A stretch of 63,866 nt of DNA, filler included, from Octopus bimaculoides (GCF_001194135.2; 7 parts of 5 records of this genome joined end to end with filler, not necessarily neighbours in it); one strand, 5' to 3'; numbered from the whole stretch's first letter, positions 1-63,866 are shown. Notes: generated by a model from the letters alone, not told the origin. Translations and numbers: made by a program.

Positions 1-294
1 CGTGCCGTCGATTATTCTTTCACCCTCTTGGATGATGTGTGTGTTTTGCTAATAATGGTATTGGTGATGGCAATAATGCGACCCTGATGAGATGGAGTAT
101 CCAGAAATTTGTAATATGTTGTAATTTGTTACAATATTTTACGAGACATCTTATGATGTGGTTTATTTTTCCGGGATACCCTATTGAAATGTGCATAGGT
201 TTGGCTTATTGTGGTTGTTTCTGTTATTATTATAATTGTTGCTGCAATAAAGTATCTTCAATGCATTGATTTTGAGCTCTATCCTTTAAGAGAC

Positions 295-297
<3 letters not shown>

Positions 298-330
<33 letters not shown>
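298..330. repeat. (TA)n microsatellite
   Basis: Pure AT dinucleotide run. Confidence 0.95.
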
Positions 331-333
<3 letters not shown>

Positions 334-951
334 ATTAGAGAATGTTTGCAACCCTAGTGATATTCACAATTCAGTTGCGGAAAAATGAGTCTTACCCCCT
401 TTCCAAGAGTCACTTCTCTTACACTACTAAGCTCCGTTTTAACTTGAAACGAGACCAAAATATTATGCTCCTATCTTACACGAGATCTGTTTCAGGCTAT
501 CTTGACTAACAGCCATGTTTTTTTTGTGTAGAATAAGCTCTCTAGCTAACTAACTACAGTTTATAAACTTACTTTATTAACAAGAGACCCAAAGTAGGAT
601 TCTCGTTCTATCATACATATCCTATAAAATAAATAACACTGTAAAAATAATGTTTTTTTGTTGTTTTTTTTTTTTTTGTCTTTGATCAGTAAGTGTTATT
701 TCCCATTTGATTCTATCTGGAAATCAAAGAAAATGACAACTGTTTCCTTTGCTTTTGTGACCAGGATATCAACGTTTTGAAACTGACCTATTTTTTATTA
801 TACTTCAAACAGATTCCACGTTGAGTTGCTGAAGCAGAAATATCATTATAGTAAATATTCTGTTCAGTATCAAAGATTTACTTGTCAGTTGCTTGCCCAT
901 AACTACTTGAGCATGTCCGTTAGTGGATAGGCGATATGTGCATCTCTGATC

Positions 952-1290
952 ATGAGCAGGAGCACTGGGAGAGCATTAAGAGATGACGCTCCAGCTTTTT
1001 CAACAGTGCAAAAGGAGGCAACTGAATTTAGAAGTGGAAGCGAGAGTCTTCAATATGACCCGAGGTCTGGACGTCCTGCAACTGCCAACACCGAGGAAAC
1101 ATTAAACACCACTATAAATCAAATAGCCAATGTTATTAGCATATCCCATGAGAGAGTTGAGAATTTTCAGCACAATGAACTTGGCATGACAAAGGTTTCT
1201 GCTCTGTGGGTTTCACATCTTCGGACACCTCATCAAAAGTGCACAAAGCAGATCGCATCACGGGAAAAATCTAGCAATTTGGTGGTCTAT
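952..1290 (+). pseudogene. Mariner transposase N-terminal fragment (HTH region), degraded
   Basis: Translation LRDDAPAFSTVQKEATEFRSGSESLQYDPRSGRPATANTEE...ELGMTKVSALWVSHL matches the mariner DDPRSGRP and WVP(R/H)xL motifs. Truncated by (TA)n and a gap. Confidence 0.85.
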
Positions 1291-1323
1291 CTATTATTTT
1301 TCAAGCTTTGCTTCCCCACTCTG

Positions 1324-1324
<1 letters not shown>

Positions 1325-1384
<60 letters not shown>

Positions 1385-1714
1385 NNNNNNNNNNNNNNNN
1401 NNNNNNNNNNNNNNNNNNNNNNNNNNNNNNNNNNNNNNNNNNNNNNNNNNNNNNNNNNNNNNNNNNNNNNNNNNNNNNNNNNNNNNNNNNNNNNNNNNNN
1501 NNNNNNNNNNNNNNNNNNNNNNNNNNNNNNNNNNNNNNNNNNNNNNNNNNNNNNNNNNNNNNNNNNNNNNNNNNNNNNNNNNNNNNNNNNNNNNNNNNNN
1601 NNNNNNNNNNNNNNNNNNNNNNNNNNNNNNNNNNNNNNNNNNNNNNNNNNNNNNNNNNNNNNNNNNNNNNNNNNNNNNNNNNNNNNNNNNNNNNNNNNNN
1701 NNNNNNNNNNNNNN

Positions 1715-1799
<85 letters not shown>

Positions 1800-1827
1800 A
1801 TCTATCTCTCTCTCTCTCACTCTCTCT
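1325..1827. repeat. (TA)n, assembly gap and (TC)n microsatellites
   Basis: Simple repeats flank the N run at 1385-1713. ORFs across this region are artefacts. Confidence 0.95.
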
Positions 1828-2232
1828 CGCGCGCGCTTTCTATTTCACTCGATTTATTTATATATCGATCTCGTTCGTTTTCTCCCCTCTCTTTCTCTCT
1901 CTCGCCCTTTCTCTTTCTTCTCTTCCCTACATGTGTGTGTTTGTGTGTACGTATGTCTATGCGTTTGCGTATGCATATCTGCATAAACAGAACAAAAGAG
2001 AAAAAAGATATATCGGCAACAGATAGCATTTCATATTTCTTGATTGTCCTTCTATTTGATGAAATTTAATGAAAACAATTGAATTCAACAATAACTTTGC
2101 ATATAAAACGAGATCATTTTTCAATGTTTAATAACAAATTACAAATACATAAATATAAATATTTCTTTTGTGATATTATTATGTTCTTTAATTATTGCTT
2201 CTTATACTTTCTCTTTTATATATACTTATATA

Positions 2233-3481
2233 TTGGGTCTTCCTATAAATAATGCGGGTTTTTTTAAACTTCTTTTACTTTTCAAAATTAAGCTAAACAA
2301 AGTTATTTTTTAATCTAAAATATACTTACCTTTATTTTCCACAATGCTCTTCCGTCTATCTGGTAGGCTTGAAAGACCCTTCTTCCAAAATTAACGAAAA
2401 ATACTCCTCCAGTACTGTTCTGACCTCGTCTACAGAATTAATATTTTTTCTGTCCAAATGATTTTGAAGACTGTGGAATAAATGATAATCAGATGGAGCA
2501 ATGTCCGGCGAATATGGTGGGTGAGGCTTCGTTTCCCATTCAAATTGCTCCAGCCTTTCAATTGTCTTTCCCACTGTATGTAGCTGAGCATTATCTTCAT
2601 GGAAGAAGACCTTTCGTCTTGAAACCAAAGATGGTCGTTAGTGCTGACTTAAGCCGCTCAAGTTGCTCGCAGATCTCCTTTGTTATCGTTCGGTTTGAGT
2701 TTAAAAGTTCAAAGTGGACCAAACCTTTCATTCAGTTCCACCAAACAGATAACAACAACTTACGTGAGTGAAGACCTTCTTTAGCCTGGTGTGCTGGTGT
2801 TTCTCCTTTCCCTAACCACTAGTCTTTAGAGCTTGGCATCTTTATAGAGAACCGATTTCTCGTCACCAGTCACTATTCGGTCCAAAAATGGTTCATTCGT
2901 GGGACATGACAACAAAGACGGCACACAATCATTCTCTGTGTGCGATTAGGATTAAACTCGGTAAGTGTGTGAGGAACGCATTAACCCAATTTGCTGACTT
3001 TGCCAATGGCACAAAGGTGTCGATGTATGGATGAATGACCAAATCCAAGCTTCTCTGCTAGTTCCTCAACAGTTATATTTTGTCTGCTCTGGATTTGCAG
3101 GATGTCCTCGTCAAGCTCTACAGATCTTCCAGGACAAGGCTCGTCTTCTAGGCTGTAGTTTCCTGTTCGAAAATTCTGGAACCACTGTTAACACTGGCTT
3201 ACGCTCATTGTCCGATCCCCATATACTGCATTAATATTCCTCGCACTTTCCGTTGAGTTGTTGCTTTTATAGAATTCATAAAGCAAAATATGCTGAATAT
3301 GCTCCTTTGTCACTTCCGTTATAATAATTATGAAAATCGAACTGCACTCTTCAAAACGTACACTATGAATAAGTTAAAGGGCTAGGTGAAATTACTACCT
3401 GCTTTCATAGCAAGCTGGTCCCTCCACCGACTTTAAGTTCATGCAATTAAAAAAAACCGCATTATTTATGAGATGGCCCAA
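2233..3481 (-). mobile_element. Full-length mariner element (D34D), about 1.25 kb, inactive
   Basis: Imperfect TIRs: TTGGGTCTTCCTATAAATAATGCGGG vs reverse complement TTGGGCCATCTCATAAATAATGCGG. TA at 2231-2232 and 3482-3483. Transposase remnants inside. Confidence 0.92.
2356..3319 (-). pseudogene. Mariner transposase pseudogene
   Basis: N-terminus (T)EVTKEHIQHILLYEF...SLEDEPCPGRS, with the start apparently mutated ATG>ACG at 3319. C-terminus HEDNAQLH...HPPYSPDIAPSDYHLF has 34 residues between catalytic Asps. Stops and frameshifts present. Confidence 0.9.
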
Positions 3482-3911
3482 TATATACGTATGTTATGAA
3501 AAGAATCAATGGTCCTTCTCAAGCCAAAGCTAATAAAACCAGTTTCCTGGATTCTACGGTGTATATATTCTACACACACACCTGTATGTTGGGGTGTAAT
3601 ATATACGCTATGTGAAAATAAGCTCCAGGACACATCGCATCAGCTGGTCCAGAAATCGAAACCACATACTTATATCCTCTTGTGAACATTAAAATATTAG
3701 ATTAACATATTTGCCACACTAATAACTCTACAACATATATAAGTGGTAACCAGAACCTTCCCGATACAAACAGGTGCAAAACACTAGTCTGCAAGCAAAC
3801 ACAAGCTTACGACCTACTTACACTCTTTTGTGAAACCTTAAAAGATTTAAGTAGTATATATAAGATTAAATATCCAATATAAAAGATTTAATATCCAAAT
3901 AAAATCAACAG

Positions 3912-4255
3912 CTATAGGTGCAGGCATTCTGCTATAGCCTCGGGCTGCCAAAGCCTTGTGAGTGGATTTGGTAGACGGAAACTAAAAGAAGCCAGCCGTA
4001 TATATGTCTGCGTGCGTGTATGTGTGTGTGCGTGCGTGTGTGTAATTTTGCGTCAGTGTTTGTTCCCCATCACTGCTTGACAACCAAGGTTATTGTGATT
4101 ATGTCCCCGTAACTTAGCGGTGCGATAAAAGCCCGATGGAGTAAGTACTAGGCTTAAAAATAAACCCTGGGGGAGATTTGTTTGATTAAAACGCCTCAAG
4201 ACGGAGCTCCAGCATGGCTACAGTCAAATGACTGAAACAAATAAAATAAAACAAT
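3912..4255 (+). mobile_element. Octopus-type SINE, family A (internal microsatellite), 5' internally deleted
   Basis: Contains AAAGCCTTGTGAGTGGATTTGGTAGACGGAAACT..GAAGCC and the 3' end CAGCATGGC..CAGTCAAATGACTGAAACAAATAAAA, shared with many copies in the window. Confidence 0.8.
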
Positions 4256-4620
4256 AAAAACTAATCTAAGTCACACATCTGCTGACCAATAATCTAACTG
4301 CATTCCTTTGTGAAACCCTATGACTTGAAGATGACACACCTAAATATACACACCTGATTACAAAGTTCTCCATGAACTAGTAAATTCGAAACACTCACAC
4401 ATTTGCGTATTTATTCAAGAAAGATTCTCCTTAACGCCTTTTCATCACAACCTATCATCCAACCTAATTATCATTCAACAGAACTCAGCTTAACCCAGAA
4501 AATTCTAATTTAAAAGAAGCTATATAAAGCCAAGATGAACTCTAATGTACCACAGTTCGATAATGGCTTAGCTAACCGAAAATGTTAAGTCACTGCCAAT
4601 ACTGTTCTTATGAAAAGATT

Positions 4621-4646
4621 TTATATATATATATATATAAATATAC

Positions 4647-4733
<87 letters not shown>

Positions 4734-4860
4734 TGTATGTATGTATGTATGTATTTATGTATGTATGTATGTACGTAGGTATGTATGTGTGTACGTACGT
4801 AGGTAGGTATGTGTGTATATACGTATGTGTGTATATATGCATATACTTACACACACATAC
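4621..4860. repeat. Compound (TA)n/(TG)n/(TATG)n microsatellite
   Basis: Seen directly. Confidence 0.95.
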
Positions 4861-5153
4861 TTCACACATTCCGCACACTTTATTTTAATCATTTCATTAA
4901 CTTGTCCCACTGATCAGCAGAAAAACAGTCTCCTCTAATATATTCTACTGATTAGTCCACAGCAACAACAACAATGACAATACCAAACGCTAGAAGAATA
5001 AAAGTTGCAATAACCATTCTCATTCTCTACCTATTTCACTTCGCGCTAACCTTTATTTGCATCACCTTAGCCAACGATCCCATCCTTCAACCTTTCTTGC
5101 CTGGGCTGCTGCTGCTATTGTCGCTGTCGAGTCATTTAACCTTACATGTGTGT

Positions 5154-5188
<35 letters not shown>

Positions 5189-5948
5189 NNNNNNNNNNNN
5201 NNNNNNNNNNNNNNNNNNNNNNNNNNNNNNNNNNNNNNNNNNNNNNNNNNNNNNNNNNNNNNNNNNNNNNNNNNNNNNNNNNNNNNNNNNNNNNNNNNNN
5301 NNNNNNNNNNNNNNNNNNNNNNNNNNNNNNNNNNNNNNNNNNNNNNNNNNNNNNNNNNNNNNNNNNNNNNNNNNNNNNNNNNNNNNNNNNNNNNNNNNNN
5401 NNNNNNNNNNNNNNNNNNNNNNNNNNNNNNNNNNNNNNNNNNNNNNNNNNNNNNNNNNNNNNNNNNNNNNNNNNNNNNNNNNNNNNNNNNNNNNNNNNNN
5501 NNNNNNNNNNNNNNNNNNNNNNNNNNNNNNNNNNNNNNNNNNNNNNNNNNNNNNNNNNNNNNNNNNNNNNNNNNNNNNNNNNNNNNNNNNNNNNNNNNNN
5601 NNNNNNNNNNNNNNNNNNNNNNNNNNNNNNNNNNNNNNNNNNNNNNNNNNNNNNNNNNNNNNNNNNNNNNNNNNNNNNNNNNNNNNNNNNNNNNNNNNNN
5701 NNNNNNNNNNNNNNNNNNNNNNNNNNNNNNNNNNNNNNNNNNNNNNNNNNNNNNNNNNNNNNNNNNNNNNNNNNNNNNNNNNNNNNNNNNNNNNNNNNNN
5801 NNNNNNNNNNNNNNNNNNNNNNNNNNNNNNNNNNNNNNNNNNNNNNNNNNNNNNNNNNNNNNNNNNNNNNNNNNNNNNNNNNNNNNNNNNNNNNNNNNNN
5901 NNNNNNNNNNNNNNNNNNNNNNNNNNNNNNNNNNNNNNNNNNNNNNNN

Positions 5949-5986
<38 letters not shown>

Positions 5987-6254
5987 CATGCGCACACACA
6001 CATAAATACACACACATGTATGTGTGAGTGTGTGTGTGTATGTGTGCGAGCGCAACAAAAGAAAGAGGAAAAGTCAAGCGGAAGAAACCTATTTTGTTTT
6101 TAACCTTCAAATATAAATCATGGTGATATCTCTCAATATATACTTATGTGTGTGTGTACATTTATATTAAGTGAACCTTCTTAGAGCAATACGTAATACC
6201 TTCAAATATGTGTATCAAAATTAGAGGTAATATTACAAATTTGATATGAAGGAG

Positions 6255-6895
6255 GTGAACTGACAGAATTGTTACCGTGCCGGGCAAAATGCTTAGTGGC
6301 ATTTCGTCCGTCTTAACGTTCTGAATTCGAATTCCGCAGAGATCGACTTTGCCTTTCATCCCTTTCGGAGTCGATGAATTAACTACCAGTTCAGTACTGG
6401 GGTCGATGTAATCGACTTACCCATCCCCCGAAATTGCTGGCCAAAAGTTGAAACTAATATTACAAATGGATATGAATGGGGTGGACTGGCAGAATCGTTA
6501 CTGCACTGGGCAAAATTCTTAGCGGCATATGTCATCGGTCTTTACAGAATGTAAAGCAACGTCGACCTCGGCGAAATTTGAATTCAGAACGTAAAGATAG
6601 TTGAAATGCTGTTAAGCAGTTTGCCCTGCGTACTAATGATTCTGCCAGCCAGCTGCCTTTGTTTGTTTGTTTTTTTTTTGTTTTTTTTGGAACCCATGTT
6701 ACAAATTCACCCGGTATTTCTTCCATATTTGCGTTCTGAATTCCAATTCTGCAGAGATCGAATCTGCCTTTCATCCTTTCGAAATCGATAAAATAAATAC
6801 CAATTGAGCACATTGGGATCAATGTATTCGACTTATCCCCTCCCCCGGAGATACTGGTCTTGTGCTAAAATTGGAAACCCATATTACAAATAGAT
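6255..6895 (+). mobile_element. Tandem cluster of family B SINEs plus one inverted head
   Basis: Repeated GAGCTGGCAGAATCGTTA-type head and GACTTTGCCTTTCATCCTTTCG..GTCGAT body. Minus-strand head at about 6560-6660. Confidence 0.8.
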
Positions 6896-8169
6896 ATAAT
6901 ACAGTCAAAATATTTAATATGCTATTTAAATAAATAATCTATTGTTGTCACATAATATTTCTAATAAGTATCTTTAGAGTATAATACACTTCTTGAAACA
7001 TTAACGTTTAAATATAATAGAAGGGAAATAAGTGATTCGAGGAAAACTCATTCACAGCAAATTAATTACTGCTTAGCTGAACAATCTTAAATAACACAAA
7101 ATCAGGTGTTTGCTATAAATATTTGAATAATTTCTGGAATTCCTGTTAAAATTAATCATTATGAATATAATGGATTGATTTTTTTCCCAGATTTAAAAGC
7201 AATGACAAATTACATACCTGTAAGAATAATACACATGCTACAGCATACCACCATGCTCGAGGTAGCATATGTCATGTGTACAGAAAGACTTGACACCTAA
7301 AAATAATATTTTTGCCTGCATTTAAAAAGGTTTTATTTCTACAGCTTTTGGTATCCAAGACTCGTCTATCAAACAGTGACACATGAAGCTAAAGTAAAAG
7401 CTTGTAGAGGCTTTTAATTAATGGTACATTCAAATAACTTTGCAGAGTTACTGAAGCAATACTGGCATGCTAGTTTTGTTGGAGTACAAATATGAAAGAA
7501 GGAAATTGATGTATGATGACCTGTGTTTGAAGTTTAACCAGTACATCAGTCTGCTGTTTGAAATTTTCTTGAAAACATAGAAGCTCTTTGTCACTTCTCG
7601 TTTAAAAACGTAAGTGATAGCTTTCATCAACTTGGATGTAATATGAATGAGTATCAAAGTGCACTCTATATTCGAATTGTAACTATTTTCCAGAAATATA
7701 TGTCATATGATATGAAGAGCAAGACATTCACTGATGCATTATGAAATTGAAAAAAAATCAAGGTTAGTGAATTATTAGCATGATGGCGATCGTGCTCGGT
7801 CTTTCAATAACTCCTTGTAAGGTATTCATAAAAATCAGAAAAGGAAATATCGATATTTTTGTGGTTGCCATTTATTTAAAATTCTGATGTGAAAGTAAAA
7901 AGAAATGAGGATAAAGATAATAGATTGTTCCAATGCTAGAAAAAAACAACGAATCCATCAAATTGAGAGAAATGTATTATTGCAATCATTTATATGAAAA
8001 CAGAAGCAAACGAGCATTAAAAAATGACTCTATCAGTGGTTCTCAAACGTTGCGCTGAATATTTTTAGAAATATAATTTCCAAAGCTTTGAAAAATTCAT
8101 ATAAAGCTTCAACGTCTTTTAAAAAATGTGTTTTTCACAACTTTCTTATACAGTAGGATGATTAGTTAA

Positions 8170-10636
8170 TCCTTGGTCTACCAGAGAAAATGTATGTCAC
8201 TAATTACCAACTGGGTCCAATGGACCCAATATTTTTCTTTTAATTAAATTTCATTCAAACTACTACTATTTTAGTTACATTATATATGCTATCAGGTGAA
8301 TGAAGAATTACTGTTTCTCACAAATCTTAATAAAAAAAATACAGAATATATTATAAACTTTAAAAATTACAAAAATACAGAATTACAGATCTTCATGGCA
8401 ATGAACGCAGACAACATTAGAATGTTCTTGGCAAACATGGATATTACAATTCTTACATGTAGTTCGAGTTTTCCTGTCTCTTTTGGGAGCCACACAAAGA
8501 ACAACTTCCTTTTTTTTTCTTTGGCTGAGGAATCTCAGATGAGGTTGAAAATCCTCTTCCTTTCTTGTTTGGTTGAGAAATGTTAGCGGAACTAGAAGAT
8601 TGTTTGTTATGTTCTTGTTCAGCATTAACTCCAGCAAGTTCTTTTCCTAACTGGATTAGACACTGTCTTCTTTTATCCTTGAAACTTCGCAAGTGAAGCT
8701 GTTTAGCAACAATGAAAGCATTCACTGCATTTATATCAATCATGTAGAATATAAACATAGGCCATCTTCGAGTCATTCTTTTGCAAGTGTATGGCCTTAC
8801 CATCTTATCTCGGGTATCTACTCCTCCTTTGTTTTGTTGGGACATGAAATAACTTCAGGTTTATTTTCAGGACTTTTTGGATCAATTGAAGGCTGAGAGT
8901 GCATTGTACTCATAAGTGTGACTCCATAATTTTTCTTGGGACACTAAGATAGGATCATAGAATCCTTTTGAAATCCAAATATTGTGCTGTTGATTTCTCT
9001 TTCTTTCCCATTTATGAAAGCACTCTGCTCTTTCTAATTGTTCCAACTAAAGTAGTTTTCTTGCAAAGCAGCTTTCAAGCCAGTCCTAGACTTGCAAAAC
9101 AAATTATCACAAGTTATATTGTGACCAGTATTTTCAAGTTCTTTTACTTGGTCTTCAGCAACTCTTGAACCTCGATTTGTCTCTCTCCTTTTTTCTGGGT
9201 CTTTTCCAGTGTAGATTTGCATTTTCCAGGCACAAGATGTTTCACTGTCGCATATTAGCCAAATTTTAATTCCATATTTCCCTAGTTTTGAAGGAATATA
9301 TACCCGGAATGGGCAGCGCCCTCTGAATGAAATTAATTGTTCATCAATTGTCATGCATCAATTTGGAACATATCCATCTTCCAAATTCTGATCCCACATT
9401 TCAAATACTTCTCTTCTGGGCTCCAATTTATCATCACTTCTCTTTTTTCTTCTTGCACTAGCATCATCAAAGCGCAATACTTGTAAAATCTGCTGAAATC
9501 TTCCCCGGCTCATGATTTTGTTGAATATTGGGCGACTATCTTCTTGACTCCATAAATGTGTGACATTTTCATGTTTAGATTTATAAACACCTTTAAAAAT
9601 AATCAGTCCAATGAATTTCTTTAGTTCAGAGTGATCAATTTCCTTCCACTTATCTTTGTAAATAACCTAACCTTCAATAACCTGTCCATTTACGAATTAT
9701 TTCAAGAAGATTCTGGCGCATAAAGATAGTAAAACATGTTTCAATGCTATCGCAAGACCTTTTGGCAAAACGGGATGGTCCACATTCTTGACGCACAATA
9801 TTGCAAGATGAAGTTCTTACATCTGCTTGAGTAAGAGGATTAGAATGCAAACTTCTTGTTTGTCTCTAGAAACATATTTCTCATTCATAATTGAGTGGCT
9901 TACAGATAATTGTTTTTGGTACCTTTATCATCTGATGACATGGAACCTAAACTGTCCATCACACAATCACTTTCACCATCATCTTCAGAGCAATAGAAGA
10001 AATCACTACTATCTTCTTCCCATTCTTCATCTAATTCCAATAACCTTTTCGATATTTGGTCTTCAGTCAAGTTTTTACGTCGAGGCATATCAGAAAGCAC
10101 AACTGAATATATGAAACTTGATAGCAGACTAAAGGCAGATATTGCTTTCTCTCGCATATTTATACTCTCCTTAAAGATAGTGCAATATATTGAAAGAATT
10201 GCGTCATCACATAGAAATTTTGCATCACCCTATAACCAAGCAGATTGACGGTGCTGCAATACCACACAAATTTACAGGAATATTTTCATAATTTTTCCTA
10301 TTTTATCTAAAATTCAGCAAATGACTTTAAAACAATTTTATCTATTCTATATCTGACAAATAGCTAGGAAAATAATATTTGATACTGCTTTTACTCTGTT
10401 TAGAATGACAAGAGTATTGTCTGAATTTAATTCGAGGGTCCAATGGACCCATATAGTGATTAGTGTATGAAGTGAAATTTTCTAGTTTTTATAAACATAC
10501 GGAAAATTTCCCATTTAGCAAGTAAAAGAGAGTCAAGAAAAAATAGGAATCACGAGAAATCAGCAGAATCAAATAATATAGACAGTATGAAAAAGCAACT
10601 GAAAAAACTGAAATGGGTCCATTGGTAGACAGAAGG
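8170..10636 (-). mobile_element. piggyBac DNA transposon, near full length (about 2.47 kb), inactive
   Basis: TTAA at 8166-8169 and 10637-10640. Termini TCCTTGGTCTACCA vs reverse complement CCTTCTGTCTACCA. Subterminal palindrome GGGTCCAATGGACCC at 8213 and 10436. Transposase inside. Confidence 0.92.
8383..10088 (-). pseudogene. piggyBac transposase pseudogene (PGBD4-like)
   Basis: Acidic N-terminus MPRRKNLTEDQISKRLLELDEEWEED. Catalytic motifs TIDEQLISFRGRCPFRVYIPSKLGKYGIK, NITCDNLF and NKGGVDTRDKM...RRWPM. Cys-rich C-terminus CSLC...CKNCNIHVCQEHSNVVCVHC. Several frameshifts. Confidence 0.92.
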
Positions 10637-10843
10637 TTAAACAGAGCAATAATAGTCTCTTGTATTTGTTTCTAAATTTTTAACTTCAAAAATATCTTTG
10701 TTTTAAATTTCCTTGCGAAATGTGTCACTTTTTGACTGCCAAATGAAGTACACCTGTTATCTCCAGCGCAACAATGTTAGAATTATTTAGAACCACCATA
10801 TTGATATCTTTTACTTGTTTCAGTTATTAGACTGAGACCACTG

Positions 10844-11015
10844 GTTGTCAACCTGTGTTGGTGTGTTTACGTCCCATTAACTAGGCAGTTCTGCAAAAGA
10901 GACCGATAGAATAAGTACCAGAAATAAGTACTGGGATCGATTCATTCGTTTAAAAATGCTTCAAGGTGGTGCCCCAATATGGCCTCCATCTAATAACTGA
11001 AACAAATAAAAGATA
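10844..11015 (+). mobile_element. SINE family A, 3' half
   Basis: GGTGTGTTTACGTCCC...GCAAAAGAGACCGATAGAATAAGTAC...ACTGAAACAAATAAAAGA. Confidence 0.8.
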
Positions 11016-11035
11016 AAGTATGGTGGTTATATATA

Positions 11036-12580
11036 CACAGACAGCCATGACAGAAGTAAATAGACACTTATAATCATTAAAATTTATTTAAATCTGACAT
11101 TATACATTCAAATTATTTATTAATTGTTATAATGTGAATATTTAATATTTAGTAGACATGCCCCATGCATTTTTCAATGCAAGGATCCTATTAGGCATGT
11201 TACTGATCAGATGAATATTCTCTTTCAGAATTTCTTGTCAAGTTTCATGTAGTAATCTCAAAAGATCTGGTTTTGAAGATTGTTTCTTGTTCTTTTCATG
11301 AAGTTTCCTGTCCATTATGTTCCAGAGGTGTTCAATAAGGTTCATATCTGGTGACTGGCTTGGCTATGGAAGCTTTTTAATGCCATTCTCATCCAACACA
11401 TTTTGGGTCATTTTAGCCGTGTGACAAGGAGCCTCATTTTCCATAAATAGTCTTCTTTAATCAATTCACCACTGGAGATGATTGGAAGGAGTTCTTTCTA
11501 CAATATGGATGCATATTTATCTACGTTTATGTTTCCCTCACAGTCCACCAGTTCTGATCAACCATCGCTCCAAATTGCTCCCCCAGACCATCACAGAATA
11601 GCTGCCATGTTTCGTTGTTGGCTGCACTCTTTTCACATCAAATTCTTGATCACTGAGTCTCCTGACCCACATTCGACCACTGTCAGGAAATACAACAATC
11701 TGAACTCATCAGAGAATATGACAGTGTCCCAAAATGCTAGTGGTCTCTCCACCATCTCACTGGCCCAATCTTTTCTCCACTTGATGTTGGTTGGTCTAAG
11801 AGGTGGTCTCCTTCTTGCTGCTCTGCCATAGTAACCAAGTTTGTGAAGACACTTGACAGCTGTTCTGGGGCGGACATGAACTTGTTCTGCTATGTCAGAG
11901 GCCTTGCAACGAGGATTATCCTCTACACTTTTCTTAACAAATAGAAGAGCCCTGTCATAGAACCCTGGTTGATCTGGGTAAGGCGATGTGGGCTCCTTCC
12001 CCTTTCTGGTGAAGGAGGAGACCCCCTTCGGTCATAAATAACCATGGGATTACACCTAGAAAGTTACCCTCCGAGGCACAATTCCGGGCAAGGTTGTTTG
12101 TGGAAGGCCAGCAGTCGCCCACGCATACCAGCCTCCACTCTCCGCACCACTGATATTATCCAAGGGAAAGGCAAAGGCCGATACAGCTTGGCACCAGTGA
12201 ACTGGAGCAACGTAAAATAAATTGTCTTGTTCAAGAACACAACACCCAGCCCGGTCCTGGAATCGAACTCACAAACTCACGATCGTAAGCTTGATGCTTT
12301 AACCAATGAGCCATGTACAATCACTCTATTAACTGTAGAAAGCGGGATCCCAATGTTTTCTACGATTTTTCACTATGTCCACCTTCAGAATGACCCACAA
12401 TACGCCTCTCTGAAATTCAGACGGTTCCAAGGCTTCTTTTGCACGTGGCATGACTAAACAGTCACATATAGAACCTGAAACATAAAAATGTCAATTAATG
12501 AAAAATATAAACCTGTACAAGTTAGAATAAACATAAAACAATGGTTTATGAGGTGTTTATTTACTTCTGTCATGACTGTG
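11036..12580 (-). mobile_element. Tc1-type (DD34E-like) transposon with nested SINE
   Basis: TIRs CACAG..CATGACAGAAGTAAATA(G/A)ACAC at both ends with TA flanks. Transposase remnants: MPRAKEALEPSEFQRG (ATG at 12451), LGYYGRAARRRPPL, VIFSDE, ENEAPCHTAK...PSQSPDMNLIEHLWN. Confidence 0.9.
12014..12315 (-). mobile_element. tRNA-derived SINE (OR2-like head, alternative tail) inserted in the Tc1 ORF
   Basis: Minus-strand head TGGCTCATTGGTTAAAGC...GAGTTCGATTCC (A/B boxes), then GTGTTCTTGAACAAGAC. It interrupts the Tc1 frame between TVNRVIV and GKEPTSP. Confidence 0.8.
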
Positions 12581-12582
12581 TA

Positions 12583-12750
12583 TATACGATGGGCTACTTT
12601 CAGTTTCTGTCTACAAAATCCAATCGCAAGGCTTTGGTCTTTCCGAGGCTATACTAGGAGACACTTGCCCAAGATTCCACGCAATGAGACTGAACCCAGA
12701 ATTATGCGGTTGGGAAGAGCAAGCTTCTTACAACACGGCCATGTCTGCGT
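12583..12750 (-). mobile_element. SINE family A, 5' half
   Basis: Reverse complement of the head, CTTGGGCAAGTGTCT box and GTAGACAGAAACTGAAAG. Confidence 0.8.
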
Positions 12751-14611
12751 CGGGACGCAATTTCATTTTATATTCATTAAAATGTTAAAACAATACAATG
12801 TAGTATGACTTTCGTTTGCCTGCAATGCAAAACTTCTCATAAAGGAACTATTTCATTCAGTTACGGAGAGCTGAACCAAAAATATCCAGCATGTCATTCT
12901 AATACAGCAGTAGAAACACTCCACCAGCCTTCATTGTATTAAGTCTGAAATATTTATCTTAAGCAGATTTTTTCTTTACAGTGAATACGACTCAGCAATA
13001 TTGTGTTTAAATCTAGGCCTTTAAAAAGTTCCTATACAGGTTTAAACTTTTCAATTGGTCACTTGAAGACTTATCACAGTCAATTACAGACAGTCTGTCC
13101 GAGAGGAGTCGATGATGTCCATATGAAATTTTGGGAACCATACATCAAACCTGAATCGATCAGTGGTTCTCAAACCACATGTTGCATTTAATCACATCCT
13201 TATATCTTCACTGTAGTTTCTGTTGTTTTCGAGGATCAGCAGATAACTGATTAGAATGTCTAGCAGCTGTGCTTTCTCTATTCAGTGAAGGTTTCACGAA
13301 AGTTCGATTGCCTTATTAGGATGGTGTTTCTTTCTCTCCTTTTGTTTTTGATCTGTGTTGAGTATCTCACTATGAACGCATGCCATTTTATTATTTTTTT
13401 TTGTATTTTTTCTACTTGCTTGCAATATATTATTGCCCACGCAATCGATCTTTACCACACGGTGGATAATAAATACTTGGGCGCGATATACCATTGATCG
13501 ACCGACATATATTTGTTCCACAACTGCAGTCTCGATCATTCGATTCCCGAGTTGGCTTACTCATCCTGGCAGGAAGCCTGTTGTATGTATATGTATAATT
13601 TGTACTTGATGCTGTATAATTGGCAATAGACGTAAACATCCATCAGTTTCATATTTCCGTAAAACGGTAATCATTAAACTGTTCGTTATGGAAAATTTTT
13701 TAAGTCTTTCTAACAATCTTCTCATATTAGTTATAAATTGGTTGAGTAAATTATTAAATTTGCTTTAAAGTTGACTTTTCTTGTTTCATTCCATTGACAG
13801 TTAATCTCGTTAAGATAGTCTGCGATAAGTCATGCTGCTTTTATAAACAAAACAAACAACTATCTTTCTTTTCTTAACTCTATCGCTGCATATGCACGAG
13901 CACCATCGCATTGGAATAAGAATCAAGAGATCTTTTCTTTTTAGTTTTCATACTATTAAACAGAAAAGCTCAATAATTTTCTAGCTAATTCCATACATAA
14001 GGTATTAGTCTATCCAAAGCTATTGTAGAAGCGCCTTACACAATGCGTAGTACAGTATGATCAAACCTGGAATCGCATGTTTCCAGAGAGGCTTTCTTGA
14101 CCAAGTAGTCATGCGTGCACCCTTGTCATTCATGATTTAAAGAATCTCACCACATTTATATCGCAAATGTTGCATCACAATCCCTAATGCATTCGAATAA
14201 TATAGGAGAGACTAGTTTCCAACTGACTCTCTTAATCTGGACACAATACATTAAGGGAAAATGAAATTTTTATTGGTATCTTAACAATACAATGACCTAG
14301 CAGATTAGAGAACACCACTTTAGTTTTGCATATATTAATTACTGATACAACGCCCAAAATATATGTTTCAGTTGTTATAAGCAATGTAAGTATTGTGAAT
14401 TAGCATGAAAAAGCAACCACTCAGGATGGTGAAATCTGTTCCTGTGACGGTGAAATTTCACTGCATGGCGCTTTACTCCACACGATATAAAACATGAATA
14501 ATGATTTGTTATTGTTACATAATTGCAACATCAGTAGTGGGGTTAATCAGTGATTTTCTGTATCAATAACAGGGGATTTTGACTTAGCGTGCGGTTGCCA
14601 GTGGATACTTG

Positions 14612-14720
14612 CTACAGACAAATCCCAAGGAGGCAGAAAATCGCATTTAACAATACCACCGCTGGTACAGGATGATTTTTGTCTGGTCCTGGCATAGCTT
14701 TGTTTTTTGACACTGTACAT
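14612..14720 (-). CDS. Candidate terminal coding exon with hydrophobic C-terminus (GPI-signal-like)
   Basis: Acceptor GGCATCTCTTACAG. Phase-2 reading CTVSKNKAMPGPDKNHPVPAVVLLNAIFCLLGICL* in non-repetitive sequence. No partner exon found. Confidence 0.25.
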
Positions 14721-15284
14721 CTGTAAGAGATGCCAGCTCAGAACGAAAACCGCCGTTAATTAGGTTTTTCATGTTGCATCTGCTTTAAATATGATACATA
14801 GATTGCTATTAATAATATATTTTCTCTTTAAAGTGTTTTTCTACACTCTGCAAAATAACACAAATTTATAATGCAGGCGTATAATCAATTGAATGAATAT
14901 ATATGCTGGTATTTATTTTATCAAATCTGGTGTAAAAGAAAGCAATGTTGACTACACCAGCATTTGAACTTTAGAACATCATTACTCTTTAGATTGAATC
15001 GTTCCACTTTCTTATAGGTTTAATATTTATGACGTTTACATAGTAAATTAACGTTTCTTTTTATATAGCTTCTGCAGTATTTAAATTTCCATTTACTAGT
15101 CTCATGCATTATTGAAATAAATTAATCCTTATCTGTGGCTTTTTTTAATATTTTTTAGGAACTAGCTTATTGTAAATAATAGCGAAACAGAAGTACATTA
15201 AAAGACCCTTTCACAATTATGCTATATGTACGCTACAATCTGTATATACTTGCGTATTTATGTATATGCTTGTCCCTGATCACG

Positions 15285-15450
15285 AGGTACCTAAATAGAT
15301 AAAATAAAGTACCAATCAAGTAGTGCGATCAATGTAATTGACTTGCTCCCTCCCTTCAAAATTCTCAGCTTTGTCTCAAAAATAGAAAGAACTTAGACGG
15401 TGAGCTAGCAGAATTGTTAAGGCGTCGGAGAAAATGCTTAGCGGTGGTTG
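15285..15450 (+). mobile_element. Family B SINE tail followed by a second SINE head
   Basis: GATAAAATAAAGTACCA..GATCAATGTAATTGACTT tail, then GGTGAGCTAGCAGAATTGTTA..AAATGCTTAGCGG head. Confidence 0.65.
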
Positions 15451-15479
15451 TAGTAGTAGTAGTAGTGGTGGTGGCGATG

Positions 15480-15524
<45 letters not shown>

Positions 15525-15606
15525 ATAGTAGTAGTGGTGGTGGTGGTGGTGGTGGTGGTGGTGGTGGTAGTGGTTGTAGTAGTAGTAGTAGTGGTGGTGG
15601 CGATGA

Positions 15607-15698
<92 letters not shown>

Positions 15699-15702
15699 AT
15701 GG
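15447..15702. repeat. Compound trinucleotide microsatellite (GTA)n/(GTG)n/(GTT)n
   Basis: Seen directly. Explains the poly-V, T, S and H ORFs in the track. Confidence 0.95.
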
Positions 15703-16640
15703 TAGTACGCTCTTTGCCGCAATGCAGGATATACAATATGTATACATTGTTGGTTACACTATATGTATAGACATACGTAAATACGATGTCATACTATATA
15801 ATATCTTGGCGATCATAAAAGAGGGCTTTCCACCAGCCAATACATTCAGCACTGGCGGAAAAATCACTTGACATATACTGTAGTGTTGCATAAAGCACAA
15901 GTACACGCATTCACATACATAGATACATACATACATATATACACACACATACATACACGCATGCATACATGGATACATACGTGTATGTGTGTATGTGTGT
16001 TTATGTGCATGTGTGTGTGCGTGTATCTGTGTGTGTCCGTATATATGGGTGTGTATGTGTGTATGAACGCAGAGGTAAGCAATATCTACCTTGTATTTAG
16101 TCAGAGGAAGTCATCAGTCACTGGTCGCTTGACCTTCCAGAAATAACAATGAAAACAGTTAAATTACATTCTACCTTAATAAAGGGAATGTAACTTTAGA
16201 GAAATTAGACCCAGTGACTTCTAAATAGGTGTGATGTTCTGGCTGCATTACCTTAACCATTCGAGTATGCCTCGTCCGCTTGACTCGATAAACTATTAAT
16301 GATTGTCTTGTCTGCAATTATTTTAATGGATTACACCCACAAGCGACAAAGGAAATTGGTTGTGAATTTAGTTCTGTTTACTATACAAATATTATATTAA
16401 TGATCTCATTAGTTCAACAACCACTTTGTATATTTTTTATAGTGGCTTCTAACTAGTGGCAAGAATGAATATTTTACGATGAAGCGAGATAGGAAGTAAT
16501 TACATCCGCGATTTCTGCAAGGATATAAGCGACGCACTTCAAATGTAATACGTTCGACCGGAAATCGAGTTTTTCGTGTTGTTTAGCTCCAAGTCATTCT
16601 TAAACCAGGAAACATATCACTAAACCATTCTACAATGACT

Positions 16641-16677
<37 letters not shown>

Positions 16678-16944
16678 CCTGTATTACATTAGCTGATGTG
16701 TCTATTTAAAGATAATAGACTGCAATTTGTGAAAAATTTCCTTCCAATTTCAAACAGGTTAAACAGCCATACCCAGGTGATCCCTTTGATGGCTCACTGC
16801 CTCGAAAATTATCTGAGAAACTAGTGATTATTGCTCGGTGCTCGTTATAATAAATATATCTATATATTTTATTTCCATTACGTAAATTTAACATTCAGCT
16901 AAAGTAGTCATTCGTATGAATTTAGTGATGTCTTATCTTTTATC

Positions 16945-17278
16945 TTTTACTCGTTTCAGTCATTAGACTGCGGTCTTGCAGGGGCACCACCCTGAAGAAT
17001 TTTTGTCGAATGAATAGCAGCCGGTACTTATTTTATCGGTCTCTTTTGCCAAGCCTGGGATGTAAACGCACCAACACCAGTTGTCAAGCACCGGTTGCAA
17101 ACAAACCCAGACACAAAGACACACAAACAGATTATATATATATACAAGCGCAGAAGTGGTCCCGGGTTCAGTCCCAGTGCGTGGCACCCTGGGCAAGTGT
17201 CTCCTACTAGTCTCGAGCCGATTAAAGCCTTGTGAGTGGATTTGGTAGACGTAAACTGAAAGAAGCCCGTCGTGTTTA

Positions 17279-17359
<81 letters not shown>

Positions 17360-17745
17360 TTGTATGTCTGTGTTTGTCTCCCCACTATCAATTGACAACA
17401 GATGTTGGTGTGTTTACGTCCCCGTAACTTAGCGGTTCGGCAAAAGAAACCGATAGAATAAGTACGCTAGGCTTACAAATAATAAGTCCTGGGTTCGATT
17501 TGCTCGACTAAAAGCGGTGCTCCAGCATGGCCGCAGTCAAATTACTGAAAGAAATAAAAGAGTATATGCATATATATATATATATATATATACATATGTG
17601 ACGGTCGTCTTTCAGTTTCGCCAACTAAATCCATTCACACGGCCTTGGTTGGCCTGAGGCTATAAGAGAAGGCATTTGTCCAAGATGCCACACAGTGGGA
17701 CTGAACTCGAAACAAATTTCTTATCACGCAGCCACGACTGTGCCT
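16945..17745 (-). mobile_element. Older family A SINE split by a nested SINE
   Basis: 3' half at 16945-17130 and 5' half at 17590-17745, both minus strand and diverged. Confidence 0.75.
17146..17560 (+). mobile_element. Near full-length family A SINE with internal (TA)n(TG)n
   Basis: Head GGGTTCAGTCCCA (B box), CCCTGGGCAAGTGTCT, GATTTGGTAGACG, microsatellite, and 3' end CCAGCATGGCCGCAGTCAAATTACTGAAA. Confidence 0.9.
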
Positions 17746-18099
17746 ATTAGTCATAAAATATATTTATTCATGAATGTATTTTTGCAAATAACTCGTAATT
17801 TATCTGAAAAAATCTATAAAGCTATATAGATTATAAAAACAACGAATGCCAAATTAATTTAATTATTGGTCTATATATGTATGTGCATCGATTTGGTGTG
17901 TGTATGTTTGGATCAGAAGAATTTTTAAGTCTCTATGTTGAATAGTGTATAAGTACATAGCTATCACTCGGCAAAGGATAACGCTGAATAAACAACTAGG
18001 AATTCTAATGTGCAGCTCGATAACCTTGATTGCTTTCCAATCACACCTTTGTTTTAAAAAGATATTAGATGATGTAATCCGAGATAGCTTATTGATCCA

Positions 18100-18368
18100 T
18101 CACTGATCCATCACTGGAACTATAAAAATCTGTAAAACTTTCCAGAAGTTTATCATTTAAATATATATGAGCATGTCTAGATATGCAACTATATACATGA
18201 GAATACATACATAAAACACAAATTTGCACATACATACATACATACATACATACATACAAAAATGCCCAGTGTTGATGTTGAAACTCTAATGAAGGATCCT
18301 TGGATCTAGGTTAGAAACGAGTTCTTTCTCTATTGGCAAAAAATCTTGAAATAAACTGAATAATGACC
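18100..18368 (+). mobile_element. 3' end and UTR of an RLE-type non-LTR retrotransposon
   Basis: ATCCATCACTGGAACTATAAAAATCTGTAAAACTTTCCAGAAGTTTATCATTTAA matches the ORF end at 44870-44925. The distal UTR matches 42365-42460. Confidence 0.75.
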
Positions 18369-18372
18369 TATA

Positions 18373-18487
18373 TTAAAGTATATATTTAAATCGTTATGTT
18401 AGAAAAATGTTATAAAATTTTGAGTATAGAAGCAACTCAAAATTTTATAACATTTTTCTAACATAACGATTTAAATATATACTTTAA
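18373..18487. repeat. Perfect inverted repeat: 53-bp arms, 9-nt loop
   Basis: 18373-18425 is the exact reverse complement of 18435-18487. Loop ATAGAAGCA. Confidence 0.95.
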
Positions 18488-18525
18488 CCATATAACACAA
18501 GTCTTCTGTAGTTTTTTCACTCTTG

Positions 18526-18556
<31 letters not shown>

Positions 18557-20626
18557 AACACATATCTGCTCAAACTAGTACGTTAAATTTCTATATCAAA
18601 TGTTTTCTCTCCGTAAACTATATTTTGATATACAGTAAATTATTTTTAACGGGTAAGTAGAAAGTAGATCAAGCTATGAATAAAGGGTGCAAAATATCGG
18701 CTTTAAAATCCCTTCGATGGAAAAAAGTTGAAGACTACCCTTGAGACACGAACCTACGTCTTCAATAAAATAACAAACTTTCTATTATACCAAGGAACAC
18801 TTCGAATTTTCGCCTTCTATTAAGAAGCTTTGTTTTTATAAACGAGAATCGTAAACTACTTATACATCACGAACAATTTAGAAACTACCTGAGATATTAG
18901 GTATATAATTTTTAACGGTGAACCTCAAAGTAGATAAAGCTATAATTACGTGTAGAATACTGAATTAAAATCATCCTTCGACAGAAAGAAAACGGGAGCT
19001 GCCCGCGTGACTCAAACTCTCATTTCCTGTAAACTAGTAGACGTTCTAAACCGAAGCAACACTACAAATTTTATCCATCCATTTATAACTCATCTATTTC
19101 ATTCATTTCATTTAGAAGCTCTATTCTTAGAAGTGGAAATTTTGAAGTTGTTTTTACATAATAATAATTTAGAAGCTACGAGAGATGTGAAGTAAATTGG
19201 CTCTTTTTTTTTTCTTTTTTTAACGGTGAAACACGAAACACCGGCAGCCTTCTATATTTTTAACGCCCATGTCTTTTTCATTCAATATGCTGCACGTTAT
19301 TATTTATAGCTTTATCAAAGTCAAAAAAAAATATTTGCTTCATGTCTCTTTTACAATGTAAAATCAAGTGAAAATTCTCACTTGCAAAAACAAATCTTGT
19401 AAATCCCTGGTTCTCAACCCGGATGAGGGATATTCACTTCTGTTAGGATATGGATTGCGTCCCCGTTTGCAACAAATAAGTGTTCGACGACTTTTTAGTG
19501 TCTCTGTAACTTATAATCATTTTACGTCCTTTTGCTTGTTGTATCTTTATCGCAGTCCTTGATGTGGTTTATAGACTTTTTTGGAAGAGCCTTTACTAAT
19601 AAATGAGAGTGGGATGGAAGTATAGTATTTTTTCCCATTGAGCCGTTAAAATTTAATGTTTTCTTTATAAATATGCTTCGATCGTTCTGTAGCTTCTTAA
19701 AGTATTCTGCCATGAATGTAAAAGTGATATAAAAATTCCTAAAGTTGTTTTAACTTTCGGAATTATTTTATCTCAGAGGTTTGCTTCTTATGATTACTAC
19801 GGGCTTTGTAAGGTAAAAAATATTCTTTGGTATTACCGCCCGTTTAAGATATCTGTAACCACATCAATAGCCATATCTTTCTTTAAATTATTTAGCAGAT
19901 ACTTGCAACGATATCATGAACGCTATGAGTTTTCAATAAGAGCGTCATTCAAGTTCCTTACTCGACCATACTAAATTTTGCAAAACCCTAGCTTCTAAAA
20001 TACACAAACTCCATTTACAGCTTTATAGTAAAGAAAATCTCAACCAATATATAAACAATTATTTCAACAATAACATACACACCTAGAATCCTTTGGAAAG
20101 TGGTACGGTTTATAAATATAGTGCAAAAATCCATGACATGCCTACACAGACTAACTTCTATAGCTTTTAAATTATGCTTAACGACCTCATTCACAAATAC
20201 AGAAATCCATTCCAATTGAAGAATGGCTTCTTTATTTCTTTAATAGCTTCATTATTCCTTTAATGGCTTCTTTATTCCTTAACTCTGAACATTCTTCGTG
20301 CTCCCTCCACTTATAATCTAATCACATATAACTTCAAAGGTAAGATATTCCTTTCAAGTTACATACGATTAAATTAAAACTGGACTTAGTCATTCCTCTT
20401 TTGGCATTGATTATATTTTATTATTATTATTATTTTCTTCTAAAATTAAACGCTTTTTTATGATAGATTTGAATTTTTTAAGGTATTTCATTCTTTTTTC
20501 TTCTTTCCCTGAAGTTACCCCGGTTTTTGTTAAATTTCGATTTCTTTAACCTAGTTTAGAAGATATTAGTACGCCTATATTCACCTATGAAATATAAAAG
20601 AAAATCTACCTCTAACAAAAACCTTA

Positions 20627-20806
20627 TAGAATCGTTAGAGCGTCGGAAAAATGCTTTGTGGTATTTGTTCTTCTGGTTTCTAACGCCACAGATTTCAAAT
20701 TTCCCTCCCATTCTTATGCTGTCGATAAAAGAAAGTACCAGTGAAGCATTGGAATCGATTCCTTCAAAATTGCTGATCTTGTGCCAAAATCAGAATTATT
20801 ATTATT
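20627..20806 (+). mobile_element. Family B SINE, degraded, ending in (ATT)n
   Basis: AGAATCGTTAGAGCGTCGGAAAAATGC head, GTCGATAAAAGAAAGTACCAGT body, CTTGTGCCAAAATCAGAATTATTATTATT tail. Confidence 0.7.
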
Positions 20807-21623
20807 TTTCTTTATCAAAGGATTTGTTGAAGCTCCTGAAGTCTTGCACACGTAGCCGGGCTTACTACTTGCAACCTGCGGTACCATGCTATCCGTTCTT
20901 TTCAGCTATCTAATACTTTCCTGATTATTCTGGCTGTGCCAAGGAGGCAAAACTTTTGTAACAGTTTTACTGAGCACTCTATTCTAATTTTCTTTATAGT
21001 CCTCTTGAAGCCTTCTGATATTGTTCCCAAGGACACAACAATAAATGGTACTGTCTACACCTCCTTCATTTTCCATAGCCAGGCTATTTCGTCCTTAGGA
21101 GGGTTGGATATATCTATCTTTTCACCTTCCTTCTTGACTATTCGTAGGTCAAAGGGGGCATGCAACATCAACTATTTAGCTTATGTGGTGCTCCTTGTTC
21201 ACCACCAATAAGTACGGTCTGTTATAATTTAGCACCTGATCTGTTTGGATTGGGAAATCCCAGATGATTTTGCTAGTCTCCTACTCTCCCACTCTTTGAG
21301 ATTTGTGCTCATACCACGTCTTGCCCCTCTCTGGCCCCCCACTTTCGAAGTTTCCAATGTAGCACTTTCGCTATCTGGTCGTGTCGCTACAACTTGTAGT
21401 GGCTTTGAGTAAGTCTAGGGCATTCGTTGAGATAGGCAATTGCAGATGCGGCACAGCGGAGACACTTGCTCATTCCTAAGGTTGACTCCAGTTCATGGCC
21501 AAACTTAGGTCTTGCGCTATCAGTATAGTGCTCTCGGTCCCTTTTTTAGGGTTCCTTTCATCAGCCAATGCCACCTATTTTTTCCAACAACTTGTTGCTA
21601 CATGGAATTGACTGTGTAGTCCC

Positions 21624-21624
<1 letters not shown>
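20807..21624 (-). mobile_element. R4/Dong-like LINE, 5'-truncated (CCHC and RLE domains)
   Basis: Remnants SPLCRIC, RHDQIAKVLHWKL, VDVACPFDLRI, VPFIVVSLG and LLGTARIIRKVL. Bounded by (TAA)n on both sides. Confidence 0.8.
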
Positions 21625-21669
<45 letters not shown>

Positions 21670-22946
21670 TGTTTGACTTTGTTTTGCATTTGTACAAGTC
21701 GACTCCAAGTCTCATCACCCAGAGACCTCAATAGACAACAAGTTAGAAGTTCAAGTTGGTGTTATGACTAGAGTGCCATATATTTGAGAATTTGCAAGCT
21801 TCCTTAACAATAGAATGAGATTTGTTGCTGCTTTCTTATTTGCATACAAGCCGCAGCATCCGGTCCTCTGTATTAGGTAAGTACTTATTCGTTGCTATTG
21901 TGGAGGTACTGTGGCACAGTTCTACCTGCATCATTCCTCTTCCCCTGTTACTTCTAGATAGGTACAGACGATCAACGTATGCTTTTGGGTGGTGCAAGTT
22001 CTTAGATGTTAGTAGTTTTCTTCTCTTCCTATCCAAGTTTTGGAGCTTTGTGAGATTCAGGTTAATGAAATTTAAAACTGTAATGGACTACCTGAAGTGC
22101 CAGAGTGTTAATGGCTTCGATGCGATTTTTGGGGTTGAGTTCAGTTTTTAGTATAAGTCTTACACTCTTGTAATACTCCTTTCTTATTTTTTGCTTCATA
22201 GTAGTTTGTTGTATACCATCTCCTTCGTTTATACTCAGGTATTTATAGCTTTCTTGTGGGTCAAGCTCCTTGATGGTAGTGTCGGTATCTAATTTAATGG
22301 AAGCTGTTTGTTTGAGCTTGCCTCTTACAAAAAAGTTTCTTTAGTACACTTATCAAGGCCAAAGTCCATCCCGATGTCATTGCTGGACTCTTTAACAGTT
22401 GTTAACAGCCCTACTAGCTCTTCGTTATTTCTAGCAAACTGCTTCAGATCGTCCATATAAAACAGATGGTTTACTATAGTATTATACACTTTGAACCCAT
22501 ACCTGGTGTTACTCAGTTCGTTTGAGAGTGGGATCAGTGCCATGCAAAACAGTAATGGGGAGAGGGAGTCACCTTGAAAGATGTCTTATTTGATGTTGAT
22601 GTTGTTAGATTAGCTCATCCCATTACTATGATGTAGAAGGAGACGTGTATTCCACTTGACCAAGCTACCTTGTAAGTAAGACGACAAGAGAGATCATATA
22701 TATCTCAGGGTCCTTTAGTAGCCAATTATGTGGGGCACTATCAAATGTCTTCCTGTAGTCGATCCATGCCATACTCAGGTCCTTCTTTTTGCTCCGGCAA
22801 TTCTCTACAATCATTTTATTTATGTGCAACTGATCTTTGCATCCATTAGAATTCCTTTTACAACCTTTTTGAGCTTGTACAAGGATAGAGTTCTGTTCAA
22901 GGAAAATGTATATGCTTTCAGTTAGTATCGATGCGAGGATCTTCAC
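21670..22946 (-). mobile_element. R4/Dong-like LINE, RT region plus 3' UTR, internally deleted
   Basis: QKGCKRNSNGCKDQLHIN, AWIDYRKTFDS, NHLFYMDDLK, HPKAYVDRLYLSRSNRGRG. Jumps directly to the 3' UTR and ends in (AAT)n. Confidence 0.9.
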
Positions 22947-22970
22947 TATTATTATCAATATTATTATTAA

Positions 22971-23027
22971 AGTTTCAGGCCTTGTGTCTATAGTAGAAAG
23001 GATTATTATTATTATTATTATTATTAT
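22971..23027 (+). mobile_element. Family B SINE 3' tail with (ATT)n
   Basis: TTTCAGGCCTTGTGTCTATAGTAGAAAGGATTATTATT, matching tails at 32390-32420 and 53000-53030. Confidence 0.65.
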
Positions 23028-23175
23028 TTTATGTTTGACTTTTGTTTTGCATTTGTACAAGTTGGATCCAAGTCTCACCCAGAGACCTCAAGAGACAACA
23101 AGTTAGAAGTTCATGTAGGTGTTATGCCTAGGGTACCATATATTTGGATTTGTACAGTTTTGTTCAAGTGAATGT
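23028..23175 (-). mobile_element. Second copy of the Dong-like 3' UTR
   Basis: Clearly homologous to 21670-21790 (TGTTTGACTTT.GTTTTGCATTTGTACAAG...CAGAGACCTCAA.AGACAACAAGTTAGAAGTTCA). Confidence 0.85.
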
Positions 23176-23276
23176 TTAAGAAACCATAAGAAAATTATGT
23201 GTTTGCTTTAAAATTTGAGATCACATAGACAGTATTTTACGTAGGATATGGGCAGTTCCCATGAGCACTATCTTTT

Positions 23277-23376
23277 NNNNNNNNNNNNNNNNNNNNNNNN
23301 NNNNNNNNNNNNNNNNNNNNTTAATTAATTAANNNNNNNNNNNNNNNNNNNNNNNNNNNNNNNNNNNNNNNNNNNN
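23277..23376. other. Artificial scaffold spacer (44N-TTAATTAATTAA-44N)
   Basis: Identical 100-bp spacers also at 38552-38651, 45405-45504, 53511-53610, 55273-55372 and 62658-62757. The 12-mer gives stops in all six frames. Confidence 0.95.
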
Positions 23377-23567
23377 CACGTGTATAAGGTATGATCACTA
23401 GGTGGACTTCCAATATGCTAGAAAGAGGTCATCAACGACCCAACCACAAAGAAAAATAATGTTCTCCAGAAAAATTTCGCAAAAATACCAGAACAGGTGG
23501 TTGGGTCGTTGATGACCTCTTTCTAGCACACTGGATGTCCACCTAGTGGTCATCCCTTATACACGTG
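23377..23567. mobile_element. Foldback element / MITE with about 71-bp inverted arms
   Basis: 23377-23447 is the near reverse complement of 23497-23567 (about 6 mismatches). The left end abuts a scaffold break. Confidence 0.75.
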
Positions 23568-23930
23568 TAGTACACTTTTTACTGAATTTTCAGATTGTTT
23601 TTATATACTAGGCCACTTGGTTTTAAATTGAATTAATATTCAATTTATCACCCTATCTATATAAATAATATATATATATATATAAACAAATAGTAAATGA
23701 GTATATGCATATATACGTACAGGCATGTGCATACCGACATCCACCTGTATGTATAGGTGCATATCTGGGTACAGGACATTGCAAACAAAACGTAGACAAG
23801 AAAACACAGGGTAAAAAATTGGATATTAATTAATATCAATTTAATACCAGGAAATCAGCACATTAAAAGAATCAGAAGATTCAGAAAATTTTTTTTCGGA
23901 GATCTCAAAAGGATTATAGTATATACATAT

Positions 23931-35628: not shown

Positions 35629-36690
35629 ATACATGCATATATGAGTACAGGACGTCACCAGCGGTGCAAATAACATGAAATACGTAAACAACGAGAAAGA
35701 CAGGACAAGTAAACACAGAGAAAGGACACTTCAACAGTTGTCGGCTGAGTATCTACTCTTCATTTCGAGCATTCAACAATATGAGTCTTCAAAGAAAGTT
35801 GCTCCCATAAGTTCTAAGATTAAATTTAGGATTCATGGAGGGCCAAAGTTACAAACAAAAACATGACAGTGGAGACATACATGGAAACCGAACGAAAGCA
35901 AACATGGAAGGTCGTTACACCAAAACGAGAGGAAAATAGTGAACGCTGTGAGAAACATTTTTTTTTTTTTTTGATAGGACAAAAAATAGGAGAGAGAAAA
36001 AAAAACACGTGCGTTCTTTTGAACGTCTGTGCAGGAAAAGAAAGATGGTCACGTGAGGAAAGGAGAGATGGACAATGGTTACGTGAGAGCAACGTGAGAG
36101 AGAGAAAAAGAGAAAGCGAGAGAGATACAAACCGGTGAAGGAGGGAGGGGAGAAAAAGGGAATTAGAGAAGGATGGAGGAAGAAAACGGTATAGAATAGA
36201 GAGTCGCATCAAAAAGGTGAAGATAAACTTACTTGGAAATGAATGCGTCGCGTTCAATTGAATAATAAATAGTAAATAATATATAATATATATACATACA
36301 TACATACATATATANNNNNNNNNNNNNNNNNNNNNNNNNNNNNNNNNNNNNNNNNNNNNNNNNNNNNNNNNNNNNNNNNNNNNNNNNNNNNNNNNNNNNN
36401 NNNNNNNNNNNNNNNNNNNNNNNNNNNNNNNNNNNNNNNNNNNNNNNNNNNNNNNNNNNNNNNNNNNNNNNNNNNNNNNNNNNNNNNNNNNNNNNNNNNN
36501 NNNNNNNATATACATATATATATATACGACGGGCTTCTTTCAGTTTCCGTCTATCAAATCCACTCACAGCTTTTGGTCGGCCCGAGGCTATAGTAGAAGA
36601 CACTTGTCCAAGGTGCCACGCAGTGGGACTAAAACCGGAACCATGTGATTGGGAAGCAAGTTTCTTACTACACACCCACTCCTATATATA
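35318..36690 (-). mobile_element. Family A SINE split at its internal microsatellite by about 0.7 kb of other sequence
   Basis: 3' half at 35318-35520, (CA)/(TA)n to 35640, and 5' half at 36520-36690, all in the same orientation. Confidence 0.7.
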
Positions 36691-36695
36691 AAAAT

Positions 36696-36816
36696 ATGTC
36701 TGGTCATAGAGTGACCAATGGTTTCGTATCCACAAAAGCCTTAGAGCCTGATGAGACGTCTGCGAGGCTAAGGCCATTGTGGATGCGAAACTATTGGTCA
36801 CTCTATGACCGGACAT
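36696..36816 (+). ncRNA. Type I hammerhead-ribozyme-like motif inside a 121-nt foldback (Penelope-like)
   Basis: CTGATGA 36748-36754, GAAA 36787-36790, GTC site 36797-36799, stem I TAGAG(C)/(A)CTCTA. The 40-bp outer arms have 3 G-U mismatches. Confidence 0.55.
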
Positions 36817-37289
36817 TAACTTTATTAGTTCAATATATATACTTATTGAGAGAGAGAGAAAGTACATAGATAGACAGATAGACACAGATGGAGAGACGGA
36901 TGGATGGTTGGATGGATGGATGGTTGGATGGATGGATGGATGGATGGATGGATGGAAAAGGAATTAAGATGAATTAACTCGCAAATAACTGTAGACTGGG
37001 CCTTGGTGCTGGATGATTTGTCATTCATTGATTGAGTTGTGCAACAATAAGCCCCAAATAATTGTCAAAATATTGCTGGAAAACCATATATATCTACCTG
37101 GAATTTGCTATCCAGCCGAATCGAACAGCTTTGATCTGAGTATAAAAACTAATCGAATTCTATTTGTGTCTTCATCATGTCGGCTGCGACACCTTTTTTT
37201 TAATCATACACTTCTAATCTGCTGAATATTTCTTATTCTAATCCATTTTCCTCTAATTCTTTACTCAATAGTATCGATTCTGCTCTAAT

Positions 37290-38090
37290 CAAACAATTCG
37301 GGTCTCCCATCTAGCGTTTGTTGACAATCACAACCGTCAAAGAGTCTTTTTCTCCAGTTTTAATGCTGTTCAGCTGGCACAAGAACCCAAGGACACCGAG
37401 CCGACCGCCTTCTCCAAATTATGCGCCAATTACCCCTTCGCCAAGACCCTTGGAACATGCATTTGGGAATCAAGGAAGCAAGGACAACCCGTCGAGAGAC
37501 ATCAAAACTTAAAATCTTCCCCCACCCTTGAAAGATTTTACACAGTTCACTCAAACCAACAATAATGTTTTTATATTCGCCTACTGCTGCATGAGGTCAC
37601 GGGACCCACATCTTTCGACGACTTGAAAAGCTTCAACGGTGAAGTATTCGCTACATACCGCGAAGCCTGCCTTAAACGCGACCTGCTAGAAGACCAGCGG
37701 TCAGAGGGACGGAACAATAGCGGAAGCAGCTACAATACGCTCGGCGAGGAGTCTTTGAAAGCTCTTTGCAGTGCTACTGCAAACATGCGAACTCAGTGAT
37801 CCTGTAACCTTATGGGAGAAATACAAGGAAGACCTTTCAGAGGACTATCACCACCAAGGACAACTTCTGTTGCCTCACTTGAACATCGGTTCCAACGATG
37901 AATTCTTCAACGGAGCACTCATCGACATTGAGAACAGCCTACTTACTGCCGGCGGTAACGACCTTTCATTTTATTGTCTACCGAAAGTCAGCAGAACGTG
38001 CTCGCACACACTACTAACAGGCGTTATTTAGGAAACAGCCTTTGGCGTCGATGTTCTTCAACAATACATTGACAAAAAATTTTAAATCAA
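37290..38090 (+). mobile_element. Helitron Rep-helicase fragment (linker upstream of the PIF1 helicase)
   Basis: Remnants RQRVFF, TAFSKLC..PFAKTL, RKQGQPV, CFYIRLLLHEVTGPTSFDDLKSFNGEVFATYREACLKRDLLED and LFAVLLQTCELSDPVTLWEKYKEDLSED. Confidence 0.88.
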
Positions 38091-38394
38091 AAGAGTACGT
38101 CCAAAAAAGTTCAATTCATAAAACCATGGTAAGTTAAAGTCCAGGAGCAAAAAGTGTTCCACAAAATGAAGTCAAATACACCTACGGCCATTTCAGGAGT
38201 TCATTGCCGCAGTTCGATTACAGTTATTAAAGTGCATCTCGGAAATGACCCTCTCATCAGGATGAACAGGAAACTCAAATAAAACCAAAAAGTTCATTCA
38301 ACGCCGCATGGCTAATTTAAAGATAATAATCCATCACAGAATCAGTCCAAATTTTCTTATACACTCATAAAAAGAGACAAAAATTATTTCTTGT

Positions 38395-38429
<35 letters not shown>

Positions 38430-38734
38430 TCTTTCTCTTCACACAGCCTTGGTCACGTGTGTGCGGCTGCTATTTCTTTTCGTTCTTGGTATCACCAAGC
38501 TCGCACGTACTTCTTTGCCCCTCCTGTACGTGCTTCACAGCGTTCGAGACANNNNNNNNNNNNNNNNNNNNNNNNNNNNNNNNNNNNNNNNNNNNTTAAT
38601 TAATTAANNNNNNNNNNNNNNNNNNNNNNNNNNNNNNNNNNNNNNNNNNNNTATATAAGCAATGTTAATTCTCTAAAGCAACAGTAACATCCACCCCTAG
38701 GGGTCAGCCACACTTAAGTGGCAATATACTACAC

Positions 38735-38789
<55 letters not shown>

Positions 38790-40153
38790 ATATACGCATT
38801 TACCTTTTCCTCTCCCACGTATCATTTGCTGAAAAGTTGTCTGTTCCTATGATTGTTTTTATGAGATTTGTGTTCGTCTTAAAATCTAAACTTAGTATCT
38901 TTTTCAGATTTCTGTCCAATAGCCAAAATCTCAAGACAAGTTTAATCTCTTGATTTAACCGACGTTTTTACCTTTCCATCCCACAAACTATATATCGCAG
39001 AATGGAAAGTATATTGGATTATCTTTGTTTTTGGTAATTCGATAATGAATACTGGAGTGTAGTGGCTTATTTAACCCACAGTCAGGCTTTTTGATATTTA
39101 TATTTCTTACAGTTCTGATTGATGCTGTGTTGTGCATAACGAAGACGTTTATTAATTAATGACGAATAACCAAATGCATAAATTTGCCAATTAAGCTCGC
39201 CAGTATATTGCTAAACTGATTTATGACTTCTTTATTTAGCAATTCATCTTATTGAGGAAAAAAATCAGATATGTCTCCTCCACAGAGCGGTCAGCCCACC
39301 GGGAAACAGTCGTTTAGAAAACGCTTGATTTGTCAATAAACACACATTAATGGTATGTAAAGATTGAGTTTATATCATTTTACCCACAACGAAGTCATGT
39401 AATGCTTGGGAAAATTTTTTCTACATCCATGATACGATATGAATTATCAGTAATTATCAAAACCGATTATTTACTAAGCCACAGAAAACGCCCTAATTTG
39501 TGGGGAGATGAAATAATCAAACATACTGAACTAATTATTTGACGGGCACTCATATCATTTATAAAATTTCGATACGAAATAGCTTCTTAAAGAAGAGGCT
39601 ACTGACTATCATGACGTGAAAGACTGCAACCGCTATGGCATTCCACCTGCATCAATGCCACAAATGTATTGAACATGAAATAGCAATAAGCATATGGGGG
39701 GGGGGTAAGGAGTAATCTCAAATGATTATTTTCCCATACCTATTTTCGATATATATGGAATGAGATTAGTTTGGTAGTGTAGAGCTGTCATTGAGGGACG
39801 CAGGTACTAAGGACTAATTAAGATTCTATAAGTAACAAGGACATACTGCTATATAGCAACAAACATACGTGCATATATACATATACATATGTATGCACAT
39901 ACACTTACCTATAATTTAAATGCCTACATACACAGAATTTCTCTCACATTATTCGAGTTAATCCAGGCTGCGGCCGAAGAACCTTATCAATAGTGACTTT
40001 CGACAGTATATAATCCGGGGCTGCTGTACAAGTAGGCGAACGCCTTCATATTTCAACACGTGTTTTATATACAAACACTCAAACATGTGTTTATATCTAC
40101 ACACACGCGCGCGCGCACGCACACACACATACACATATATATATAAATATATA

Positions 40154-40207
<54 letters not shown>

Positions 40208-40908
40208 CCGTGAAATAGGGTTACTTTGAGCACCAAGATAACTTTGAACAAAATATATGTTGTTTCCGCTTATTGCTTGTTACTAACATTTCTTACAGTA
40301 TTGTTTTAATGATTTGTTAAACTTTAGAATTATATTTCTATGATAGCATAATTTCAATACATAAAGTAAAATATAACTTTGATTATCCACTCAAAGAAAG
40401 AATTTGTCTACTTCTTCAAATTCCAGCAAAACAAACATTTTTGCCAGATATGAATACTTTTGTCAGTAGCTACATCACTTCGTGCATAAAAGATATAAGC
40501 CTTTGTTAAAATATAATGATAATATAACTAGTTAATAATTTTCTATGGAAGCCTTTTATAACTTTGGTATCTTTCTAAAACCTTGCATAACATGACATGT
40601 CCGCCCCGTTCAAAGTAACCCCGATCACTGTTTCCGGCAGTAAGCAAGCTGCTACTACGGTTCAAACTGATAGTGCCCAGTAAAAGTTAGGTATTTAAGA
40701 TTTTTAAATGTTTTTCCTATTTATGGACAATATTTCACTCTTAGAATTAATGAGGCGTAACCCCAAATTCATCAATTTTTTTATTATGGCATGATAACCA
40801 GAATCAGTTTTTTTTTCTGTTGCAAAGTCTAATTCTTTAAACCATACTCTGTTTTTTTTTTAGGATCAACTTGTCGTTTGGATTGAGATTAGCATTAGCC
40901 AAATAGTT

Positions 40909-41286
40909 ATGCCAAGAATTCATAATAGAAAACCTGGCTCTCGAAGCTATAAATCCTATAGCCAAAAGAGGCTGGATAAAGCAGCGGCAGATATTAAAAC
41001 AAAGAAAATTACCCTTCGAAAAGTCAGTGCTGTTTATAAAATTCCAGTTGGAACTATGAGCCATAGATTGAACAATAAGTATAGCAGGCAACCTGGTCAC
41101 GCTTCAGTGTTCAGTGAAAAAGAAGCAGCGTTTGTTGTTCACATTACAGCTGTTGCAGAATGGGGGTTTCCATTTGATTCTATGGATTTGAGAGTGCTTG
41201 CCCATAATTATGTCACGGCTATATGTCGCACAATAAGGCAATTTAAAACAATTTTCCTTCAGCTAAATAGGCTAATTCAATTTTAA
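40909..41286 (+). pseudogene. Transposase N-terminus: HTH_psq-like plus CENP-B-type HTH
   Basis: MPRIHNRKPGSRSYKSYSQKRLDKAAADIKTKKITLRKVSAVYKIPVGTMSHRL...VFSEKE...AEWGFPFDSMDLRVLA. Confidence 0.8.
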
Positions 41287-41565
41287 AGCGAAACAAATTC
41301 CAATTAGTATCATGCCTGTGGCAAGAAGACGATGAAGTCATCAATGTAAGAGTTTCGGATGTTGTGTTGGAAATGCTAAAGTCAATGAGAGGAGTGGATG
41401 AGAGCAGACCAAAGAAGAAATGGAAGAAGTTGAATGTTACCCCTGGCAAAAGTATAAGTACTAAGGACATCAGTACTTTGGTAGTGAAATGATAGTCACC
41501 AGTTCATCAACAGTTATGGAGAAAGAGAGCAGCAGAAGAATTAGTATGATGAAGAGCTAAACTCT

Positions 41566-41898
41566 GTGGATAGTGATGTTTCTATGAATGAATGTGATTG
41601 GCACTCCGGTATTTCCGACATGGCAAAAGCAGAAAACACAGAAAGACAAAGTAGTTTTGTTGGAAACTTTGTTATTGGGAAGTATGAAGGGCAAACATTT
41701 CCCGGTCAAGTGATTTCAACTGGAAGTGATGGGGCACTTGAGTCATCATTGACAAAATGTAAAAACATAGATTGGAGGTGGCCACTGAAGGAGGATAAAC
41801 TCGTCTACGACTGGGAAGATGTGGTAGAAATGAAAACAAAAGAGATTCCACGGAACAACAGGGGTTTCTATCGATTCTCTGACCTTGAACAAGAATGA
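41566..41898 (+). pseudogene. Transposase C-terminal domain (Tudor/SH3-like barrel, inferred)
   Basis: VGNFVIGKYEGQTFPGQV...WRWPLKEDKLVYDWEDVV...RGFYRF. No DDE domain lies between this and the HTH region. Confidence 0.6.
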
Positions 41899-42294
41899 GG
41901 AATATAAAATATGACTTATTGATAACTGTGTGACATTTTCTTTAGTGCTATAACACTTAAAGCTGTACATTGACTTTTCTTTTGTATTTGTTAATAAAAA
42001 AAAAATTATTTTATAACTCTTATCTTTGTTCAATGTTGTACTGCATAAGAGTAACATTACTGTTCAAAGTAACCCCAAATCATGGGTTACATTGAACACC
42101 GACAAATGTATAAAAAAAAGTAATCAAATATTGTGTGCAACCTATTTTTATTTCATATACCAGTTTACCTATTTAGTCCCCCTAACATTGTCAAATTTAG
42201 TAAACATTGAAAAAAAAGGGTTATGAAATTATTGCAATAAGAAGTCTAAAACTGTTCAAATTAACCTCGTTTCACGGTACATAGATACATACAT

Positions 42295-42530
42295 AATATA
42301 TATGCATGAGAATACATATATAAGACAATATATATAAATCTGCACATATACATACATATAAACATACAAAAATACCCTGTTGTTGATGTTGAAAGTCCAG
42401 TGAAAGAGCCTTGGATTTCTCTATTGGCAAGAAATCTTGAAATAAACTGAACAATGACATACATAGATGCATGCATACATACATACAAACATACATACAT
42501 ACATACATACATACATACATACGTACATAA
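42295..42530 (+). mobile_element. 3' UTR of the RLE LINE ending in (CATA)n
   Basis: TGTTGATGTTGAAA..GAGCCTTGGAT..CTCTATTGGCAAGAAATCTTGAAATAAACTGAACAATGACATACATA, homologous to 18190-18368. Confidence 0.75.
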
Positions 42531-42589
42531 AACATACAGAGGAAACTATTTAGTCCATGTTGTAGATGATGTTTTCTTTTCTTTTATTG

Positions 42590-43130
42590 AGTTTGTCTCG
42601 TGATTGGAGCTTCACACTACTGCAGAAGATCGCAATGGCACGACATTCGCGTTGCGAGAAGAACTCTCAATTTCAGCGACGACAAATACAAATACAAAAC
42701 AAAAACTATATGTACACACACAGGGCATGCGTTTGTTAACGCATTTCTCTGTATATACACTCCTCATTATCTCACACAGTTGCGCTGGGCAGGACATGTT
42801 TGACAGATGGAGGGCAGCAAGCTCCCAAGGGAAGCTTTTTACGCTGAACAGCGTCAGGGCACGAGGACCCATGGTAGTTACAAGTTGTGACACAGATGTG
42901 CTGGAGAGATATATGAAAAACTCCAGCATCTCCCCAGATACCTACGAGGGAAAGCCCTTGGGGCGTGATGAATGGAACCGGTCATTGAAGCTCGTAATTC
43001 TAACCATTGAAGAAAAGCAGCAAGAATACAAAAACAAAAAGCACGATAGGCGTCGCTTCTCAAGTAGCTTCAACAACAGCAGATGCCATCGCGACTTCAG
43101 ATCAGAGACACAGACAAAGAGAAGGCGAGA
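42590..43130 (+). mobile_element. RTE (BovB-like) LINE 3' fragment, degraded
   Basis: QLRWAGHV*QMEGSKLPREAFYAE..QGTR, then SISPDTYEGKPLGRDEWNRSLK in a shifted frame. Confidence 0.75.
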
Positions 43131-44587
43131 ATATACGAGAAAGAAAAGAAAGAGTATTGAGTTCGGTAAGTATAAGAGCAAATTTTGGGGTACAATGTTA
43201 AAGTGTAATAACATATGAGTGGGTAATCTTTTTGTCGTGTCGACGCCCCCAGGCGAAGAAGTAGGATCTCCTAAGACACATAAATAGAGGTAGTCTGGCC
43301 GTGGTAGGAGTGTTGAGTAGCAGTCGAGTAGCAGTTGTGCAGCGGTTGAGTAGAGATCATCCGAAGGTGCTAGATAGCAGTAGCTTGAAACATAACACTT
43401 TTAGTTATAAATATATTTGATTAATAATACTTCGTAATTTTAACACACAGAAAAGAGTAGTAGCACATAGAAAAATGTCTAAGTATGTAGTTAAGCATGT
43501 ACAAAAAATAATTTGAATTTATACGATCATACACAGAAATAGCAAACATTTTGATTGGTTGCTTATATATCTAGATAACGAAACATTAATGTACCATGTG
43601 AGATAATGATGCGAGAGCGACTTCCTTTTGTTTCCAAACATTTTCCAGTGGAAAGTACGTCATCAAGATAAACTTGAATAAGTAAATAAGATAACACAGG
43701 TGACTTCAACTATTTAAATCAATAATATGCGAAGACAAACCATATATGTATGCATATATTTCAATGCAAATGAAAACGCGAATATTCAGACACAATCAGC
43801 TATGTTTGCGTATTATAAAATATACATAAATGTAACTTGACATACACTAAATGATACTTGCATACGCTCAGTTACTAATTCAAATAATAACAAAGCTAGA
43901 CTTATTTTCTTTCACATAAAGAAGTGTATTTCATTCATTAATTGGAGCTCAGGAAATGGGAAAAATAACCCTTTTAATTGCAATGTTAAGAAGCAAGGTT
44001 ACGGTTTAAATCCACCCTTTAAAAATTTACATTATAAATATATAAATGTGTTCCTGTTTTGTTGTATAAGTGTATTAATGATAAAAGTATCATCTTTGCA
44101 ACAAACTGTTTCTCGTACTGAGAGGAAGATAACTGGCCCAACCTAGATAAAACATTTATCATCATACTCCGCAGTCAACAGGCATGTTTTACAAAGAGGC
44201 TCGTTTGGTAAAAAAATCTGTCTATTACGAATTAAGTTTGGAGGTAGCTTTTTGCAAAACTAAACCAGGTGTCTTCCTCCTAACATTTTCGCGCCTGTTT
44301 CTTGTTTTCTGGAGCCCAGCTTCTTAAGACTGGAAGTGAAGTGGTTGAGTCTTCAAGTATACCCAAAAATATAAAGTAGAATCTAGAATCCGCAGCCATA
44401 TATCACTTATTGATTTGGCGTACGTTTTCTTTTACAGTAATCGTTAACATTCTGTTAGGGATATGTACACAAAGACAACTAAAGGAAAGTTTTAATATAT
44501 ACTCATGTGTAAACATACATATATACATACATATATACATACATGCATACATACATACATACATACATACATACATACATACATACA

Positions 44588-44965
44588 TACCTGATATAAT
44601 GTATTCGGATAGAGAAGAGTAATTGTGCACAGTTGTGAAAAGTAGCTGCCCAGCGGATAACATAAAGCTGAAAATCAGTGAATAAGAGAACACTTGTGCT
44701 GAACGATTGAGAAACCTGCAGTTGCTCTATCCAGATTACAAGTCTAGGTATATACCTGTAATTATGGGGACCCTGGGATATGTAACACACTGTTTAAATA
44801 CCAATCTTCAGAAATTAGGCTTCTCAAAACCAGAATGGAGAAAGCTAAGTCGAAGACTACAACTCTAATCCATCACTGAAACTGTAAAAATATGTAAAAC
44901 TTTCCAGATATTTATCATTTAAATATACATGAGGATGTCTAGATATGCAACTATATGCATCAGAA
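44588..44965 (+). mobile_element. RLE endonuclease domain of a non-LTR retrotransposon, directly downstream of (CATA)n
   Basis: One frame with 3 internal stops: IPDIMYSDREE*LCTVVKSSCPADNIKLKISE*ENTCAERLRNLQLLYPDYKSRYIPVIMGTLG...TVKICKTFQIFII* (PD..ExSCPxD, K.E.Y and PVIxGxLG remnants). Confidence 0.8.
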
Positions 44966-45154
44966 TACATACATATATGTACACACAGAGAGGTACGTAT
45001 ATGTATTTCAAACTGAAATTTAAGGGATTTTACACGCCATTTTCAAATCAGTTTATATTTCCATTTTTTCCCCTTCTCTTACTGTGTCTATCCTTCATTC
45101 CCTTCCATGAAGAGCTTATATCCGAAAATTTTGAATATTTTAATTTCTCTTTAA

Positions 45155-45190
<36 letters not shown>

Positions 45191-45504
45191 GTGCGTGGGC
45201 GCGCGCACACACATGCACACAAACACACAAATACATACCCATATACACACACAAACACAAACACACACACGAAAATACATATCATCCATATACAACTATA
45301 CAGATAGAGACACGCGCACGGCAGTTACGGGATGTGGTTAAATCTGGGTCTGTTATGCGCTTCAATCCGATCTCGGTTGATTTTTATCCCTGGATCTTTC
45401 GATANNNNNNNNNNNNNNNNNNNNNNNNNNNNNNNNNNNNNNNNNNNNTTAATTAATTAANNNNNNNNNNNNNNNNNNNNNNNNNNNNNNNNNNNNNNNN
45501 NNNN

Positions 45505-45770
45505 TGGTCGCCTTTCAGTCAATGCTTGTGGTCCAACGTTCCTCTCCTCTGCTTCATTATTTCTTTCCTGACTTATATTTAGGTCGTTCTCTACCGCTTT
45601 TTTAATAGAGGTCAATTCTGCATCTGTGAGTCTGGTATTTCTGAGGATATCTCTTCTAACATTTGCTAATCTGTTTTCATCTAGATTTGGTCTGCTAGCT
45701 GGATTCCGGCTCCTCCAAATTCTGTAGGAGTTTGCGGTGTGTTTCTCTTGGGTTGGCCTACTTAATGCAA
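45505..45770 (-). mobile_element. N-terminal ORF region of another R4/Dong-like copy
   Basis: SYRIWRSRNPASRPNLDENRLANVRRDILRNTRLTDAELTSIKKAV. Starts directly after the (AAT)n tail of the neighbouring copy and is cut by a scaffold break. Confidence 0.65.
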
Positions 45771-45774
45771 AATA

Positions 45775-45799
<25 letters not shown>

Positions 45800-45805
<6 letters not shown>

Positions 45806-48020
45806 TAGTTTTATTTTTATAGCGTGCTTTCACTTCACTACTGAGCGCAGCTCTGTGTGCCTTGGGCTTCCTATTCTCTATTGCATAGTCAAACTGAATC
45901 ACAAAATCCCATAGGATCTTTGCATTTCTATCTTCGATGATACCATCAGGTTTTTGGTTGTCCCAATTTTATTCTCTGTCAAGTCCATACTTGTTGCAAT
46001 GTGTCCAATGGACAAGCCTGGATATATTGTCGTGGCATCTCTTATATTCCTTCTGGGCTAGTGGTGTACATTGGCCAGTAATATGACATACAGTTTTATC
46101 GTTTTGTCCACAGATTCTGCACTTATCACTTTCTGATGTGCTGTCTATTCTGTATTTTATGTAGTTTGTTCTTAGTGCTTGCTCTCGGGCAGCACAGATT
46201 AGAGCCTCCGTTTCCGGTTTTAAATCACTTTTAGTCATCCACAGCCATCTTTTTTCTCTGTCTGTCTTATCTTCAACATCTGTATAAAACTGACCATGCA
46301 TTCTTTTCTTTATCCACCTATTTTCAGTTTCATTCGTTTTCATATTCTTGTACAGTGCTTTACCTTTGCAATCTTTCATCCTACACAAGACTGACCTTCT
46401 TACTTCTAATAATAGGGGTTCTGTGGCATTTTTTTACATACCATGCTATGTTGTTTTCTTTTGCTCTAATGCTGTGTCCTCTCATCCAATAAGTCCTCTC
46501 CCCACTCTTTTTCTTGGTACATACAGTCTGTTTGTGTCACTTTTTGGGTGGAGTGACCCATATCTAGTTAGCAACTTCCTTGTCTTTCTGTCTAAGCTGT
46601 TTAGTTCATCTACTGTCCATGCGATTACCCCTGCTCCATATCTAAGGAGTGAAACCACTCAGGTGTTGATAGCTTGAATCTTATTCCTTCCATTTAATTT
46701 CGACTTAAGGATCAGTCTCAGTCTGCGCAAATACTCCTCCTTAAATTTTTCTGCCAGTCCATACATTTGATTTTGCCTCTCTTTGAGACTAACACACCAC
46801 ACTTTCTCAGTCTGAACTCCATTCTGATATCAGCACTGAAGGTATACACCGTATCAACGAAGGAACTGACTTGGTCTCCATCTCTACCATAAAGTTTGAG
46901 GTTATTCATGAATAACAAATGGTTGAGTTTTTGTTGTCAGTTTTCGAATACAGACCCAGCTTTCACTTTCCTCAGAATCAGTGTTAGTGGTATCAAGCAC
47001 AGTACAATGATCAGTGGGGACAGGCACTCCCCTTGGAAGATGCCCTTCCTAATTTCTACTGTCCCTAAACTTCTTCTGTATGCTGTAAGGTCCATCCTCC
47101 AATTCGCCATACCTTTTCCAAGCAATTGCTCAATATTCGATGCAATACCAAATAAGTTCATACACTCCATAATCCAAGAATGTGGGATCATATCGTACAC
47201 CTTACGATAGTTGATTCATGACATGGCTAAGTTACTATTCCTCCTCTTGCAGTCTGTAAGTACAGTTTTGTCTATCAGGAGTTGATCCTTGGGACCTCTG
47301 CACTAACGCTTGCAACCCTTCTGCTCATGTGGCAAGACTCCATTTTTTTCCAGATGTTCATACATTGACTCTGCGAGTGTTCCAGTCAATAACTTCCACA
47401 TAAGTGGCAAACAGGATACCGGCCTGTAATTGTCTACCATATTGCCTTTTTCGATGCTTTTTCAGGCACAGCACTGTCCTATTCAATGTCAACCACTCTG
47501 TTATTAATTGGTCGGCATTTAACAAGGTGTTGCGTTGTGCAGCTATTCGTGCATGACATTCACCAAATCTTTTGATCCAGTAGCCTTGAACTCCATCTGG
47601 TCCTGGGGCCTTCCAGTCGCTCATTTTTTTTTTGCTGATTTCCTTCACTTCCCTAACTGAAATGACTAGTTCTGCTTGTTTGTTTCAGTTCTTGCAACCA
47701 TTCAGCATCCTTCTTGTGCTCCTTGTCTTTGCTCCAGATGTCACTCCAAAACCTTTGACTTTCAATGTTATCTGGTATCAACTTTTCATCTGTACACTCT
47801 CCATTTATTTCTTTATAGAATCTCTTCCAATCTACTCTGAATAACCTATTCTGGTGGTAACTCTTCATTCTTTGGTCGTATCTTACCATCTTTGCTCTCT
47901 TTGCAATCAAATGCTGTTTAAGTTCCTCCATTACTACTTTCAGGCCCTTTCTTTCAATATTATACTTCCTTTTCAGTGCCCTGTATTTTTGTTCACTTTT
48001 AAGCTCCCCTTTCTCTTTTC
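45800..48020 (-). mobile_element. R4/Dong-like LINE: RT, CCHC and 3' UTR, with most of the RLE deleted
   Basis: WKAPGPDGVQGYWIK, YDMIPHSWI, GIFQGECLSPL, LFMNNLKLY, MHGQF, KPETEALICAAREQALRTN, CRICGQNDKTVCHITGQC and KILWDFVIQ..ENRKP. (AAT)n tail at 45773-45800. Confidence 0.92.
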
Positions 48021-48067
48021 ATATTATTATCATCATCATCATCATCATCAGTAGTAGTAGTAGTAGT

Positions 48068-48360
48068 ACAACAAGCTGCCAGAATCATTAGGACATTGGA
48101 CAAAATGCTTAGCAGCATTTCATTTGTTTTACTTTCTGAGTTCATATTCTGCTGAGATTGACTTTGTTTTTAATCTTTTTGGGATCGATAAAATACTAAC
48201 CCCGTCCACCCCAGTTCTAGGCCTTGTGCCTCTAGCACAAAGGATTTTTGTTACTATTTTATTAAGGCAGTGAGCTGGCAGAATCATTAGTGACTTGGCA
48301 AGAATGTTCAACTGCTTTTCTTCTGACATTTTGCACTCTGAATTGAAATTTACAGGTCAG
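48068..48360 (+). mobile_element. Family B SINE followed by a second head
   Basis: AGCTGCCAGAATCATTAG..GAGTTCATATTC..GGGATCGATAAAATAC..GGCCTTGTGCC, then AAGGCAGTGAGCTGGCAGAATCATTAG. Confidence 0.75.
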
Positions 48361-49323
48361 AGTTGAGTCTGTATTACTGATGGTAGAAAAGCTGTCTGAA
48401 TTTAAATGATTAAGTGAGCTTGTAGAATTCTTACAATAAGGATAGCTAATCTTAAGTGAGTTTCTATTAAAGCTTTGGTATTTATGATTTGTTGGAAAAC
48501 AAAAAGAAATTAAGTTTAGAAAATCTTACCCGGTATAAATTCTTAAGTTTAAAGTAGCATTTGGATTTTACTTCAAAATCTTTCTTGGTCTATTTTTATA
48601 CTTTGTAATGTTTGGTGGGATTGTGTATTGTATCTTATGTGGAAAGCTGCTATAATGAAGAGCCTCATTATAATAACTAGAGGCTCTAACGAACATTACC
48701 TGTCACTCACCATATCTTGAACATATTACTTCCCTAGGCTTTAACACACTAAACTCTCAATGTCTAGCAAATAAGATGGTAGAAACCCTTTAAATTATCC
48801 AACATATTTCCAACAACAACTTTGGCCACCTTTTTGAATTCAAGGCTTCAAGTATTTTGTAGAATAGCCTATAAAAAAATCAAAGAAGTTCATAATTCAT
48901 GATTTTCTGAAACATTTTTCACACTCAGAATTGTTGAAGCATAGAATAAATTCTCTGCATCAATTGTTAGTTGTCAAGACACTGCATTCTTCAAAAGTTC
49001 CATGCTTCCCAAAATTTCCCAACACTGCACCTGTTGTGCCTATGTACCATTTCCTCTTTATGGCTCTTTCACTGTTCATATTTCTGTCCTTTTCTGTTTT
49101 AATCTGTGTGTTGTGCAAATACTTCAGGCTTTCACTGCTGTCTTTCTTTACTTGACTTATGACTACTTTCTGTTCCCCCTTTTTTTCTTTTTCTGGTGAT
49201 TTGTAGTGTACTTGAGCACTGAATACAAAAAGCTCATTATCATTATGATATTATAGAGGGACCCTGGTTGTTCCATTATTTCAGCCTTGTAGTCACTCAA
49301 AGTGATGGCATGACTGTTTAGAG

Positions 49324-49657
49324 CAGTGGTTCTCTATTTTTTGTTTCTGGACCCTTTTGATTACACTTTTATTCTGGTGGAATTCAATAGCCATTCAATG
49401 TTGAAAACCTAGTTTTATAGATACTTCTTTCAAATTTCTTATTTTGTTTATCACACATTAACTTGTATAGGCTGAACTATGTAAAATGTTAGAGAAAGAA
49501 ACTTAACTGTTTCTTGAAATAAATACATCTAAAGCAAAACTTTTTCATGGACTCAATACTACTGTGGACCACCAGTTTACTATTTTGCTTGCATGGAGTT
49601 GATCAAAATTTAATATTGAGCCCTCAAGTCCATATGGATTCCATTTGTGAAACACTG
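49324..49657. mobile_element. hAT (Charlie-like) MITE
   Basis: Termini CAGTGGTTCTC and GTGAAACACTG. 8-bp TSD GTTTAGAG / ATTTAGAG (7 of 8 match). Confidence 0.8.
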
Positions 49658-49848
49658 ATTTAGAGCTATTTCAACAAATTTTAGAAGTGAACACCAGTTG
49701 CCCCTGGTCTAATGTATAATTGAGAGAATGTAAATGTCTCTATTTTGTCTATTTGTTTACACATTTGTCATTTCCTACCTGCTTACTTTTTGTAAATTAT
49801 GTTCTTCTTCACCGAACTATTGCAAATAATATATATGATGTTTGTTAG

Positions 49849-49881
49849 ATGAAATATCCTACTCTGTCATCTACATTAAAG
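49849..49881 (+). CDS. Candidate 33-nt exon (phase 0-0) of the membrane protein gene
   Basis: TTTGTTAG|ATGAAATATCCTACTCTGTCATCTACATTAAAG|GTAATG encodes MKYPTLSSTLK, in frame with the next exon. Confidence 0.4.
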
Positions 49882-50108
49882 GTAATGGTGGTTTCTTTAG
49901 TGTCTAAGTTTATGCTGCTATATGGGTTGAGGTCAGAAATTTTGTAAATGTTAGTAATACTGCTGTTAGATAATTCTCTGTCATAAAGATGGTTTGTCTT
50001 GTTTGATGATATGTGTGCATATGTGTGTGTATCATTCAAACATATACATATGCATTTATGCATGTATGAATGCATGTATGTATGTGTATATATTACACAC
50101 ATACATGC

Positions 50109-50172
<64 letters not shown>

Positions 50173-50314
50173 GGATAGAGAGGTAGATAGATAAATAGAC
50201 AGATAGACAGACAGAGACAAAGACAGAGAGAAATAGACCGATAGACATACACATATGCGTATTGTTTCATGATGCAATTCTTTGATCTTTTCTTTTTCCT
50301 TCTATTAATTCCAG

Positions 50315-50414
50315 CAATTGGTAGAAATTAAATGTCATTTGAAGATGTTGAACAGCAGTACTGGCAAGATGACTTCTTTGGTAACCTTTATATTTGCAGC
50401 TTTTACGGTGATTG
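50315..50414 (+). CDS. Coding exon of a polytopic membrane protein (possible GRL/DUF3537-like 7TM channel)
   Basis: Long pyrimidine tract ending TTCCAG and a consensus donor G|GTAAGT. Encodes QLVEIKCHLKMLNSSTGKMTSLVTFIFAAFTVI(G). Confidence 0.7.
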
Positions 50415-50645
50415 GTAAGTTTCTCTACACTTTTCTTTTTAGTTTACTAAGATACTTCCTCAGGGTTTGGACTTTACTCCACTTAAATCTTTTTTTGTAT
50501 TCAGTTTACAGAGTTTATTGAGTTTTGGCTTAACATAACTAAAAACTTCAAATATATATAGTATTTTTTGTTTTTCTTTTATGTTGGTGTTTTCTTTTCA
50601 GTAATCTCTGTTAATCTCTGTTATGGTTTTATCTCATAAACATAG

Positions 50646-50752
50646 GTTTGAATACATTATGTATGAATACTGCAGACCAGGCAGATATTTGGGTCTACCG
50701 GAGTCTTTTTCCTCTTGTCTGGGGAGTCATGCTCTTTGCTCCATTAATACAG
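50646..50752 (+). CDS. Next coding exon of the same membrane protein
   Basis: Acceptor CTCATAAACATAG and donor CAG|GTAAGA. Phase 1 to 0 continues the frame: (G)LNTLCMNTADQADIWVYRSLFPLVWGVMLFAPLIQ. Confidence 0.7.
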
Positions 50753-51192
50753 GTAAGAAACACCAAATATCTTCATTTTGTATTATCATTTGCTCTGTTA
50801 ACAAAGTAATATCGATAATAATTCCTTAAAAAGACATAAAATCCGAGATTTTTAAAAGAAAGCAAAATGGGAAGATGTGGTGTTTGTACTTAATTTTCAC
50901 CAAGTGATTATTAATGGATATCACAACTAAATATCCAACTCTTGTTACTGGGAACTTAAAGCTGCTCTTTGACATCTGTCAATGAGAATAATGATGACTT
51001 CAAATTTTGGTGGTAGGGTTGTGTTGAATTAACCCCAGCACTGGAAATTTTCTTGTTTATGTTGGTCACCAGAAGGATGTGAAGAAAGTCAGTTAACTGT
51101 GATTTGAGCTTAAACAACACAAACTATTTTGTCTACTATGCTAAAAATTCTGTCATTCACTAATGTCTTATGAATAAATACAAAGATCGTTA

Positions 51193-51540
51193 CCAGCGTT
51201 GCCTTCCTGGCACTTGTGCCAGTGGCACATGAAAAGACATTCAAGCGAGGTCGTTGCCAGTGCCACTGGACTGTCTCATGTGCAGGTGGCACGTAAAATG
51301 CACCATTTTGAGCGTGGCCATTGCCAGTACCGTCTGACTGGCCTTCATGCCTGTGGTACATAAAAGCATCCACTACACTCTCGGAGTGGTTGGCGTTAGG
51401 AAGGGCATCCAGCTGTAGAAACTCTGCCAAATCAGATTGGAGCCTGGTGTAGCCATCTGGTTTGCCAGTCCTCAGTCAAATCGTCCAACCCATGCTAGCA
51501 TGGAAGGTGGACATTAAGCGATGAGGATGATGATGATGTA
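51193..51540 (+). mobile_element. SINE/RTE-type 3' region with internal GCCAGTG/GGTGGCAC sub-repeats and a (GAT)n tail
   Basis: GAGTGGTTGGCGTTAGGAAGGGCATCCAGCTGTAGAAACTCTGCC..CCCATGCTAGCATGGAA, then (GAT)n. A second copy lies at 52328-52500. Confidence 0.8.
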
Positions 51541-52327
51541 GCGATGAGGACTGGCATATAAGCTGAGGAACTAAGCACACAAGATAAAATTAAGATGAAT
51601 GACATAATACATCCCCTTGTCTTCAATAGGAATTTAAATTTGAAAGGATGTGAAAATGGCTTAAAAGTGCTGTTTTAATATCTAAAACAGAAGAATATAT
51701 ATTTGTTGAGAAAGACCAAAGTTTATCCACAATAAACTAGTTAAAAAATAGCTTAAATGGAGACAGTAAATGTAGGCTATACAGTGAACAACAAAAACAT
51801 TATCTCCAATTCTCTGATTTCGGCCAAGTCAAAATATATACATAGGTAGGTTGAAACAATGAGAGAACCTCTATGCAGTTATTTGACATGTTAAAAATAG
51901 CAGCAAAAATTTTCCTCAAATCACATCAAACCAAAAATAATTATAAAAAATGAAGATGGAATAGTCATTGCTGATTATAGATGTGCTAAACCATGATATG
52001 AAGGCTAAGTAATTACGACCAAATAGTAGTTATAGTCACTACAATACCAAATTAAACTAACAACAAATAATATAAGCACACATCAAAATATGGAGACTCT
52101 AAATATAACCAAGTCATTATATACTGATGCAAAGTGATAGGGAAAAGCAAACCACTCAGACATTATTATTAAAGATTAAGTTACAAAGTTACAAAAGGAT
52201 ATATTTGTTCAGAACAAGGTAGATATGGATTTCAGTTTAGATATGATATATGAATCGTTCATTCTATTTGGAGCAATAGTAGTTTAAACAAACAATGACA
52301 AATCATACACCCGTGGATCTAGGTATA

Positions 52328-52500
52328 AATATCTACACTCTCTGAGTGGTTGGCGTTAGGAAGGGCATCCAGCTGTAGAAACTCTGCCAAATTAGATTGG
52401 AGCCTGGTGTTGCCATCTGGTTTCACCAGTCCTCAGTCAAATTGTCCTACCCATGCTAGCATGGAAAGCGGATGTTAAACGATGATGATGATGATGATGA
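52328..52500 (+). mobile_element. Shorter copy of the same element, ending in (GAT)n
   Basis: Near-identical to 51375-51535. Confidence 0.85.
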
Positions 52501-52664
52501 TTTCAATAAGCAGCTTCATATGACTGTATACATTCTATGTAAAAAGGAATAATTAAAAATGATAATTTGTTTGACACTCTACTGAGTCTACCAATTATCA
52601 CTCAAATAACATTCTAACGTAGGCCCAGATCACAAATTCTGATTAATAAAAAAAGTAAAGGTAC

Positions 52665-52910
52665 TGTCTCGAGTCACACCAACTCACAAGGGTCAGTTTC
52701 TCAGTTTCATGGCATATATATTTATTCCCCACCTGGATGGGACGCCAGTTCATCACAGGATTACTCATTTTTGCCAGCTGAGTGGACTGGAGCAACATGA
52801 AATGAAGTGTTTTGCTCAAGAACACAATGCGGCGCCTGGTCCAGGAATTGAAACTACAATCTTACAATCATGAGTCCCAACATCCTAACAACTAAGCCAC
52901 ATGCCTCCAC
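52665..52910 (-). mobile_element. OR2-like SINE head with a different (V-domain-like) tail
   Basis: Minus strand: GTGGAGGCATGTGGCTTAGTTG..TTGTGTTCTTGAGCAAAACACTT..CCACTCAGCTGGCAAAAATGAGTA, then CCTGTGATGAACTGGCGTCCCATCCAGG. Confidence 0.8.
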
Positions 52911-52934
52911 AACAAATTCTAGTGGAAGAATGTA

Positions 52935-53315
52935 GTCGATAAATTAAGTACCGGTTGCATACTGGGGTCAATCTAATCGACTGTCCTGTCCCCAAAAATT
53001 TCGGGCCTTGTGCCTAGAGTGGAAAAAAGAATATTAAACAGATGCAACAAAATACTATAATAAGCATTTTGTCTGTTTGTTATGATCTCTGTCATCAACA
53101 TTATCAACAGTTTAGGAAGAAAGCCAGTAATTTTTGAGTGGGTGGTTTAGTGGATAACATCAACTCCAGCACTTGACCAGTCCTTATTTTTATTGACCGT
53201 AGAAGGACGAAAAGCAAATATGCCTTTGGCAGGATTTGAATTCAGAAAGCCAAGAGCCAGACCAAAGCCCACAAAGTATTTTTTCTGATGCTCAAGCAAG
53301 TCTGCCAACCCTCTA
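52935..53315. mobile_element. Two family B SINE fragments (+ at 52935-53030, - at 53150-53315)
   Basis: GTCGATAAATTAAGTACC..ACTGGGGTC..GGCCTTGTGCCTAGAGT, and the reverse complement of a diverged copy. Confidence 0.7.
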
Positions 53316-53610
53316 CCCTTATTAGCTGTTCCTAACATTTCTGCCAGTTCAATGATGATGATGATGATGATGATGATGGTGATGGTGATGGTGGTGGTGG
53401 TGGTGGTGGTGGTGGTGGTGGAGTCAAAATTAAAAGCAAAGTGCCATTGTTATCTAGTGAACGATATTTCAACATCTTGTATGTCTTCAACTGGTTCAAA
53501 AAATAAATTTNNNNNNNNNNNNNNNNNNNNNNNNNNNNNNNNNNNNNNNNNNNNTTAATTAATTAANNNNNNNNNNNNNNNNNNNNNNNNNNNNNNNNNN
53601 NNNNNNNNNN

Positions 53611-53685
<75 letters not shown>

Positions 53686-53971
53686 TATATATGTATTGCT
53701 TGTAAATGAAATAGGGATATTGTAATCAATACATAATATAGATTATCAGCATATAATGACATAAATTAGAAATGGAGCCGCTATTCGTTATCCAGTCTTT
53801 GGTAATCGCAAGCAGAATGAATAAATGAATAAACGTACAGCGTGAAACTGGAGTAGCTACCAAATATATGTAGGCACACACAGACATAGGACAGATACGC
53901 ATAGACACACACTCGCACATACATACATACATACATACATACATACATACATGCATGCATACATACATACA

Positions 53972-54004
<33 letters not shown>

Positions 54005-54139
54005 TTATGTATGTATATATGTATATATGTGTGTATTTATTTCGAGACAAAGTGTTAATTCTTTCTCAGGAAACGAACTTTGTATAGAATAATCTTTGAT
54101 TTGTTCAGTTGCTTTATATGTATTTTTCATATGAGCGGT

Positions 54140-54335
54140 CGGTTTAAGGCAGAGAGCTGGTAGGATCATTAGCGTGCCGGGCAAAATGTTTATCTGCATT
54201 TCGTTCGGCTTTACTTTCTGAGTTCAAATTCCACCAAGGTCGACTTTACCTTTCACCCTCCTGGAACCGATAACATCAGTCCCAGTTGAACACTCCCCGA
54301 AATTCTGAGCCTCGTGCCAAAGTGAGAGTTTTAGA
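54140..54335 (+). mobile_element. Family B SINE
   Basis: AAGGCAGAGAGCTGGTAGGATCATTAGCGTGCCGGGCAAAATG..GAGTTCAAATTCC..GGTCGACTTTACCTTTCA. Confidence 0.8.
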
Positions 54336-55079
54336 TGTTATTCAAATTGCCCATTCTGCGATTCGCGAGACGAACAAAGATTGCGTAACAAGAGACTTAA
54401 AAGTTATTTGTGAGCGTGTGCGAGTGTATAAGTGTGTTTTTGTATGCATGAAAATATGTGTGCTTGTGTACTCTGTTTATTTCCACCTTACCTATAATAA
54501 TATTGTCATCTTACTGGTCAAACTAAGTTATATGTCTCCATAAATTAATTATTACTCCTTAGAAAGGTTTTGCAACCATCATATTTGTTTAATTTTCCGT
54601 CTAATATTTTTCGTGCCCTGATAACCTATTATTCATTTCAAAGGACATTTATTGCTATTATTGATATTTCCCATATACCGCATCACATTTTCTTTTATCT
54701 TATATTCCGACACATCTCTAAACGGTAACCGCCAAATCGAAAGTGTTTCTTCAATATATTTCTCACCTTAAGGGGGTGACCTGCCAGAATCGTTAGTCTG
54801 TAGTTCGCAAGGTGCGAATGTTTCTGCGTGTCCCTATAAAAATACCTCTGGAATCTGCAGCCCTTTCATATATACGTAGTATATACATAAGTATCTACAT
54901 TTTTTTCTTTATATCAATCTATAAAATCTCCCTTTCTACCTACTTATGTTTTTTTTTCATTGTTGTCCCCACTTTTGTTTTTTTTTTCTGCTTTGTTTTC
55001 GCCCCCCTCGAAAAGAAAAAACTCTACATTTGTATTTTGTCCCCTCTGTGTTGAGCCCTGTGTGGCTAATAAAGAAACA

Positions 55080-55102
55080 TATCTATCTATCTATCTATCT
55101 AC

Positions 55103-55134
<32 letters not shown>

Positions 55135-55159
55135 ACCTGTCTGTCTGTCTGTCTGGCTG

Positions 55160-55200
<41 letters not shown>
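55080..55200. repeat. (TATC)n/(TGTC)n microsatellite
   Basis: Seen directly. Similar tracts at 60960-61050 and 62005-62120; (TACA)n tracts at 53920-54000 and 59120-59260. Confidence 0.95.
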
Positions 55201-55201
<1 letters not shown>

Positions 55202-55372
55202 ATCATGGACGGACGGTAGACACATCGGCTCCCATGTAAGTTGCATTTTTCACCTCTTAAAAGACCTATTTTNNNNNNNNNNNNNNNNNNNNNNNNNNNN
55301 NNNNNNNNNNNNNNNNTTAATTAATTAANNNNNNNNNNNNNNNNNNNNNNNNNNNNNNNNNNNNNNNNNNNN

Positions 55373-55412
<40 letters not shown>

Positions 55413-55952
55413 GCCCGGATATATATCGATAAATATATAATTAAGTGTAGATTAATCAATATATTATTATTTAAAGGGTATATATATATATATAGATATA
55501 TAGATATATATATATATGATTGTAAATATATACACAGACGTGTATATTAATACATTATCTCTGAGAGAATTTTAATTAAGTGCAACTGAGAAAATAAGTA
55601 ATATTAATGTAAAAGAAATAATTGAAAATGTTTATGTATGTTTCATTTTAAATTACCACGGAATCATAGCTGATGCATATGTTAAAAAATGACACACAAG
55701 GCTTATTGATATTATAAAATGTTTTCTATGCGTAGGCATACATAAAAGTAGTATTTCATATAGACGCACACTTTTACGCAAATATACACAGGAAAAAAAA
55801 AAGTCAAGTTTGTACAAGTAGAAATTTAAAAACAGCAAACATTGTCAATACTCGTAAGAGGGAGTTGCAGATTTTATACATCTGAACTCGATGAGTGTGA
55901 TTTCGCATCTGCCCTATTTAACCAGTCATATCACCATAAAATGTCAACGACT

Positions 55953-56003
<51 letters not shown>

Positions 56004-56099
56004 TACACACACACACGCACACAGATATCTATATACATATATGACATCTCATTTTAACAGATATATTTACCAAAATTACATGAAAATATTTTGGAATAC

Positions 56100-56845
56100 T
56101 AAAGAGTAAATTTATTCAATAAAATCGCCATTCGCTTCAACCACGGCCTCCAGAAGACTTCAGAATCTCCTTCAAATCTTCTCTACGGTCACCTTGTTTA
56201 AGTTGGTAAAAGCTACCATGATCCTTGCCTTCAGTTCATCTTTGATGTTACACGGTGTTTTGTTGGTCTCTCGCTCAACTGCGCCACAACTAATTATGGA
56301 GGGGGTTGCGGTCTCGGGAGTAAGGTGGCCAGATGTTATGGGTGATGTGGTCGCAGAAATTGTCTAACAGTCTTCTAATTGTCTAATTCTCTAACAGGTT
56401 CTCCTGCTTGTGTGGCATGATACATACGTGTTGCCAGACGTAGGGTCTTTCAGCCGCCGCCATCTTGACCTAAGGAAGCACTACCTTCTGCAGGCACTTG
56501 ACGTATGCCACCGTGTTTAGTCTCAAGCCGTGCGGGCAGGTGAATAGCGGCATAATGTCGCCATCACTAGTGATCCATCCAAACACCGTGATGTTGACTG
56601 GATGTTTGATTCTTATAACTCTCGTTACATGTCCTCAGATTGCACTCTCCTCAGAAGGACATCCAAACACTCTGAAATGCTCGTATTTGAGCTTTTGGTG
56701 CAAATACCAAGCAGTACAACATGTCGTTTCCAAATCTCTGGCCGAGTAAATTGTGTCATGGTGCTGTTTTTCTCACAGACCGTGCCCAACTGACTGTACT
56801 ATACTGTGTACTCCACAAATCAAAAACAAACAATGTACATGCAAT
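56100..56845 (-). mobile_element. maT (DD37D) Tc1/mariner deletion derivative
   Basis: KHPVNITVFGWITSDGDIMPLF..GLRLNTVAYVKCL..RPYVWQ..IWPP. The 5' end is homologous to 62800-62990. Confidence 0.85.
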
Positions 56846-57803
56846 ATATATATATATATATGTGTGTGTNNNNNNNNNNNNNNNNNNNNNNNNNNNNNNN
56901 NNNNNNNNNNNNNNNNNNNNNNNNNNNNNNNNNNNNNNNNNNNNNNNNNNNNNNNNNNNNNNNNNNNNNNNNNNNNNNNNNNNNNNNNNNNNNNNNNNNN
57001 NNNNNNNNNNNNNNNNNNNNNNNNNNNNNNNNNNNNNNNNNNNNNNNNNNNNNNNNNNNNNNNNNNNNNNNNNNNNNNNNNNNNNNNNNNNNNNNNNNNN
57101 NNNNNNNNNNNNNNNNNNNNNNNNNNNNNNNNNNNNNNNNNNNNNNNNNNNNNNNNNNNNNNNNNNNNNNNNNNNNNNNNNNNNNNNNNNNNNNNNNNNN
57201 NNNNNNNNNNNNNNNNNNNNNNNNNNNNNNNNNNNNNNNNNNNNNNNNNNNNNNNNNNNNNNNNNNNNNNNNNNNNNNNNNNNNNNNNNNNNNNNNNNNN
57301 NNNNNNNNNNNNNNNNNNNNNNNNNNNNNNNNNNNNNNNNNNNNNNNNNNNNNNNNNNNNNNNNNNNNNNNNNNNNNNNNNNNNNNNNNNNNNNNNNNNN
57401 NNNNNNNNNNNNNNNNNNNNNNNNNNNNNNNNNNNNNNNNNNNNNNNNNNNNNNNNNNNNNNNNNNNNNNNNNNNNNNNNNNNNNNNNNNNNNNNNNNNN
57501 NNNNNNNNNNNNNNNNNNNNNNNNNNNNNNNNNNNNNNNNNNNNNNNNNNNNNNNNNNNNNNNNNNNNNNNNNNNNNNNNNNNNNNNNNNNNNNNNNNNN
57601 NNNNNNNNNNNNNNNNNNNNNNNNNNNNNNNNNNNNNNNNNNNNNNNNNNNNNNNNNNNNNNNNNNNNNNNNNNNNNNNNNNNNNNNNNNNNNNNNNNNN
57701 NNNNNNNNNNNNNNNNNNNNNNNNNNNNNNNNNNNNNNNNNNNNNNNNNNNNNNNNNNNNNNNNNNNNNNNNNNNNNNNNNNNNNNNNNNNNNNNNNNNN
57801 NNN

Positions 57804-57864
<61 letters not shown>

Positions 57865-58899
57865 AAACTTTAGTCAATTTGATGGATTCTGTGCCATTTT
57901 AACTTTTTTCTCATTATGGAATTCAGACATTGTCATCTCATTTAAACTTTTCTTCCTTGTTTCAAAAGTCGCGCAGCTATATCATGTTTTTCTATCTCGA
58001 CATTTTGTATTCTGCACTTTATCACCTGATATTAGCAGGTATATAAGTATTTGTGGAAACTCAAAGTTGGTACTTAGTTGCGGAGAACGACTCCGATTAG
58101 AGACGAAAAATAGGTGGATGCTGTTTCGTCTTTTACTGTCCCCGAACACACTGTAATATGACAATCACTGGTATATTAAGTGTTTTAATTTTCGATCTGA
58201 CTGCGAAGAGAACATTTAAGATACAAATAGTGCTCTGCAATCTATTTTATACCCTGATATTAGTGGTTTTGTAAACATTGTGTTCGTGGATAGTTAAAGT
58301 TATTATACATTTGCTGACGACTACTCCAAAAAGATTTGAAATATACGTAGAAGTGTTTACTCTTTTTCTCTTCAAGAACTTATTGGAGACAGATGGTTTA
58401 TATTCGATGTAACAAGTGTTTTATTATACTTTAGAAAACATGTATGCCATATTTTTCAACAGTTCAATGAAAATGAAAAAGAATCTTTTATAATCTAGCA
58501 TGAATTCGTTCTGAAATAGGAATGAAAATCAGCATTGAATGAATGCAAGTGTATTAGAGAGAAGTTTCTAGATAGGAAAGTTACCTGTCACTCCGACGTC
58601 ACTCAAACATAACCTCAGAAATATCAACATCACATTCTTCATTCTCTATCTAACTCTCTCCCGCTCCCTCTCTCTTCACGTTTACCTCTACCCTACATCA
58701 ATCTTCTACAACTACAGAGAGATAAAGAGAATGAAAATTTGCTATTACTCAGTTTAAACTTTTCCTCTTCCTACATCCTCTTTCTTTGTAAGGACTGAGG
58801 AAGATTTAGCTGCTCACTCTCAAAGTAAATGTTATAGAAATCTCTGTGAGATAGCAAGTAATAAGGATTTCATAATCTGATACAAGGACATCAATTTTA

Positions 58900-59062
58900 C
58901 GGGGAACGGAATATGTTGATTACATTGATTCCAGTGTTTCACTGATACGTTCTTTTTATTGAACCCAGAAGGGTAAAAGACAAAGTTGTCCACAACGGAA
59001 TTTGAATTCTGTACTTAACGCATTTTTCTGACGCTCTAGTGATTCTGCAAGCTCATCGCCTA
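58900..59062 (-). mobile_element. Family B SINE, degraded
   Basis: Reverse complement gives GGCGATGAGCTTGCAGAATCACTAGAGCGTC..GAATTCAAATTCC..CCCTTCTGGGTTCAATAAAA. Confidence 0.65.
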
Positions 59063-59279
59063 GTGAATGAAAATAGCATTATATTATGTTTTGTTGTTCC
59101 TCAGTATTCGTTGGACAAATACATACACACATACATACATACATACATACATACATACATGCATGCATGCATACATACATACATGCATGCATACATGCAT
59201 GCATACATACATACATGCATACATGCATGCATATACATACATACAAACATACATACATAGTATATCTCTCTATGTAAGT

Positions 59280-59462
59280 CTTTGTGTTTTTGTTTGCTCT
59301 ATAGCACCACTTGACAACCGGTGCTGGCTTGTTTAGGTTCCGTAATTTTGTGGTTCGACAAACGACACAGATAGAATAAGTACTAGCTTAAAAAAATAAT
59401 AACACTGGTATTGATTTGTTCAATACAGTGCCCAGTCCAGTGACTGAAACAAATAAAAAGAA
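59280..59462 (+). mobile_element. SINE family A, 3' half
   Basis: CTTGACAACCGGTGCTGG..GATAGAATAAGTACTAG..GTGACTGAAACAAATAAAAAG. Confidence 0.75.
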
Positions 59463-59929
59463 ATTATAAGATGAACAGTGAATGCATTGAAGCCATGAAT
59501 ATCCTATTATCTTTCCTGCAATAGTGTACACTTAACTGCATGATCTCTCTTTTGACTTTTCTAAGAAAATTTAGTGGAGATATTACTGTAATTTTTAGCA
59601 GATCACATGATCCCATTTATACAAGCGATCTCGTCGACTCGGAACAAAGTGGAATTATCTGGTAAATTATAAGTTGCATGCGATGCATTTAGGCTCAGAT
59701 ATCACCCTGTTAAAATATGTTTTTACTGTTAGAATTTATGTTTCTCATGAGTACAAGGGTAAAATTTTGTAGGGTAGTAGGAAAGTTTATGATATATTTT
59801 TTATTAATTTTATTGGGAGGTATTAGTAGACTCCACGGCCACCTGACGTCCACCTAGACCGATGGGATCGATGAAAGAATCGTTCATCTTGTATGGTTGC
59901 ATGTTACCACTTAGGAAAAGGAAAAGAAA

Positions 59930-60310
59930 CACGGTCCGAGATCGAATTTAAGAGCAGTGATATTCTGAGGTGTGGAGAAAAGCTCGGTGTTGTGGTTCGT
60001 TCAAAACCTTTCGGCAGCTACTAAATTCCTGAAGAGACTCAGAGAAAAAGCGAGCTGGGGTGACTAAGTTGAGATGGGCCTCACTCATCTCGGAGGATAA
60101 ACGTCAATGTGGTGGCTGTAAAAAACAGAAAGTGATGAGACTATGCATTTGGTTAGAGGTAGGTGTGTGGTGGTAAACTGCTTTGTGTCACGCAGTCAAG
60201 AGACCTTCTGGTGGGGATTCGGAATATGTGTAGAAGCAGCATTGTTCCGCATATGTAAGCAATATTCCTTTGTGAACTCCGATCTGCTATCGTTCGTAAC
60301 TGGAAAATAT
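59930..60310 (-). mobile_element. Possible highly degraded APE-endonuclease fragment of a CR1/Jockey-type LINE
   Basis: GC-richer island with only weak remnants (CCFYT, SPQLAFSLSLF). No intact catalytic motif. Confidence 0.25.
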
Positions 60311-60962
60311 TATATCAAATAATGACTAAGTTAATATGTTCTATTTCATTTGATTTGAATATGGTATCCGATAAGCTGATATCTGAATGGACCACTGAAG
60401 AATATTTGAAACGTTAAGTTAAAAGATTTTAATTTTTTCTATTGAATACTACATTTAATTTCCATGTTTTCTTCTATTTTGTATCTCTCTGATATTATTT
60501 TATAACACTCAATTCCTTTCTTTTTTCTTCCTTTCTTCTGTCATTATACACTGAAAGCCAGTTTTAAACTCTTGTAATGTGTCCTCCAATTTTACGCATA
60601 CATAGTAATTCTGTAAGGGTGAACAATAAGCGGGTATTTGGAGACTTAATCATTATCACAGTTTCCGTTTATGCTTCAATGTTTATTCTATGGCAACGGC
60701 ATCTGTACGCAGTGTCTGTGACTAACTCTCGCCGACGGTTTCAATTTAACACTTGGTAATTACCAAGTGAGAAAATATGCACCGTTAATAGGTACTGGTT
60801 CAAAACTATCGATTACTTTCATTGGCTTGAAGCCTCGTAAGTATAGCAAAACTAAACATGAGGTTGCGTGGCCTTTATTATTTTTCTTCCTCCCCAGCCA
60901 GCCCCATCTCAAATTTTCTTACTCTTTCTTTCTCTCTCTCTCTCATTTTCTCATTCAGACTT

Positions 60963-61020
<58 letters not shown>

Positions 61021-62022
61021 CGTCTGTCTGTCTGTCTGTCTGTCTATCTAATGTTAATATAGTGAAATAACATCAATCGAGATTAGAAAAACATCGTCCT
61101 ATGTGTAGCAAAGATAAAAATCAGACTACGTAGTCTTCATTCTTTTCTCTCTAATTCTGTCTGTACGTCGAGCAGTCTGACTGTTTGAATGCGTGTATGC
61201 CTGTCCGTCTATTTGTTTATGTATTTATCTATAAATCTATCAATCTAATCTCGTTCAGTCTATCTCTGTCTCATTGTTATTAACGGCTCAAGCGAAATAA
61301 TACAGCATAAAATGACAATCGAATTGGAGTTGTCGCTTGAGTTCATTGAAAGTCATTCTTTACTCCTTAGCACTCTCCACTCACTAATTGCCACCATTAA
61401 TTCTCAAGAAATGAACACAACACAATGTAATTATTCAGGGAACACGACTTGTATGGCAATGTAGTTAAAAAGCTCTCTTCTCAATTGCAGTTTGGCTTGC
61501 AGCTCAAATTGCACAGCGAATCTTTAACAGCTCGGTCTTGCCTACTTTCATAATCTCTTTCCCTACCTCTTTAATCTCCCTCCTCCTCCCTATTTATATA
61601 CGTGAATATGTGTGTGCGTGTGTGTGTAGTTGTATGTATTTATATACATGAATATTCGAATGTTGTATTTGATGCTACTCAATAATGTAAACTTTATCAG
61701 TGTCACGTACTTCGTGTATGTGTGTTGTTAAACGCTAGTACAAGCAGATTTTCGTTTACGGTATATCCCTTCCAAAATGTACGTTGATAAAATAAAACAC
61801 AATACAGTATAAGGCATCGATAAGCAGCAGAAACTGTGAAATGTCGTTATCTGCAATTTTGTCCACTTCCGAGGCGGTTTCGTTCCGCTTCACTTTGTGA
61901 TATTTTTTTCAACACTATACTTCACTGAAAGTTTTCCCTGACGAAAGATCACTTTAGAGATGTATTTGTACTAGCGTTTCACAACACACTTATATTAAGT
62001 ATGTCATATCTATCTATCTATC

Positions 62023-62072
<50 letters not shown>

Positions 62073-62142
62073 CCTATCTATCTATGTCCATCCACTCTCT
62101 CTCTCTCTCTCTCTCTCTCTNNNNNNNNNNTATATATATATA

Positions 62143-62358
62143 CACGACGGGTTGCTGAAAAGTTCCTGGTTTGGGGTAAAAGAAAACACAAAAGAAAATA
62201 TATAACGATTTTATTCAACATTTTCTCCTTTCAGATTCACATACTTATTGCAGCGGTCCTTCAGTTTTTCTAAGCCCTGTAAAAGAACTGGGAATGTTAG
62301 ACCTTCAACCAGGCCTTCCGTAACAACCTTAAGGTCAGAAACTTTTCAGCACCCCTCG
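62143..62358. mobile_element. Mariner-derived MITE
   Basis: Termini CACGACGGGTTGCTGAAAAGTTCCTG and CAGAAACTTTTCAGCACCCCTCG, with TA flanks. Confidence 0.8.
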
Positions 62359-62757
62359 TACGCGCGCGCACACGTGTGTATGTATATATGTGTTTGTATA
62401 TATACATATGTGTATGTGTATGTCTATATATATGTATGTATATATATACATATATACATATATATATATATATTATCTATTTAATTTACGACTATTAGTA
62501 TTATTATTTATTTATTATATATTAGAATTTAATATTTATTAATATGTTTTATAAGATAACTATAGTTTTTTGTTCTTTTTATGTTGTTAGTTATATACAT
62601 TTTAAATTTTTCATTCGTTTATTTAAGTATTATTATTTCATTCATGCTTTCGTATTCNNNNNNNNNNNNNNNNNNNNNNNNNNNNNNNNNNNNNNNNNNN
62701 NTTAATTAATTAANNNNNNNNNNNNNNNNNNNNNNNNNNNNNNNNNNNNNNNNNNNN

Positions 62758-63430
62758 GTACAGGGTGCAATGGGTAAATTGTTGACATTATATATTTTTA
62801 ATTTCACGTATGCGCATTGTTTGTTTTTGATTTTGTAGACTACACAGTATAGTAGGGTCAGTTGGGCACTATCTGGGAGAAAAACAGCACCATAATGCAA
62901 TTCACTCTGCCAGAAATTTGGCAACGACATGTACTGCTTGGTATTCACACAGGAAGCTCCAATACGAACATTTCAGAGAATTTGGGTGTCAATATGAGGA
63001 TAGTGCAGAGGATTCAGAAAGAGTTGGATGAATTGAATGGTGATTGCAAAGGTCTTCGGAGTCTTCAATAGTGATGGCGACATTATGGCTCCATTCATCT
63101 TCCCATATGGCCTCAGAATCAACACAGAGGCTTACATCAAGTGCCTGGATGAGGTAGTGCTGCCCTGTGTCAAAAGGGTGACTGCTGGAAGACCCTATAT
63201 CTAGCAACAGAACTCTGCACTATGCCACACAAATAGGAGAACCCAATCAAGGCTGTCAGACAATTTCTGCAACCGCATCACTCCTAACATCTGGCCACCT
63301 AACTCCCCAGACTGCAATCCCCTTGATTATTATGTGTTGGACACAGTTGAGCGAGAGACCAACAAAACTCCTTGTAACACCAAAGATGATCTGAAGGCAA
63401 GGATTCACCAACTTAAACAAAGAGACCATC
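62758..63430 (+). mobile_element. maT (DD37D) deletion derivative
   Basis: HTH part MQFTLPEIWQRHVLLGIHTGSSNTNISENLGVNMRIVQRIQKEL is fused to SDGDIMAPFIFP..QQNSALCHT..IWPPNSPDCNPLDYY. There are 37 residues between the (mutated) second Asp and the third Asp. Confidence 0.88.
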
Positions 63431-63599
63431 TTTCTGAAGTTTCTGGCTTTACAGTTTGTTTGTGGGCTAAATCTACATACAGTACAGTTCCTATCAGTAC
63501 AGGGTGTTCTACTGAATACAGATAATACAAGCACTCCCCATACACACACACGCACTTAGTAAACATAGACAAACATAGAGGGAGACACATGCGCAAATA

Positions 63600-63829
63600 T
63601 AGACACATGCAATAGGAATACAAATATATATATATTTATAGGGAGAATTCACAAAAAAGCAACAGACAACGACAGGTGGTGTAGAAAACAAACAGATGTA
63701 TTAGTATAACGCTAGGGAATTGAAAAAGTCTTTAACGTTTCGAGCCTACGCTCTCAACCAGAAAGGAACACAGAAAGAAACAAGGAGAGGAAATAAAGAA
63801 TGTATGTAGTGGTTAGCGATCTATCATGG

Positions 63830-63832
<3 letters not shown>
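63600..63832 (-). mobile_element. Penelope-like terminal repeat fragment
   Basis: Minus strand GAGCGTAGGCTCGAAACGT (hairpin plus GAAAC), a motif typical of Penelope pseudo-LTRs. No ORF. Confidence 0.45.

Positions 63833-63866
<34 letters not shown>

What the first reader, a model, noticed from the sequence alone, without database searches (positions are those of the whole stretch)
49849..50752. Spliceable exons of a polytopic membrane protein resembling gustatory-receptor-like (GRL/DUF3537, 7TM ion channel) proteins
Seen: two exons with strong splice signals (50315-50414, TTCCAG...G|GTAAGT; 50646-50752, CATAG...CAG|GTAAGA) join in frame across a phase-1 intron. A weaker 33-nt exon (49849-49881) fits upstream. 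Spliced peptide: MKYPTLSSTLK/QLVEIKCHLKMLNSSTGKMTSLVTFIFAAFTVIG/LNTLCMNTADQADIWVYRSLFPLVWGVMLFAPLIQ. This is an amphipathic helix followed by two hydrophobic segments with a short loop. The ORF track cannot show the spliced product. Inference, from recalled resemblance only: the pattern (LN..G.M.SL, WxYRS, W, PLxQ expected to continue AAxxN) fits helices 5-6 of insect-GR/OR-related 7TM channels found in other invertebrates. The characterised octopus chemotactile receptors derive from nicotinic receptors, so a 7TM channel would be a separate, little-studied candidate sensory lineage. The remaining exons are absent, which is plausible because this scaffold is only 8 kb (45505-53510).
Basis: partly seen in the sequence, partly recalled or inferred. 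Interest (0 to 1): 0.72.

Follow-up and report, generated by a model that had tools for sequence, protein, structure and literature searches.

The report
Two exons of octopus GrlHz gene
The two stronger exons are real: they are coding exons 9 and 10 of an already annotated Octopus bimaculoides gene (LOC106874396), the octopus copy of GrlHz, a conserved relative of insect taste and smell receptor channels whose function is unknown, so the finding is correct but not new.

Summary
The exons at 50315-50414 and 50646-50752 (+) are real. Their spliced 69-residue product is 100% identical to residues 363-431 of RefSeq XP_014777607.1 (O. bimaculoides LOC106874396, 519 aa). It is also identical in the O. 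sinensis and O. vulgaris models. The 8,006-base piece matches chromosome CM046605.1 of GCA_001194135.2 at 100% and lies between two assembly gaps.

They are coding exons 9 and 10 of 12. The gastropod Littorina saxatilis has the same exon lengths (100 and 107 nt) and intron phases (0/1/0).

The proposed 33-nt first exon (49849-49881) is in no gene model. The true upstream exon ends ...DLPKGMK and lies 9.5 kb away, outside the piece.

The full protein has seven membrane helices and a likely N-in topology. Its AlphaFold2 model matches only insect GR, OR and Orco structures: the top 20 PDB hits have E 3e-5 to 6e-3, and the next hit has E 0.23. The 7TM ion-channel call and "helices 5-6" therefore hold.

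No Pfam family matches, including 7tm_7 and DUF3537. The protein belongs to GrlHz (fly CG3831) and is listed by accession in Benton & Himmel 2023. A sensory role is unsupported, because fly GrlHz is broadly expressed outside neurons. Verdict: real, correctly read, already known.

The parts
50315..50414 (+). Coding exon 9 of 12 of O. bimaculoides LOC106874396 (GrlHz orthologue). It is 100 nt and encodes residues 363-396 (QLVEIK...FTVI plus the first base of G396). These form the cytoplasmic extension and membrane part of helix 5 (S5).
   Evidence: Translation. 100% tblastn match to P0001-P0003. Spliced mapping on L001 64668-64767 gives cds 1087-1186, with a phase-0 intron before and a phase-1 intron after. 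Littorina has the same 100-nt exon.
50415..50645 (+). Intron 9, 231 nt, phase 1, GTAAGT...ATAG.
   Evidence: The ORF reads on past the donor but matches no homologue there.
50646..50752 (+). Coding exon 10 of 12. It is 107 nt and encodes residues 396-431 (GLNTLCMNTADQADIWVYRSLFPLVWGVMLFAPLIQ). These form the outer end of helix 5, the short extracellular loop and the outer half of helix 6 (S6).
   Evidence: Nearly invariant residues in 11 homologues: I395 G396 N403 W411 R414 F417 W421 L425 P428 Q431. Littorina has the same 107-nt exon, followed by a phase-0 intron.
45505..50314 (+). The 3' part of intron 8, which is 9,542 nt in the chromosome assembly. The acceptor AG is at 50313-50314.
   Evidence: Exon 8 (...DLPKGMK) maps to L001 54948-55125, upstream of the gap that bounds the piece. 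No part of P0002 other than the two exons matches the piece.
50753..53510 (+). The 5' part of intron 10, which is 10,503 nt. The donor GT is at 50753-50754. This stretch contains two interspersed-repeat copies and a (GAT)n(GGT)n microsatellite.
   Evidence: Exon 11 (AARVNS...) maps to L001 75609-75740, beyond the downstream gap.

Best explanation
Window 50315-50414 and 50646-50752 (+) are coding exons 9 and 10 of the 12-exon, 67.5-kb Octopus bimaculoides gene LOC106874396 (XP_014777607.1, 519 aa). This gene is the octopus orthologue of GrlHz (Gustatory receptor-like Holozoa; Drosophila CG3831), a conserved lineage of the seven-transmembrane ion channel (7TMIC) superfamily founded by insect gustatory and odorant receptors.

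Shown here:
- the gene identity and the exon boundaries;
- the conservation of those boundaries in a gastropod;
- seven helices with a charge distribution that fits an N-in/C-out topology;
- a predicted fold that matches only GR, OR and Orco structures;
- sequence membership of the GrlHz set.

The two exons encode helix S5 with its cytoplasmic extension, the short S5-S6 extracellular loop, and the outer half of S6.

Inferred by analogy with solved Orco, MhOR5 and BmGr9 structures:
- four subunits assemble around a pore lined by the C-terminal helix S7b;
- the cytoplasmic ends of S4, S5, S6 and S7a form the anchor domain that holds the tetramer together;
- S5 packs against S7b and couples the pocket formed by S1-S6 to the gate;
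- the conserved Q504 near the outer end of S7b would correspond to the gating glutamine of GRs.

The ligand, the ion selectivity and the tissue of action are unknown. The fly orthologue's broad non-neuronal expression points to a general cellular role rather than chemosensation.
For: Gene identity:
- The 69-aa product is 100% identical to P0001, P0002 and P0003 (E 5e-38 to 7e-37).
- These are XP_014777607.1 (O. bimaculoides), CAI9722727.1 (O. vulgaris) and A0A0L8GW10. O. sinensis XP_029637129.1 is in the same cluster.
- The whole piece is 100% identical over 8,006 nt to CM046605.1.

Exon structure:
- Littorina shares exon lengths 178/100/107/132 and phases 0/1/0.
- Fragments P0009 and P0013 from other species read through into 'V...' right after the final Q, where a GT donor would sit.

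Conservation: 11-sequence alignment A1, with 24-36% overall identity to the non-octopus homologues.

Fold:
- AF2 model: pTM 0.64, with pLDDT 77-88 over most of the exon-encoded region.
- The top 20 Foldseek PDB hits are all GR, OR or Orco, including BmGr9 8vc2 (E 3e-5), Gr64a 8jme, MhOR5 7lic (TM 0.53/0.69) and Orco 6c70 (E 2e-4). Rank 21 has E 0.23.
- Model helices 304-353, 357-401 and 408-452 are long. The last segment is split into 459-471 and 485-505, like S7a/S7b.

Topology: K+R counts are 7.3/3.5/6.6/7.8 in the predicted cytoplasmic segments and 4.3/1.3/1.0/1.1 in the outer ones. N-glycosylation sequons are concentrated in the TM1-2 loop.

GrlHz membership:
- XP_014777607.1 is listed in 'GrlHz-Dmel-CG3831.fasta' and in the GrlHz phylogeny files of PMC9998090.
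- BLASTP of P0002 against the 7TM part of Osmia XP_034184817.1 from that file gives E 9e-25 over 430 residues.

Mechanistic framework: BmGr9 paper PMC10769236.
Against: - No Pfam family matches any member at E<=10, and a sequence profile finds no solved structure. The link to GR/OR therefore rests on a predicted fold of moderate confidence (mean pLDDT 61, from 11 sequences) and on published network analyses.
- The GR signature TYhhhhhQF is not kept. Octopus has CFLFPILFQT, where only the Q is conserved.
- No channel activity, tetramer or ligand has been shown for any GrlHz protein. Benton & Himmel state that a different activity cannot be excluded.
- I saw no octopus transcript reads directly. 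The splice junction rests on gene models from three species and on orthologue exon structure.
Confidence: 0.9

Rival explanations
1. The exons belong to a classical chemosensory GRL/GR-family gene, that is, a member of the expanded taste-receptor-like families of invertebrates. They would mark a sensory receptor lineage in octopus.
For: The fold matches GRs and ORs. UniRef names the Batillaria homologue P0019 'Gustatory receptor'. A glutamine is conserved near the end of the last helix.
Against: There is no Pfam 7tm_7, Trehalose_recp or 7tm_6 match at E<=10 for eleven family members. TYhhhhhQF is absent. The searches run here returned a single gene per species sampled, not an expanded family. 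The gene sits in the published GrlHz set, which forms its own cluster. The fly member is expressed in heart, ovary, testis, fat body and nephrocytes rather than in taste neurons. Other octopus genes, such as LOC106874590, are the ones placed in the Gr/GRL network.
Confidence: 0.05
2. The exon pair is a chance product of AT-rich sequence: open frames bounded by AG and GT that happen to encode hydrophobic peptides.
For: 8% of Markov-simulated 8-kb pieces give a joinable pair at the same thresholds. T-rich DNA readily encodes F/L/I/V runs. The first word-indexed search and Pfam found nothing.
Against: The peptide has 100% matches to annotated proteins of three Octopus species. It has E 1e-11 to 1e-4 matches to other phyla in a 1.84-billion-protein library. 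Exon lengths and phases are identical in Littorina.
Confidence: 0.01
3. The protein is a seven-helix membrane protein of another kind (GPCR, transporter, adiponectin-receptor-like), and the similarity to insect receptors is an artefact of the model.
For: The model has only moderate confidence (mean pLDDT 61). TM-scores normalised to the query are 0.42-0.53. No sequence-level link to GR/OR was found.
Confidence: 0.04

Closest known systems
GrlHz (Gustatory receptor-like Holozoa; Drosophila melanogaster CG3831, UniProt Q9W1W8), defined by Benton & Himmel 2023, eLife 12:e85537
   Same: It is the same family. The octopus protein XP_014777607.1 is in their homologue set and phylogeny. It aligns over all seven helices with a hymenopteran member at E 9e-25. 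It shares the blocks CKxxxLxPY, LHxxxxxxxxxxFR..NEQ, NYxxQCE, PxxQAAR, LDS and AKLF.
   Different: The octopus protein lacks the long N-terminal WD40 (Nol10-like) extension seen in some members, for example the hymenopteran models. Nothing is known about its expression.
Insect gustatory receptors (BmGr9, Gr43a, Gr64a), odorant receptors (MhOR5, AgamOR28) and Orco: solved tetrameric ligand-gated cation channels
   Same: The predicted fold is shared (Foldseek E 3e-5 to 6e-3, target-normalised TM 0.54-0.69 for the full-length matches). Other shared features are seven helices, N-in topology, long S4-S6 helices, a split S7a/S7b, and a glutamine near the outer end of S7b.
   Different: Structure-aligned identity is 9-14%. 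There is no Pfam 7tm_7 or 7tm_6 match. TYhhhhhQF is reduced to ...FQT. GrlHz is conserved across phyla, with one gene per species in the searches run here, rather than a rapidly expanding family. No ligand or current is known.
Plant and protist DUF3537 (PF12056) and PHTF proteins, other 7TMIC lineages
   Same: They belong to the same proposed superfamily at fold level, according to PMC9998090 and bioRxiv 10.1101/2023.08.30.555482.
   Different: There is no PF12056 match. In the published network GrlHz connects only to the Or/Gr/Grl clusters, not to DUF3537 or PHTF. Octopus PHTF is a separate gene (O. sinensis XP_029634264.1).
Cephalopod chemotactile receptors (nicotinic-receptor-derived pentameric channels)
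   Different: The fold and family are unrelated, and there is no neurotransmitter-gated channel Pfam match.

Membership tests
7TMIC superfamily (insect Gr/Or/Orco and relatives) | Seven transmembrane helices | tested here: met
   Seven hydropathy peaks at about 132-150, 212-230, 268-290, 311-342, 384-402, 412-433 and 485-503. The AF2 model has matching helices.
7TMIC superfamily (insect Gr/Or/Orco and relatives) | Intracellular N-terminus and extracellular C-terminus (inverse of GPCRs) | tested here: met
   Positive-inside count over 11 homologues: K+R 7.3/3.5/6.6/7.8 inside and 4.3/1.3/1.0/1.1 outside. Glycosylation sequons are concentrated in the TM1-2 loop. This is a computational inference only.
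7TMIC superfamily (insect Gr/Or/Orco and relatives) | Tertiary fold like Orco/OR/GR, with long S4-S6 helices forming an anchor domain and a split S7a/S7b | tested here: met
   The top 20 Foldseek PDB hits are all GR, OR or Orco (E 3e-5 to 6e-3), and the next hit has E 0.23. Model helices 304-353, 357-401, 408-452, 459-471 and 485-505.
7TMIC superfamily (insect Gr/Or/Orco and relatives) | Tetrameric ligand-gated cation channel | not testable with these tools
   This needs expression, electrophysiology or cryo-EM. It has not been shown for any GrlHz protein.
GrlHz (CG3831 lineage) | Significant full-length sequence similarity to CG3831 homologues | tested here: met
   BLASTP against Osmia XP_034184817.1 (7TM part) gives E 9e-25 over 430 aligned columns. 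XP_014777607.1 is listed in the published GrlHz FASTA and trees. The fly protein itself was not compared directly.
GrlHz (CG3831 lineage) | Conserved across animal phyla, not lineage-specifically expanded | tested here: met
   Homologues were found in molluscs, an annelid, a hemichordate and a chelicerate, with one gene per species in the hit lists. Copy number was not checked exhaustively.
Insect/animal GR family (Pfam 7tm_7 PF08395, Trehalose_recp PF06151) | Match to the family profile | tested here: not met
   No such match at E<=10 for the peptide or for eleven full-length or near-full-length homologues.
Insect/animal GR family (Pfam 7tm_7 PF08395, Trehalose_recp PF06151) | TYhhhhhQF motif in the last helix | tested here: not met
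   Octopus has CFLFPILFQT. Across A1, F497, Q504 and T505 are at least 90% conserved and L502 is invariant, with no T-Y pair and no F after Q. The motif definition is from PMC10769236.
DUF3537 (PF12056) | Match to the family profile | tested here: not met
   No match at E<=10.

The most novel reading that the evidence does not exclude
Octopus GrlHz could be a ligand-gated channel used in sensory cells, such as those of the suckers or the olfactory organ. That would give cephalopods a 7TMIC-based chemosensory route alongside the nicotinic-receptor-derived chemotactile receptors. Nothing here excludes it, because no octopus expression data were available. However, the conservation across phyla and the non-neuronal expression of the fly orthologue argue for a general cellular function.
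Probability: 0.05. Interest if true: 0.6.

Novelty: already known. Interest (0 to 1): 0.2.

Why it matters
The practical value is small. The gene is already in RefSeq as 'uncharacterized protein LOC106874396', and Benton & Himmel (2023) already placed it in the GrlHz lineage.

The check does show two useful things:
- A reader working from raw sequence can correctly recover two exons and the family of a protein that has no Pfam domain.
- The older UniProt model A0A0L8GW10 carries a spurious low-complexity exon taken from a microsatellite in this piece.

GrlHz itself remains an open problem. It is a 7TMIC conserved from single-celled holozoans to lancelets, with no known ligand, current or phenotype. 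The exons here encode S5 and outer S6. In solved GRs these helices couple the binding pocket to the pore, so their strongly conserved residues (W411, R414, F417, W421, P428, Q431) are natural mutagenesis targets.

Tried and rejected
Searches that found nothing or did not help:
- Pfam on the 69- and 80-aa peptides: nothing at E<=10.
- Word-indexed homologue search with the 69-aa peptide: no candidates. This was a limit of that index, because the exhaustive HMMER search then found the exact proteins.
- Pfam on eleven full-length or near-full-length homologues: only sub-threshold noise such as Big_12, DUF6249 and DUF468.
- Profile of A1 against PDB sequences: only chance RIPK2 CARD hits at E about 0.1 in the disordered N-terminus.
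- Profile search with A1 to reach arthropod or fly members: no new sequences.
- Genomic locus of the Owenia homologue: not on record.
- tRNA and Rfam scans of the piece: nothing.

Readings considered and rejected:
It has a moderate donor (crude score 7.3, against 8.4 and 11.2 for the real ones), but it is absent from every model. As a start exon it would give a protein with only helices 5-7.
- An exon-like ORF at 48971-49195 (+) flagged by my crude splice scan. It has no match to any homologue and is treated as chance.
- A pseudogene reading. The frames are intact and the 69 residues are identical in three Octopus species.

Full report
**The observation.** The piece (window 45505-53510) was read in full. 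The two stronger exons are as described:
- 50315-50414: 100 nt, acceptor ttccAG|, donor |GTAAGT.
- 50646-50752: 107 nt, acceptor acatAG|, donor |GTAAGA.

They join in one open frame across a 231-nt phase-1 intron. The product is QLVEIKCHLKMLNSSTGKMTSLVTFIFAAFTVIGLNTLCMNTADQADIWVYRSLFPLVWGVMLFAPLIQ.

A crude splice scan gave these scores:
- exon at 50315: acceptor 4.7, donor 8.4;
- exon at 50646: weaker acceptor 1.9, strong donor 11.2.

Signals alone are not compelling. With thresholds set just to admit the observed sites, 8% of third-order-Markov simulations of the piece gave at least one joinable pair on either strand.

**Homology.** Pfam found nothing for the peptide, and the word-indexed search returned no candidate. 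An exhaustive HMMER search of 1.84 billion representative proteins found 13 hits.
- Three hits are 100% identical over all 69 residues (E 5e-38 to 7e-37).
- Further hits at 38-48% identity (E 1e-11 to 2e-5) come from other phyla.

The exact matches are:
- XP_014777607.1: 'uncharacterized protein LOC106874396', O. bimaculoides, 519 aa, P0002;
- CAI9722727.1: O. vulgaris, P0001;
- A0A0L8GW10: an older O. bimaculoides model, P0003.

O. sinensis XP_029637129.1 is in the same 90% cluster. The more distant hits are from the chiton Liolophura, the annelid Owenia, the hemichordate Saccoglossus and the horseshoe crab Tachypleus. A search with the full protein added the gastropods Batillaria, Littorina and Nucella.

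In the protein, the exon-encoded stretch is residues 363-431. It is preceded by ...RFLDSGQDLPKGMK and followed by AARVNSACKRF.

**Genomic context.** The locus of XP_014777607.1 was fetched from O. bimaculoides GCA_001194135.2, chromosome CM046605.1 (L001).
- The whole piece is 100% identical over 8,006 nt to L001 59858-67863.
- It lies between N runs at L001 56747-59857 and 67864-70194, so it is a contig between assembly gaps.

Spliced mapping gives a gene of about 67.5 kb. Counting the N-terminal exons from the tblastn matches, it has 12 coding exons. The window holds coding exons 9 (100 nt) and 10 (107 nt). The flanking introns are 9,542 nt (phase 0), 231 nt (phase 1) and 10,503 nt (phase 0). 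Only these two exons of P0002 match the piece.

The Littorina saxatilis orthologue (L002) has the same run of exon lengths, 178/100/107/132 nt, with the same phases 0/1/0. Two further observations support the same boundaries:
- Short fragments P0009 and P0013 from other species read through into 'V...' directly after the final Q, as expected if a GT donor sits there.
- A homologue, P0006, is an uninterrupted 521-codon ORF on an 1,839-nt contig.

**What the protein is.** An 11-sequence alignment (A1) shows strong conservation in several blocks: CKxQVLxPY, LHxIAFxxGxYxFRIQxNEQ, NYxxQCE, LNG...KMTSL, WVYRSxFPxVW, FPLIQAARVNS, ELDSF, LRAKLF and LxQT. Hydropathy gives seven segments, and the window's exons cover the fifth and sixth. 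No Pfam family, including 7tm_7, 7tm_6 and DUF3537, matches any member at E<=10. A sequence profile finds no solved structure.

An AlphaFold2 model built on A1 has pTM 0.64 and mean pLDDT 61. The low values come mostly from the N-terminus and the TM1-2 loop. The region encoded by the window scores 77-88, apart from the loop. The model shows:
- long helices at 304-353, 357-401 and 408-452;
- a short helix at 459-471 followed by helix 485-505. This is the S4-S6 and S7a/S7b pattern of Orco-type channels.

Foldseek against the PDB returned 20 matches at E 3e-5 to 6e-3 with probability 1.00. All are insect gustatory receptors (BmGr9, Gr43a, Gr64a), odorant receptors (MhOR5, AgamOR28, AaegOR10, ApisOR5) or Orco. 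Target-normalised TM-scores are 0.54-0.69 over 430-460 columns for the full-length matches. The next match has E 0.23 and probability 0.21.

Loop charges fit an intracellular N-terminus and extracellular C-terminus. K+R is 7.3/3.5/6.6/7.8 in the predicted cytoplasmic segments and 4.3/1.3/1.0/1.1 in the outer ones. N-glycosylation sequons are concentrated in the TM1-2 loop.

**Which lineage.** Benton & Himmel (2023, PMC9998090) described GrlHz (fly CG3831) as a 7TMIC conserved across Holozoa. It forms its own sequence cluster, and in flies it is expressed in heart, ovary, testis, fat body and nephrocytes rather than in taste neurons.

XP_014777607.1 appears by accession in their file 'GrlHz-Dmel-CG3831.fasta' and in all source files of the GrlHz phylogeny. 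As an independent check, I aligned P0002 with the 7TM part of Osmia lignaria XP_034184817.1, taken from that file. The result was E 9e-25 and 25% identity over 430 columns spanning all helices.

The GR signature TYhhhhhQF (PMC10769236) is not kept. Octopus has CFLFPILFQT, with only the glutamine conserved. The protein is therefore a 7TMIC of the GrlHz lineage, not a member of the GR/GRL or DUF3537 families in the Pfam sense.

The same paper's data place other octopus genes in the Gr/GRL network (LOC106874590) and in PHTF. Those genes, not this one, would be the natural candidates for a taste-receptor-like sensory lineage.

**How it most likely works.** In BmGr9, Orco and MhOR5:
- four subunits form a central pore lined by S7b;
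- S1-S6 form the ligand pocket;
- S5 packs against S7b and transmits pocket movements to the gate;
- a conserved glutamine at the outer end of S7b swings into the pore on opening.

By analogy, exon 9 encodes the cytoplasmic (anchor) and membrane parts of S5. Exon 10 encodes the outer end of S5, the seven-residue extracellular loop and the outer half of S6, with the conserved residues W411, R414, F417, W421, P428 and Q431. All of this is inference. No GrlHz protein has been shown to conduct ions or to bind a ligand.

**Verdict.** The sensory role is unsupported. The gene and its family assignment are already published, so novelty and interest are low.

Noticed in passing
window 53348-53421 (+): A (GAT)n(GGT)n microsatellite translates in one frame to FNDDDDDDDDGDGDGGGGGGGGG. 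Exactly this string follows PLIQ in the older UniProt model A0A0L8GW10 (P0003, 755 aa). That model therefore took the microsatellite, and further acidic low-complexity stretches downstream, as coding exons. RefSeq XP_014777607.1 does not.
   Followed up: yes
window 45505-48020 (-): A series of frame-shifted ORFs on the minus strand look like a decayed non-LTR retrotransposon inside intron 8. The Pfam hits are weak and below threshold: RVT_1 E 0.004 for 46937-47200 and zf-RVT E 0.002 for 45969-46388.
   Followed up: partly
window 51194-51538 and 52333-52508; also L001 4968-5100, 11252-11517, 51303-51655, 56078-56176: An interspersed repeat of about 170-340 nt occurs twice in the piece at about 92% identity, and at least four more times in other introns and flanks of the same gene at 90-95%, on both strands. 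There is no tRNA or Rfam match, and the element type was not identified.
   Followed up: partly
window 50101-50233: Compound AT / ATAG / AGAC microsatellites lie 80-210 nt upstream of the exon-9 acceptor. They create long spurious ORFs on both strands, for example 49845-50270 (-), 141 aa.
   Followed up: no
window 50752/50753 donor; P0015 and P0001: O. sinensis isoform X2 (XP_036359178.1, 475 aa) joins the donor after PLIQ directly to the last exon. It skips the 132-nt exon that encodes AARVN...KLR, the inner S6 and S7a region. The O. vulgaris model CAI9722727.1 (259 aa) joins ...NVSNNVM directly to QLVEIK and omits helices 1-4. It is not known whether these are real isoforms or annotation artefacts.
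   Followed up: partly
L004 (ENA ERZ23486772, scaffold_82252, 1,839 nt): A complete 521-aa GrlHz homologue (P0006, 30% identical to octopus) sits as an uninterrupted ORF on a short contig of a metagenome assembly. It is either transcript-derived or an intronless gene of an unidentified animal.
   Followed up: no
L001 56747-59857 and 67864-70194: The piece is bounded on both sides by runs of N in the chromosome-level assembly GCA_001194135.2. About 20.6 kb of the 87.6-kb locus is N, so intron lengths for this gene are estimates.
   Followed up: yes
window 48971-49195 (+): An exon-like open frame with acceptable splice scores encodes a hydrophobic peptide. It appeared in my crude scan, matches no homologue of the gene, and is probably chance.
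   Followed up: partly
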